Source of the DNA: Pachysolen tannophilus NRRL Y-2460
Lineage: Eukaryota
Length of the DNA stretch: 64,000 nt
Assembly: GCA_001661245.1 (NCBI GenBank)
Contig: KV454011.1
Span: 898,426-962,425 of the forward strand
Direction: 5' to 3'
Shown here: positions 1 through 64,000 of the stretch, piece by piece
Layout of the letters: each line of letters starts with the position of its first letter
Position numbering within the stretch: the first letter of the stretch is position 1
Made by a program: the position numbers and the translations under genes
The notes under the pieces: generated by a model
What the model saw: only the letters and a program-made list of their open reading frames with translations
Told to the model about the DNA's origin: nothing
Databases searched by the model: none

Positions 1-1051
1 AAAAAAAAAATTTAAAAAAAAATTTTTTTATTTTTTTTTTTGCTTCTTCTTTTTTCTCTGTTTTTAATTCGTCTGCATGGGACAAAAATACAAACAATAG
101 TTAAGTTTTGAGGAAACTTGAAAGATTTTCGGATTATGGTCATATTTCTTGCCTTAATTACAATAGGGTAATTTACTAAGAGAAATACCAATTGACGTTT
201 TCTATTTATATTGTGCATATAGCATATAACATCAACAACTTAATTTGCTTATAAAAACAGATCATGAATCATATATATTAATTTTCATTGACAACGCAAT
301 ATCCGTAACTTTTTAAATGGTAATCATAAGATGTCTCTCTAATTTTTAAAATTATTCCAATATTAAGTTTCTTAAACATTAATTCTTTATCTCTCTCTCT
401 TTCCATTTTTTTCTACATTACATTAACGGACATATTCAAAATATTTAATTCTTTCTCTTTTGTTTATTTATTTTGTTTTGTTTTTTGTTTTGTTTTGTTT
501 TGTTTTTTTGTTTTTTTGTTTTTTTGTTTTTTGTTTTCTTTTTTCTATGTTATGTTCTGTAACTATGCGGCAAAATATGTAGTTCAGAGTCTGGGCATAA
601 AATTTGTATTTTTGTCTTTTTCTTATTTTTTGTTATTTTTGTTATTTTTGTCTTATTATGCAGCTGCAATTAAATTTTTGTCCTGATCTGGAAGAATTAG
701 TTTCCTCTTTCGTACAAGTTATGAGGTAAATAACTATATTTAGCCATTCTGTTATTTTGGGATTTCCGCATTCGTCAATTAGGAAGTTTCAGCCCTTTCC
801 TCGAGTATCCATGGTAATAATTGATAGCGTTACTTTTGAAAAATTTTTCTTTTTTAGTCTTTTTAAAATAGAAGTCAGAATTTTCTCGATTAAATGGTTA
901 AAAAGGTATATAAAGAAACTAATTTCCCACATTCTGGTTCAAATTCTTTTCCCTTTTCCTTTTTTTTTCTTTCTTTCTTATTTATTTATCAATAATTACA
1001 GATTTTTAGATCCAACTATATACATTCGCTCACCAAATAAAACTATTAGAA

Positions 1052-1438
1052 ATGAGATTCTCAACTGTTATTGCTCCATTAGCCATTGCTTCAGTCGCTT
1101 CAGCTGCTTACGCTAACGGTACTTCTACCGTCACTGAAGATGATGTTTCAACCACCGTTGTTACCATCACCTCATGCTCCAACAATGCTTGTAGCACTGG
1201 TGCTGTTACAACTGGTGTCACCGTTGTCACTGAAACCATCTCTGGTACCATCACTGAATATACCACTTACTGCCCATTGACTGCTTCTGAATCATCAACT
1301 TCAGCTGTTGCCGCCACAAGTCTGACCACTTCATCAAACTCTACCATTTCAACATATGAAAATGCTGGTGTTAACAATGTTGCTGCTCAAGCTGGTGTTG
1401 CTGCTGTTGCCGGTGCCGTTGCTATGATGTTGTTATAA
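1052..1438 (+). CDS. CCW12: Small GPI-anchored Ser/Thr-rich cell-wall mannoprotein (Ccw12/Pga59-like)
   Basis: Signal peptide MRFSTVIAPLAIASVASA; flocculin type-3-like STTVVTITSC...EYTTYCPL repeat; C-terminal YENAG plus hydrophobic GPI signal; strongly biased codons; next to AVL9 (close neighbours in S. cerevisiae). Confidence 0.7.
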   Translation: MRFSTVIAPLAIASVASAAYANGTSTVTEDDVSTTVVTITSCSNNACSTGAVTTGVTVVTETISGTITEYTTYCPLTASESSTSAVAATSLTTSSNSTISTYENAGVNNVAAQAGVAAVAGAVAMMLL

Positions 1439-2437
1439 GCAAATTCCAAATTTTTTATTGTTTTTAAAAAAGGGGTTTCTTGTAATTAATTGATTAGATT
1501 TTTATTATTTTAATAAGTTTTTTTTTACAGGTTTTTAAATTTTTCTTCGTTCTACTTTTCAATTTTCTCGTTAGCATGAACAAGTGTTGTGTGTTATAAT
1601 TTTTAATAACTATTTTTATCGTTATTTTTTGGAGGTACAATTTTTACTTTGTAGGACAATAATTAAATTACAATTTAATATATTTAGACCTTTATAAAGA
1701 AATATAATCTCTTGTGAAGATGATATCATCTTTATCATTATTATTTCCAAATTTAAATAATGTTAAATTATTAACATGTTTATTACCTCTTCTTTTTTTT
1801 TTTCATGATTTTCATGATTTTCAATTTTTTATGACTCTTTACAATTATTTTGGGTAAATTGAAGGCGTTCTTCTTAACGGCAAATTGTCTTTCTTCGAAT
1901 GTAGATCACAGATTGTTAAAGTGGTCAATTTAAATGCGGTCTTTTTTTAGTTACTTACCTTAAAATGCGTATTTTTATTTTTTTTTTGAGTACATCTGAG
2001 TATATTTGACCCGTTTAAGCTTAACGGACAGAATTTAAAGAAGGAAAAAGTGCAACAATTTCCGAAGCCGGGCAGACGGTTTTACATATAAATGTTTGTT
2101 AACAAAACATATTATATTACCCTGTTTGGTTAATAAAGTAAATGGTTAAATAACATTGAAAGGAGAATGAATAATAATAATAATAATAATAATTTTGAAA
2201 AAACTTTATAAATCTGACTAAATTAACTAAATGAAGTTATATTTTTAGGAATTGGATCAAATTTAAGATCTGGCCCAAAAAAAAAAAAGAGAAAGGGAAA
2301 AAGGGAAAAAGGGAAACAAAAAAATAATCAAAATCAGCAATGTATGTATGTAGATAGGTAATTAGGTAAGTAGGTACAATCTCATTTTTTCTTTTCAGAA
2401 GTAATTGTATCTCAAGCATTAAAATTTTCTTTTTCTT

Positions 2438-4699
2438 TCATTGTAAATTGTTATTATTATCTTCTTTGTTTATCTGTGATTTTTTTAATTGGGACCATGA
2501 AGTCCAGCCATTTAAAAAATTTTTGGTATTACTTGCAGTAGAGTTCTTATCTGCACTGTTACTCTCCGCAGTAGTTGTACTACTTAAATCTTCGTTATCA
2601 ATTAATTCAATTGGTACTGCCAGTTCTGAGTCCGAAAAATCCTGTTTTTCTTCTTTTACTTTTCCCCCTTGCTCATGATCCTTTAATTGCAGTTGCAGTT
2701 GCAGTTGCAGTTGCAGATGCAAATGTTGTTGTTGATGGTAAAATTCACGTTTCTGTTTTAAATCAACAATAGTCTTGGAAAATTTTTCCTTTTGACTTGT
2801 GTAGAAATTATTGAAAAAATTAGAATTACCACTATTACTAGAATTATGAAGAAGTAAACCAACATGAACAGGTTCAAATTGTCCTTGCATGTTAAAAATC
2901 TCATCATATGAACTTTCATTAAAAATTCTAAAATTTGTAGTTTGTTTCCATTCATTGATGAAATTCAAATTAAAATATGAAATATGATTTGGCTTCATAT
3001 TATCTTTAGGGGCTCTGAAACCATTTGTATTATCTGAATTTAATGATTGTAATTGTGTTTGGTTGGCATTACTTAAGAAATAATCATATTTAACACTTGA
3101 TAACATCCCAACCAAATAATTTTCAAAATTATTTCTTATATAATCGTCCACTATTGAATCCAAATACATTGCACTTGATGATATTATCTTATCCTTGTTT
3201 AACTCTGCTACAGTGGTATCTGATTCTATTCCAAATTCATTCCCATTGCTATTTCTTTCAACTTGTTTAATAATTTCATCAATGAAAAATTTATCTTGAG
3301 ATGTTAACGATAATTTTTTTTCTAAATCTTTATCAACAATTTCAATTGAATTTTTCCCCTGTGGATGATCAATATAAACAATCAAATCAGCAATTTTATT
3401 CTTTTGATCCAACAATAAGCCATTAGAAGTACCAATCATATACCATTTTGTTTCTTCATCGTATAAATAATCTAATTGTTGTAAAACCAAGTAAGGTTGG
3501 AAAAATCCACCTTTATTAAAAATTTGTAAAGGCAAACCTAAAAATTTAAGTTTTGAGTTACGATTTGATAAACTTACTGATGAAGGTTTTGTTAAATTCT
3601 TTGATAAATTTTCCAAATTAGAAGCACCACAATCATGTAAATTTAACATTAAATTTGGAATGAGTGATAATATGGAAAATTGATAATTTGATAATTTTAA
3701 TAAATTTTTACTAAAAATTAAAATTCTTTTCTCTAACATTAACGCTTTAAAAATTATTAACAAATCTCTTTTATAATTTAAAATTAATTCTTTTAAATTT
3801 AATCCCATATAAAAATCTGATTCATGAAGTATTCCAATTGATTTTCCATTATTATTTGCAGGATTTGTAGCAATACTACTTGGCATACTATCATCTTTTT
3901 CTTCTTGAAATATAATTCCATTATTGTTATACAATATATTAACATTATCAAACAACTGTTTTATAATTAATTTGTCATCGAAATCGCGTTGTTCAAAAAA
4001 ACTCTTGGTAATAATACTCAATTTTTCTCGAAGTTGAATCGTTATAGGATAACTAGAGATTATCACCACTGATTTCTGAACTATAGACCGTGTTTGATCT
4101 TCCTTCCTATGAAGTAATTCTGCACTTTCTAGTTGCCTAATACACGCACATCCAAACAAAGTTGTCATTTCATTTTCTTCGTTAACGGTATTATTGCTAT
4201 CATCATCATTTTTTTTTGAATTTACTTCCACTGATTTTGGATCATATAATAATGTAAAGTTTGAAAAAGTTTCTTCAAATAAATGAGCACCATCAGGTAA
4301 TGATTGAAATGGTAAGTTGGGCCAAATCTTAGTAAACTTAGCAATCTGTGATGCTTGAGAAGTCTCTGGTGTAGTATTAGAATCAATCCAATATTCAATC
4401 TCTGGTCCTCTGGTATGATGGAAATCAACAACGCATATCCCAAAAATTAATTTCTTATCCTTTAAATCTATAGATGGTTGCTGCAATTGCTGATGTCGCC
4501 TTATTATTTCATTTTCTTGTGGTGTTGTGAACATACTTTGTGTATTATTAATATCCTGGTTTGCGGTGACAGTATCATCATCCTTTTCTTGTATTTCTTC
4601 CTCCGATGAAAGTACTCCATTCTCATCATCATCAATAACAGACACCCATGGGTTTTCTGCTATAGGTGGCATATCTTCTTCCATTCCATTGAACGCCAT
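2438..4699 (-). CDS. AVL9: Avl9 DENN-like late secretory pathway protein
   Basis: ICVVDFHHTRGPEIEYW, LPFQSLPDGAH, QKSVVI, FKALMLEKR, GLPLQIFNKG motifs. Confidence 0.9.
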   Translation of the reverse strand: MAFNGMEEDMPPIAENPWVSVIDDDENGVLSSEEEIQEKDDDTVTANQDINNTQSMFTTPQENEIIRRHQQLQQPSIDLKDKKLIFGICVVDFHHTRGPEIEYWIDSNTTPETSQASQIAKFTKIWPNLPFQSLPDGAHLFEETFSNFTLLYDPKSVEVNSKKNDDDSNNTVNEENEMTTLFGCACIRQLESAELLHRKEDQTRSIVQKSVVIISSYPITIQLREKLSIITKSFFEQRDFDDKLIIKQLFDNVNILYNNNGIIFQEEKDDSMPSSIATNPANNNGKSIGILHESDFYMGLNLKELILNYKRDLLIIFKALMLEKRILIFSKNLLKLSNYQFSILSLIPNLMLNLHDCGASNLENLSKNLTKPSSVSLSNRNSKLKFLGLPLQIFNKGGFFQPYLVLQQLDYLYDEETKWYMIGTSNGLLLDQKNKIADLIVYIDHPQGKNSIEIVDKDLEKKLSLTSQDKFFIDEIIKQVERNSNGNEFGIESDTTVAELNKDKIISSSAMYLDSIVDDYIRNNFENYLVGMLSSVKYDYFLSNANQTQLQSLNSDNTNGFRAPKDNMKPNHISYFNLNFINEWKQTTNFRIFNESSYDEIFNMQGQFEPVHVGLLLHNSSNSGNSNFFNNFYTSQKEKFSKTIVDLKQKREFYHQQQHLHLQLQLQLQLQLKDHEQGGKVKEEKQDFSDSELAVPIELIDNEDLSSTTTAESNSADKNSTASNTKNFLNGWTSWSQLKKSQINKEDNNNNLQ

Positions 4700-4937
4700 C
4701 TCTTTCTCTTATACTTCTTCTTCTTCTTTTTCTTCTTCCTGGCAATTATTATTTGTATTGTATTTTGGTTTTTTTTCGATGAGAAACTACGTAATTTCTA
4801 TATGAGGAATTTTTTTTTTTTATATTTTTTTTTCACTATTTTTATTATGTCAAGAAGATCATATATATATATTAATAATATTACAACAGACTATTTAGTA
4901 ATTAAGTTAGCTATATTGAATGGGACCCTTCTCGTGA

Positions 4938-6256
4938 TTAGTGTTCGCCTCTCTTGCGTAATTGAGAGATGTGGTACAATGGATAAAACAGTTTTGTGGT
5001 GTCAACATCACAGATACTATTTTGTGAGATAGAATCTTGTAAATTTGCATCGGCTTCAGTGTTGGAAAATTGACCTGTTTGAGCATTTATTTTGAAAAAT
5101 TTTAATAATTTGTTGTTATCGTTATCGAACGATAAAATTAAATGGTCTCCTGTTAAATCTGATGTTATATCGACTATGCTATTGTCTGTTTCTAATAATT
5201 GATCGAAAACAATTTTCCCACTTTCTTCTAAATTAAGTATTAAAAGTGAATGATTTTTTTCTGTTAATACACATAATTTCAGGAAATCATTTTTTTTCAA
5301 TGCAATAATCTTAACCACATTTACTAGTTCTGTATCTTTGGATATGTATTCTTTGATGTCAAATCTGAAAAGTAAGCAGTCGTTGGAAGTTTCTTTGGAC
5401 CAATCCCAACTTCTAATGTACTCATCACCTCCCCCGCTTATCAATAAATCGGGTTTCCACCAAGGTATACATAATGATGAGACAAACTCCTCATGATCGA
5501 AAAGCCACTTATCAATCACATAGGAAAGAGGGAAATTTGTCACTCTTATATGTTCGTCTCTATCGGCAGTAATAATAAACTCTTTTTGATTTCCACCTTC
5601 TCTAGTACTGATTCCTATTACTGCATCGGTCAACATTGAAACATGACCTAAAATTGGTACCAAATCTTTTGTAGGAATGATTTCTTGTGAAGCAATTGGT
5701 AAAGAATAAGCATCTCCAAATTTGTCACCAACAATTATAAACTCATCGTTATAATTGGTAGAAATTGTACATGGTCTTTTAGGAAATGGTTGCCTCTTGA
5801 TCAATTTCAATGCTGGTGGTACTCTTTGATCATCTCCAGAACTGCCATCAAATAACGAAAATACAACTATGGCCTTATCTGAATCGGTGGTACCGATTAA
5901 ATACTGCTCATTTCTAGAAAGTTTTAAAGTCCTGATATAATTATATACAGTTGGAGCTCCCGCACCAGGTACTGGAATCTTGGGAATCTTATTCTTTTTT
6001 TTTTCTTTTTCTTTGGACCGTCACTCACCCCACCCTCATGAGTTTCTTCTATTTCTTTCTGTTGCTGTTCCAATTCCAACTGTTTGATCTTTTCCAGCTG
6101 CTGTTGTTTTAAAGTTATATCGACATCCACATCATCAGTCCATGTGCTCACTAGTTCACCTGTACAAGTCTTGAAAATTTGAATATGATTCTTCACTGAT
6201 GTGAAAAGGTACTCCCCCTTTTTATCCGTGACTATGATTTGAAATGGATGTTTCAT
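4938..6256 (-). CDS. TRM82: tRNA m7G46 methyltransferase WD40 subunit Trm82 (~439 aa); apparent -1 frameshift at A10 run 5995-6004
   Basis: N-terminus MKHPFQ; after a -1 shift the frame reads KIPVPGAGAPTVYNYIR...TTDSDK and continues into KRQPFPKRP, GDKFGDAY, LGHVSMLTD, ADRDEHIR, LRKRGEH. Joins ORFs 5924-6280 and 4938-5810. Confidence 0.88.
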
Positions 6257-6354
6257 GGCTGATATATAATCAAAGGACATATATATATATATATATAATA
6301 TAAATATTTTACGAAACAGTTTTTTTTTCGGTACTAAATCTTGTTAGTTTCTCT

Positions 6355-6367
6355 GATGAGATGCGTG

Positions 6368-6375
<8 letters not shown>
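6355..6375. promoter_or_regulatory. PAC (GATGAG) + RRPE (TGAAAATTTT) ribosome-biogenesis elements upstream of TRM82
   Basis: GATGAG 6355-6360 and TGAAAATTTT 6366-6375, about 100 bp upstream of the TRM82 start, next to a poly-T tract. Confidence 0.7.
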
Positions 6376-6403
<28 letters not shown>

Positions 6404-6587
6404 GGTTTTCTTTCGGTACTTTTGAAGTAAATGATTTGATTTTACTCAAGTTTTCACAAGTTTTGAAAAGGCAAAATCAACTCTAGATGAACTCTTATTG
6501 CAATACGAGTAAACAAGAATGTAATCTCAATTCAATTTGGATGTAAAAAATGAATTGAGTAAGAAAAAAAAAAATTAAAAAAGAAAG

Positions 6588-6661
6588 TGCTCTCGGCGAG
6601 GCTCGAACTCGCGACCTTCAGATTATGAGACTAACGCTCTAGCCAACTGAGCCACGAAAGC
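6588..6661 (-). tRNA. tRNA-Met(CAU), elongator type
   Basis: Reverse complement GCTTTCGTGGCTCAGTTGGCTAGAGCGTTAGTCTCATAATCTGAAGGTCGCGAGTTCGAGCCTCGCCGAGAGCA: cloverleaf, CAT anticodon, GTTCGA T-loop, G1-C72. Confidence 0.95.
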
Positions 6662-6907
6662 AGTTTCTTGTGAACGGCGGAAGAATCTCTTAGTATATGG
6701 AGAATACAACGACCAAAATAAAAAAACTGGAAAATAATGATTAAATTGAATTTATCAGAAAACTAATAGATAGACAGAAAAGAAGGTTTGAATTACGAGT
6801 TTTCATTAAAGCTTCAACACTTTTTTATTTTTAAGATACACATAAAAAAAAAAAAAAATTTTCAAATTAAATTACACTTTTGTTTTTTTTTCTCTTTTTT
6901 TTTGGAG

Positions 6908-8356
<1,449 letters not shown>

Positions 8357-9396
8357 CTATAATTTATAAATATTTATAAAATTTTCATATATATAATTAT
8401 TGAACAAAAAAAGAAAAAAAATTTAAAAAAACAGTGAAAAAAACTCAAAAATTGCCTAAAACGGATATTTGATATTTAGGTGCACGATAGTGACAATAAA
8501 GAAACAAGAGATGACGATGACACAACTACCAGTGACACGATTGTTGGTGACACACTACTAATGCAAAAATGGGTCATTAAATGAACCAGTAATGTGGATT
8601 ATCAATAGGAAACCAAAAAAAAAAAAAAAGAAAGCAAAAACTGCAGTTGTACAGTAAGTAAATATCTAAGTCAGAGCTCAGTGGCCATAGTGAAATAGGA
8701 GGTATTTATCTGCTCAAAGAATTAGGAATTAGGAATTGCGAGTTGCGAATTGGTAGTAACAAAATCAATTCAATTACTATTCCTAATTAGGAAACTGATA
8801 ATCATCTAAATACTCGTGCTAATCGGCCACAATGTTTTTTTTTTTTTATATAATTTTTTCTTGGCTGTTTGGGGGCCATGGACCGATAAGCAAGGGGCCG
8901 TATGTATATTTGATCTATCTATTATTCAGTCGATTCAATTTACTTGGTTTTTTTTTTTTTTTTTTTTTTGCAGCAAAGTTACATGAGAATATAAAGAGCA
9001 CTAATAAAACCAAGTTTGGGATAAAGAGAGGAAATATGTTTTCTTTTTTTTTGAATTTGATTATGTAGGATCCTCTTCCCACTACCTTAGTTCAACCGAA
9101 ACCGATCGGCTATAGTCAAATTAGTTGTAAACTATTTATTTCCAACTCTAATTCTATGTGACCGGTTTTGGCGCCTCTAGCCTCGAGCATCGAGCCTCGC
9201 AGAAACCGTAAACCGTAAGCCATATCTTTCTCACCAATTTTTCTTATATATTTCTTTTCCTTTGGCAATGTCTTTCTTTCTTTTGTCTGGATTAGTTTGT
9301 TTTATTAAATTAAAAACTATTTAATCATTAAACAACGACGATATATGAGTATAAGAGTTATTCAGATAAGGAAAAGAAAAAGAAAAATTATGGAAA

Positions 9397-10707
9397 ATGG
9401 CGGATATCAAATTAGAGCCAGCCGATCTGAGATCAGAAAATTATGGTGATTATAATGATTTATTAAAGCAAGAATTTAAAGGGAAGAATAATAATAATAT
9501 TAGTTTAGAAGATTTAAAAGAAACAAATATTAATGATAATATTGATTTTTACAAAAAATTTTTTGATAAAAATTCAAAAGAATTTGAAAAGGAAAAAAAT
9601 AAAACAGAAGAAGATGAAGATTTAAAAATTTTTAAATCAATTTTTTCAAAAAATAAACCACAAAGAAAACCAAAATTATCTTTTAGACCTCCAAATGGAT
9701 CGATTTTAAAAATAACAGATTTTAATTCAAAATTACCATTAATTGATCAAGATTCTTATATGGATTTGGATGATATTTCATTTTTAAATCATAGTCTTAT
9801 TAATTCTAAAAAAATAGTTGTCGTGTCTGGTGCAGGTATATCTGTTGCTGCAGGAATACCAGATTTTAGATCTTCAAATGGATTATTTCAAGGACTTTCA
9901 GATCAAACTACAAAAGGAGGAAATGGGAAACAGTTATTTGATTATCAATCTGTTTATAGATCACCTGAACTAATGGTGAAGTTCCATGAAATGGTGAAAA
10001 GTTTATTTAAGATGTCATTAGCATATAAACCAACTTTATTTCATAAATTTTTAAATTATTTATCAATGGATAGTAGATTATTAAGATTATATACACAAAA
10101 TATTGATTGTTTTGAAACACAGTTATCACAGTTACAAACAAATATTCCTCTTTCATCGCTAGACGATGCTCCAAAGACTATCCAATTGCATGGTAACGTT
10201 CAAATTATGGGATGTACAAAATGTAAATACATTTCTAAATTAAATCCCGAAATTTTTAATAGCCTTTCAAATAATACTGAATTACCAATATGTCCAGAAT
10301 GTGAAGAAATGGAAACTGTTAGAAAAGTTGTTGGTAAGAGATCTGTTGGTTGTGGAAATTTACGTCCAAGAATTGTATTATATAATGAATTTCATCCCGA
10401 TGGTGAAATAATAGGTTCTATATCTTCTAAAGATTTATTGAGAAAACCAGATTCTTTAATAATTGTTGGAACAACTTTGAAAATTCCAGGAGTTAGAAGA
10501 TTAGTTAAAGAACTCACCAGAGTTGTACATTATAATAAAGGTTGCGTAATATGGATAAATATTGAAGAACCATCTATGTCAGTCGTTGATTATTTAGAAT
10601 TCATAGATCTCATAGTTGTTGGTGACTGTCAAGATATCCCTTTAATACTAGAAAAGTATCTGTTGGAAATTGATCAAATTAAAAAATTCAAAAAACAAAG
10701 AGCTACC

Positions 10708-10743
<36 letters not shown>

Positions 10744-10896
10744 CCATTGAAAAGAGTCGCAAAGGAAAATTCAAAGAAATATGAAAAAATTCAATCAAGT
10801 TTGGATATTAAACATGGTTCTTTGAAGTTGCAAGATAAAAAAAAACCCGTAAATACAAATAATCCAGCAGTTGGTAAAGTTACAAAAAACAAATAA
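9397..10896 (+). CDS. HST4: Sirtuin NAD-dependent deacetylase Hst4
   Basis: VVVSGAGISVAAGIPDFRS, YTQNID, LHG, two CxxC pairs, LRPRIVLYNEFHPDG; divergent from RVB1 as in S. cerevisiae. Confidence 0.88.
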
Positions 10897-11047
10897 TTAC
10901 CTGTAATCATGGTGATAATTAGATTTAACATTTCCACTCTTCCTACGAGTATATAATTTAAAAATTAAGTTATTATATTAGCTTTTAGTTTTTATTGTAA
11001 ATTGTTTAAGCACTATATTAAAATCACCTTTTTTTTAACCCTATTAA

Positions 11048-11929
11048 TTACTCCTCTTCAAGTTCAACCTCATCATTTGGTTCCTTTGGTTCTTGAGCTT
11101 CTCCCCATTGTGTAACATCGTCTATATACGATAATATAGTTGCAACACTATCATAATTATCATTTTTTGTAGAGCAATCCAAAGGTAAAAACTGCACCAT
11201 TCCAAAATCATCCACCAATTGTGCTATCGACCTACTCAATTTTGCAAATTTTTCATTGTCTTGGAAAAAATCAATCTTTCTTGATACTATATCTTCATCT
11301 TTTATTACACCCCTGCCATTTCCTTTAACATCTGCCAAAAGCATTGGATCTGGGTTCAAGAATTTCTTTAACTCCTTTTTCGAAACTTTATCCTTTATCA
11401 AGTCCAATTTACTCAAGATATTTATATGTGGAAGTTCTAAATGAACCATTGCTGACATTGCACTTAAAGCACCGCTGAAAAATTTTGATCTATCAGTGAT
11501 AAAAGGAGCTTCCAACAAGTAACAAGCACAAAGACTGAAATTCAAGTGTTGCTGTAAATGTTTAACTAACATAGGTAATACTGGGACATGATTATACAAT
11601 TCTATTTGCCCAGGGCAATCAAATATCAAATATTCATCATTATAATCACCAATCTCATCGTCAAGCCAATCTAAGTTCTTCATTAAAAATTCAAAACAGT
11701 ATATCAAAGCACCGTTGGGACCTAGGTTTAATTCATCCATAACATCCTGTACAGAGATTAAGTCTCTTATATCAATAGTAAATTCATATTCTGTAGGTTC
11801 AGCAGCAGGATCTAAATTGACAATATGAGCTCTGCGGCCAATCGATTGCATATATGATATTATCGAATTACAAAAAGTCGACTTTCCTACCCCAGCAGGT
11901 CCTAAAGTCAATACACCAACTCTTGACAT
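11048..11929 (-). CDS. GPN3: GPN-loop GTPase Gpn3
   Basis: [36 protein letters not shown]. Confidence 0.95.
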
Positions 11930-12208
11930 TCTTTATTCTAATACCGCTTCTATTGCTGCTCCAGAACTTGATACATACAAACTTATATATATATATATAT
12001 ATAGATAGAGATATTTATAATGTTATATATATATAATGTGATAGTTTGTATTATATTTTAAATCATCAGAAAAAAATTTTTTTGTACCATAAAAAGAGCC
12101 CTTGATAACTAAAAGACGACAAGAAATTACAGATGCGAGTTAAAGATCAACTAATATATAATTCAAAGAGAAGAAAGAGAAAGCAAAAAATGTGTTTATA
12201 ATAATATC

Positions 12209-14494
12209 CTATTGTTCTACTTGAGCAACTATGCCACTATTCTTCCTGCACCAACAGAAATCATCCATTTCATTTTCAAACTGTATGTACACTTTTTCAA
12301 ATACATTTTCATAATTCTTGATTAACCCATGAACACTATCTCTTAATGCCAAAGTGTTATTGCCGTAGTTTTTATAGAACTGAACATGTAGATAGCCAGT
12401 CAATTTATCAGTTTGATCATTTATTCCACTAGGCCAGAATCTTGGTGTGGAATATGTCTTTATGCCATCAATCTTCATTAATTCTTGGAAAAACTCATTT
12501 TTCAAGAAAACCGTTTGTTTGTTTGAAAGTGATAGTAATAGGTTTTTAGTTGAGCTTCGCAATAATGGGAATGATGACAGTAATATTAATGAAGCAATTA
12601 GAATCGATGTAATTGGGTCTAATATTTGTACATTGAAAAATTTGATAAAAATTGTAGAAATAATGACCCCAGCAGAACCTAAAGTATCAGCTAGTATGTG
12701 AAGTAAAATACCATGCATATTGTCGCTTAGATGATTTTCTTCTTCTTCTGAATGTGCATGTGAGTTGGTCAGAAGATGTGATGCTGGTTCCTCATGATGA
12801 TCATGAGCTTGTTCATTTTCTCCTGCCCCCTCACTATGAGCATGGTCATGGTCATGGTCATGAACATGAGCTTGAGCATGAGAATGAGAATGAGAATGCG
12901 AATGTCCACTATGACCATGTGCATCATGTGAATGATTAAATGCAAATATACCAACTAAATTGACTATAAACCCTAACACACTTACAATCAACAATTCGTT
13001 CGTTTTCTGTAAGTCAACAGGATTCAATAACCTTTGAATACTTTCAATATATATACCACCAACGATACCAATCAATAGACTACCATTGGTAAATCCAGCA
13101 AGAGTTTCAATTCTGCTTAGGCCAAATGGAAATTCATTAATTTCAAAATTATCTGTTTGGTTCTTATAAGCTGGTAGTTGTGATTTATTTTTACGTTTAA
13201 TTGCATCATTTTTACTGACCAAACTGGCTAGCAACCCTAAGAATAAAGACGTACAGTCTAAAAACATGTGTAAAGAGTCACTGAGTAAACTGAGAGATTT
13301 TGATCTAAATGAATATAATAGTTGAATAAACATAAAAGATGAATTGAGTAATAGGAATTGAAATATGGATTTTGTTTCCTTAGATGAAAACAATTGAGTT
13401 AACAACGATATTGTGGTATCTTGCCTTTTTTCATTTTTTTTAGAAGCGTCCTTTTCTAATATAGATGATACAGCTTCTGCTTCCGCACTGAAATCAAAAC
13501 AATCATTATCATTGGGTGTTATAATGAAAAAAATTACAATGTTGACGCAAATTTCTAACAAGTTGGAATATAAATAATTGAATAAAGTTGTAGTTTTTTT
13601 AATTTCATTTTGATGAATATGTGGATGATTAGATTGAATTATAACATAATTTATCAATAGACAAATTAGATTAATAAGTATTAGATTTAATTTATAATTT
13701 TTCAAAAATAAAAACTTGTTGAAAAAACTAACTTGAATACCACTTTTGGAAGACCTGTTTAGTTGGGATACTATCAATATCATCAATGAACCAGCACTTG
13801 TGATAAGAAAACTGAGGTTGTTAACGGAATCTCCGTTAAAAAGGAAAAGTGATATCAATGAAATACAAATCAACAAACCTGAAGTGGCCATTCGTGGTAT
13901 TGCTTTCAAATTATTTATAAAAGCATCATTACCTGCTATTATTAAAAATTTGTTCAATGGTAATAGTAATAATAAATACCCAAATATAGTATCCATGACT
14001 TTCTTTCCAAAATATAAATCATAACAGAGGAAAAACCCCAATATACCATAATTTTGAAAATTTATCAATTTCGTCTTAGAATTAAATTTTAATTCTTTTA
14101 AAGTAACTTTATTATACAAGTTATAATTGTTTATAACCAAACCTACCAATACCAAATTAATCAATCTTACTGGGTTATTTAAAAAACTATTAGACATGAA
14201 GATTGCAAAAATTGAAAACAACCAAATCAACTGGTCCATCACAGAAGGTGTGGGACTCTTAGTATTACCTATCTCTATCACATTCAACCCCACTATTGTA
14301 GATAATGAAAGACATAGCACTGATGTCAATATGAAACTTGACTGAATGGATAACACGTAATCATTAATACCATCTATTTGCGTCATTAACCTCAAAGAAA
14401 GGAACAACGTTGGAAGAGATAAAAAAAGCGGCGATAGTTCAATTAAATTTTCTACTGTTGAATGCTCTCTTAGCACATCTTCTAACTCCACCAT
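12209..14494 (-). CDS. MSC2: ER cation diffusion facilitator zinc transporter Msc2
   Basis: Multi-TM N-terminal half; LLSDSLHMFLDC; FPFGLSRIETLAGFTN; His-rich loop; NMHGILLHILADTLGS. First ATG at 14494. Confidence 0.88.
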   Translation of the reverse strand: MVELEDVLREHSTVENLIELSPLFLSLPTLFLSLRLMTQIDGINDYVLSIQSSFILTSVLCLSLSTIVGLNVIEIGNTKSPTPSVMDQLIWLFSIFAIFMSNSFLNNPVRLINLVLVGLVINNYNLYNKVTLKELKFNSKTKLINFQNYGILGFFLCYDLYFGKKVMDTIFGYLLLLLPLNKFLIIAGNDAFINNLKAIPRMATSGLLICISLISLFLFNGDSVNNLSFLITSAGSLMILIVSQLNRSSKSGIQVSFFNKFLFLKNYKLNLILINLICLLINYVIIQSNHPHIHQNEIKKTTTLFNYLYSNLLEICVNIVIFFIITPNDNDCFDFSAEAEAVSSILEKDASKKNEKRQDTTISLLTQLFSSKETKSIFQFLLLNSSFMFIQLLYSFRSKSLSLLSDSLHMFLDCTSLFLGLLASLVSKNDAIKRKNKSQLPAYKNQTDNFEINEFPFGLSRIETLAGFTNGSLLIGIVGGIYIESIQRLLNPVDLQKTNELLIVSVLGFIVNLVGIFAFNHSHDAHGHSGHSHSHSHSHAQAHVHDHDHDHAHSEGAGENEQAHDHHEEPASHLLTNSHAHSEEEENHLSDNMHGILLHILADTLGSAGVIISTIFIKFFNVQILDPITSILIASLILLSSFPLLRSSTKNLLLSLSNKQTVFLKNEFFQELMKIDGIKTYSTPRFWPSGINDQTDKLTGYLHVQFYKNYGNNTLALRDSVHGLIKNYENVFEKVYIQFENEMDDFCWCRKNSGIVAQVEQ

Positions 14495-14917
14495 TGTACC
14501 CAAACTATCTACAACAGTCAATATATATATATATAGTATAGTCAAACTATCAAAAGTTATCTCTTTCTTTTCACCTTCATTCTTATTTGGTTTCTTAGAT
14601 TATTACAGCGTTGCGCTTTGGACAAAAACACAGGACATCGATCGGCAGCCCTCGTTTCTCGAAATTGGGTCATCAAGATCGAAAAGGTTCACAAGATGAC
14701 CCATAAGAGTTACTAACCAGTGAATGAAACGACAACGACAACTACAACTATAATAAGAGAACAAGTGATTAGTTTAAAAGCAAATGGTAATGCATCTTAT
14801 CATTGAAAATAAAAAATCCCAGAAAAAAAAGAACGAAACTCCTCCAGTAGAAAAAGAAAACTTTTGAAAAGAAAAGAAAGTAAACGATATAAATAATAAA
14901 TAAAACATTTTGAGTCA

Positions 14918-17548
14918 CTACTCTAAATCTTCATAGGACGGAATGTCCAAATGGAAGAACGGAGTATCTGTACCTATGGCAGCGTAATAGTTACTAATAG
15001 TACCATGTTCTATATCTTCCAGTTCAGATGATGACAAAGTAGTATTTTCTTCAGAATTGAAAGATGAACAAATATCATAATAACGATGAATTCCACGTAA
15101 ATTGCCATCCATATCATCATCATCTATGTGCAACTTCTTAGCCTCTACGACACCATGTGGCTTACCAAATCCAGCAGCTTTCAAACTTCTTCTAATCCAA
15201 GGGGATAAAATGCCGCTAAAGTGGAATTCAAGTTCTTCACCCGAGTAGATTAAGATTGCCTTGTACAAATCAACTAAAGCCTGAGTACTTGTAGAATCAA
15301 TAGATGTTACAGCAGAAAAATCAAAATGGAGAATCTTGATGACCGGTCTTGGATCATGGTTCTCCAGTTGACGACGTCTAAATTCTTCATCTTCAAATTC
15401 TTTTGTCAGTAGACTTGGTTTGAATGTTTCTTTGATGTTGTTTAAAGTATTCTTTATGCTGAAATTCTTAAATGATGACCTTGTAATTGGGAATTTGTAT
15501 TCACTATTAGGAGGTGGATTATTCCATGGCCTATCCCCAACTGTTCTATAAACTTTGGCTTCACCTGGTTTTGTTAATCTTTTGACTTCATCTAAAATTG
15601 TATCTAACTGTTTAGAACAATTTGGATATGTAAACGATTCCGAAGGTCTAAATACAAGTACACCCGGTGGTGGAGCTAAAACATCCACTTTAGGGTTAAC
15701 TAAATCTGTGTGTATGAAATTAGTGGTTCCAGACGTCGAAGTAGGTAAAGGAACCCATCTAGTATGAAATCTATATCTAGGAAGTTTCTTCGTGTTTTCC
15801 AATTTTTCCTTAATATCATTTGGAGCAGTATCTGGTTTTGAAGGATCACTGCTATCCTTAGTATAACCTGTAGACGAAATAATTTGAACAACTTCAGATG
15901 ACTGAGAACTTGAATCATCAGTATCTGTCAAAGAATTTCCATTAGTGTTTTCAATAATAACTGGATCAATAACTTCGGCAACTTTAACACGTCCCAAGAA
16001 AACACCATTTGGCTTTGCAATTTTCCATAACAAATGTGCACAAGAAGCACAAGCAGCAAAGTAAATACTATCATCAATCGAAGCAAAAATACTAACAAAG
16101 ACACCAGCAACAAAGATTAAAGCATCGATTGGAGAAACACGATAAATGTTCCAAGTTTGTTTATAAGAGGAAACCAAATCAGTAACACAGTGGATAATGA
16201 TAGCGGATAAACCAGCTTTCGGAATGTAGTAGAAAGCTTTTGTGAAACAGTATACAGCTAACAAGACAACGGCACCTGTGAATAATCCAGCTAATGGAGT
16301 TTTAACTCCACACTTGGCCTTTAATGCGGATCTTGAAAAGGAACCAGTAGCAGGGTATGCGTTGAAAAAAGTACCTATCAAATTCGTAACACCAATGGCA
16401 ACTAATTCTTGATCCGGAACAATTCTATAGTCATTAACCCGACCAAAAGATTTGGAAATAGATATGTGTTCCAACATTAAGACAATAACACTTGCTGGAA
16501 GTTCTGGTGCCATTACACTTAAAAGATCTGTTTGCATTGTCATAACACCAGTATGCTTCAAACCAGCTGGTACTTTACCCAAGATCGAAATTGGATTTGA
16601 AGTAGAATCTGGATGAGCTAACTTGTGCAGGTGAACAACACCCCAAGAGATCAATGTGGCAAAAACAATAACAACTGCATTTCTTAAATTTTGAAGGTAA
16701 AAAAACAGTCTTTTTGCATATCTATTTCTAGAACGATTAATAGCAACATCACAAGAATACTTCCAAGCATATAAGATAAATAATGAAACTAAACCAAAAG
16801 CAGCATCAAGCTTAGTATTTGGTAAATTTTTCAAAGTGTTAATGATAACTTCGTATGTAGCAGCTCTAGTATTAACTGATGAATTATAACCCATCAAAGC
16901 TGGAACTTGACCCGCAACAATATTGATAGCAGATCCACTCATAAAAGCCATGACAGTTGGAATAGAAATAAACTCCAAGATAAAACCAAGTCTTAAAACA
17001 CCAAGCCCAAGAGCAATCGACCCACATAATAAACTCATCATAGTTGCAATGACAGCCAGATCTGCATCAGGATAAGTATCTTGAACTTTTGCAATAACTT
17101 TAGAAATTTGCATAGACATAACGGCAACAGGACCAATAGAAACATCTTTGGAAGTTGCAAAAAAACAATAAATAAAAACACCAACAAAACTTGAGTATAA
17201 CCCATATTCACTAGGTAATCCGGCTAAAGTTGCATAGGACATAGATTGAGGAACTAAGACACAACCAACAGTAATACCTGCTATAATATCTCCATAAAAC
17301 CATTGTCTATTATAATGAAGAATCCATTTAAGTATTGGGAAAAGAGATAAAATATAATTTTTCACCTTGCGTAATGGATTTTGAAATACATATTGAAACC
17401 ATTGTAAAGATCCCACAGGAACATCATGATATTCTTCAATTAGTACCTGATCATCACTTTGATGATGATCTTCATAATGAGTTCTTTCTGATATTTCGTT
17501 GACGCCTTTGGAAATACTTCCATGATGCTCTACCGAAGCACTAGACAT
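14918..17548 (-). CDS. SUL1: High-affinity sulfate permease (SulP/SLC26, Sul1/Sul2 type)
   Basis: DIIAGITVGCVLVPQSMSYA, GLYSSFVG, TGSFSRSAL, STAS HFDFSAVTSIDST, TPFFHLDIP. ATG at 17548; the upstream ORF extension is AT-rich non-coding sequence. Confidence 0.9.
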   Translation of the reverse strand: MSSASVEHHGSISKGVNEISERTHYEDHHQSDDQVLIEEYHDVPVGSLQWFQYVFQNPLRKVKNYILSLFPILKWILHYNRQWFYGDIIAGITVGCVLVPQSMSYATLAGLPSEYGLYSSFVGVFIYCFFATSKDVSIGPVAVMSMQISKVIAKVQDTYPDADLAVIATMMSLLCGSIALGLGVLRLGFILEFISIPTVMAFMSGSAINIVAGQVPALMGYNSSVNTRAATYEVIINTLKNLPNTKLDAAFGLVSLFILYAWKYSCDVAINRSRNRYAKRLFFYLQNLRNAVVIVFATLISWGVVHLHKLAHPDSTSNPISILGKVPAGLKHTGVMTMQTDLLSVMAPELPASVIVLMLEHISISKSFGRVNDYRIVPDQELVAIGVTNLIGTFFNAYPATGSFSRSALKAKCGVKTPLAGLFTGAVVLLAVYCFTKAFYYIPKAGLSAIIIHCVTDLVSSYKQTWNIYRVSPIDALIFVAGVFVSIFASIDDSIYFAACASCAHLLWKIAKPNGVFLGRVKVAEVIDPVIIENTNGNSLTDTDDSSSQSSEVVQIISSTGYTKDSSDPSKPDTAPNDIKEKLENTKKLPRYRFHTRWVPLPTSTSGTTNFIHTDLVNPKVDVLAPPPGVLVFRPSESFTYPNCSKQLDTILDEVKRLTKPGEAKVYRTVGDRPWNNPPPNSEYKFPITRSSFKNFSIKNTLNNIKETFKPSLLTKEFEDEEFRRRQLENHDPRPVIKILHFDFSAVTSIDSTSTQALVDLYKAILIYSGEELEFHFSGILSPWIRRSLKAAGFGKPHGVVEAKKLHIDDDDMDGNLRGIHRYYDICSSFNSEENTTLSSSELEDIEHGTISNYYAAIGTDTPFFHLDIPSYEDLE

Positions 17549-17872
17549 CTCCAATAAATTTGTAAATCTGTGAAAAACTTTTAGATGTATAAAAAAAAAA
17601 TAAAAAAAAAAAAAAAGAAAGAAAAAAAATAAGTTACGGAAAAAGAGAAAGTACAGATACTTCTTATATAAAAAAAATGAAAAAGAATATAAGAGAGGAG
17701 TCTTTGAAACTAAAATAATAAATATATGAATACTACTATAACTGTTTATATTTCTTACAACACTTTCATTATTAGTTATTGATAGTAACACAACGCTTGT
17801 TCATTTCTCTTCTTGCTTATGCTTCGAAGGTTGATATTTTTTCACAATTGTGCAATTGTATAGTCGAATATG

Positions 17873-18168
17873 CACGTGAGTTTAGAGTAACCGAGCGTCT
17901 TGCATATTATTTTTGCGATACTTTAGAAGCCACAGTTGAAAACGATAACCATTTCTCTTAACAACTTGATATTGTTACTCATTTCTAAACCTCTATCCAA
18001 GTGCGCGTGCGACTTTTAACGCATGGTAGCTATTACGTCCGACTTATTTTTGCATTAAAAAAAAAAAGGCTCCATATCTTAACGGTATCAAATATAATCC
18101 ATCTTTTACGGTATTATACATTTTTTCCGTGTTCACCACAGTTTTAGCTTTAAGCTTAAGTCACGTGA

Positions 18169-18200
<32 letters not shown>

Positions 18201-18232
18201 CCTTTTTTGTCTGCGGCTGAACTCCACAGTTT
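17873..18232. promoter_or_regulatory. Sulfur-regulon promoter: Cbf1 (TCACGTG) and Met31/Met32 (AAACTGTGG) sites
   Basis: CACGTG at 17873-17878 and TCACGTGA at 18161-18168; CCACAGTT(T) at 17930-17937, 18136-18144 and 18224-18232, all upstream of the sulfate permease. Confidence 0.8.
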
Positions 18233-18765
18233 TTCTTTTCTTTTTTTTTTTCTTTTCTTTTTTTTTGATCCATAAGTTTTTCCTCATCTCTCCAAGGAAA
18301 AACTAAAAAAATTGGAAGGAATTTTGAGGGAAGGTGTGACAAATTTCCCCTTTTAAAAATTTTTTTTTCCGCCGGCCCTGACCTGCAACGGCTCCAGTTG
18401 AAGAGATCTAGAGATTATTTTTGCCTTTTATTTTTTAATCTTTATTCGATAGAGGAAGAACTGATACTTCACCGTTATTTTACTTTTTGAACGAGATACA
18501 ATCCGCATGCAACTCATTTGTAGTAATCAAGAGTCTGAATATAAAGTAAAGAGATAAGATAGATAAGATACAAAGGAAAAATTCTAATTAAGGTTTCGCT
18601 TTGAAGCAGTAGAAGAATAATGAATTCACTCTTTTACCTTAAAAAGAACGGCGCAAAAAATGATTCGATGATCTTTAACTTCTTTAAAACTGTGTTACTG
18701 ATTTAATTCATGCAGTATATCGTTAATTTAAGAATTCATATCGCAAATATTCGACATCAAATTGC

Positions 18766-21700
18766 TCAACTTAATAAAACATCTGTTTCCCATATCTTTA
18801 CTGCTTCTAGCCAATAAATTTCGTAATCATGATCGCTCCTCTTTTTCCAAATTTCTAGCATCACCTGCTTCGATATCCAATGATCGTTATAATAGAAATT
18901 TGGGAACATTTTCAAAAACCGTTGTTGTAAATCATTCTTTATTGCATCGCATCCAGAGATGAAAAAACTCCAAAATAACGGTTGAATTTTAAAAATTTGG
19001 TTGAGTTCTCTTTCTCTTGCAGAATTATTGAAATTTTTTGCTTGATTTCGTTGTAAAGTTTCGGACAAGTTCCACAATTTTTCTAAATGATTAATTGAGC
19101 TTTCAACATTTTGCTGTAATAACATTGGATCCTTATCTCTGATTATTCTGGAAAAATATATTACTAAACTATTATAAAAGCTAATGATATTATGAAACAT
19201 GATCTCGTGGAAAACACTGATAAATTGATCTTCATTCTTCAACTTCCAATTAAGTTTCCAATTCATCAAATCCTGTTCTAGTTCGGTGCATAGTCTTGGA
19301 TAATTTCTTGGAAACAATTTCTTCCTATCAAAGAAATTCTTATGGTTTGCCAATGTGATAATCTTGTTGAAAAGTTCTAATAATGACATCGGGATTCCAT
19401 ACATGAATTCAACACTTGAAAAATTTTCGTTATTATCATCAATATCACCAAAAAAGACTGTATCACTTGTCGGATAAGGAATATCTATTAGCTTTGGAAG
19501 TTTCGGAAACTTGGGAGACGTCAGTACTAATGGTAAAGATTGGAAATGAAGTTCTTGCAGTCTTTTAAGCAGCAGCGTTGATGTCCTTAAATTTTTACTA
19601 GAAGAGGGCTGATCCGTTAAAGGAGATCCACCACTCCTACCAAAAGTTGAAACAAAATTGGGGAATTGTTGTTTATCTTCTAAAAGAATATTATTATTGT
19701 TATTGATAATAGTAGCATCATCAAAATCAATATTGAGATTAAGAAAATCATCAAGTTTGTTGAAACCATCATCGAATATAAATGCACCTGTTAAGTTGTA
19801 ATCTCCTGTTACAAGATCATCAAATTCTTCGTTGGGAACAGAATACGTTTCAATATTGATTTTTGCTGTAGAAAAATAGAAAATCTTCATAAATCTGTAC
19901 AACTTTATCAATTTCCTCAAGTTAACATATTTATCTAGAGTTAGCCTGCTTCGAGGATCATTCCCCTTATTCAATGAAAGTAATATAGAGTCGTTATAAT
20001 TATTCAAATAACTGATTAATTCATCAGTAATGGAAAACCAATCCCTAAAATTTTCCAATATGTTGAAAAAATAATCTATCTTGATAACTAGAATGAAAAC
20101 CAATAAAAGGTCTTTAATTTCATATTGTCTAATTAGAATATCGAGCAAGTTTGTGTTTTTGATATTATCATTACTATTAGCACTTGTGCTAGGATTTTCA
20201 TCATCATTTTTCTGAAATTCTAAAGCTATTTTCCCCAAATCGTAAATGATTGAATTTCTTAATTCTATGCTTAATTGTAAAAAATAGTTTGATTCGTAGT
20301 CTTCAGCATTAGTTGTAATTGTAATATCTTTTTTTTCTAAGAGCAATTTTTTATATTTTATAAAAGATGAAAGGCACAAGACTTCTTTCAAAACCAATCT
20401 TTTGATCAATTTTGTCAAAGTTTCATTATTGTTGTTAATCTTCAAATCGTCATTCACGTCGTCGTCCAAAATTACTTGTCCAATGATTTGTAGTAACATA
20501 GGCATTATCAATGTCTCATAAATGTTACCCTTGAAATAAATTGGCATCATGAGAGAAATATTATCAATAAAATTTTTAATTAACTTTTGGAAAATTGAAG
20601 AAATCAATAATGATTTCAAATTTTCATGATCATCGTTAACATCTTCATTATAACTATGACGATGTGTTGGACCTATTATACGGAAAAGATCAAGAATATT
20701 ATCATTTTTTATTTTAAAATCGTAGTTGTTAAAATTTTTCAAAATTTCACTGAATTTTGAAGGAGACTTAATTTGATAGTAACTGGAAAATATAAGTTTC
20801 TTAAGTGTTGTAGTTAATTCTACATCTTTATCCACTGTACTTTGGTTTTCCATTTTACTAGTATCACCATTCGCTCTTGGATCATATCGAATGTCACCTT
20901 TTAAAAATTTTGCTGTTAAAATTGCACTAGGAATAAACTGCGGATGGATCCAGATTTCATCATTAGCAATGTCTTCGTCATCATCTTCCTCTTCATCTCC
21001 TTCTTTGTCGTCTTTATCTTTTTCTACTGCTGCTTGAATATCTGTAACAAAAGCTCTTTCAGAAGACACTTGAGTGCTATTATCTCTTATAACAGTTCTA
21101 AGATCACTATCATTTGGCGAGAAATAAGAAGTAAACGGATGCCTTAAGCTATGGAAATTATTAGTACGATCAAGTGTTGCCGATACCACTGTATTTGAAT
21201 TTAGTTGTGATCTTTCATTCAGTTGTAGTGTCCGGTTTTGATCATTCTTATACTTTTTGATACCAGTAGCAGTTCCCGTTTTCAGTTGATGGAAATCTTG
21301 TAAATTTTCTTGCTCAGCTATTCTTTTCCTATCAATTTTTCTTTTATTTCCTAATCCTATTGCAAATTCTTCAGCTTTTATAATACCAAACGGTCCTTTA
21401 AACATTTTCAATTTTTTGTATTTATCCAAATTTGATAAACATAAAAAATCCATATCTCTATCCAAATCATCATGATACTTGTACAAAGTCTTAAATTTCA
21501 TGAAACTAGTACTTCTTCCTTGATAACCACCTCCACTGTTTGTGAGATTATTACTATCACCACTACCATCATCTTTCATCACCTCTCCAAACGACCCGTC
21601 ATCCAATGTAGTCAATGGCTTCGACCACCGAAGCTTAATACCATACCCTTGACAACTCAATCTCGATTTCGCACATCTATTGCAAGTTGGTCTTGAGTTA

Positions 21701-21798
21701 TCACATTTTATCTTTCTCGATCTGCATGTCCAACATCCAACAGAACTACGTTTTTTCTTCTTTTCCTGTTCTAAAGAAGAAGTTGTTTTTTCACCCAT
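18766..21798 (-). CDS. Zn(II)2Cys6 transcription factor, Arg81-like
   Basis: N-terminal GCWTCRSRKIKCDNSRPTCNRCAKSRLSCQGYGIKLRWS resembles the Arg81 zinc cluster; C-terminal fungal TF domain. Orthology not certain. Confidence 0.7.
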   Translation of the reverse strand: MGEKTTSSLEQEKKKKRSSVGCWTCRSRKIKCDNSRPTCNRCAKSRLSCQGYGIKLRWSKPLTTLDDGSFGEVMKDDGSGDSNNLTNSGGGYQGRSTSFMKFKTLYKYHDDLDRDMDFLCLSNLDKYKKLKMFKGPFGIIKAEEFAIGLGNKRKIDRKRIAEQENLQDFHQLKTGTATGIKKYKNDQNRTLQLNERSQLNSNTVVSATLDRTNNFHSLRHPFTSYFSPNDSDLRTVIRDNSTQVSSERAFVTDIQAAVEKDKDDKEGDEEEDDDEDIANDEIWIHPQFIPSAILTAKFLKGDIRYDPRANGDTSKMENQSTVDKDVELTTTLKKLIFSSYYQIKSPSKFSEILKNFNNYDFKIKNDNILDLFRIIGPTHRHSYNEDVNDDHENLKSLLISSIFQKLIKNFIDNISLMMPIYFKGNIYETLIMPMLLQIIGQVILDDDVNDDLKINNNNETLTKLIKRLVLKEVLCLSSFIKYKKLLLEKKDITITTNAEDYESNYFLQLSIELRNSIIYDLGKIALEFQKNDDENPSTSANSNDNIKNTNLLDILIRQYEIKDLLLVFILVIKIDYFFNILENFRDWFSITDELISYLNNYNDSILLSLNKGNDPRSRLTLDKYVNLRKLIKLYRFMKIFYFSTAKINIETYSVPNEEFDDLVTGDYNLTGAFIFDDGFNKLDDFLNLNIDFDDATIINNNNNILLEDKQQFPNFVSTFGRSGGSPLTDQPSSSKNLRTSTLLLKRLQELHFQSLPLVLTSPKFPKLPKLIDIPYPTSDTVFFGDIDDNNENFSSVEFMYGIPMSLLELFNKIITLANHKNFFDRKKLFPRNYPRLCTELEQDLMNWKLNWKLKNEDQFISVFHEIMFHNIISFYNSLVIYFSRIIRDKDPMLLQQNVESSINHLEKLWNLSETLQRNQAKNFNNSARERELNQIFKIQPLFWSFFISGCDAIKNDLQQRFLKMFPNFYYNDHWISKQVMLEIWKKRSDHDYEIYWLEAVKIWETDVLLS

Positions 21799-22439
21799 AA
21801 TTTCAACCTTATTTCCCCAGATTTTTCAACTAATATGCCTCTCTCAAATCTCGTGATACCCAACATTGCATTTCTCAATTTAAAAGGGTAATAAATATAA
21901 TTTACAAATATAAACTCCCTATCTATTAATCATAGACTTTAACGGTATTAAACATTCCAACTATCTTTTTGGCCCTTTGCCTCGATGGAAGTGTTAGCCG
22001 AAAAATTTCCTAATTGGGATGCCCTCGGAAATAATATCCCAAACTGGAAGCGCAGGTTTCTCTTGCTTAACTTCATTTTCAATTATTTTAAAGAATTTAA
22101 ACAACAATGATCCAATAGATGTTATAGTCTAGTTGTCTCTGGATGAAAACAATCAGCCCGCCCTGTACTGACAGAAGCACAAAGTCTAACATAAAACTGT
22201 TGTTGTTGATCTTTTTTTTCTTTGTATTTGGATTTGTATTTGTACTTGTCTTTTGGGTCAGATAATGACCCATTTTTAGAAGCTTCACTTTTTTTTTTGG
22301 GGCTTTGCCCGCAAAACGTAGTGCGCTTAGTGACCAAAAAGGGTCTCTCGATGATCCTAAGTAAAAATTGATATATTATAAAAATGTACGACGCTTTAAA
22401 ACACATGTTAATGATATATTGAATTATCATAAACATAGG

Positions 22440-25079
22440 ATGCAGTACGTTGGTAGGGCAATTGATTCTGTATCGAAGACATGGAGTTCAATAAATCCCG
22501 CGACTTTGTCCGGCGCCATTGATATAATGGTTATTCAGCAAGAAGATGGTATGTTTATTTTTAAAATGTATTTGTATCATTTTTATACAATTGTACTAAC
22601 TAACTATAATTTTTTGTTTCTTTTGTCTTTTTTAGGAGAGTTATCATGTTCTCCATTTCATGTAAGATTTGGAAAGTTTCAACTATTGCGGCCTTCTCAG
22701 AAGAAAGTTGAAGTTTGGGTGAATGAAGAGAAAACAAATCTTCCGATGAAACTAGGCGATGGAGGAGAGGCTTTTTTCGTTTTTGAGACAGACGCTGATA
22801 TACCACAACATTTGCAAACTTCACCGATTATATCGCCATCTAGTTCACCGTCGCCCCCTTCGTCGCCTCCTTCATCGAGATCGGGGAATGTGGTGGCGAA
22901 ATCTCATTCATCACCTGTCTTATTACAAGAGCCAGAGTTTTTAGATATTGGGCCAGGTGCTAATGAACTAGTGGGCAACAGCAATAATCATAATAATAAT
23001 AATAATATTAATAATAATAATACCAATAGTTCTAGTGTTAGCAGCTTAGTCTCCACTTCACCTCCATCTACTCCTTCATCAAATTTGGCCAAAAGACTTT
23101 CTTACCAACAAGCACAAAAGCTTTCTAGGAAATTGACAATTAAGAACATTCCATCAAAGATTGATCCAAATGGTGATATTTTTTTAGATATGCATGGTTA
23201 TAAAAGTAATAATAAAGCGGTTCATGACTCTGATGCTATTATTAGACAGTTGTTGAAAGATGAGTTTGGTGATAATATAGATATTAGTAATTTAGTCAGA
23301 GAAGATAAAGAAGGAAATATAACTATCAATAGTAGGGAAGATATTTTAAATGATAGTAATTCAAGCTCTTCTTTAAATTCTTCAACAAATACTACTACTA
23401 CTACTAATACTACAACAACAACAGCAACAAATTCATTACAAAACTTATCGTTATCCCCTCCTCCTCCTCCTCCTCCTCCTCTAAGTCCATCATCAACAAC
23501 ATCGTCTCTATTGTTAAACTCATCTTCCGATGAAGAAGACACAAATTCAACAAACAACTGCAATTTTTTCAAAACATTAAGACTTACGTCAGAACAGTTG
23601 AAATGTTTAAATTTGAAACATGGTGAAAATTCTATACGATTCAGCGTTAACAAGGGTAAATCTGTGATCACATGTAAACTTTATCTTTGGATGTACAATG
23701 TTCCCATAGTTATATCCGACATTGATGGTACAATTACTAAATCAGATGCTTTGGGACATGTCTTAACCATACTTGGAAGAGATTGGACCCATGAAGGTGT
23801 TTCGAAATTATTTAGCGATATTCATGCAAATGGTTATAACATTTTATATTTGACTGCAAGATCAGCAGGGCTAGCAGATTCTACAAGGTGGTATTTAAGA
23901 AATGTAGATCAAGATGGTGTCAAGCTTCCTCATGGGCCTGTTATTTTATCACCTGACAGAACAATGGCTGCTTTAAGAAGAGAAGTAATATTGAAAAAGC
24001 CAGAAGTTTTTAAAATGTCTTGTTTAAAAGATATCAAATCCTTATACGAAAATGGGTCATTTAATTCTAATAAAGAAAAACCTGCATTATATAACAATGT
24101 TAACAATATGCGTACACCGTTTTATGCAGGTTTTGGTAATAGAATTACTGATGCACTTTCTTATAGATCGGTGGGGATTCCTTCTTCTCGTATCTTTACC
24201 ATTAACCCAGATGGTGATGTTCATACCGAATTATTGGAGCTTGCTGGTTACAAATCATCTTATTTACATATAAATGAATTAGTGGATCATTTTTTTCCTC
24301 CAGTGAGGATAAACAGAATGGCAGATCCTACTCATCTAATGATAAACAATGATGAAAATTTTACAGATGTTAATTTTTGGAGGGAACCAGTTATGAATTT
24401 GAGTGACTTTAGCAGCGACGAAGAAGAGGAAGTAGATGGAGATTTGAGAGAAGACACTAAAAAATCTGCATCATCTGTCGAAAATGGTACTGAAGAAGAT
24501 AGCAGTAGTGGGACAGGAACAACATCAACTACGACAACAACTAATACCATATCTACCGCTACTAATACGAGTACCGCTACATCTTCAGCTGCCACAAACG
24601 AGGGTCAAAATGTACAAGAAACACCTAGAAGATCTAGTAAAAGTGGGTTGAGAGACTATGTCACTTCTCCTTCAACTCCTTCTAAACCTCCAAAACAGAA
24701 TTTCGCCAAAAGTAATAACACTCTTAGTTCAGATCTGAATAGTGTAATCGGATCGGAATCTGATGAATATACAGATGAAGATGAAGATAACGATTACGAA
24801 GAGGATGATGAATCGCAGATAATCTATGAAGATGAAGAAGACGAGGATGATGAGGATTACACCACAGAAGAAGACGAGTACACTGATGAAGAAGCTTTTG
24901 AATATGATGATGAAGAGGAGGAAGATTTGGTAAATGGAGATTCAAATGTTGAAGAAGCTGTTGGTGGTGCTAATCATTCAGAACCAAGTAATGGTGGTTT
25001 GGAACATGACCATGTCGATTTCAAGAGACACAGCTCCAAAAATGGAAATAAGGAAAGTAGCATAGCTCAAGATTCGTGA
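22440..25079 (+). CDS. PAH1: Lipin / phosphatidate phosphatase Pah1; exons 22440-22548 and 22636-25079 (~850 aa)
   Basis: MQYVGRA...NPATLSGAID, CSPFHVRFGK, catalytic DIDGT, GFGNRITD; acidic tail. Confidence 0.95.
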   Translation: MQYVGRAIDSVSKTWSSINPATLSGAIDIMVIQQEDGMFIFKMYLYHFYTIVLTNYNFLFLLSFLGELSCSPFHVRFGKFQLLRPSQKKVEVWVNEEKTNLPMKLGDGGEAFFVFETDADIPQHLQTSPIISPSSSPSPPSSPPSSRSGNVVAKSHSSPVLLQEPEFLDIGPGANELVGNSNNHNNNNNINNNNTNSSSVSSLVSTSPPSTPSSNLAKRLSYQQAQKLSRKLTIKNIPSKIDPNGDIFLDMHGYKSNNKAVHDSDAIIRQLLKDEFGDNIDISNLVREDKEGNITINSREDILNDSNSSSSLNSSTNTTTTTNTTTTTATNSLQNLSLSPPPPPPPPLSPSSTTSSLLLNSSSDEEDTNSTNNCNFFKTLRLTSEQLKCLNLKHGENSIRFSVNKGKSVITCKLYLWMYNVPIVISDIDGTITKSDALGHVLTILGRDWTHEGVSKLFSDIHANGYNILYLTARSAGLADSTRWYLRNVDQDGVKLPHGPVILSPDRTMAALRREVILKKPEVFKMSCLKDIKSLYENGSFNSNKEKPALYNNVNNMRTPFYAGFGNRITDALSYRSVGIPSSRIFTINPDGDVHTELLELAGYKSSYLHINELVDHFFPPVRINRMADPTHLMINNDENFTDVNFWREPVMNLSDFSSDEEEEVDGDLREDTKKSASSVENGTEEDSSSGTGTTSTTTTTNTISTATNTSTATSSAATNEGQNVQETPRRSSKSGLRDYVTSPSTPSKPPKQNFAKSNNTLSSDLNSVIGSESDEYTDEDEDNDYEEDDESQIIYEDEEDEDDEDYTTEEDEYTDEEAFEYDDEEEEDLVNGDSNVEEAVGGANHSEPSNGGLEHDHVDFKRHSSKNGNKESSIAQDS
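22549..22635 (+). other. Spliceosomal intron in PAH1 (87 nt)
   Basis: GTATGT donor, TACTAAC branch point, pyrimidine tract, TTTAG acceptor; removal restores QEDGELSCSPF. Confidence 0.92.
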
Positions 25080-25441
25080 TCTATACACCATAAACTTCTT
25101 CAGACAAGAACCCGTATGTGAAAATTTAAAAAAAAAAAATTTTTTTTGTTGGTTCTTTATGTTAAAATGCATTTTATATATAGTAAGTATTTAGCACTTA
25201 AAACAGGAGTTCTTAAGTGAGAAGAGAGCTTAATAGGATAATAAAACGAGAAATTTAATAATATTTCGGTGTTGCAATCTAACTGTAATTTGGCTTCTAA
25301 TTACTGAATTATATAAACATACGTTACATAAGTGAAATACAAAAAATTCATTTGGCAGAGGAATAGCGCTAACACAATGAAACAACAAAATCAATAAAAT
25401 CAAATCTTATATGAAAAGTCAATACAAAGCGGCCTCATTAA

Positions 25442-28400
25442 CTATTTCTTACCAAAACCTTTAATGAAGCTGGCACCTTTGCCAACAACTTTCCCACCAG
25501 CGCCAACACCAGAACCGATAACTTTTCCACCAGCACCAACACCAGTACCAATGACTTTTCCACCAGCTCCGATACCAGAACCAATTAATTTGCCTCCAGC
25601 GGCACCTATGTTTCCCGCAAGATTGCCAGGGTCTTCGTGCAATAATACCAAATAGTGAGGTTCAAAGGTAAACCGCAATAAGACCTCACCAGCAGGTGAC
25701 TTCCCATCTTCTCCTACCAAAGGAACTTTTACCTCTGATGGTCCATCAATGCTGATATCTTTTAAATACAGAATACCATTACCAAGGATATCATCTGACT
25801 CGATACCAATATCCCAATCACTGGCTTTCACCAGAATAGTTGAATCGATTCTATTACCAATATCGATTACTGTGGTTTCATTAAAAGTTGGATTTAAAGT
25901 CTTCTTAATGGTCTTAGTTTTGAAGAATTCTTGTTCTTCATTATTTAAAAAAAGCTTAACATAAGGATCAGATTTACCATTGCTGTCTGCAGCAGGCAAA
26001 TCAGATGCTGACACTACCGTAACAGTTAATTTACCAATATTGGTAATAGAATCCTGTGGAGGTAATTGATCCATTGTCACTGGTACCCATCTTGTTCTAA
26101 GATGAATTTTAGCTCTGCTTGAGCCATTTAAAGTAACCACACTAGGGTTTTGGTAAGAGTTTTGTAATAATTGCTTAGTAGAAACTGTAACTTCACTAAT
26201 TGCAGGCTTCAATAAGTTCGATTGCTGCTTTTTGGCAACTCTGAATGTGATCGTTGAGTTTTGCAATTCTCTTACAAAATAATCTCCAGTAGTTCCGATT
26301 TTGTCATTTTTCCTATTGATCTCAGGAGATACATATTCAGGGAAACTCCTCTGGTCAAAGAAGGCCTGTAAGTATGTTCCAGTAACATCTACTTCGGCGC
26401 CAATTACTTCATAAACAAATACACCTTGACTGTAGTTCAATAACTCTTCTAAAGAAAGTTTTAATTTAGGTTGGTCATCGAAAAGAGTTTCCTCTGCAGT
26501 TTCTTTCTTAGTCTTTTTGCCCTTTTCACCTTTTGCTTCAGCTTCTGCAATTTCTTTTTCTATTCTCTTCTTTTCTGCCTGTTCTTTCTCATACTGTTCA
26601 ATTTCCTTAACGTCCATCACAGATAATGCTGGGTAAAATGACAAGGAGTACTCAACTGAACCTTTAGCACCTCTTCTTGGAGCAATTAGTCTACCTTCTC
26701 TTAACTCATCATCTTGATTTTGAATGTAGTTACCATCTTTCTTCTTAATAAGCTCATTCAACTTGACATCAAACGAACCTAAAGTACGGTCTTTTTGAAC
26801 TTTCTCCACATCCATTGCTTCAATCGTCAACCTTTGGTTAGGGGATGTCACAGTGACATATATTATTTCATTATAAACTGGATTTAAGGTAGAATCCTTC
26901 GGCAAGGTCCTACCTCTTTGAAAACCATTAAGCAATAAACGAACATAAGGATCAATTTTACCAACAGTTTCTAAATTACGTAAATCTTTAGCTTGCTTGA
27001 TAAAGACACGAACAACACCAATTGGATCGGAGTAACCGCCAGCACCACTAACATCTCTAATGCTGACTGGCTTCCAATTAGCTGTGATTTTGATTTCACC
27101 GCCATGTTCATTTTTCCTTAGTGGAAACCAAGTATTATCCACTTCTGCAGCATCTATCATATCGCTTAATTTGGTGACTAAAGCACCAACAAGTTCCTTT
27201 TTAGAATTTTTCACCAATACTTTAACGACTGATTTAACTTTGTTGGTAATGATATGCTCATAGGAAGAACCCCAGCTTGGAGATGTACCTTTAGTGGAGG
27301 ATGTAGTATAAACTAAATCTTTATTAATATAGAATTCCACGAAAGTAGCCAAGCTTTTAGCATTTTTGTCTTCAGGTGGAAGAAGGTTCTTAGCTTCATT
27401 AATTTCGAAACTAACAATACCAGTGTTCAATTCTGGAGGAGGTTCAAAAGAACCATCAAGCAATTTGCTTCCTTGCAAAACCTCCATGAATTCTAAATCA
27501 AAGTTTAATTGGCCAACTGGTTTGTTGTTGCGTAAAAATGGTAACTTGAGATTTGATTTCCTTGGATCGTCCAAAACGTGATTAAGGTCGTAATAAATAT
27601 TACCCAATTTTTGTGGTTTCTTAATACCATTATGATCGTACATTTCCATCATTAATGGTTCCGAAACGTTACTGATTAATAAATACAATTTTTCATTCCA
27701 AACAGGTGAAACTGTGTCTTCAATGGTACTAGTCTTGGCCAAAACTTTGCCGTTGAATCCTAACTCAATGTAAGGATCACAAGTATTACCAATAGTATCG
27801 AAACCTTTCAAGTTAGAGGCAGATTTAATTGTGATACCCAAGATACCAATTGAGCCTGTGATAGAATTACCAGCCAACAATTGTTGAAGATTCAACTGAA
27901 AAGACAAAGGACTAATCACTATAGGACCTGCATACTTCTTGATCATCCTGTTAATTAAGGGTAATAATCCTGGGACTGATAAAACTTCCCAATTAAAGAC
28001 CGTGGTACCCAACAATCTAGAGACAAAATCAATCTGTGGTACATCAACCAAAGAAACATTTACTAATTGAATATGAGGAAATGCATTTATCATCTTCAAT
28101 CTAACTCTAGCCAATGCTTTAAAAGAGACATTTTCCACCAAGACTTGAAGAGACAATCCAAATAATTTTGCTTTAGCAATTACTCTTTGATTGACTCTAT
28201 TTCTGGTCTGCTTCACGGTAGCATCATCCAAAGTATGTGGGGTGAATGAAAATCCAAATTCCATAACCACAACGTCTTCACTTGTCCTTGGAATAGTTCT
28301 AACAAGGTCAACTCTTGGAGGTTTTGTACCCGCAGTAAAAGAATCAATCCAAAGAGCTTTCACAAAATCCGGAATTGGCAGGGTAGCCAATATAGGATTC

Positions 28401-29285
28401 GCCTGTTCACAAACAATTTGAGATAAAGAAGGCTCCAAGAAAATCCAATATTTTTCCATAAAACAATTAAGCCAATCCATTGTTTCGTAATCATTTTCAA
28501 TATTCAAAACTGAAAATTCTCTTTGAGCCTGATCACGTATTAATGATCTATACTTCCGGATAGAAGTACGATACAGAATAGAAAATAACAAGATTATATA
28601 AAACAAAGGAGCAACAGAAAACTTCAACTTACCAATTAAAAACGAAATTATACCACCTAGCCCCAATAAGACTACCGAATGATACCAGTCACCGTAAAAC
28701 TTATCTGGAAGGTATTCATCCAATAAAGTTGCCCTACTCAACAAATCAACCAATTCATCATCTGGCGTTAACACATCTTCCTCCTGCCAACCACCAACTT
28801 CTTTCCATCCTCTAAAAGTAGGAGCAATTGTCTCTCTCTTTGGGCGCTCTGCCGCTACAATGACCTCGGGATCAATAGTTTTGCTCTCCTGCTTCACAGA
28901 AGCTTTACCTTTAAAAGTATCGCTCCTGGAAGCATTGCTTTTAGATGCATTGCTCTTTTTAGCAGAGGCATCGCTATTGGAAGCATTCCTCTTGGAAGCT
29001 TCATCTTTAATAATATCAGGTTGCTATCTATATCGTTAGTAACTTCTATCCTTTCTTTAAAATATACTTCAAATCAGTTTTTTAGTTTCAAATCATATAA
29101 ACGTACCTTAACAACAGGTTGGGTGTGCAGCTATAAAAGACAAAAATCATGCAGCAGTTAGTATCAAAACTAATATTAACTTAAATTGAAATAAATAAAT
29201 AAATAAATAAAAAAAAAAAAAAAAATGGTTCAATTCAAACCAATAGTTCAATCCATAAAACTTATAAACTTACATTCGTAGCCAT
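25442..29285 (-). CDS. TCB1: Tricalbin (SMP + multiple C2 domains), Tcb1/Tcb2 type; exons 29285-29274, 29130-29107, 29023-25442 (~1205 aa)
   Basis: GWKEVGGW, TM hairpin, SMP (ETMDWLN..FTAGTKPPR), C2 motifs (DPYI, KIDPYV, ADSNGKSDPYV, DWD); two 5' micro-exons supply the ATG in frame. Confidence 0.85.
29024..29106 (-). other. TCB intron 2 (83 nt)
   Basis: GTACGT donor at 29106, TACTAAC at 29041-29035, TAGATAG acceptor; the distal AG keeps the frame. Confidence 0.85.
29131..29273 (-). other. TCB intron 1 (143 nt)
   Basis: GTAAGT donor at 29273, TACTAAC at 29163-29157, TTTTATAG acceptor. Confidence 0.85.
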
Positions 29286-29515
29286 ATTCAGCAGTAATAT
29301 ATCCTTTCAATTGACATCCAATTCAAATATAAATTGTAATTTCATTTATCATATTATTAAAGTGAAATAGCAATTATAGAAACTTCATTTACAATGTGCG
29401 TGCGCTTCTTAAAAGATAAAAGTTAATCGTTTTATCACTACTTTTTTTTTCAGTAGAAGTTGATTGATTGGAAAGTCGACCAAAGATAATAGCTGGAGTT
29501 AGAGCTTTGAGGAGG

Positions 29516-30397
29516 ATGTGGAGAAGGTTATTGTCGAGTAGCCTGAGTTGTGGGTTTAGTCCGTTGGTGCTGGGGTCTAAGATTAAGCATTATCATTTTC
29601 AAGGTGTCAGGCCGTACTTGGAAGGTGACTTGATTCAAGAATGGCTTGTATCGAGTTTCTTGAAAACCAAGGAATATCAGTTATATAGCAGAAATCCTGC
29701 AAAGAATGAGTTCAAGTTATTGAGTTTACCAGAGCCGGTTGAAGAATTGTATAAGAGCCAGGCAATTCTTTCGTTTGAATTTGAATCTACTTATACTGCT
29801 GGGAAAAGAGAGAAAATTAATCATAATCAACCTTTAAAATTTCAAAAATTGCAACTGGAAAAGAATATCAAGTTAATCCAGACTTCAAGAGGAGGCCAAA
29901 TTACTTATCATGGTCCTGGTCAGTGTGTCATATACCCGATACTAGATCTCTCACTTTTTAAGAAATTAACTTCTAAATGTTATGTATCCACAATTGAAAA
30001 AACCATGAAACTGGTGCTACAGAATAGATTTGGTATATCAACAATAACAAATGAGAATACAGGTATATGGATCGACGATAATTTAAAAATTTCATCTATT
30101 GGATGTAATGTCAGGAGATGGATAACTTCTCATGGAATTAGTGTCAATGTAAACCCTGATTTGAAGTTTATGAACGATGAAGATTTAGTGATATGTGGAT
30201 TACCTGGTAAAAGACAAACTTCAATTAAAGAACAATTACAATGTAAAGATACAGATTTGGATTTATTTGAAGTTGCCACGATTTTCAGTGATAAACTAGC
30301 TAATAAATTAGGTGTAAGTGATGTAGAGCATTATAAAGTTGAAAAAAGATTTAATAATACCAATGTCAATGAACTTAAAAACTTATTCTTTTCTTGA
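29516..30397 (+). CDS. LIP2: Mitochondrial lipoyl(octanoyl) transferase Lip2
   Basis: Arg-rich presequence MWRRLLSS; FEFESTYTAGKR, RGGQITYHGPGQ, KISSIG, TSHG, CGL. Confidence 0.92.
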   Translation: MWRRLLSSSLSCGFSPLVLGSKIKHYHFQGVRPYLEGDLIQEWLVSSFLKTKEYQLYSRNPAKNEFKLLSLPEPVEELYKSQAILSFEFESTYTAGKREKINHNQPLKFQKLQLEKNIKLIQTSRGGQITYHGPGQCVIYPILDLSLFKKLTSKCYVSTIEKTMKLVLQNRFGISTITNENTGIWIDDNLKISSIGCNVRRWITSHGISVNVNPDLKFMNDEDLVICGLPGKRQTSIKEQLQCKDTDLDLFEVATIFSDKLANKLGVSDVEHYKVEKRFNNTNVNELKNLFFS

Positions 30398-30647
30398 ATA
30401 TAGCATTTCATTTTATAAGTAAAATAATCGAAAAAATAAAGGGAATAACTAGTCATTATAGTTGTAAACCATTGTATATATCCCTAAGTATCGTAAATAA
30501 ATAAATGAAGAAAAAATACTGTAAACTAATTTAAAAATTTAAAAAGTTTTAAAAAAAAAAATAGTAAAAATGAAAAAGAATGACAAAAAAGTATATAATT
30601 ATTTTTCCACCTCATAACTAACTATACTCAATAATAATTTTTTAATT

Positions 30648-32531
30648 TTAATTGCAATTTCCATTATGAACAATTGATATCCCAATAAATACGCCTACTA
30701 TTAATGCAACACCTGTATTTATTGCAGTTTGATAATTCTTAATAGAAGTGATAGTATCACCTTTGTTTCTTTCTTTCTTTATATCATTTTTTTCCAGTTT
30801 TTGCATTACCATCGAAGATGTCAGTGATGTAATCGGTGTGATCGACTGACAATTCGAAGAATTTTCTGCATCATTACTTTCATTACTTTCTGCAACATTA
30901 GAAGTGAGGACGTCTTCGGTATTATCAGAATCAGTACCAAACTTTTCAGTTGATAATAGGTGCAGAATTTGTGAATCATTACTAATATTAATTTCAAATT
31001 TCTTTCTATCTTCTTCGGCGATATGAATACCTTCAATCTTTATTGTGTTTTTCCTACCATTTCTCTTTCTTAGATTGTTTGTTGTTCCTTGTAATGATGT
31101 AGTCTTAGCTGCCGCTGTACTATTTCCCTCTAATTCTTCTCCTATATTATTATTGGTGATATCGGGATCGTCATCAGCATTTTTATTGTTATTGATATTA
31201 TGACCAAATCCATTTTCAAGTTGAGTTGATCTTGATGTTTCTTCTTCTTCTTCTTCTTCTTCTTTTTCTTTTTCTTTTTCTTTTTCCTTCTCTTTTTCTC
31301 TTCTTTCCGCAAGATATTTTCCATTTAATTCATTATAATCATTCACTAATTTCTCATGTTGTTTATCTTTCAAATTCATTAATTCAATTTTTTCTTTTAA
31401 ATCATTTCTTGTCAGTAATAATTCGTCTTCAACATTTTTGAAGGTGTTATTTAAAGAATCATATTCTGTAGTTTTATAATTTAATTCATTATTCAATTTT
31501 TCCAAATTAGAATCTTGTTCTTCTATTTTCGAAAGTAAAGAATGAATATAATCTTTATTTTTATTTTCAATAGCCTCTTCAAAACTATTTAAATTATCGT
31601 TATAGGCTGACAAAAATTTATAAATATTGTTCAATTTTTTTTGTTGTAAAAACTCGCTATTAATAGCAATCAATACCTGCCTGATTGTTTCTTCTAATTT
31701 TGATGAATTTTTAATATTTGAAGACGGAAATAACCCACTTATAGATAAATTTGGTTCAATTTTAGCAATATCTTCATCATTTGTCAATGATACCAATATA
31801 CTATCCTCATGTAATTCATTAACTATATCACCAAATATCAAAGCATCCATTGCATCATGGAAAAATTGCTTGTTATTAATACCATTTTGATTTCCATTTT
31901 TATCTGTATTCCCTTTATTCAACCCTACTGAAATTAACTCCTCATAATCTTTTAAACTCATCAAAATCAAATCAACAATTTCACAACTTATCTTCCTATG
32001 AGCAGTTTGATTCTCCAAATTTGAACCTAGATCAAATTTATCATGCAATTTTAATTCGTATATATTAAAAGGTTCAATTTGTTTTTCATTTATATATGTA
32101 CCATTTGATGATTTCAAATCTCGAATATATAACTTATTGTTATCAATGAATATCTCAGCATGGTTTCTAGATAAAACTCTTGAATCAAAAAACCCATTTG
32201 TAGTTTCAGATTGTATTTTAGATCCACCAGGTCTACCTAATTTCAAAGTTTCAGGGAATTTTGGAACTATTAACGTCTTTGTATCAAATGTATTATTCAA
32301 CGAATTTAATTTTAGCACCCATATAGAAAGTTCCAAACTTGGAGTTAAATCATTAGAAGATGAATTTCTCAATGATAACTGCTCTTTATCATGTGAATTC
32401 GTAGGATTATAATTTGAATATGTCTTTGAAGACGATCTTTTCCTTGATAAAACTTTTGGATGTTGACTGGCTTGTTGCTGTTGCTGTTGCTGTTGCTGAT
32501 AATGAGACTTATTGCTGCTGGAATTGATCAT
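30648..32531 (-). CDS. FAR10: FHA-domain, coiled-coil, tail-anchored protein Far10/Vps64 (SLMAP-like)
   Basis: LKLGRP...NGFFDSRVLSRNHA...DLKSSNGTYIN FHA; coiled coil; C-terminal TM; adjacent to LIP2 as in S. cerevisiae. Confidence 0.85.
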   Translation of the reverse strand: MINSSSNKSHYQQQQQQQQQASQHPKVLSRKRSSSKTYSNYNPTNSHDKEQLSLRNSSSNDLTPSLELSIWVLKLNSLNNTFDTKTLIVPKFPETLKLGRPGGSKIQSETTNGFFDSRVLSRNHAEIFIDNNKLYIRDLKSSNGTYINEKQIEPFNIYELKLHDKFDLGSNLENQTAHRKISCEIVDLILMSLKDYEELISVGLNKGNTDKNGNQNGINNKQFFHDAMDALIFGDIVNELHEDSILVSLTNDEDIAKIEPNLSISGLFPSSNIKNSSKLEETIRQVLIAINSEFLQQKKLNNIYKFLSAYNDNLNSFEEAIENKNKDYIHSLLSKIEEQDSNLEKLNNELNYKTTEYDSLNNTFKNVEDELLLTRNDLKEKIELMNLKDKQHEKLVNDYNELNGKYLAERREKEKEKEKEKEKEEEEEEEETSRSTQLENGFGHNINNNKNADDDPDITNNNIGEELEGNSTAAAKTTSLQGTTNNLRKRNGRKNTIKIEGIHIAEEDRKKFEINISNDSQILHLLSTEKFGTDSDNTEDVLTSNVAESNESNDAENSSNCQSITPITSLTSSMVMQKLEKNDIKKERNKGDTITSIKNYQTAINTGVALIVGVFIGISIVHNGNCN

Positions 32532-32947
32532 TCTCTAATTTGAATTTTTTTATTTAGCTCATGAGAAAATCATAAAATCAATACCTCAAATCAATCTTCA
32601 CTTATCAGAAGAGAACAAGAAGGGGGAAAAAAAAGGAAAATGTTTAAAAAAAAAATCAAATCAAATCAAATCAAATCAATTCAAATCAAAATAAAGCAAG
32701 AATAAACACAAGATTTTTTTATTCAAATATAATGAATATGAAAAGAAAGTAGTTACTTTTTCTATTATATAATAAAGTATGAAGATAAACAAAAACTTGT
32801 TATTAAAGATCTATTAGAACTATTAACTTGATGAAGATTTATAAAGACGTAAATAATAATAATAATAAAATTCTATTTAGTCACAAAATATAAATTTATT
32901 GTGTGATACGCGCACTACCTTCTTCTAGGAGGGTTTGGAAATGGAAG

Positions 32948-34417
32948 TCATATGGAACTGTTTTCAATCAAGGTAAAACCTTTGTTCAAGGTGTCTACTG
33001 CAAATAGGACTTCTTGGAAGGTGTTGTAGAGGGGAACTGGAGCTATGCGGATAACGTCTGGTCTTCTTTCGTCGCAGATTATACCGTTTTCCTTGTTGAG
33101 ATAAGTGGCCATTTTTTCCATGATATTTTTGTGTGGATCGTCGTAATGAGGGAAGAATAATAATGATAGTTGGCATCCCCTTTGATCTTGTTTGGAAGGT
33201 GTTATAATTGTAAATCCTGGACGTTGAGAAGAGTTTTTGAAAGAGTTTTCAACTGAGATGTAATAAGGAGATTTTTGTAATAGTTCTTCCATAAAATTTG
33301 TTAATGCTATACTTTTCTGTCTTAATTTTTCAACACCTCCATATTTTGCAAAAATTTGTAAAGACAGCTTTAAAGCTACAACGTCAATAACACTTGGATT
33401 TGATTGTCTAAACCCCAATGCACCTTCGATTGGATCGAATTTCTCCAACATTTTGAATCTTTCAGAAGAGTTGTTGCCCCACCAGCCAGCTAATCTTGGT
33501 ATATCTCTTTCTTTAGTGAGAGTGGAAGTATCAGCAGAAACATCAGTAACAGAAGACCATTTTTCATGGACGAATATTCCACCAATTGCACCAGGACCAG
33601 AATTAAGGTACTTATAAGAGCACCATGCGGCAAAATCCACTTTCCAATCATGAAGTTTCAATTCAACATTACCAACACAATGTGCCAAATCCCAGCCTAC
33701 AATGATTCCCTTTGAATGAGCAAATTCAGTAATTTTGGCAATTTCGAAAAATTGACCAGTATAATATTGAATACCTGGGAAACAAACAAGAGCCAATTCA
33801 TTTTGTAAATCATTGATTTTCATCAAGATATCTTCTGTTCTTATTGTATATTCACCTTCACGAGGTGCTATTTGTATTAATTCTTCCAGTGGATCCAAAT
33901 TGTGTAATTTCACTTGATTATAAAAAGCATAATAATCAGATGGGAAAGCACTTTTTTCAAATAAAATTTTGGTCTTCCCTGTTACCTTGTTAGGCTTATA
34001 AAAACAACATAACAATGCATTCAAATCCATAGTCAATGTCCCCATAGCTGCAACTTCTTTTTCCTTGGCCCCAACGATAGGGCTTAACAATGGTACCACA
34101 GGTAAATCAATATCTACCCATGGAGTCTTATTGTTACCTGGATGTCTAAAATGAGACTCAACACCCCTTGCAGACCAAGCATCTAGCTCATCATTGATTG
34201 CCAGTCGCACCGACTTGGGCATTAACCCAAGAGAATTACCACAAAGATATATTGAAGAATGAGCTCCAGAACGTGGAAATGGTAATGCCGAAAGACTAGA
34301 AGGCCGAATATCTAATGATTCCAACGTAGGAATATTAAACTCATCTTTATAAGTACCAAACTCGGCATCCAACTCAACCGCCTTGTTGTGAAATAAAGAA
34401 GTAATTTTTTCCGCCAT
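32948..34417 (-). CDS. BNA5: Kynureninase
   Basis: [37 protein letters not shown] (PLP lysine), RLAGWWG. Confidence 0.96.
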
Positions 34418-34451
34418 CTACAGATACACTTTCCTATTCTAATTTCGTTTA

Positions 34452-34486
<35 letters not shown>

Positions 34487-35630
34487 TATCTATCTTTGAT
34501 TTGTGCTTAATAATTTTTTTTGTAATTTATTTTTTTTTTTAGGATTTTTTTTTTTAAAAAAATACTGAAAAATTTCTACCGGTGAACATTTTTAGTTAAA
34601 ATCATCAAATAGATTTAATTAATATTATTACAGTTACTGAGAAAATGGTCTCATCCAGAGAATTGAATGCTGGCAGCTGCAATTTTGATGATATATGTCT
34701 CAATTCTGTGCTGATATGCCGGAATCTAATTTTGAGTTTCCAAAAAGCTGAATCAATAAGCAATTGCTTTGCATAATGAAAAAACAGTTTTGTAAATATT
34801 ATTTAATTGAATTTTTTTTTTTTTATTTTTTTTTTATTTTCGGAACTCATATGCTTATTCTCTAATTATCGGTTTCATATGGGGAAGACGGAAATGAGCC
34901 TTCATTATTACAACCTCAAAATTAACTACTGCATTTATTGTATAATTAGTATAGCTTACTTTATGGTCGCATTAGTGCGAGAGGCTCTGCTAAGCGTTGA
35001 GGGAATCAATTGAAATATAATTAACATGTATATACATATAGGTCTACATAATTTTTTTTTTTCTATTCTTGTCTTACGACTTTGGTTGTTCTTTGATATA
35101 TATCTGCAAGCTCAGCGAATTCAGCCTTCTCAATTTATAGGTGAGAATATTAAATTAGAAACCAAAAAGCCTTATTAAACACATTTGAAAATTTCATTTG
35201 GTTAATGATTACATCTTTACCTCTTAAGAGTGGTGTGAAAGATAGTATCAATGATTGATTGAAAGTATTAAATAACAAAAATGTTAATTTATACTACTAT
35301 CTCATGGAACGCACGATTTTAGAAATAAGATCTGAAAAGTATTAAAGTGTGTCTCGGTATAGATGTAGATTGTAAATGGTATTATTATCAAGGTAATGGC
35401 GATCTAAAAGCGAAAGAAAGAAAGAAAAGATAACCCATCATGAGTGATTCATGCACAAATTCTAAAACTTGATGTGAAGTAACTTGAAATAACCTTGGAG
35501 ATAAAACGATGATGATTTTAAATAATATTTGAATTTTTTTGAAGAATTATTACCGCTGCTGGAGCAGAATAAGTTTTTACATCAACTAATTGATCAATCC
35601 GTAATAATTCTTTAATCTGAATCCAGTTTT

Positions 35631-35662
<32 letters not shown>

Positions 35663-36856
35663 TGGCTTCTGGCTTTTGGCTTCTGATGAGATGCTTGGTC
35701 TTCAACAGCTCAACAACTTTCTATGTAATTACTCTTAATTTCTTTTAAGTTAACTTTTCACGAAGCCCAATGGTTTATAAAGTAGCTAGCTTATTTACTT
35801 ACACACAGAAAAACATGCAAAGGATGCATTACCAAGTTCTTTTGGTATTTTATAAATTTTCAACTCAGGGTCTTAAAGATTATATACGATCAAGCAATGG
35901 TACCATGTGCGTCCGTTCTAATAACAGGGTCTTTTATTATTAAAACACCGTTTTTTTTTTTGTATTTTTTGTATTTTTTTCTTTTTGCAAGAGAGAGAGA
36001 GAGATGACTACTAAACACGTTTTAAATCCTCTAGTTAGTTAACGAAAGAAAAGCTAAACGGTTTTCTTTTAATAGAAGAACTTACATTCCAAGTACATGA
36101 GTCCAGAATTCAACTGATCTATCTATCAATGCTGTTAATTGCTCTAGCACTTCAAGCAATAGCAAGAAATAGTTAACCACCACTTGTAGAATAAGATGAA
36201 GAAAGGGTCTTTTAAAAAAAAAAATATACTTTCCAAAGTGTATGTATATGATTCGAGACATAAACCAGTAACTAGCTGCTATGTTTTTTACTACATTTAC
36301 AATTACTGCTTTACAAAGATGCATCGCTTAACTCTTATTTTAAGCATTTAGTTTATTTTAAACATACGAATAAATGCACAAAAAATTTTACCAAAATTTT
36401 CAAGGCGTCAAACTACATCAATTAAAGTAATTATCTATCCGTTCCTCCAAATTTTCAATGGAGTAATCAATGTTTGCTTTATTCGCCATTTATGGAACCA
36501 TTCGTCATTTGGCTATTCTTTTGTACCCACGTGTGATCCGAAAAACAAAACACAAACACAAATACAAAAATAAACATAAACATAAAAATAAACACATGAC
36601 GTAGGAATGGGGTAGGGGGGATAAAACATTTGGGAACGGTTATTGAATTCTAGTGCGTACACTCGCGTGTGACTCTTACGTCATTTCGTTTCAAAAGGAA
36701 AGTGAAAAAAAATTATGCAATTTTATACTAATAATTATACTCTAACAAAACAGGAAAAAAAAAAATATAGAAGTAATATATATTTATAAAAAAGAAAAAG
36801 AAAAAGAAAATTCCTAAAAAAGAAAGAAATTAAACGAACAAAACAATGCTGACTAA

Positions 36857-38716
36857 CTATGGGAAAGGATTTGTAGTATTACCAATTGCTTGGCAATATC
36901 CCTTGGCATCCCCAACAGCACATTCATTTAGAAACATATTTTTCTCACTAATGCGGGTTCTATCATCACCTTCATCTATGTAGTCGATATTATTTGCCAA
37001 GATTTTTAGAATATTTTTATAGAAGCCTCTTACATGCAATACTATGACATTACTATCTGCTTCGGAGAATGTTATTCCCATATAATCGTCTTTTATGCAC
37101 AGTGTATCTCCACAAAGTTTAGCTTCATTTTCATTCAGTTGATCTTCTGTGAGAAAATCCCAATAGGCAATACTGTTTGGTATTAAGACGCTAATACCTC
37201 CATCACATATATTGTTTGCTTCTGTATTCCATGGTAAAACATCTATATTGAAATCCATTAAACTACTAACGTATTCTATCTGGAAGAAATCGTTATTCAT
37301 ATTTTTGGAAAAAATTAAGAAATGTGGTCTATAAGCTGTAGACACACATCCACATTCATCATTATGTGATCTTGGAAATCCTAACCAATATTGTCTATCT
37401 AAAGTATCAATTCTCATATTTTTAGGGAAAAATTTTTGAGGAATTTCAACTAAATTTGTTCCACCTCTCATACTACCAACAGTATTATTATCAATTTCTT
37501 CAGTAACAAAAATCTTATTACAAATACCATCACTTAATGAACATTTAACAACTAATAAAGGATCTAAATTATAAACAAATCCAATATGAGTTTGTTGATC
37601 AACAGAATCAAAAAATGGAACCCAATTTTTTTCAACACCTTTAACTTCAGAATTTGCTACCCGTAATAATAAAAAATTTGAATCTTCATCTGAAAAAGGT
37701 TTGAAAACATGCATACCACGTTTATCTTCAATATCTTTATTGACCATATTGAAAACAACAATTGGTTCTTGATCATCTTCACCTTGAGAATTTTTAAAAT
37801 TACGTACAAGAATTCTAGGATCTTCTGGACCCATATAACGATTTCTTGCATAAATTGGAACTTTTAAAATCATTGGAAAATTTAATGATAATCTTCTTCC
37901 ATTATTATTTACATTTAACCTATAATTTTGTAATTCATTCCAATTTCTATCAAATAATTGAACATAACCTAAACTAATAGTTGGTTTACTTTTTACACCA
38001 ACTCTTGAATATATGACTCTACTAACCATTAAATGAACTTTATATTTTGCAAGCCAAACACTACTACCTCCAAAAACCCACCATTTTCTTGTAATTATTT
38101 CATCTTCAGTTAATGGAATAAAATTTTCATGTTCTATAAGATCATCTTCTTCAGTATATTCATGTTCATCTTGTTCTTCTTCTTCACTTGAAACTGGATT
38201 TTTCTCTCCTAAAAAGCAATATTTGACCATTGGGTATTCTTCTCTCATTGTAGAAATTAATTGTCTAATTGAATGTAAATCTTGTTCAAATACTGTCTTG
38301 GGTGTAACTTCCAAATGACTTTGAATTTCAATATCTTCACATAATGACATCAATTGCAGCTCTAAAGTTGGTGGTATCCTAAGGTTTCTTCTATCTCTTG
38401 ATTTAAAACCATAACCATGGAAATCATAACCAGTATAATTATTTATTAATACTGGAATACTTATAGGTGAACTTGGAGAAATTCTACTAAAATCAACAAA
38501 TGCCAACTTATAATGATTCAAATTGTCCACAAGAAAAGAATAATTTAATAATACTATGGATATTGTCACAAGATAAACATTCAATAATTTTCTATATTTC
38601 TTTAACGTTGAACCACTAACAAATCTTGCCAATATATTAGAAAAATTAATCAAGTATATTAATAGGGCCACCAATGGCAGGACAACTGCTAGCTTGTATA
38701 AAAATGGACTGTCCAT
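36857..38716 (-). CDS. Beta-1,2-mannosyltransferase (Bmt/GT91/DUF3589 family), intact paralogue A
   Basis: N-terminal TM anchor; WWVFGGSSVWL..HLMVSRVIY, GPEDPRIL, EPIVVFNM, EKNWVPFF, MRGGTNL, CGC..YRPH, SVLIPNSIAYWD, DYMGITFSEAD. Confidence 0.9.
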   Translation of the reverse strand: MDSPFLYKLAVVLPLVALLIYLINFSNILARFVSGSTLKKYRKLLNVYLVTISIVLLNYSFLVDNLNHYKLAFVDFSRISPSSPISIPVLINNYTGYDFHGYGFKSRDRRNLRIPPTLELQLMSLCEDIEIQSHLEVTPKTVFEQDLHSIRQLISTMREEYPMVKYCFLGEKNPVSSEEEEQDEHEYTEEDDLIEHENFIPLTEDEIITRKWWVFGGSSVWLAKYKVHLMVSRVIYSRVGVKSKPTISLGYVQLFDRNWNELQNYRLNVNNNGRRLSLNFPMILKVPIYARNRYMGPEDPRILVRNFKNSQGEDDQEPIVVFNMVNKDIEDKRGMHVFKPFSDEDSNFLLLRVANSEVKGVEKNWVPFFDSVDQQTHIGFVYNLDPLLVVKCSLSDGICNKIFVTEEIDNNTVGSMRGGTNLVEIPQKFFPKNMRIDTLDRQYWLGFPRSHNDECGCVSTAYRPHFLIFSKNMNNDFFQIEYVSSLMDFNIDVLPWNTEANNICDGGISVLIPNSIAYWDFLTEDQLNENEAKLCGDTLCIKDDYMGITFSEADSNVIVLHVRGFYKNILKILANNIDYIDEGDDRTRISEKNMFLNECAVGDAKGYCQAIGNTTNPFP

Positions 38717-39757
38717 TGTGGAAGTTTCGTTTTTTTTTTCTTTTTTTTTGACTTTGACTTTGAAAGAGTTAATTGTGCTTGCTTATCACCTTATATCACT
38801 CAAATAAACATTCAACTTCCGAATCACTGTGTAACAATCAGTATAACTACTAATATAAATAACTATACATATATATACGTATGTATATATATATATTAGA
38901 TAATGGGTATATATATATGTATATATATATATATATAAATGAGCTTCAGAAGAGAAGATCAGAGAGTTATATAAGGGGTTTGATGTATACGTTATCAAAA
39001 TGAGTGGATTTTCTTTTTTTCTTTTTTTTTTTTTTTTTTTTTTTTATTGGCAAAAATTTCAAATTCAAATCAATGAAAGGAAATTTAATTTTAAAAACTA
39101 AATAAAATAAACTACATAATAATTTAACTAAAAAAAAATAAAAGAAACATGGGAACTTGCTTAAAATTTTAACTAAGTTCAATTCAATGTAGCTGGCACA
39201 GCTGTTTCAAAACCCTGATTAGACACAGCTAGGCGAAAATTAAAGTGAAATGCAAGATGTATGCACCTGCATATTATTGTGAAATTTTGGGACAGTTGCT
39301 GCAGAATGGTTTCTTTTTTAAAGGCTGCTGAATTGGCAATCTGCGGAAGTTTAAAATAAATAAAAAAAATTATTAAATAATTATTATTAGCTCAAGAATA
39401 AAAAAAATTTGATACTTTATACTTTTCGAAGAAGAAAGAAATAATAATTGGAGTTAACTTTTTTTTNTTTTTTTTTTTGGTTTTCCTGATCCGAATTGTA
39501 ATGGTTCGATATAAATTAGTAATGAATTTCCGTATGATTTAAAGGAAATTGTACTAATAATAATAATAGTAGTATTTCATGTATAAACGTGTAAGATCGC
39601 CCCTTTTTAGAAGATCCAGTGTCAATTTTAATTTGAAATTTCATCATATACACTCAAGGTGGAATCAGCCATCTTTTTGTAAACATTGTTTGTTGTAGTT
39701 ACAGTGTTATCATTGCTAATCATTATGTAGGGCGTTCGATGTATGTATAATACATCA

Positions 39758-40443
39758 ATTTCCTCGTTCTCATAATAAAGATTGTGGTTGTACTACAAAC
39801 ACTTATAGACCTCATTTTCTCATCTTATCCAAAGATTTAGAAACTGGAGTCTATCGCATTGAGTATCTTAGCAATTTAATGGATTTTAGAATTGATGTCT
39901 TGGCATGGGATATTGATAGAACAACTTGTGAAAGTCGTAAAAGTGTTTTGATCCCAAATAGCGTTGCTTACTGGGATTTCGTCAAGGATCAAAGAACTAA
40001 TGAGATTCAAGATGATTACATGGGAGTAACTTTTTCCGAAGCAGATAACAATGTAGTCTTGGTGCATATAAAGGGACTCTACAGTAACATTATTAAAATA
40101 TTAAGAAATAATAGTGACAGGGGCTCTTCTTCTTCTTCTTCTTCTTCTTCTACAAAATCAAAGAAAGAGGAGAAAAATGAAACTAGAAATTTAAATAAAA
40201 TGCAAGCATTGGCAACCAAAAAAAATAGTTTCTTAAATGGTTGTGCAGTTGCAAATGCAAAAGAGTATTGCGAGACACAGTTTCGATAAATTCCATTCAT
40301 ATAATATTTTTATTATTATTTTTATTATTATTATTTTTTTTTTTTCATTATTATTATTAAATAATTAGCTAAAGTAGATAATAGTAGAGTTAGTTTAATT
40401 TAGTTAATATAGAGAACAAATTTAAAAAGAAGAAAAAAATAAT
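39758..40443. other. 686-bp inversion splitting BMT paralogue B
   Basis: Ends ATT (39758-60) and AAT (40441-43); re-inversion gives YWIG|FPRSH and a 612-aa ORF. Confidence 0.88.
39759..40289 (+). pseudogene. Beta-1,2-mannosyltransferase paralogue B, C-terminal 176 aa, inverted relative to its N-terminal part
   Basis: Open frame from 39759 reads FPRSHNKDCGCTTNTYRPHFLIL...SVLIPNSVAYWD...DYMGVTFSEAD...CAVANAKEYC, collinear with paralogue A from FPRSH onward. Confidence 0.9.
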
Positions 40444-41750
40444 CCAATCCAATATTGTTTCTGTACAAGTTCAATGTTTACATTTGTTGGAAGATTTTCT
40501 TTATCAATTTCAATTAAATTTGTACCACCTCTCATGGCACCAATTTTTGATTTTTCTTCAATTTCTGTTTTTACCAGCAGTTTTTGTGATCCAGAATCTA
40601 ATTTATTTACTCTAATACAATTCCCATCTGCTAAAGAACATTTAAGAATTTCTAAAGGGTCCAAATTATAAACAAAACTTAAATGTGATTGCTGATCTTT
40701 TGAATCAAAAAATGGAACCCAATTTTTTTCAACAGGTTTAGGAGTTGAATTTTTAATTTTTAATAATAATAAACTAGAATTTCTTCTTTCTTCATCACTA
40801 ATTGCATCAAAAGGTTTAAAAATATGCATACCTCTCTTGCCATCAATTTCCTGATTAAGCATATTGAATACTACTATTGGTTCTTCCTCTGTACCACCAT
40901 CTGGAGTTCTATAAGTCCTGCTTAGAATCCTTGGGTCTTCAGGTCCCATTGTCTTTTCCATATCTGCCATTGGAACTTTTAAAATTTGTGGGAATTTCAT
41001 AACTGCACTATTTCTCTTTAAGATCATTGAAAAATTTTTTAATTCATTCCAATGATTATCAAATGCTTGTAAATATAATAAACTAATCACTGGGTTTGAT
41101 TTAACACCATCATTTGAGTATATGACTCGACTAACCATGAAATGTATTTGATAACGTGAAAGCCAAACACTTGAACCACCAAAAACCCACCATTTCCTAT
41201 TTAAAATATCTTGTTCACTTTCATTATCACCATCTTGGAAACATTTTTTCCCCTCTGGGTATTCACCATTAAGCAGCATTTTCTTTATTAAATCTCTAAT
41301 TTCTTTTAAATCTTGGTTAAATTCAGATTTTGGAGTAACTTTAATACCATTTTCTATTTGTAATTGCTCACAAGTCAATTCATCACCATTATTAGAAGAA
41401 ATAGATGATAAACTACTATCACCAAATGCAAAAGGTTTATAACCTTTAAACCCATAATCTGTATAATTTCCCAGAACAACATGTGAACTTATTGGAGAAT
41501 TTGGTCTAGTACAACCATAATTCACAACAGCTAATTTATATAAATTTTCTGCATTTAATAAGAGAGCACAATTAATAGAAATAGCAATAAGTGAAATTAC
41601 TGAAATATTCACCACTTTCTTATACCTCTTTAAATTAACCTCATTATGATGTCTACCAAAAAAATCTGTAAAATTTATAAAATAAAGTAAAAGAACAAGT
41701 ATTGGAATTGTAATGAAAAGTATATATTTAAGTGAAAAATCCATCATCAT
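40443..41750 (-). pseudogene. Beta-1,2-mannosyltransferase paralogue B, N-terminal 436 aa, truncated at YWIG by the inversion
   Basis: Same motifs as paralogue A up to QYWIG, then AT-rich non-homologous LFFSSF*. Confidence 0.9.
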
Positions 41751-43215
41751 TGACCCAAGGCAATTAGTTATACAAGAAAAAAAATAAAAAATAAAAAAAC
41801 TTTTTCTTTTTCTTTTTTAATAGTTTTCTTATACTTTTATAATATAAATCTTTAAATTATGTAAATGAATTTTAGTTTATCTCGTGTTAAGGTAAAGTAA
41901 ATTAACTTAATATTTATCGAGCAATTACAACTTTAAAGAAAGAAAGAAAGAACCCTATATTTCTTTTCTTTCTTACCAACACTACCAACACACTACAAAT
42001 ACTTACAAACACTGCATTCACTGCATTCACTATTACACTTAATCATTTACTCAATTTATTCAATTTACCTATTTTAATTTTTACAAACAAACTACGTAAT
42101 CAATATAGCAAAGGTTAAAAAATCTAGTACCTACTTATTTTCGTAAGGGGGCATTGCTTCGAAAAAAAAAAAAATGCATCACAGGAAGCACATTATTCAT
42201 TGAGTTTATGTCCGTTCACTCACAAATAGCTTGCACAGCTCACAGCTGAAATAGACTTTCTCTGCGGCTCGGAGCCCCTTTTTTATTTTTTTTTCTGTTT
42301 TCTCTCTTTTCAAAGAAAAGAGAGAGAAAAAAGACAGAAAAAAAGACAGAAATTATGACGGCCTAAAAATTTCCTTTTTTGGAATTCATTTGTACCCCAC
42401 CGGAAAAACCTCTAATAGTAGTAGTAGTATTCTTCCTCGCCTTGAGGTTGTATATATGTATCATTAGAAACATTGCTTATTATTGTCCTATCTTTTAATC
42501 GATCGGTTTTACTGATATAATTTAAATAAAGCTTAGAAAATGAAGAAATATTAGAAAATAAATATACTTGTATGGCTTGGTATTGTAAATCTATCATCAT
42601 CATCATCTTTGTAGTAGAAGATCATCATAATTTGAAATCAAAAAAAAAAAAATTTTATTTTTTTGTTTGATTTCGAACATCGTTTCATTTACAATTAGTT
42701 TCTTATCTCGAGGAAAATTGTATGGTAGATAGAAATCCAAGAGGTTAAAACTAAAGTTTGATCTATTTTCTAAGTCAAGGCGGAATGAAAATTAGAAAAA
42801 AAAATAGAAAACAAAAAGCGACTATCTATGATTTTGATCAAAAGTTAATTGAACTTGATATAAACTAGGGACTAAAAGCTAGTGCTTAGCTGAATTTATT
42901 CTTTTTATTTTTTTTTTTCTTTTTGATTTCCAATAGACGGTATGAAAGTCAAAGTCAAAGTCAAAGTCAAAAAAAAAAAAAAAAAAAAAATAAATCAAAA
43001 AAATGAAATTATTCTAGTTCCAACTATAGCGCTTAGCAACAAATTTATATCAATCGGCTTATACACACCCAACTCCATCATTTCGTTTCGTTTCGTCTCA
43101 TTTCGTCTCTTCTCGTCTCTTCTCGTCTTATTATTACATGTGTCACACTATACTTTTTAACAAGATCAAAAAAAAACACATTATAAAAGTAGTTCACAAA
43201 AACACCAACTTTTTG

Positions 43216-43222
43216 TATACGA
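43216..43222 (-). promoter_or_regulatory. Candidate sterol regulatory element (TCGTATA, Upc2/Ecm22) upstream of ERG7
   Basis: TATACGA on the + strand about 140 bp upstream of the ERG7 ATG; a short motif that could occur by chance. Confidence 0.45.
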
Positions 43223-43359
43223 GAAGTAGAGGAAGGTTTTGACGAAATTGGTTTTGTAAATAGAACAAGAGGTTAAGACAATTAAAGAATAAGTAAGTAA
43301 GTAAGTAAGTAAGTTAAGAGATTGGGGATTTGTTTTTCCATAGAAGGGAAAAGTGTGTT

Positions 43360-45564
43360 ATGAGTTTATTAGGTTATTATTCTGATCAGATTGCGTTGCC
43401 TAAAACTGATCCTAAACGATGGAGACTTCGTACTACAGAATTGGGTAATGAAAGATGGGAATATATTGCTAAAGAGGAAATTGAAAATGATCCTCAGTCA
43501 AATTATGTTAAATATTTATTAAAAATTCATGATGAATTTCCTTCAATTGTATATGATGATTCAAAGCCTCTTAATAGGCCATTTGAATGTGCTATAAGAG
43601 GTGCAAATTTTCTAAAATTTCTTCAAGAACCATGTGGGATTTTCCCCTGTCAATATAAAGGTCCAATGTTTATGACTATTGGTTATGTTGCAGCATGTAA
43701 ATTTTGTGATATTCCTATAGAGGAAAGTGTTAAGATAGAATTGATTAGATACATAGTAAATAGCGCACATCCTGTTGATGGTGGCTGGGGATTACACGAG
43801 GTTGATAAATCAACATGTTTTGGTACTACTATGAATTATCTTAATTTAAGATTATTGGGACTTCCTGCTAATCATCCAGTTTGTGTAAAAGCAAGGAAAA
43901 CTTTATTAAGACTTGGTGGTGCTCTTGCTAATCCTCATTGGGGGAAGGCTTGGTTATCTGTGTTGAATCTATATAAATGGGAAGGTGTCAATCCTGCTCC
44001 TCCAGAATTATGGATGTTACCTTATGCATTTCCAGCACATCCTGCTCGTTGGTGGGTACATACAAGGGCAATATATCTACCATTGGGATATTTATCTTCG
44101 AAAAAAATTAGTTGTAAGTTGGATCCACTTTTAGAACAATTAAGACTGGAAATTTATACATGTCCTTTTCAAGATATTAATTTTAATGAAAATAGAAATA
44201 ACGTTTGTGGTATTGATTTATATTATCCACATACTTCAATCTTGAATTTTCTTAATAATGGATTAGTTTTTTATGAAAAATATTTAAGACCAAATTGGCT
44301 TTTGGAAAAATCTACAAAATATTCTTATGAACTAATAAAGAAAGAAAATGAAAATACTAAACATTTAGGAATTGCTCCAGTTAGTGATGCATTTAACGTT
44401 ATTGTAACTTTTATTGAAGAAGGTAAAGATTCCAAGAATTTTTTGAAATTAGTTGATAGATTTAAAGAAGTTTTATTTCAAGGACCTCAAGGTATGGTTG
44501 TAATGGGTACAAATGGTGTTCAAGTATGGGATGTAAGTTTTTGTTTACAATATTTTTTCATGACTGGATTAGCAGATCTTCCAGAATACCATGATTTGAT
44601 ATTAAAAGGTTATATATTTTTGATCAAATCTCAATTTACAGATAACTGTGTTGAAGGAAGTTATAGAGATGAACGTAAAGGTGCTTGGCCCTTTTCAACA
44701 AAAGATCAAGGTTACACTGTCAGCGATTGTACCGCTGAAGCTTTGAAAGCTATTATAATGGTTAAAAATCATCCTTCTTTTGCTCAAGTTAAAGACTTGA
44801 TTCAAGATGAAAACTTATATGATGGAATCGATCGATTATTATCATTACAAAATTTAGGAAGTTTTCATTTTGGTTCATTCTCAACATATGAAAAAATTCG
44901 TGGAACACCTTTATTGGAACTTATAAATCCAGCAGAAGTTTTCGGTAATATAATGGTTGAGTTTCCTTATGTTGAATGTACAGATTCTTCAGTTTTAGGA
45001 CTAACCTATTTTAGAAAAAATTTTGATTATAGAGCACAAGAGATTGATTTGGCTATTTCAAGAGCTATAGATTACATTATTCAGGCTCAACAACCAGATG
45101 GATCATGGTACGGATGTTGGGGTATATGTTTTACATATGCTGGAATGTTTGCTCTTGAAGCTCTTTCCTCTGTTGAGAAAACTTATGAAAATGATTTCAC
45201 AGTAAAAAAAGGTTGCGATTTTTTGGTTGCAAGACAAATGGCTGATGGCGGTTGGGGAGAATGTATGAAATCAAGCGAGACACATACATATATAGATAGT
45301 GGTAAATCGTCATTAGTAGTCCAAACTGCTTGGGTATTAATTGGCTTATTATTAGCAAATTATCCAAATCAAAAAGTTATAGAGAAAGGTATTAGTCTAT
45401 TAATGAAAAGACAGAAACTGAACGGAGAATGGGAATTTGAAAGCATAGAAGGTGTTTTCAATCACTCTTGTGCTATTGAGTACCCAAGCTATAAATTCTT
45501 GTTCCCAATAAAGGCCTTGGGGTTGTTTAAAAATCAATATGGTGATATTGAAGTCAAATATTAA
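43360..45564 (+). CDS. ERG7: Lanosterol synthase (2,3-oxidosqualene cyclase)
   Basis: QYKGPMFM, DGGWGLH, catalytic SDCTAE, QW repeats (QQPDGSWYGCWG, QMADGGWGE), GVFNHSCAIEY. Confidence 0.97.
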   Translation: MSLLGYYSDQIALPKTDPKRWRLRTTELGNERWEYIAKEEIENDPQSNYVKYLLKIHDEFPSIVYDDSKPLNRPFECAIRGANFLKFLQEPCGIFPCQYKGPMFMTIGYVAACKFCDIPIEESVKIELIRYIVNSAHPVDGGWGLHEVDKSTCFGTTMNYLNLRLLGLPANHPVCVKARKTLLRLGGALANPHWGKAWLSVLNLYKWEGVNPAPPELWMLPYAFPAHPARWWVHTRAIYLPLGYLSSKKISCKLDPLLEQLRLEIYTCPFQDINFNENRNNVCGIDLYYPHTSILNFLNNGLVFYEKYLRPNWLLEKSTKYSYELIKKENENTKHLGIAPVSDAFNVIVTFIEEGKDSKNFLKLVDRFKEVLFQGPQGMVVMGTNGVQVWDVSFCLQYFFMTGLADLPEYHDLILKGYIFLIKSQFTDNCVEGSYRDERKGAWPFSTKDQGYTVSDCTAEALKAIIMVKNHPSFAQVKDLIQDENLYDGIDRLLSLQNLGSFHFGSFSTYEKIRGTPLLELINPAEVFGNIMVEFPYVECTDSSVLGLTYFRKNFDYRAQEIDLAISRAIDYIIQAQQPDGSWYGCWGICFTYAGMFALEALSSVEKTYENDFTVKKGCDFLVARQMADGGWGECMKSSETHTYIDSGKSSLVVQTAWVLIGLLLANYPNQKVIEKGISLLMKRQKLNGEWEFESIEGVFNHSCAIEYPSYKFLFPIKALGLFKNQYGDIEVKY

Positions 45565-46029
45565 CGAAAATAGAGTGTGTACATGTATATAATTAAATAT
45601 GAATTAATGGTTCGATTTTTAGTTTCGGCTCATCAAAGTAAAGCTAAATCATACCTTTTAACCTTCCACTAAAGAATCCTAGGACATCGACTCTTTGAAA
45701 TCTTTCACCTGTTTCATAGGAAAGAGTTTTGGCGAAATTTTGCATTTTTTGCTAAATTTTTTTTTTTATTTTTTTATTTTTTTTGTAGCGCTACCAGTGT
45801 AATATACTAAATAAATAAAAAAAAACACAGAACTTACAGAATAAAGCAGTATCTTATATGTTTATCAGCTGGTTATCATCATCACATCATCATCGTTACC
45901 ATTTACCATTGACCATTGACAACACCTCCAATACAAGTCTGTATTGTGAGTGAGAAAAAGTTTACCGCTATAGGTTTTACTTTTTATTTTATTTTATTTG
46001 TTTCATTGAATTATTCAAAGAGATTTGAT

Positions 46030-48684
46030 ATGATAATGGATAATACCGTGCGGTTTCCATCTATAACCCTAGATGAGACATTATCATCTCCTTCGACACC
46101 TCCAAATCTTACAAATCCCAATGCGAGATTAGCGACTACTCAACTAGTGATAGCTATAGTGTTGGGATTATTTCTCACGATGACATTTTGTATAATGCGA
46201 TTAAAATTTCCCGATATATATATGTCTCGGTTTAACCATTATAACAGATATGGTTCTTCTTTGAAGAAAATATTGCCACCACAGTTGCCTCGGACAATTT
46301 TCAGCTGGTTTGGAGTATTGTATGGGATAGATGAGAATAAGATATTAAACTGTTGTGGGTTGGATGCTTATGTGTTTTTAGGTTTTTTCAAAATGTCTAT
46401 AAAGTTATTATTTATTTTCACAGTATTAGGATTCACTGTGATATCTCCGGTAAGATATTATTTTACTGGAAGGTATGATCAGGATAGAGATGATGATGAC
46501 GATGAGTTTTTATTTACTGCTAAAGATGATAATTATACCAACCCAGATGAATATGAACCATATCTTTGGACGTATGTCGTATTCACATATCTTTTCACAT
46601 TCATAGCACAATATATCTTGGCTAAACAGTCAAATAAATTTATCAAGGTGAGACAAGCTTATTTAGGAAATCAGAATTCAATTACAGATAGAACTATTAG
46701 GATAAGCGGTATACCGCCTTCATTACGTGATGAGAAGATTTTGAAAAATCATATAGAATCATTGAATATTGGTAAAGTTGAATCTATAGTGATATGCAGA
46801 GAATGGAAAAACTTGAATTGGCTTTTTAAAGAAAGAATGAGAATTGTTGAGAATTTAGAAAAATTCTGGTCTGAATATTTAGCAAATGATAACATTTGTG
46901 ATTTAGTTAATATTCGTTCTACTATACCCGATACATATAGATTAGATCTGAATACTTATCATGATGAAGAGAATAGGTTTCAAGATAATGAAGAAGAAGA
47001 AGAAGATCAAAATAGAGAAGAAAGTAATTCCCGCTCTTTTATGAACCAAGACACTCGTTCAATTATGGAGAATGGAGGAGCAGACGAAGTGACTTCGTCT
47101 CTAATAAGTATAACTTCTAATTCCACCAGGAAACGGAGACCAACAATCCAAGTGGGAGGATTATTTAATTTTCTAGGTAAGAAAGTTGATGCAATTGACT
47201 ATTATACAAAGCAGCTACAGACTCTTGATCAAAACATAATAGAGGCGAGAACATTGCACTATTCGCCAACCCCGTCTGCTTTTGTAACGATGAAGTCTGT
47301 TGCCAATGCTCAGCTTGTGGCGCAATCAGTGCTAGATCCAGAAATTAATCATTGCATAACAAGACTAGCACCTTCTCCTAATGATATCATTTGGGAAAAT
47401 GTGTGCTTACCTTCAAAAGAAAGATACTTCAAAGTTTACTATATTACAGTTGCCATTGGCATAATAAGCGTTATTTCGATAGTTCCAGTTTCATATTTAG
47501 CAGCTTTTTTGAATACAAAATCTATTTCCAAAATTTGGCCTTCTTTAGGAAAATTTTTGAAAACACATGAATGGGCTAAAAATATTGTATCAGTGATATT
47601 ACCACCGTATTTGTTCACTTTGTTGAACGTTATTGTACCTTATTTTTATGTCTGGTTATCATCGAAGCAAGGATTTGTATCTCATAGCGAAGAGGAACTA
47701 TCAATTGTTTCCAAGAATTTTTTCTATATATTTGTGAACTTGTTTTTGATTTTCACATTAGCTGGTACTTTTTCGAATTTTTGGAGTTATTTAAGTGATA
47801 CTACAAAGATAGCTTATCAACTAGCAAATTCTTTGAAAAAATTATCATTATTTTATGTTGATTTAATAATTTTACAAGGTATCGGATTCATGCCTTTTAA
47901 GTTGTTATTGGTCAGTCAGTTATTAAAATTCCCATTTTTGAAAAAGAATTGCAAAACACCAAGACATTATCAAAATTTGTATAAACCTCCATCTTTTAAT
48001 TTTGGTCTTCAATTACCACAGCCAATTTTAATTTTAATCATAACTATAATATACAGTGTCATGTCAACAAAGATCTTAGCCTGTGGATTGATCTATTTTA
48101 TAATCGGATATTATGTTTTCAAGTTTCAGTTAATTTATTCATGCATTCATCCTCAGCACTCGACAGGTAAAGTTTGGGCTACAATTTTTAGAAGGTTGGT
48201 CCTTGGTTTATTAATTTTTCAGTTAACAATGGTGGGTACTTTAGCATTACAAAAAGCATATTTATTAGCTTCTTTACTTACGCCGTTACCAGTTTTGACC
48301 CTTTGGTTTTTAATTGATTTCCAAAGACATTATTTACCGTTAAATAATTTTATAGCATTGACTGCTATCAAGGATCATTTCAATAGAAATAGCAGAAGCG
48401 GTAGCAGTAATGGCAACTATGGTAGCGAAGCTCAGAATGGGGTCCCGTCAATTAGAACTTCTACATCATCGTCGTTAGATATTACTGGTAATCCTACAAA
48501 AACGATCGATGAAAGAAGAGAATTGAATCAGACTTATGATTTTCCAAATATGATTAAATCATTAGATGGTCCTTGGTTAATGATTGACAAAGAAGATATC
48601 ATTATGGTAAATATAGAAGCAAATGGAAGTGTTAATAATGTTATTAGAAGGAGAAGGGTTTATAACGATTGGGAAATCTACTAG
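46030..48684 (+). CDS. CSC1: Calcium-permeable stress-gated cation channel Csc1 (OSCA/TMEM63)
   Basis: GLDAYVFL, DRTIRISGIP, GKKVDAIDYY, SAFVT, APSPNDIIWEN, HSTGKVW; convergent with ARV1 as in S. cerevisiae. Start at 46030 or 46036. Confidence 0.88.
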   Translation: MIMDNTVRFPSITLDETLSSPSTPPNLTNPNARLATTQLVIAIVLGLFLTMTFCIMRLKFPDIYMSRFNHYNRYGSSLKKILPPQLPRTIFSWFGVLYGIDENKILNCCGLDAYVFLGFFKMSIKLLFIFTVLGFTVISPVRYYFTGRYDQDRDDDDDEFLFTAKDDNYTNPDEYEPYLWTYVVFTYLFTFIAQYILAKQSNKFIKVRQAYLGNQNSITDRTIRISGIPPSLRDEKILKNHIESLNIGKVESIVICREWKNLNWLFKERMRIVENLEKFWSEYLANDNICDLVNIRSTIPDTYRLDLNTYHDEENRFQDNEEEEEDQNREESNSRSFMNQDTRSIMENGGADEVTSSLISITSNSTRKRRPTIQVGGLFNFLGKKVDAIDYYTKQLQTLDQNIIEARTLHYSPTPSAFVTMKSVANAQLVAQSVLDPEINHCITRLAPSPNDIIWENVCLPSKERYFKVYYITVAIGIISVISIVPVSYLAAFLNTKSISKIWPSLGKFLKTHEWAKNIVSVILPPYLFTLLNVIVPYFYVWLSSKQGFVSHSEEELSIVSKNFFYIFVNLFLIFTLAGTFSNFWSYLSDTTKIAYQLANSLKKLSLFYVDLIILQGIGFMPFKLLLVSQLLKFPFLKKNCKTPRHYQNLYKPPSFNFGLQLPQPILILIITIIYSVMSTKILACGLIYFIIGYYVFKFQLIYSCIHPQHSTGKVWATIFRRLVLGLLIFQLTMVGTLALQKAYLLASLLTPLPVLTLWFLIDFQRHYLPLNNFIALTAIKDHFNRNSRSGSSNGNYGSEAQNGVPSIRTSTSSSLDITGNPTKTIDERRELNQTYDFPNMIKSLDGPWLMIDKEDIIMVNIEANGSVNNVIRRRRVYNDWEIY

Positions 48685-48758
48685 ATGTATTTTTCAGTAA
48701 GGATAATAGTAATAATACATAGTTCAAATCTTTAATTTTAAAATTTTTTGTTTGTAAT

Positions 48759-49607
48759 CTATACAATTATAGACCTAACAACCCTCATTAAGAAAACTTC
48801 AACAACTAAATAGCTAACTAAGTTGCTCAATACGATGGACAATAGTATTTCATTTTTAAACTTGTAATCGCTGAAACAACTATTCAAATTAACATACACA
48901 AAGTAGTTATTGATCAATTTGATTAAAATCATATTCAATCTCAATGTGATTAAATCATATGGCCAAATGATAATGAAAACAGGCAACAATTTCGTAATAT
49001 TTGATAGTAATATTATCGTGTCTATGATGACCCTATTTGGATGGTAATGAAAGATCTTATCATTATGTTGATCAATATATTGTAATACATTATTCGGATG
49101 AACAATCTTATAATCCCTACCGTCTTCTTTATCAAATTCAATCAAATCAAAATCATAACGACATATTCCAAAAAATTTAAAAATGAATTGAATTATAGCA
49201 TGGTAAATTGCATTGTTCAAACCAACTTTAACAATGAAAAATAAATACTGTAGTATAACGTTATCATTATTCAATATTATCAGATTATTACTTTCGCTGA
49301 AATTAATCTCTTCATAAGCCCAATTAAGATAAACTTCAAATAAATTGATCAATATTAATATCCGGATGATCAGCTTATAGTTTTGCTTCGCAATGACAGT
49401 GGTATTTATTAAGTTTGTATTATAGACTAAATGTTTATAGGCCTGTGGCTTCAACAATATCAAATCGATGAACAATAGCACCTTGTCATATTCCACATAT
49501 TTATCACTAATCTTATTACAATTTGAACATCTTGTTAGTCTCAAATTCGTTGAAGAATACTTATGGTATAAGGAGTTGGTTGCCTTTGAGCATTCAATAC
49601 AAATCAT
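48759..49607 (-). CDS. ARV1: Arv1 sterol/GPI homeostasis membrane protein
   Basis: MICIEC..LYHKYS..LTRCSNC..DKYVEYD..IDLILLKPQAY Arv1 homology domain. Confidence 0.93.
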   Translation of the reverse strand: MICIECSKATNSLYHKYSSTNLRLTRCSNCNKISDKYVEYDKVLLFIDLILLKPQAYKHLVYNTNLINTTVIAKQNYKLIIRILILINLFEVYLNWAYEEINFSESNNLIILNNDNVILQYLFFIVKVGLNNAIYHAIIQFIFKFFGICRYDFDLIEFDKEDGRDYKIVHPNNVLQYIDQHNDKIFHYHPNRVIIDTIILLSNITKLLPVFIIIWPYDLITLRLNMILIKLINNYFVYVNLNSCFSDYKFKNEILLSIVLSNLVSYLVVEVFLMRVVRSIIV

Positions 49608-49803
49608 TAACTTGTTATAAAGAAAGTTTTATTTTTTTTTTTATTTTTTGATGTTTCAATTTAATTTATTTCATTTTTAAAAAAAAAAACAAAATTTGAT
49701 ATTTTAAAAGAATTAATTAAAACTTATCAATTAATTTATCATTTGAAAACAGCAGAGAACGAGTTGATCCTTTCCGTATGGTCTGAGATTGTGTTTATTG
49801 GAG

Positions 49804-49911
49804 ATGTCGAATAGAACAATATGCAAATATTACCAGCAAGGCCGTTGTAATAAGGGGAATAGTTGTAAATATTTACATGTTAAAGAGAACAATGGTTTCA
49901 ACAACTACGGC

Positions 49912-49945
<34 letters not shown>

Positions 49946-51279
49946 GTAATAAATCTCTGTTTTGGGCACCAGAGAATTTGGATAAGAGAAGGAAAGAAGT
50001 TCAAACTGATTTAGAAGAAGTCCGTCAATTTGATGCCAAACCTGTATTATCGTCTTATGGTTTACTGCCTCCATCAGTTTTAAACTTGATTCATAATAGA
50101 GATATGTCATTTGAAGAATTGAGATATCTTTATTATACAAATCCACAAGAGTATGAAAAGTCAGTTAATGCTAGAATAAAAGATTATGATAAAGTATTAT
50201 CATTTTTGAAAAATCAAGATATGAAAGCTGCTAGGTATTTACAATTGACAGCACAGGAAGCTGCCAAGCATAATGGCGTTTTACCAAAAGTTAAGCCATT
50301 TGTTGATTTTGAAATAGATTTTAACAGCGGGAGCAGTAATTCTCCATTTGGAACAGTTGGAAATAATAACAATGGTGGAACACTCTTCGGTTCATCTGGA
50401 TTTGGTTCTAAATCACAGTCTTTAACTGGAGCCTTTGGTAATTTGGGTGGAAGCACAAATTCAGGTTTTGGAAGTACGGCTCCTCTGCCGTCCTCTGCTT
50501 TTGGATCTACAGCCTTTGGTGCCAGTAGCGGGAATGCATTTAGCAAGCCAGTGGGTGCTTTTGGAAGTTTATCCAATAACAACAACAATACTTCATCAGG
50601 ATTTGGTTCTGCTGGTTTTGGGACTGGCAGTTCTGCTTTTGGCTCTTCAGGTTTTGGTAGTACTAATAATAATAGTAATAATAATAATAATAATAGTTCA
50701 TCATCAGCTTTTGGATCTTCAGGATTTGGCACAAGTGCATTTGGATCTAGCGCTACTACTGGGTCTTCTCCATTTGGGGCATTCGGAGCAGCACAACAGC
50801 GACAGCAGCAGCCATTTCTGCTGCTGCAACCACCTTCAACTACATCGCCTTTTGGAATGACTTTATCAAAAACTGCCCCAAACCCATTTGCAAATAACAC
50901 CACTTCCACTACATCTCCGTTTGCAGCAGCTAATACAAATAGCAGTACATTTTTTGGAGCAACAAGTAATGTTGGAAGCTCATTTGGAAACGTAACACCA
51001 GCGAGTACAGCAACTACAGCAACTACAGCGATTAATCCATTTGCTACCCAAACCACACTGTCTTCAACTCCTTTCGGATTTGGCGTTACACCCACAAATA
51101 TAACTACAAATTCTAACACATTAGGTTTTAATCAGGCACCTGGATTGGTACAAGCTGGCGTCCCACTGGAACAAACTTCAATCAAAGATTTAAGTGAAAA
51201 AGTTATAAACCTATTCAAAAATGATAGGTTTGAGCTAGGAAAAGTTCCGGAGATCCCACCCCCTTTGGAATTATGTTAA
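49804..51279 (+). CDS. NUP42: FG nucleoporin Nup42/Amo1 with N-terminal CCCH zinc finger
   Basis: CKYYQQGRCNKGNSCKYLH; DMSFEELR; many SAFG/SGFG/PFG repeats; C-terminal FELGKVPEIPPPLEL Gle1-binding domain. Confidence 0.9.
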
Positions 51280-51427
51280 ATAGAGTGTCTCATAATATAT
51301 AGAACAACAATAAAAGTATCTTCTAATCTCGTCTAATCTCATCTAGTCTCTTCTAAATAATAGTGAAAATCTACTATAGAATTGCAAAAAGGTAACATAC
51401 AGTATCAAAAAAAAAATAAAAAAAGAT

Positions 51428-51543
51428 TCTCCCGGGGGTGAATCGAACACCCGATCTCAAGATTACTATTTTACCCTCAATTTTGAATGTTGAAGGTGAG
51501 AACAATTACAGTCTCGCGCCTTAGCCAACTTGGCCACCGGGAG
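51428..51543 (-). tRNA. tRNA-Tyr(GUA) with a 42-nt intron (51505-51464)
   Basis: CTCCCGGTGGCCAAGTTGGCTAAGGCGCGAGACTGTAA[intron]ATCTTGAGATCGGGTGTTCGATTCACCCCCGGGAGA; C1-G72, intron after position 37. Confidence 0.95.
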
Positions 51544-52123
51544 TTAAATGTAGAGCACCTTGGCCGCAATTCTCCTTGTGTTCAGGAGCATAAGCAGACA
51601 AAACAAGGTAAAAAAAAAAATTTTTTTTTTTTTTTTGATGCGATCGGTAAAATATTGAGCATCAAATCTATATTATTTATACTGGTTTTCAACCTATTAT
51701 AATCATTTAATATAGTTAATTAATTATACTTCAATCTTATTTATTTTTATTTTTAAAAGATAATAAGGAAGTGAAAAGATTATGATTACTTACTAGTATT
51801 TCTATTCTTTTTTTTTTTCCTCTTTCCCATAAACTTTTTACTTGACAATTATAATAATTTTTTTGTTACATTTTGCTAAGTTAGTTAGAAAAATAAGACA
51901 AGACACAATTAACTGTTATTAGAAAATTTTAAGCGGCGCTTAAGGAAATTTGTCCAAATTTATAATTTAATTGTGATTTGATTGAAGTTTTGTCTTTTAA
52001 CTTTCAACAGATGGTTATTTATCTAGATGAATATCGGAAAAAGACATCGGCGGTTAAACAAGAAAGCATTTATAGACGTTGTTGATAAAATAAATAAAAC
52101 AAACAAATATTGTACTGATCAAG

Positions 52124-54885
52124 ATGGCAACAAGTACTGAAACAAGTACTCCTAGTAGTGGCACTTTGGAAACTAGTACAACCACGAGTCAAATAACTAT
52201 TACAAATTTAAGAACTCAGTTATATGGTTTACTTAATAGTAAATATGTTGATGATTCGTTGTTATTGGGATCAATTACATTTGCACAAAATAAGTTTGAA
52301 AATTTCATAGCAAAAGATTTAGCATTACAAAAAGAGAATGAAGGAGAAGATAATGATTACGAATCGAATGAGTTGTTGGATAAGTTATGGGTAGAGTTTC
52401 ATTATCCAATAATAAAATATTTCCAGACACAGTTCCGTTATTTGGTTAGAACTGATCATAAAGAAAAAAAAATGTAGAATTAAGGAAATTATTCAATAAT
52501 TTCCATAAATTCATCAAAAAATTTAGTGATTTTTACATTTCATTACTAAATAAAATTTTAATTAATTATAACTTGTCTAAATGTTTACCTATTACCAAAA
52601 TATATAAACAATTTAACATTAATACAGAATTGATCTCAAAAAATTCACAAACTATACCACTGCAAAATTCAAATTTAATTTCAACATTAGTTTATTTCAT
52701 ACATAAATCAATCTTATCGTTAGCAGATTTGTCGAGATATAGGTCAATTATAGCGAGAACTTATTTACCATCATCATCATTATCTAAGAAAGATTTAGAT
52801 TTCAATTTTAATTATTCTGTTGAATTATACAAGTTGTGTATTTTAGTTTTACCCGCATTTGGTGAACCTTTTGTTCATACTGCTATCATTGATAATTTTA
52901 AAAATGATAAATTCAATGTAATTTATAATTTTTTAAGATCAACAATGACTAGAATACCATCTGATTTAGGATTTAACAATTTGATAAATATTTTACAAAA
53001 ATCTGATAATAATCAAAATTCTATAATTTTAGAATATAATGAAATTAGTACAATTGTTGATCCAGAAAAAATTAATAGATTGAAATTAATCAAGCTACAA
53101 TTTTTATGTCTTTTCAATTATTATTTTTTGCCTCTGGATTGGAAACTTTCACAAGGAATTTTAATTAATGGAGTTTCAGTTAAAGATTTGGAAAATGCTT
53201 TTTTCCAAAATTTATTAACTTGGGACTATATTGGGAAACCAGTTCATAATGATGTTATTTTCAAACAATTGATTATGCTTATAAGTGGGTTTAAATTATT
53301 AACGAGCAATATTTTTGATGATTCAAATAAAAAAATTGATCGATCATCAAATATCGCAAGTTTTTTCATAAAATTTATGTTTAAATTCTTTGATTGTATA
53401 TTCCAAATATCAATGGAAAATTGGAATGTAGATCAACAAACTGAGAAAATTGATTTACCATTTTTACCTATTTTGAGAATCATATTATGTTGGTTTAAAG
53501 AAAATAGAGCAGGTTTACAATTTTTAAAACATAATAATGTCACTTTAATCAAATTGTGCAAAGTTTTAAATTTATACTATCGTTATATGAATAAAAATAT
53601 CAATTTTTTCATTGATAAATTGGCTTTATATACATTTGATGATAAATTCACTTCAATAAGTGAGTTAATAAGTGTTAAACCCAAAAGATTGAGATTTTTC
53701 AAAGAAGATGTGTTATTGAAAGAATTTATTCCATTAACTAATTTTTTGAAAGATTTTGATGATGGTTCTTTTTTCAAAGATACTACAGAAATTAACTATT
53801 TAAAGCTAATTGGAGAATTACCTAAAGATGAATATGATAAGCACTTGTCTAATAAATCTGATGAAAATTGTTTAAGAATGTTGGCTATTAGTAATTTAGG
53901 TAAAAAAATTGTTCTTGCTGCAGCCAACGGAACTTCAAATGAATTCATCAAGTTCAATGAAAAGCTATGCTTATTTGAATTTCAAAAAGAAATGATTCAT
54001 GTTTCTAAATCTCTGAAATTGACGCTGCCTCGCGATGAAAATAAAAATGAAGATTCTGAGAGAAAGAGTGTAAGCAAATTAAACAACGATAGTAATAAAA
54101 ATAAGAAACTTAAAAAGAACAGTAAACAGGTCAAAGATAAGGATTATAATGATAAAAGTATTACATCTAAAACATCAGGAAACGGAAATTCGCAGAAATC
54201 CTTGTCCCTGGTTGGAGAAGTAACTGATACTTTGAATAATGGAACTAATGGAAGAATCGACTATATAAATAAAAATAGAGTAATGACTGTGGAAGAGATT
54301 GAAAAAGAGCATGAAATAGAAGAAAACGAAAAGGTTGCAAGAATGGTGAGTAGCATATTGGATTTCGCTGATGAAGATGAAGTTTTTAACCTGTTGAACA
54401 AAGGTGGAAACAATTCTAGTATCAATACAAAAGACATCGCTAGTACTTTGTCTGCCACTTCTTCGAATATCATTAAAGATGGTGGTAACAGTTCTTTATC
54501 TGCGACTCCTACCAGTTTACATCAACTGCAATTTTCTCAAGCATTCTCAGATGATTACCAACAACAGTTGCTGCAATACTATCGTTGGTTATCCAACGGA
54601 CAGCAGCAGCAATTATTACCAGCATTTCAGGCAAACCCAAACATGCAATTTACACCTCAGAAGACGATATCTCAACAACTTGATATTGGATCTAGCGCTA
54701 GTAATTTAGCAAGCCAGTATTCCCAATATGGAAACCTTCAGCAGAACAACAATGCAACAAATCTTCAGCAAAATTATCTAAATAGCAATAATATTCAGTC
54801 GGGGGTTTCTCAAAACCAGTATCATCAGTATCATAATTATCATCAATATGACACTCAAACTGGGAATAATGGCTCCCGTTTTTAA
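52124..54885 (+). CDS. EBS1: Ebs1/Est1 (SMG7-like 14-3-3/TPR) protein (~920 aa); apparent -1 frameshift at A9 run 52464-52472
   Basis: LLDKLWVEFHYPIIKYF, then after a -1 shift NVELRKL...FY, LADLSRYR, LPAFGEPF, YNFLRS, FKEDVLLKEF; Q/N tail; convergent with UME6 as in S. cerevisiae. Confidence 0.78.
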
Positions 54886-55126
54886 ACTTAAAAAATAAAA
54901 TAACTAAATATTGAATTTTTCCTTTTTTTTTTTTTTTTTTTGGAGAAAGAATCTTATTTTTATAGATTTTTTTTGAGTTATACATACGAGATTGTAGGTG
55001 AATATTTAAGTAAATATATCTTCGATTATATAATGAATTTTATTTATATGAGGTAGTATAGTCTTAATATTGTTCGTTACTCATGGATTGAAGTGGATGT
55101 AAGAAAAAATTAAAAAAATATTAAAG

Positions 55127-55199
55127 CACCCATGCTGGGAGTCGAACCCAGAATCTTTTGATTAGAAGTCAAACGCGTTAACCATTACGCTACACGGGC
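55127..55199 (-). tRNA. tRNA-Arg(UCU)
   Basis: GCCCGTGTAGCGTAATGGTTAACGCGTTTGACTTCTAATCAAAAGATTCTGGGTTCGACTCCCAGCATGGGTG; TCT anticodon. Confidence 0.95.
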
Positions 55200-55451
55200 T
55201 TTCAATATATCTGTTTCGAAGCCGGTACTACTCTTGAGGAGTAGAAGCATCCATTATATTATATATTATTTGATCATTAGAAGAGAAACTTTTATTAAAT
55301 TATAAATATAATCTTTATATAGCAAAAAAGTAATTGACAATGAATAGAAAAAAAAAATTTTGGAATTCAGCAACAAAATATTTGGAAAATGGAAAAACAA
55401 TAGAAGGGCAAAAATTATACTTTGTTTTTGCAATCTTTCTATATTCTTATG

Positions 55452-56444
55452 TCAAACAGTCTTCTTACTTCTACTGCTCATCCTTAATTTTTTTTTCAAA
55501 TTAGTAACCTCTTTGATTTCCTCCATTCGTTTTTTCGCAGCCTTCTTATTATTCATATAGATAGGTCTTTCATCATTGTAACCATCACATTTTAGTCCTA
55601 GTCTAGAACATTCAGAACATAATGGTTTTTCTTCTGGGCATTTTTTTCTGCGTAACCTGCAAGTCCAACAGCCATTTCTTGACCTAGCAGTTGAAAGTTT
55701 AGTGTAGGTTGTCTCCATTTTCTTTGAGCGTTTGACTGACTTTGTTTTTTTAGCAGAATGATCATCGACTTCTTTATGATCACCTTCGTCTATTTCAGGG
55801 TCAAATGTTTCTGTTTGAGACAGTTCTGAAGATGGCTTAATAGTCTTAGTATTCTTTGAAGATGGACGTGATGTTTCTGAGAACGATTCATTAAAATAAT
55901 ATTTTGGTTTAGAAATTTTTCTTTTCGGTCTTTGTGAAATCAAATTTTTAGGTGACTCTTTGTTTGTAGTCGATGCTGATGCTGAAGTTGTGAAATTTAC
56001 TTCGTTTTCTTTAATCGTAGCCTTAGTAGATAATTTTCTTTTCTTTTTCTTGACTTGTGAATTATCTTGTTTGAATTTCCTTGTTAAAGTTTTTCTGCTC
56101 TTGATTTCTTGTTTTAAAGGTGAAGACAAGGAAATTTTACTCTTATTATTGAAGTCTCTTAGCTTTTTGAAATTTTTTTTACTAGGTTCCTGATTTTTCG
56201 AAATACTATTCTCTTGTCTTGTCGAATTCACATTTGACTCTTTTAAAATTCTGTTGGACTTTTCTTCGGTTCCAATGTCATCTTTAGTTTTAAAAACTTC
56301 CTTTTTCTTTCTTGTTTGATTGCTAGTTTCAGACTCTGTTGCTGAAGATTCAATTGAGTCACTAAGAAAATTCTGAGATGAAGAAGTAAAATGTACACTA
56401 TGAGTTAAGTTGGTTGAAGTTTCGATGATGTTACTTTTATTCAA
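55452..56444 (-). pseudogene. UME6: UME6 C-terminal part (330 aa, Zn2Cys6 cluster) with no N-terminal ATG
   Basis: RSRNGCWTCRLRRKKCPEEKPLCSECSRLGLKC...MEEIKEVT at the extreme C-terminus, as in Ume6; the frame opens right after a TGA and has no ATG until far downstream. Confidence 0.8.
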
Positions 56445-57530
56445 TCACCAGTATCGTATTAATCTTCTTAGTTAATATTTTCGTTCCTTTTATTTCTAAT
56501 CTAATTGTTTTTCTGCTTATCTAGCATAGATTGCTTTTTTGTTTGTTTTTTTTGTTTTTTTTCTTTAATTTTATAAGGTTTTCACCTTTTTGTCGGCAAT
56601 ACATGACTAGTAAAGTATTAATTAGAAAACAAACCGATTTTATGGAGATGGTTAAAAACCGTAGTAGTTTACTATCACTGTCAGCCCCCATGTATACATT
56701 TTATGATGATGCAAATAACATATCAGATACTGAGAAGACTGATTCTCCGAGTCAAGTTATGAGTTCGATGAACACCTCAATTTCTTCTCGCAAACATATT
56801 TCATCTGCAAACAGTTCAAAACTCCAATTGGATAAACTTATGAAGGCAATAGATCTGGAAAAATATCTTGCTGAAGATGATCGGGAATTAATCAACATGG
56901 ATTTGAATAATGAACCTCCTTTGCAAGAGGATATCAGTTATATAAGACCTTCATCACCCGTAATTGTCAACGTTGCTAATAAGGAAAATAATGATCCAAT
57001 GGAGCAGATCAATGGCGAAAATTATCACATGTTTAATGGTGTGAGTAACGGTATCACTGATTCATTAGGAAATAGTGGACAAAACGATAAAAACACTTTA
57101 TTGCCATCAAATTTACTATCAATTGAGTATGATACTCTTCAGGAAAAACATCAACACCATCATGGAGTTGATTCAACAAATGGTACTACTATTCTAAGCG
57201 GTAGTTACACCTCTTTATATGTCTCAAATAAGCATGACCATAATGGTACTAGTACTATGTGGTCAAGGTTGCCGACTCGTGATCACAGTTTTTATGCTCA
57301 AGAATGTGGTTCACCTCTAAAAAACACAGGATTTATTAGAGAAAACTTAGCATCTTATTATCCGTTAAGTAGTTCTTCTTCTTTACCAACGTCTAGGGAT
57401 GTTACAAGATTACCTCAGTCGGCCCTGGGCCCACAAAACACTGACGTTACTCAACGTTCAATGTCCGTCAAGAAAAGTAAAAATATCACAACTTTTCAAA
57501 AAAAGTCAGGAGGAGTCTCTACAAGATTGA
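56441..57530. other. 1090-bp inversion splitting UME6
   Basis: TCAATC (56441-46) and GATTGA (57525-30) inverted repeat; re-inversion gives STR-L-NKSN and a 638-aa ORF. Confidence 0.78.
56603..57529 (+). pseudogene. UME6: Inferred UME6 N-terminal part (~308 aa, low complexity), inverted
   Basis: ATG at 56603; S/N-rich protein-like sequence up to STRL, then a non-protein-like tail; joins the zinc-cluster half in frame at GATTGA. Confidence 0.72.
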
Positions 57531-57885
57531 GACAAAGAATATTTCAAAAAAAAGAGATGTTTTCTTGTTCTTATATAGTATGCGCAATCTTCCGCACAAG
57601 TCTGCATTTCATGCATTTTTTTTTAAATTTTTGCTCTTTCGCGCTACGACACTTGAAGTGTTGTATCGCCAATAAAGGAATACTACTGTAACTACAATAT
57701 ATAAATATAAAAAATAGAGAGAATCTTCAAAAATGAAAATGAATAATATTAATACAATTCTAAATAAGCTTCAAAATAATCATTAACAAATCTCATAACT
57801 ATATACTGGGCACTTAATTTTTCTTAAGCTTTCTTTTCTTTTTTTTTTTTTTTTTTTTTTTCTTTGCGGCGAGGATGATCGAAAA

Positions 57886-60575
57886 CTAATATACAATTAA
57901 TCTTTCATCATCTGGTTTTGGAGTTATCCCCGCCGTATATGCTAAAAAAGAATTATTATAATCTGTAGTATTAGCTGATTTTGTAAGGTCACCGGCACTA
58001 CCAAATGGGACCATTGTTTTGGAAGAAATAGGAGGTGGAACGATATTTAAAGATGATGATTCTCTTGGTGAAAAAGGTATTTCATACTCATTTTTATAGA
58101 AAACCTCTGGAATCTTTGATTCTATTAAATTCCTTGCATCACGTTCTTGACTTTCAGCAGATTTATTGCCTCCCCTTGAAATTGGATTTTCATTCAAACA
58201 TTCCTCGCTATACCATGATGGTAAATTTTGGAAAATGTTAATAGGTTGAGTCCATTCAATATCTTCATCAATTTCCTTATCTATCACTTCATGTTGTCTG
58301 AAAGCTGCAGCTTCTCCAGCAGTGCTCAAATCTTTATTGTTAAAAGAAGCTCTTTCATAGGTATCATGGAAATATTTAATTTGAACCAATTTTTCATCGT
58401 TAAATCTAACTCCATGAGATGCTGCCTTACGAACTTTTCTCTTTGGCAGGTCTTCACCACCTTTCATTCTTAATATACTAACTAAACCATTTGAATCCTT
58501 AACTCTTTCTTCCTGTTCTGTGGTTTCATTTTTGGATTGGGAGTCACTTGTTTTTGCTTCCTCATTTTTCTGGAATTCAGTCTTGTTCTTAGCAACAAAA
58601 TCTTTAAATGACCAAACTTTACTATTATTGTTGTTGGAAGAATTATCTGATAAATTTGCAGGTTTATTATTGTTAGATGAATTAACTGATGAGTCCACCT
58701 TGATAGCTTTGTTTCCTTGAGTAATTTTTTTGGAATCGTTAATAAAAATTGATGATTTCGTAGCATAAGGAGCAGAAACAACAGGTTTAATACCAGCTTC
58801 TGTGAAAAAAGATCTTTGACCTGAAGAAGATGTTGATGAAGGTAAATTACTTGTATTAGAAGGTGTAGATGTAGACGTGCTATTCAGTGACACTGAGGAT
58901 TGTTTATGAAGTGAAGATTTTGGAGACGTTGATGTTTTGTCAACAAATTTTAAAAATTCTTCCGCTTGTTTTTTAATCTTTTCATCAAATACATTTTTAT
59001 CCTTAATCTTTTCGATAAATTTTAAAAATTGTAGACGTTCTAACGTCTGTTTCCTTAACTCCATTATTTTGAAAATTGAAATTATTGAAGATACAGCAGC
59101 AGAATCTTTTTCTCTTAAATCTGACTTAAACCAATTTAAAATTCTCAAAAAGTACTTTGTATTTAAAGCCATATAAGACCAAAATTCGAGATTTTTTATA
59201 GCAGTAGCCGAATAACGTAACACAACATAACGATAATCTGGTTTCTTATGGAAGGTCTTTTCAGGTATAGCCAAAATGATTTTACCTATCCTATCGCTTA
59301 ATTTTTCATGATTTTTACCATAAAATTTAATATTATCTATAATTAACTTTTTCAATTCACTTTCAGCTCCACCATTCAGTTTCTCTTCCATTAACTTTGT
59401 CAAGTTAGACAATTCTTTTTCAAATTTGATATCATTTGATATAGATTCTTCAGATTTATTATTTTCTAAAACTTCAGTTTTCTGTTTCTTTGACCCAACT
59501 AATTCTTCCATGCTTGAACGTTTAAGACCATTTGAATCACTCGGAAGTTGCAGAGATAGAGATAAAGACAGAGGCTTACCTGTAACCGATTTGGAATCAG
59601 ATTCTGAAGATGATAACTGAGATAATTCAGATTTCGGTGTTGAAAATGTAAGAACATTATTTTTTTTCAGTGAAGATTTCTGCTTTATCTGCAATTTATT
59701 TGATTCATTATTTGAAATGATCTCACTTGGCTCAGAGGATAAAATTTTCTTTTTAGTTGTCTTTTTCACTTTAGTATTTTTAGCATTACCTTCTTCTTGT
59801 TTCTGATTTGGAGGAGGTATAAATCCTGATTTAGGTTTCAACGATTCATTTTCACCAAGTTGTCGGAGTGGGGTAATATTACTACGTAGAGAGTTTCCTT
59901 CAATTTTTTTTGGAAGCACTTGTGGTATGTCAATCGGATGATAAAAATTTTGAACACTCTGTGGTTGTAGTTGTTGTTGCTGCTGTTGCTGTTGCTGTGG
60001 TTGGTGCTGTTGTTGTACAATTTGAGGCAGTTGACCAATCATAGCACTAAGATGTTGGGTATCATTATTGTCTGGAATAGAACCCCCTTGTCCTCCCATA
60101 TCTTTAAGCATGCCATTATTATAAGGAACATTAGTCATTTGTTGATACAGAAGAATGGCGTTTAAATTGTCCAAATTGTTAATTGATGCCAGTGGATTAT
60201 CTCTATTTGGCTGTACTGGCTGAATATAATACGGCTGCTGGTATAGCTGTTGCGGCTTTTGCTGAAGTTGTTGTTGGTTATTGTTATTATAATAAGGATA
60301 AAAGTCTAAATTGTCAGTAACGTCTTGATCATGGAGCTTACCATTATAATTTAAAAAAACTTACTTGGCTGCTGTTGCTGTTGCTGCTGTTGCTGCTGCT
60401 GTTGCTGCGAAGGGAAAACTTGGAATGAATTCATCAGCGGCATTTGCATCACAGGACCTTGATTCTGTCCTTGTATACTGTTTTGCATCACATTATTGCT
60501 GTTATTACTAACATTATTAACTATTTGCAGCTTATTTGGGAAATAATTCGAATAGTTGCTATTATTAAAATCCAT
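57886..60575 (-). CDS. REF2: Ref2/Ppn1 (PNUTS-like) PP1-targeting RNA 3'-end factor; exons 60575-60365 and 60305-57886 (~876 aa)
   Basis: Q/N-rich N-terminus; SILR + GVRF (RVxF-like) + VQIKYF; EDIEW..P..RGG; divergent from MSS116, matching the REF2 position in S. cerevisiae. Confidence 0.65.
60306..60364 (-). other. Intron in the REF2-like gene (59 nt)
   Basis: GTAAGT donor, TACTGAC branch, TTTAG acceptor; joins ORF 60351-60575 in frame to the main ORF. Confidence 0.85.
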
Positions 60576-61202
60576 CTTTTTTTGTTTTTTTTTCTATTTT
60601 AAATCAATTAAAACACCCAAATATCTCTCTTTATAGATCAATACGAAAAAGCTTACTTATTTAGTCTTAACTCCTTCCGCACTGAAATATACTTGTATTT
60701 ATAGTTGGGACTTGTAATTTTACTCTCAAATAAAATTGTGTCCCGATATTAAGGTCTTTACTTTCTGCTGTATATCGATATATGTATATATAACAAAAGG
60801 CAGTAGGAATAAGAATAATAGCTTTCTTAATATATAATAGTAAAATGCTATAAGATGAAACGATAACAAATAAAAAAAAAAAAAAAAAGAAAAAAAAATT
60901 CAATATAAGTAAAAAATTAAATTTTTACCAATATAATTCTACTTTTTACTTCTAAAATACTTTTAATCGATAGATTGATTGATACAACAATAATATTCCT
61001 CTTGTTTTAATTTAATTAATAGTTATTATGTTATGTTAAGTAAATTTTTTCTCTTTAAATATAAAAATTAAAAAAAATTAAAAAAAATTAAAAAAAAAAA
61101 TACTCGCCACAAATTACTTCGAAAAGTAATAATTAATGGGGCTAATTTAATTACCAATTTAAGGCATTTTTGTGGCTAGATTTTATTTATTTCTTTTCTC
61201 TT

Positions 61203-61269
61203 TGAAAATTTTTCATGCATAAAATAATAGGGTATAGTAAGATAGCAGGCGTCCCATCAGATCCTCATC
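61203..61269. promoter_or_regulatory. RRPE + PAC-like elements upstream of MSS116
   Basis: TGAAAATTTT 61203-61212; CTCATC 61264-61269. Confidence 0.5.
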
Positions 61270-61376
61270 TTCATAAATACATATATATATATATATATAT
61301 ATATAAGAATAGATATTTATATTGATAGATCTTTCAGAGTCCCTGGAGTTAATTCAGTAAGATATTTGTTTTTTAA

Positions 61377-63494
61377 ATGCAAAGAATTTCAAGGGTATTG
61401 GTACTCGCAAGTACTAGGAATAGCTTGAATTCTAAAATCATCTTGAATCAAGTCCGTTTATTTTCATCTGATCAGATAAAGTTAGAAGGCTACGATTATA
61501 CCAAGAGAGGAGGTTCTAAAAGTTATAAAAGTAACAGTTACGATAGATTCAGTAGTGGTAGAGGTGGATTTAAGAATGATAACAAGAGGAATTTTAGAAA
61601 TAACAATAACAACAATGATAAAAGATATAATAATAGATTTAATCAACGTTCAAATTATTTACTGGAAGAGGAAGAACCTTTGAAGGAAAGAACTTTTCCT
61701 CCTTTAAAGGAGTTGGATGAATCACTTAAGGTGATTAAGACGAGTAAAGTTGAAGATTCTTTGTTGGATGAAGATATTAAGAAAGCTTTCAAGAGACATG
61801 TTGGTGAAACTTTTACTCCATGTCAAGAACAATCGATAAATTATTTTGTTAATAATGAAAGAGGTATTATTGTTAGAGCAAAGACAGGGACTGGTAAGAC
61901 TTTTGCATTTGGATTACCTATTTTCCAAGGTTTGAAAGAGATGTCTAAAAACGCTAAAAAATTGACTTCTGTAGATTCTGTTATATTTGCACCAACTAGA
62001 GATTTAGCAGTACAAACTAAAAATTCTTTAGAAAAAGTTTGGATGGATTCAAAAACTTCAATAAGAAATAATAAAATTGTTTTAGTAACTGGTAAGATTC
62101 CTATTCGTGCTCAGTTACAAGCTTTTCAAGGCCATGAAAAACCACCGATTGTTGTGGCAACACCTGGTAGATTTATTGATTTAATTGAAAATGAACCAGC
62201 TTTCACTAATGCAATGAAAAACGTTCAGAACGTTGTTATTGATGAAGCTGATGAATTATTGAGTCAAAATTTTAAATCTGATTTGGAATCAATATTTGGT
62301 ACTTTGAAAAAATTAAGTGAAAATGAATCAGATGTCAAATTTAAGACTTTTTTATTTAGTGCAACCATGTCCAATAATGTGTATGAATTAGCTGATAATG
62401 TTATTGGTGAAGGATATGAGTTTATTGATGCCAATAAAGGTGAATCTACTGAAGTTAACAAGAACATCAAGCAGTCCTTAGTTGTTACTAACTCTATTTT
62501 TGAAAGTTATGCTTCTGCATTACAATTTATTAAATCTAAAGTTGAAAATCCAGATTTTAAACCAATTATTTTTTTACCAAATACTTATAGTGTTGATTTT
62601 TTCCATGATTTATTATTTAAATATTTGAAGCAACAAGAAAATGTTCCATCTTATATGCTTCCTCAAGTTTTAAAAATTCATGGTAAATTAACTCAAGGTG
62701 AACGTAATCGTGCTCAACGTGGTTTCAGAGGTGAAATGCAAACTGATAGATATGATAGATATTCAAGAGGTAAGAAACAACAACCTCAAAAAGCTAGATC
62801 ATCAATCTTGGTTGCTTCAAATGTTGTCTCTAGAGGAATGGATTTTCCAAATGTTACCCACGTTATCCAAATTGGTGTTAACCCAGATTTATCCAACTAT
62901 ACCCATAGAGTTGGTAGAACCGGTAGAGCAGGTAAAGAAGGTCATTCCTTATTGATTTCTACCGATTTTGAAATGCCATTTGTTAAGAAGTTGATTGAGC
63001 ATGGTAATGAGTTCCAAGAAGAGTTAACATACGAGAAAAATGAAGAACAAGAACAAATAATTAAAGAGTGTGCTAAAGGAATGAATTTCGAAGAAATTGC
63101 AAGTGTTAATCTTGGCGTTTATACCAACTTACCGTCAAGATATGGTGCTATCAAGAAAAGAGATTATATCAAAGGTTGTTCTGACTTATACAGGGATTTA
63201 CAAGTTGATCCAGAAGAACACGATAAACCATTTTTATCCAGGTCAGTAGCTCAAAGATTAGGTATGAATGATTCATATTCTTCCAAATACTTCAACATTG
63301 GAAGAAGAACTAGCGGATACCAACAAGATGATTATGATCAAGGTTTCAGTAGCAACAATAATGATAATTATGGTAAAAATAGATTCTCCAGTAATAACAA
63401 CTCTTATGAATCAAAGTATTCTAGCGATTCAAGGGGTTATAATAGTTCGAGAAACAGCAGTTCAAGAAATGACAGTTCAAGAAACAAATATTAG
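61377..63494 (+). CDS. MSS116: Mitochondrial DEAD-box RNA helicase Mss116
   Basis: Presequence; AKTGTGKT, PTRDLA, TPGR, DEAD, SAT, RGMDFP, HRVGRTGRAG; basic S/R/N-rich tail. Confidence 0.88.
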   Translation: MQRISRVLVLASTRNSLNSKIILNQVRLFSSDQIKLEGYDYTKRGGSKSYKSNSYDRFSSGRGGFKNDNKRNFRNNNNNNDKRYNNRFNQRSNYLLEEEEPLKERTFPPLKELDESLKVIKTSKVEDSLLDEDIKKAFKRHVGETFTPCQEQSINYFVNNERGIIVRAKTGTGKTFAFGLPIFQGLKEMSKNAKKLTSVDSVIFAPTRDLAVQTKNSLEKVWMDSKTSIRNNKIVLVTGKIPIRAQLQAFQGHEKPPIVVATPGRFIDLIENEPAFTNAMKNVQNVVIDEADELLSQNFKSDLESIFGTLKKLSENESDVKFKTFLFSATMSNNVYELADNVIGEGYEFIDANKGESTEVNKNIKQSLVVTNSIFESYASALQFIKSKVENPDFKPIIFLPNTYSVDFFHDLLFKYLKQQENVPSYMLPQVLKIHGKLTQGERNRAQRGFRGEMQTDRYDRYSRGKKQQPQKARSSILVASNVVSRGMDFPNVTHVIQIGVNPDLSNYTHRVGRTGRAGKEGHSLLISTDFEMPFVKKLIEHGNEFQEELTYEKNEEQEQIIKECAKGMNFEEIASVNLGVYTNLPSRYGAIKKRDYIKGCSDLYRDLQVDPEEHDKPFLSRSVAQRLGMNDSYSSKYFNIGRRTSGYQQDDYDQGFSSNNNDNYGKNRFSSNNNSYESKYSSDSRGYNSSRNSSSRNDSSRNKY

Positions 63495-63699
63495 GGCTAG
63501 TTCAACGCATCGTTTTGTAAAATAGTTGGTTATATTATATATCTTTTCAGTTTAGTTCCAAGTCTTGTATATAGCTATTAAAAGAATAGTAAAAGAATTA
63601 AGTCGTGTGTAGAAGTTTTTTCTCTATTTTATACCAAATTTTTAAATGAAAATATAGTTGAAGAAGTTGATATTTGGATATTGAAAGTGTGTATGGAAG

Positions 63700-64000
63700 A
63701 TGTTTCCGTCCAAGGTCTATGTATTGGGAGTGGGGAGTATAGGTTGTCTTGTTTCAACGCAGCTTGCAAAGATTTCGGATAGGCAAATTGTATTGTTATT
63801 GAAAGATGAATTAACTTTGAACAAGTTTTTAAATAATGAATCAACTTTAAGATATGAAAATTTGATAAATTTGAGGAACCCAATAATACAAGATTTTAAA
63901 TTTAAAGCTCTTTCAAGTGTTCCTAAGAACCAGTTTGGCAAAGTAGATTTTATTGAAAATTTAATAGTGACTACGAAATCGTATCAAACTTTACGAGGTT
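63700..64000 (+). CDS. CBS2: Partial ketopantoate-reductase-fold protein, probably Cbs2 (COB mRNA translational activator); absent from the ORF track
   Basis: Hand translation: MFPSKVYVLGVGSIGCLV...VLLLKDELTLNKFLNNES...IENLIVTTKSYQT, running off the window edge; VLLL.D...LN.FLNN.S and IENLIV resemble Cbs2 as recalled; position beside MSS116/REF2 fits. Pan5 not excluded. Confidence 0.65.
   Translation, partial: MFPSKVYVLGVGSIGCLVSTQLAKISDRQIVLLLKDELTLNKFLNNESTLRYENLINLRNPIIQDFKFKALSSVPKNQFGKVDFIENLIVTTKSYQTLRG

What the first reader, a model, noticed from the sequence alone, without database searches (positions are those of the whole stretch)
39758..41750. Beta-mannosyltransferase gene split by a 686-bp inversion; flipping restores YWIG|FPRSH exactly
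The minus-strand half ends TAT TGG ATT GGA at 40443, and the plus-strand half starts TTT CCT CGT TCT CAT at 39759. The intact neighbour reads QYWLGFPRSH here. Inverting 39758-40443 (ATT/AAT ends) yields 436+176 = 612 aa, against 619 aa for the paralogue. It also makes a head-to-tail tandem pair and carries the AT-rich 3' region along. As assembled, the product lacks the C-terminal region (CGC..YRPH, DYMG..SEAD) and its transcript would run antisense through its own 3' half. An ambiguous base at 39467 shows local assembly uncertainty.
Basis: seen in the sequence. Interest (0 to 1): 0.8.

Follow-up and report, generated by a model that had tools for sequence, protein, structure and literature searches.

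The report
Assembly flip splits intact mannosyltransferase gene
The yeast gene looks cut in two by a flipped 686-base block, but independent sequencing data of the same yeast carry the block the other way round with the gene whole, so this is an error in the reference assembly and not biology.

Summary
In the window, a beta-mannosyltransferase (Pfam BMT, PF12141) gene is split. Codons 1-436 lie on the minus strand (41750..40443) and codons 437-612 on the plus strand (39759..40286). The break falls exactly between profile positions 347 and 348, and between residues 446 and 447 of the intact 619-aa neighbour. Flipping 39758-40443 gives one 612-codon frame.

The flip is not in the organism's reads. 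Logan contigs of 4 of 4 public runs (2 samples, 2 studies) were laid on the locus. All join 39757 to 40443 and 39758 to 40444 on opposite strands, which is the intact-gene arrangement. No listed contig runs straight across either assembled junction. The same four runs also correct two homopolymer lengths nearby. Only 3 bp of inverted homology flank the block, and no recombinase family was found among 30 of the window's 42 long frames scanned.

The window matches Pachysolen tannophilus NRRL Y-2460 (CUG = Ala), a non-pathogenic yeast. Earlier notes of this scan list other base-perfect 0.5-1.1 kb flips in this genome, which suggests a recurrent assembly error.

Verdict: mis-oriented piece in a draft assembly. 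The 441-aa protein model in the searched collection is truncated. Low interest.

The parts
40443..41750 (-). BMT-B, codons 1-436 (N-terminal hydrophobic anchor and the first 347 positions of the BMT profile). Correctly oriented in the assembly.
   Evidence: contig pieces of all 4 runs cover 40444-41750 colinearly
39759..40289 (+). BMT-B, codons 437-612 plus the stop. In the assembly these lie on the wrong strand. They hold the CGC..YRPH and DYMG..SEAD motifs and a poly-Ser tract.
39758..40443 (.). Mis-oriented block of 680-686 bp (3-bp ATT/AAT ambiguity at the ends). It comprises the C-terminal coding part and the AT-rich 3' flank (40290-40442).
   Evidence: limits, table 5: opposite-strand joints 39757|40443 and 39758|40444 (or 39760|40440 and 39761|40441) in 4 of 4 runs
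36857..38716 (-). BMT-A, the intact 619-aa tandem paralogue used as the ruler.
   Evidence: identical to P0005 when CTG is read as Ala
39467..39467 (.). Single ambiguous base (N) inside a T-run. It is the only N in the window.
42161..42174 (.). A-run that is one A longer in all 4 runs than in the assembly (intergenic).
   Evidence: table 4
42285..42294 (.). T-run that is one T longer in all 4 runs than in the assembly (intergenic).
   Evidence: table 4

Best explanation
The 680-686-bp block 39758-40443 is placed in the wrong orientation in this draft assembly. In the organism (Pachysolen tannophilus NRRL Y-2460 or a near-identical strain), the gene is one uninterrupted minus-strand frame of 612 codons. 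It is the second member of a head-to-tail tandem pair of beta-mannosyltransferase (Pfam BMT, PF12141) genes. Shown: the split geometry, the perfect restoration on flipping, and that read-derived contigs of two samples carry only the restored form. Inferred: that the error arose during assembly, scaffolding or finishing, for example a small piece inserted the wrong way round. The method used for this assembly could not be read. Also inferred: that the protein is a Golgi type II membrane enzyme adding beta-1,2-linked mannose to wall mannan, as its family name says.
For:: Logan contigs of 4 of 4 runs were laid (X1, X4, X5 = sample S1, study P1; X3 = sample S2, study P2). Each run shows both flipped junctions as 'opposite strands' joints, with 75-78 and 255 letters on the shorter side and a 3-letter ambiguity. 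For example, X1 record 1 covers 39468-39757(+) then 40443-40366(-). X1 record 2 covers 40298-39758(-) then 40444-40731(+). Both have 0 other letters. These contigs have word depths of 113-150 in X1, 55-125 in X3, 111-182 in X4 and 10.7-13.3 in X5. The flanking contig has 163, 114, 163 and 14.5. None of the 32 listed pieces crosses 39757/39758 or 40443/40444 on one strand. All 4 runs also differ from the assembly in two homopolymer lengths (behind 42161 and 42285) and nowhere else over 2.9 kb, so the assembly carries local errors; the flip gives a 612-codon frame, 0 of 20000 shuffles keep the C-half open, and only 3 bp of inverted complementarity flank the block; no residue is lost or gained at the joint. 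The two halves are equally diverged from the paralogue (44% and 46%), so the orphaned half shows no decay. (leads only, not tested here): earlier notes on the same genome report other base-perfect 0.5-1.1 kb flips splitting REG1, RPS22/snR44, ADE2 and a zinc-finger regulator.
Against: All four runs are kept as contigs, not raw reads. Contigs drop rare variants, so a minority of cells with the assembled orientation cannot be excluded. 25 further contig pieces were not shown. The kind of three runs is not on record. I cannot show that S1 is the sample the assembly was made from, so a private inversion in the DNA stock used for the assembly is not formally excluded. The block's ends do not lie in obvious repeats, and the assembly method could not be read (paper not held). 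How the error arose is therefore unexplained.
Confidence: 0.92

Rival explanations
1. A real, very recent two-break inversion with end joining on 3-bp microhomology, fixed in the particular culture used for the assembly. It inactivates one of several BMT paralogues.
For: The block is base-perfect and both halves are undecayed, which also fits a very young lesion. A family with at least 4 paralogues (P0004-P0007) could tolerate the loss of one. The ends do not lie in repeats, so an assembler's reason to break there is not obvious.
Against: Contigs of 4 of 4 runs from 2 samples show only the intact form, and they are otherwise letter-identical to the window. The assembly shows other errors nearby. 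Earlier notes list similar flips in genes such as RPS22 and ADE2 in the same assembly (untested here). As a set, these are hard to credit as real lesions in one viable strain.
Confidence: 0.04
2. Both orientations coexist in the culture as subclonal heterogeneity, and the assembler happened to take the rarer one.
For: Contigs cannot show absence of a rare form (caveat in the tool text).
Against: The contigs run straight through both flipped junctions in all 4 runs. They do not break there, as they would at a well-covered branch. An assembler would not normally prefer a rare form.
Confidence: 0.03
3. A programmed invertible switch (phase variation of a wall-mannan enzyme), comparable to the flip-flop mating-type inversion reported for this yeast.
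For: Inversion-based MAT switching is reported for P. tannophilus (PMC5499181 passage). BMT enzymes shape surface antigens in other yeasts (recalled).
Against: Only 3 bp of inverted complementarity lie at the ends. None of the 25 longest inverted-repeat pairs (of 905 found) has its arms at the two breakpoints. No recombinase or transposase family was found among the 30 of 42 long frames scanned. Only one orientation is seen in 4 of 4 runs.
Confidence: 0.005

Closest known systems
Small mis-oriented pieces (local inversions) in draft scaffold assemblies
   Same: A base-perfect flip of a sub-kilobase block with nothing lost or gained. It is unsupported by read-derived contigs and sits in a scaffold-level assembly with contig N50 in the 10^4 bin (PMC13232491 passages). 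Small inversions inside scaffolds, and read pairs of wrong orientation, are described error sources in scaffolding (PMC6550390 passage; 10.1101/025650 abstract passage).
   Different: The junctions here carry no gap of Ns and are not in evident repeats. The cited papers describe Hi-C and mate-pair causes. Which data and software produced this flip is not known to me.
Beta-mannosyltransferase family (Pfam PF12141 BMT); BMT1-9 of Candida albicans and BMT1-4 of Komagataella (names recalled; BMT1 and BMT4 labels seen)
   Same: Full coverage of the 486-position profile once the halves are read in order (1-347 and 348-486). The CGC..YRP and DY..SEAD motifs are conserved with 6 homologues. There is an N-terminal hydrophobic stretch, and the gene has several paralogues, two of them in tandem.
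   Different: Only 24-41% identical to the non-Pachysolen homologues and 44-49% to its neighbour. Its acceptor and linkage specificity are unknown. It carries a poly-Ser/Lys-rich insert near the C-terminus.
Flip-flop mating-type inversion of methylotrophic yeasts, including P. tannophilus
   Same: A DNA inversion in the same species (PMC5499181 passage).
   Different: [quoted passage not shown] Here the block is 0.7 kb with 3-bp ends and a single orientation in the reads.

Membership tests
Assembly mis-orientation artefact | Assembled junctions are not supported by independent read-derived sequence. | tested here: met
   none of the 32 listed contig pieces of 4 runs crosses 39757/39758 or 40443/40444 on one strand (25 further pieces not shown).
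Assembly mis-orientation artefact | The alternative (flipped) junctions are present in reads of the same or an identical strain. | tested here: met
   tables 5 and 8: both flipped joints in 4 of 4 runs (2 samples, 2 studies), with 0 other letters.
Assembly mis-orientation artefact | Other assembly-level errors occur in the neighbourhood. | tested here: met
   table 4: two homopolymer lengths differ in all 4 runs. N at 39467.
Assembly mis-orientation artefact | A known cause in the assembly procedure. | not testable with these tools
   The genome paper is not held, and raw reads are not available for these runs.
Pfam BMT (PF12141) beta-mannosyltransferases | Profile match above the gathering score. 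| tested here: met
   206 bits (N-half) and 118.6 bits (C-half) against a cut-off of 28.3.
Pfam BMT (PF12141) beta-mannosyltransferases | Complete domain, colinear with family members. | tested here: met
   profile 1-347 plus 348-486; adjacent columns 593/594; 612-codon frame after the flip.
Pfam BMT (PF12141) beta-mannosyltransferases | Beta-1,2-mannosyl transfer activity. | not testable with these tools
The function is inferred from the family name only.
Programmed DNA-inversion switch | Inverted repeats (crossover sites) at both ends of the invertible block. | tested here: not met
   complementarity stops after 3 bp; none of the 25 longest inverted pairs (of 905) sits at the breakpoints.
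Programmed DNA-inversion switch | Both orientations present in a population. | tested here: not met
   only the flipped form is seen in the contigs of 4 of 4 runs. Contigs cannot exclude a rare form.
Programmed DNA-inversion switch | A recombinase encoded nearby. | tested here: not met
   30 of the window's 42 frames of 110 codons or more were scanned against Pfam at E<=1e-5. No recombinase, integrase or transposase family was found. The 12 left out were 3 BMT pieces already scanned and 9 frames lying inside or antisense to longer ones.

The most novel reading that the evidence does not exclude
The assembled orientation is real in a minority of cells or in one laboratory stock: a spontaneous, microhomology-joined 0.7-kb inversion that knocks out one tandem BMT paralogue. 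If the other small flips noted in this genome were real too, the strain would have an unusual propensity for sub-kilobase inversions.
Probability: 0.04. Interest if true: 0.35.

Novelty: not a real feature. Interest (0 to 1): 0.08.

Why it matters
It does not matter as biology. It matters as curation. The protein collection searched holds only a truncated 441-aa model for this gene and no intact 612-aa form (of 15 hits, only the window's own P0004 is more than 44% identical). Any count or phylogeny of BMT genes, or any pseudogene call, in this CUG-Ala yeast inherits the error. Earlier notes of this scan list similar flips in REG1, RPS22/snR44, ADE2 and a regulator in the same genome. Together these point to a recurrent error class in this reference. 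It can be cleared in one pass with the read test used here, rather than being re-discovered as 'split genes', 'trans-splicing' or 'switches'.

Tried and rejected
- Whole genome of the window: none is held. The other flips reported in this genome could therefore not be examined.
- RNA evidence: no RNA holder is listed for the stretch. Nothing can be said on expression.
- A hole in contig cover at 40299-40365 and 40118-40162 lies in low-complexity repeats that the tool skips. It is not a finding.
- Genome paper of the assembly (Riley et al. 2016): not held by DOI or PMC id. A paper on assembler evaluation that I recalled is also not held. The assembly method and the cause of the flip stay unknown.
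- Literature on BMT genes in this yeast: search 'Pachysolen' + 'beta-mannosyltransferase' gave 0 papers.
- Notes near the finding: none. A word search across other genomes gave only loosely related cases.
- Table 12 (CUG = Ser) was used first and then dropped. The stored models read CTG as Ala, which fits the published CUG-Ala code of Pachysolen (PMC4937558 passages). The four CTG codons of the N-half do not touch the junction.
- Search for further opposite-strand split genes in the window: none among the 30 frames scanned.

Full report
**What is in the sequence**

The window holds two neighbouring genes of the beta-mannosyltransferase family (Pfam BMT, PF12141).
- The first, at 38716..36860 on the minus strand, is intact at 619 aa.
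- The second starts at 41750 on the minus strand and reads normally for 436 codons up to ...QKQYWIG (GGA ends at 40443). It then runs into 6 unrelated codons and a stop, giving 442 aa as assembled.
- The missing end of the second gene lies 684 bases to the left, on the plus strand. From 39759 it reads FPRSHNKDCGC..YRPH..DYMGVTFSEAD.. for 176 codons to a stop at 40287-40289.

**How exact the split is**

- Against the intact neighbour, the N-half aligns to residues 1-446 (44% identity, E 9e-125). The C-half aligns to 447-610 (46%, E 2e-55).
- Pfam places profile positions 1-347 in the N-half and 348-486 in the C-half.
- In an alignment with six homologues, the N-half ends in column 593 and the C-half begins in column 594.
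- Nothing is missing or duplicated at the break.
- The block can be drawn anywhere from 39758-40443 (686 bp) to 39761-40440 (680 bp), because ATT at the left end is the reverse complement of AAT at the right end.
- Beyond those 3 bp the ends are not complementary.
- None of the 25 longest of 905 inverted-repeat pairs in 38700-42500 sits at the breakpoints.
- Flipping the block in a script gives one open frame of 612 codons.
- None of 20000 shuffles of the C-half stays open in frame.

**Which organism**

- A protein search returned the window's own truncated model (P0004, 441 aa) and the neighbour (P0005), both on a contig of 2,514,465 bases.
- It also returned paralogues named for Pachysolen tannophilus NRRL Y-2460 (P0006 on a contig of that same length, P0007 on another).
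- The stored models read CTG as alanine. This is the published code of this yeast (PMC4937558, passages read).
- A paper's table lists a scaffold-level assembly of this strain of 12.60 Mb, with longest scaffold 2.51 Mb and contig N50 in the 10^4 bin (PMC13232491, passages read).
- This is a non-pathogenic, xylose-fermenting yeast (recalled).

**The decisive test**

Five public runs hold 96% of the sampled words of 39470-41800. Four are from one sample and one is from another sample and study. I laid four of them on 39468-42400: X1, X4 and X5 of sample S1, and X3 of sample S2. All are kept as Logan contigs.
- In every one of the four, the contigs join the flanks to the block the other way round.
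- For example, X1 record 1 runs 39468-39757 on the plus strand and continues with 40443-40366 on the minus strand.
- X1 record 2 runs 40298-39758 on the minus strand and continues with 40444-40731 on the plus strand.
- Table 5 lists these 'opposite strands' joints for both ends in 4 of 4 runs, with 75-78 and 255 letters on the shorter side and the expected 3-letter ambiguity.
- The pieces show 0 other letters.
- Their word depths are of the same order as the flanking single-copy contig.
- None of the 32 listed pieces crosses either assembled junction on one strand. 25 more pieces were not shown.

Read on the minus strand, record 2 is the intact gene across ...TGG ATT GGA | TTT CCT CGT...

The same four runs agree with each other against the assembly at two further places. 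One extra A follows 42161 and one extra T follows 42285, both in homopolymer runs. They differ nowhere else over 2.9 kb. The assembly, not the organism, is the odd one out.

**Why not a switch or a real lesion**

- A programmed switch needs crossover repeats, a recombinase and both orientations.
- Here there are 3 bp of complementarity.
- No recombinase family was found among the 30 of 42 long frames scanned. The 12 left out were the three BMT pieces, already scanned, and nine frames inside or antisense to longer ones.
- Only one orientation appears in the reads.
- A real fixed inversion in the sequenced stock, or a rare subclone, cannot be formally excluded. Contigs drop rare variants, and I cannot show that S1 is the assembly's source.
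- It would have to be absent from both samples examined.

**Context from this scan**

Notes on the same genome report other base-perfect flips of about 0.5-1.1 kb. They split REG1, RPS22 with its intronic snR44, ADE2 and a zinc-finger regulator. One of those notes says its flip seems missing from independent data. They are leads only. Even so, a set of such flips in essential or selectable genes of one viable strain fits a recurrent assembly error better than biology. Small inversions inside scaffolds, and read pairs of wrong orientation, are described error sources of scaffolding (PMC6550390 passage; 10.1101/025650 abstract passage). Which step made this one is unknown, since the genome paper is not held.

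**What the gene is**

Read in the right order, it is a 612-aa member of the BMT family. It has an N-terminal hydrophobic stretch, the conserved CGC..YRP and DY..SEAD motifs and a Ser/Lys-rich insert near the C-terminus. It sits head-to-tail with a 45%-identical paralogue, and the strain has at least two more paralogues. By family name, it adds beta-linked mannose to wall mannan. Its specificity is not known.

**Verdict**

The one useful outcome is a correction. The only model of this gene in the protein collection searched is truncated (of 15 hits, none but the window's own 441-aa model exceeds 44% identity). This reference likely holds more such flips.

Noticed in passing
window 42161-42174 and 42285-42294: All 4 runs laid carry one more A and one more T than the assembly in two intergenic homopolymer runs. 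These are under-called homopolymers in the reference.
   Followed up: yes
window 52094-54882 (+), frame change at 52462-52474: An Est1-like gene (Pfam EST1 and EST1_DNA_bind) is spread over two overlapping frames that switch inside an A9 run. Given the homopolymer errors seen nearby, this may be a one-base assembly error and not a real frameshift or intron. It was not tested with reads.
   Followed up: partly
window 4941-6343 (-): Two consecutive long frames (5927-6343 and 4941-6020) overlap and have no Pfam match at E<=1e-5. This may be one gene with an intron or a frameshift.
   Followed up: no
same genome, outside the window (notes e1-7827360, e1-7827375/76, e1-7897124, e1-7897263): Earlier notes list other base-perfect 0.5-1.1 kb flips splitting REG1, RPS22/snR44, a zinc-finger regulator and ADE2. 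Together with this case they suggest a recurrent mis-orientation error in this assembly.
   Followed up: no
window 39568: In runs X1 and X4, a short contig end diverges from the assembly inside an AAT/AGT-rich microsatellite (16-18 loose letters). This is probably a graph tip at low-complexity sequence.
   Followed up: no
window 22365-25076 (+): The lipin/Ned1 homologue shows its Lipin_N domain in two stretches, with a hydrophobic, intron-like insert near the 5' end of the frame. This is most likely an ordinary intron.
   Followed up: no

What the first reader, a model, noticed from the sequence alone, without database searches (positions are those of the whole stretch)
55452..57691. UME6 split by a 1090-bp inversion at a GATTGA inverted repeat
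The zinc-cluster ORF has no proper start and begins TGA TTG AAT AAA. A divergent orphan ORF starts only about 160 bp away and degenerates after ACA AGA TTG. Both points carry GATTGA in inverted orientation, extending to GATTGAnnnAAAG (10 of 13 bases match), with the TTG codon in the same register. Re-inversion gives a 638-aa protein with a long disordered N-terminus and C-terminal Zn2Cys6, the Ume6 architecture. It also puts 57531-57885 upstream as a promoter. An annotation pipeline would call two unrelated genes.
Basis: partly seen in the sequence, partly recalled or inferred. Interest (0 to 1): 0.8.

Follow-up and report, generated by a model that had tools for sequence, protein, structure and literature searches.

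The report
Yeast UME6 flipped by assembly error
A yeast regulator gene looks cut in two because a 1.1-kb piece lies backwards in this genome assembly, but public sequencing data show the gene whole, so this is most likely an assembly error that spoils two database protein records rather than a genetic switch.

Summary
The two halves do belong to one gene. In 4 of 4 runs laid (2 samples, 2 studies), contigs carry window 56437-57531 in the opposite orientation. They give one open 637-codon frame with a C-terminal Zn2Cys6 cluster, the Ume6-family layout. No contig crosses the window's own joints. The proposed mechanism fails: the read-defined breaks fall just outside both GATTGA copies, with only 1 nt of ambiguity. 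A 6-nt inverted word this close to random ends occurs in 6-23% of trials. The flip is 1095 bp and the protein 637 aa, not 1090 bp and 638 aa. A second gene-splitting flip (about 684 bp, a beta-mannosyltransferase) lies 17 kb away (not read-tested). Earlier, unchecked scan notes report the same pattern elsewhere in this genome (RPS22, REG1, ADE2, another regulator). The best reading is a recurrent orientation error in this Pachysolen tannophilus assembly (0.85); a lesion private to the sequenced clone gets 0.11 and a rare switch 0.03. The practical result is that database records P0001 (333 aa) and P0006 (302 aa) are halves of one protein.

The parts
56437..57531 (.). Segment that lies inverted in the window relative to public read contigs (1095 bp; may be drawn as 56436-57532, 1-nt ambiguity; no base lost or gained)
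   Evidence: tables 5 and 8: joints 57531/56436 and 57532/56437, opposite strands, both=1, 4 of 4 runs
56603..57531 (+). 5' half of the UME6-family gene: ATG at 56603, codons 1-309 and two bases of codon 310; Ser/Asn/Thr-rich, no Pfam family
   Evidence: database record P0001 (333 aa, starts at Met30, includes the false tail)
55452..56436 (-). 3' half of the gene: last base of codon 310, codons 311-637 and the stop; Lys/Ser-rich linker, then the zinc cluster
   Evidence: database record P0006 (302 aa)
55569..55673 (-). Zn(2)-Cys(6) cluster (PF00172); cysteines span residues 566-593 of 637, 44 residues before the end
56437..56602 (+). Proximal 166 bp upstream of the ATG, inside the flipped piece; two T8 runs
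57532..57885 (-). Distal upstream region in the read orientation (520 bp in all from the REF2-like stop to the ATG; TATA-like words at -212 and -338). In the window it is read on + as the 52-codon non-coding-like tail of the orphan ORF
   Evidence: promoter role is inference
56441..56446 (-). GATTGA, left copy; 4 nt inside the left break, not the break itself
57525..57530 (+). GATTGA, right copy; 1 nt inside the right break, not the break itself
56342..56604 (-). Rescue gene model behind record P0006: a 6-codon first exon at 56604-56586 and a 244-nt intron opening GTGAAA with no TACTAAC; it can exist only in the window's orientation
55126..55199 (-). tRNA-Arg(UCU) between the EBS1/EST1-like gene and the 3' end of the zinc-cluster gene (context)

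Best explanation
The living yeast has one intact UME6-family gene of 637 codons on the minus strand. It lies between an EBS1/EST1-like gene plus tRNA-Arg and a REF2-like gene, and most likely works like other Ume6 proteins: a C-terminal Zn2Cys6 cluster binds promoter DNA and a long low-complexity N-terminal part recruits co-regulators (function inferred from the family, not shown). The split seen in the window is an orientation error in the assembly: a 1095-bp unit was laid in backwards and sealed without a gap, so no base is lost and no repeat is needed. The same error recurs in this assembly. Shown: read contigs are intact, the flip is balanced, the breaks are not at the repeat, and a second flip splits another gene nearby. 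Inferred: that the fault lies in assembly or finishing rather than in the DNA of the sequenced clone. The step that caused it is not identified.
For:: 4 of 4 runs (2 samples, 2 studies) have a contig joining 57531(+) to 56436(-) with 255 letters on the shorter side and word depth 70-178, and a contig joining 57532(-) to 56437(+) with 89 letters on the shorter side and depth 52-130. No other letters, no gaps, and none of the 12 records laid crosses a window-type joint; the frame is open, 637 aa; the repeat is at chance level; a second flip in the same 64 kb splits a PF12141 gene at profile position 348|348, and a 684-bp flip restores it in register with its intact paralogue; three further genes are broken by frameshifts at A or T runs, and the one N sits in a T run, so the assembly is imperfect locally; of the 37 best hits, 26 carry the cluster within 100 aa of the C-terminus; 21 of the 25 other than P0006 have 294-580 residues before it, which fits 565 here. 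Leads only: unchecked notes report like flips in RPS22, REG1, ADE2 and another regulator.
Against: Contigs drop rare variants, so a minority of flipped molecules is not excluded. It is not known whether any laid run is the DNA from which the window was assembled. No single contig spans the whole stretch: two contigs meet in the T-rich tract 56526-56575, which the tool skipped. The second flip and the three frameshifts were not read-tested. The N-terminal half has no significant match in any of 30 C-terminal-cluster relatives (best E 0.079), so relatives support the layout but not the joining itself. No known assembly step that makes gapless balanced flips was found in print.
Confidence: 0.85

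Rival explanations
1. A real but private lesion: two double-strand breaks in the clone or subculture that was assembled were rejoined end to end in the wrong orientation, without homology, and killed the gene in that clone only.
For: A balanced flip with 1 nt of ambiguity is what blunt end-joining can give (general knowledge, recalled). The laid runs may come from other cultures (cannot tell). The public annotation carries the same flip, but it rests on the same sequence.
Against: The window differs from all four runs at no single base over the covered part of 55300-58200, yet would need two gene-breaking flips in 64 kb and, by unchecked notes, at least four more elsewhere, including a ribosomal protein gene and ADE2.
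Confidence: 0.11
2. A reversible switch: the segment holding the proximal promoter and 5' half of UME6 inverts in a minority of cells, by recombination at or near GATTGA, and turns the regulator off, as the MAT region of this species flips.
For: P. tannophilus inverts an 8-kb MAT region between 2-kb inverted repeats under nitrogen depletion (PMC6692504, passages read). Contigs hide rare variants. Both GATTGA copies stay inverted near the ends in either orientation.
Against: The breaks are outside the repeat and offset unequally (4 and 1 nt), and exchange within GATTGA would give a joint that is not the one in the reads. There is 1 nt of homology against 2 kb at MAT. The 6-mer is at chance level. 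Contigs run through both intact joints unbroken in 4 of 4 runs. The second flip has different end sequences.
Confidence: 0.03
3. Two real genes, as annotated: an orphan 333-aa protein and a 302-aa zinc-cluster protein whose start comes from a small upstream exon.
For: Both records exist in NCBI and UniRef.
Against: Each is a singleton from one contig. The modelled intron opens GTGAAA and has no TACTAAC, whereas the tricalbin-like gene in the window shows GTACGT and TACTAAC. The DNA arrangement that the model needs is absent from 4 of 4 runs.
Confidence: 0.01

Closest known systems
Ume6 family of Zn2Cys6 regulators (S. cerevisiae Ume6, C. glabrata Zcf11, C. albicans Ume6 and Ume7)
   Same: C-terminal zinc cluster after a long, poorly conserved N-terminal part, followed by a short tail (PMC12012894, passages read; PMC10251200, part 1 of 2 read). 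The 491-aa Ogataea cluster that is 68% identical over the cluster region (P0021) has a member named UME6 in O. parapolymorpha (P0131). The neighbour is an EST1-family gene; EBS1 beside UME6, with NUP42, MSS116 and REF2 close by in S. cerevisiae, is recalled, and a paper search for it gave 0.
   Different: No S. cerevisiae or C. albicans Ume6 was named among the 120 listed hits. The N-terminal half matches no relative. Ume6 against Ume7 orthology was not resolved. In the window the gene is split.
Flip/flop (FF1) mating-type inversion of Pachysolen tannophilus
   Same: Same species; a segment seen in two orientations.
   Different: MAT is an 8-kb region between 2-kb inverted repeats and is inducible (PMC6692504, passages). 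Here the piece is 1.1 kb, shares 1 nt at its ends, cuts a coding frame, and only one orientation is seen in reads.
Other gene-splitting micro-inversions noted by this scan in the same genome (RPS22/snR44, REG1, ADE2, an HxnR-like regulator)
   Same: 0.5-1.1 kb, clean ends, halves otherwise intact (notes, unchecked).
   Different: Here both joints were tested against read contigs of two studies and found intact. Of those notes only the ADE2 one mentions independent sequencing data.

Membership tests
Ume6 family | Zn2Cys6 cluster | tested here: met
   PF00172, E 4e-09, above the cut-off
Ume6 family | Cluster at the C-terminus, followed by a short basic tail | tested here: met
   residues 566-593 of 637, 44 after; feature as stated in PMC12012894 and PMC10251200
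Ume6 family | Long low-complexity N-terminal region in the same frame | tested here: met
   read contigs join the halves; open frame; residues 1-309 are 15% Ser, 9% Asn, 8% Thr. Disorder itself was not predicted.
Ume6 family | Closest yeast relatives are annotated UME6 | tested here: inconclusive
   one member (P0131) of the P0021 cluster is named UME6; the other named members in the 10 clusters looked up are hypothetical or generic; Ume7 not excluded
Ume6 family | Gene order beside EBS1/EST1 | tested here: inconclusive
   EST1-family neighbour shown; the S. cerevisiae order is recalled; 0 of 21 related loci held a neighbour of the window
Ume6 family | Sin3- and Ime1-binding segments; binding to URS1 | not tested
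   no Ume6 chain was matched in solved structures by either half; binding needs bench work
Repeat-mediated invertible switch (FF1 type or site-specific) | Inverted repeats at the breakpoints | tested here: not met
   1-nt ambiguity; GATTGA lies inside both ends and is at chance level
Repeat-mediated invertible switch (FF1 type or site-specific) | Both orientations present in cultures | tested here: not met
   only the intact orientation in 4 of 4 runs; contigs cannot show rare variants
Repeat-mediated invertible switch (FF1 type or site-specific) | Orientation changes with condition and alters expression | not testable with these tools
   no RNA holder listed; needs cultures
Assembly orientation error | Arrangement absent from reads of the same organism | tested here: met
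   4 of 4 runs laid, of 5 holders listed
Assembly orientation error | Arrangement absent from the very reads used for the assembly | not testable with these tools
   run identities are coded; only contigs were available
Assembly orientation error | Recurs at unrelated loci | tested here: met
   second flip in the window, shown by paralogue and profile only

The most novel reading that the evidence does not exclude
P. tannophilus cultures carry a minority of molecules with clean 0.5-1.1 kb inversions, made without homology at many loci. The assembly caught some of them, and at UME6 the flip separates the promoter and N-terminal half from the DNA-binding half and switches the regulator off. Contigs hide rare variants, so this is not excluded.
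Probability: 0.03. Interest if true: 0.75.

Novelty: not a real feature. Interest (0 to 1): 0.2.

Why it matters
As biology it matters little: an ordinary Ume6-family gene. As curation it matters somewhat. Two public singleton records (P0001; P0006 = PACTADRAFT_430, ODV97940.1) are halves of one 637-aa protein that the searches here did not find in the databases. A third record (P0123, 136 aa) is a fragment from the second flip. If such flips recur across this assembly, gene-loss, orphan-gene and trans-splicing claims for the model CUG-Ala yeast need a read check. It also tells the scan that other split-by-inversion notes in this genome are probably the same error.

Tried and rejected
No whole genome was held, so flips could not be counted genome-wide. 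No RNA holder listed; this says nothing on expression. Five holders had 0.93 of the words; four were laid and X2 was not; X6 and X7 held next to none. The promoter-side contig has 60-74% of the depth of the gene contig in all four runs. I rejected this as a sign of mixed orientation, because that DNA exists in either orientation and is the most AT-rich piece (GC 0.26-0.27 against 0.31-0.36). Full-length database homologue: the N half against proteins of 635-2000 aa gave 0 of 2809 candidates; against 1.84 billion representatives it gave only P0001; the Zn region against 579-2000 aa gave 4 of 176, none from this species. The N half against 30 C-terminal-cluster relatives gave nothing significant. 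Solved structures gave only weak Gal4-type matches for the Zn half and nothing credible for the N half. The ESM Atlas gave generic Zn_clus clusters at 0.80-0.82. Metagenome scan: 21 loci from 465 candidates; L001 holds a contiguous 570-codon frame with a C-terminal cluster; none showed synteny. The repeat finder listed no convincing inverted pair at the breaks among the 25 longest of 907. Exact look-ups: 4 of 8 sequences found. Papers: 'Pachysolen tannophilus + genome assembly + inversion' 1 paper, on MAT; 'Pachysolen + UME6' 0; small inversions as assembly artefacts 3 papers, 1 listed, on C. elegans (listing only); micro-inversion and misassembly terms 2, on a gap closer (listing only); 'Chr4-0496' 0; 'YDR207C + YDR206W' 0. 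These searches found no printed report of the flip; most subscription papers are not in the library, and no supplements were read. No fold or complex was run, since it would not separate the explanations.

Full report
Setting. The window is AT-rich yeast DNA (GC 0.25-0.36). A database protein identical to the orphan ORF except that four CTG codons are read as Ala (P0001), and one identical to the zinc-cluster half and named for Pachysolen tannophilus (P0006), identify the species. CUG = Ala in this yeast is reported in PMC4937558 (passages read). Around the finding lie a zinc-finger FG-repeat protein (NUP42-like), an EST1-family gene, tRNA-Arg, the zinc-cluster frame, a REF2-like gene and a DEAD-box helicase. 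The NUP42, REF2 and MSS116 labels and the matching S. cerevisiae gene order are recalled, not from a call.

Observation. The repeat is not unusual. Random pairs of ends 1095 bp apart share an inverted word of 6 nt or more in 8.6%, 12.9% and 22.9% of 3000 draws at half-widths of 10, 12 and 15 nt, and in 6.5% of 2750 local pairs; 36 in-register 6-mers link the start of the Zn frame to the orphan ORF.

Reads decide the structure. Five public runs of two studies hold 0.93 of the stretch's words; four were laid. In 4 of 4, one contig runs 56576-57531 on + and continues 56436-55300 on - (X4 draws the same joint one base over), and a second runs 57823-57532 on - and continues 56437-56525 on +. No base is lost or gained, one base fits either side, there are no other letters or gaps, and none of the 12 records crosses the window's own joints. 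The segment 56437-57531 (1095 bp) is therefore reversed in the window. In the read orientation the frame is 309 codons from 56603, one hybrid codon, and 327 codons from 56435 down: 637 aa without a stop, with the cluster at 566-593 and 520 bp upstream to the REF2-like stop. Limits: contigs hide rare variants, the two contigs meet in a skipped T-rich tract, three of the four runs are one sample, and it is unknown whether any is the assembly's own DNA.

The gene. Of the 37 best hits to the cluster region, 26 have the cluster within 100 aa of the C-terminus, and 21 of the 25 other than P0006 have 294-580 residues before it; the other 11 have it near the N-terminus. An Ogataea parapolymorpha member of one close cluster is named UME6. 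The C-terminal position is described as the distinguishing Ume6 trait in PMC12012894 (passages), and PMC10251200 (part 1 of 2) shows that a second homologue, Ume7, shares it, so 'Ume6 family' is safer than strict orthology. Against a clean case from relatives: the N-terminal half matches none of 30 such proteins (best E 0.079), no full-length record of this species was found, and 0 of 21 metagenome loci showed synteny.

Error or lesion. After unchecked notes of this scan reported similar flips in RPS22, REG1, ADE2 and another regulator of the same genome, I looked for more in the window. A beta-mannosyltransferase gene has profile positions 1-348 on - and 348-486 on +; its intact paralogue aligns 1-447 to the minus piece and 447-610 to the plus piece, and a flip of about 39759-40442 (684 bp, 3-nt ambiguity) restores 612 codons in register. 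This one was not read-tested. Three more genes are broken at A or T runs. Two flips in 64 kb, with no single-base difference from four runs over the laid stretch, fit a recurrent assembly or finishing fault better than a clone that suffered many clean inversions. Which step caused it is not shown; a small contig placed backwards and sealed without a gap is my inference. A programmed switch like the species' MAT inversion (8 kb between 2-kb repeats; PMC6692504, passages) fails on repeats and on the presence of both orientations.

Verdict. Assembly error 0.85, private lesion 0.11, rare switch 0.03, two real genes 0.01. Novelty: not a real feature. Interest 0.2, for curation and as a control for other split-gene notes in this genome. 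The paper searches listed under Tried and rejected found no printed report of it.

Noticed in passing
window 39759-41750: Second gene-splitting inversion: a beta-mannosyltransferase (PF12141) has its first 348 profile positions on - (41750 to about 40443) and the rest on + (39759-40289). A flip of about 684 bp restores a 612-codon frame in register with the intact paralogue at 36857-38716. The plus-strand fragment is a 136-aa database record (P0123). Not read-tested.
   Followed up: partly
window 52094-54885: EBS1/EST1-like gene in two overlapping frames (PF10374 positions 2-33 and 33-134), shifted at an A run near 52470; probably a homopolymer error.
   Followed up: partly
window 4938-6343: WD40 gene (TRM82-like, label recalled) in two overlapping minus-strand frames, shifted at a Lys-rich A run near 6000-6020.
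   Followed up: partly
window 57886-60593: REF2-like gene (label recalled; no Pfam hit): the 824-codon frame lacks a start, and an 80-codon Gln-rich frame upstream meets it at a T7 run near 60355. GTAAGT at the same place could instead be a splice donor.
   Followed up: partly
window 6908-8284: RVB1 has Ser at residue 176 in its otherwise conserved stretch, and the exact protein is not in the collection; a base error or another gene model, not examined.
   Followed up: no
window 39467: The window's single N lies inside a T run, about 290 bp from the left end of the second flip.
   Followed up: no
window 29023-29200: Tricalbin-like gene has an upstream intron with GTACGT donor and TACTAAC branch, useful as a local example of canonical splicing signals.
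   Followed up: no
L001 1183-2895: Contiguous 570-codon frame with a C-terminal cluster 64% identical to the window's over 72 residues; same layout as the read-supported gene, different neighbours.
   Followed up: partly
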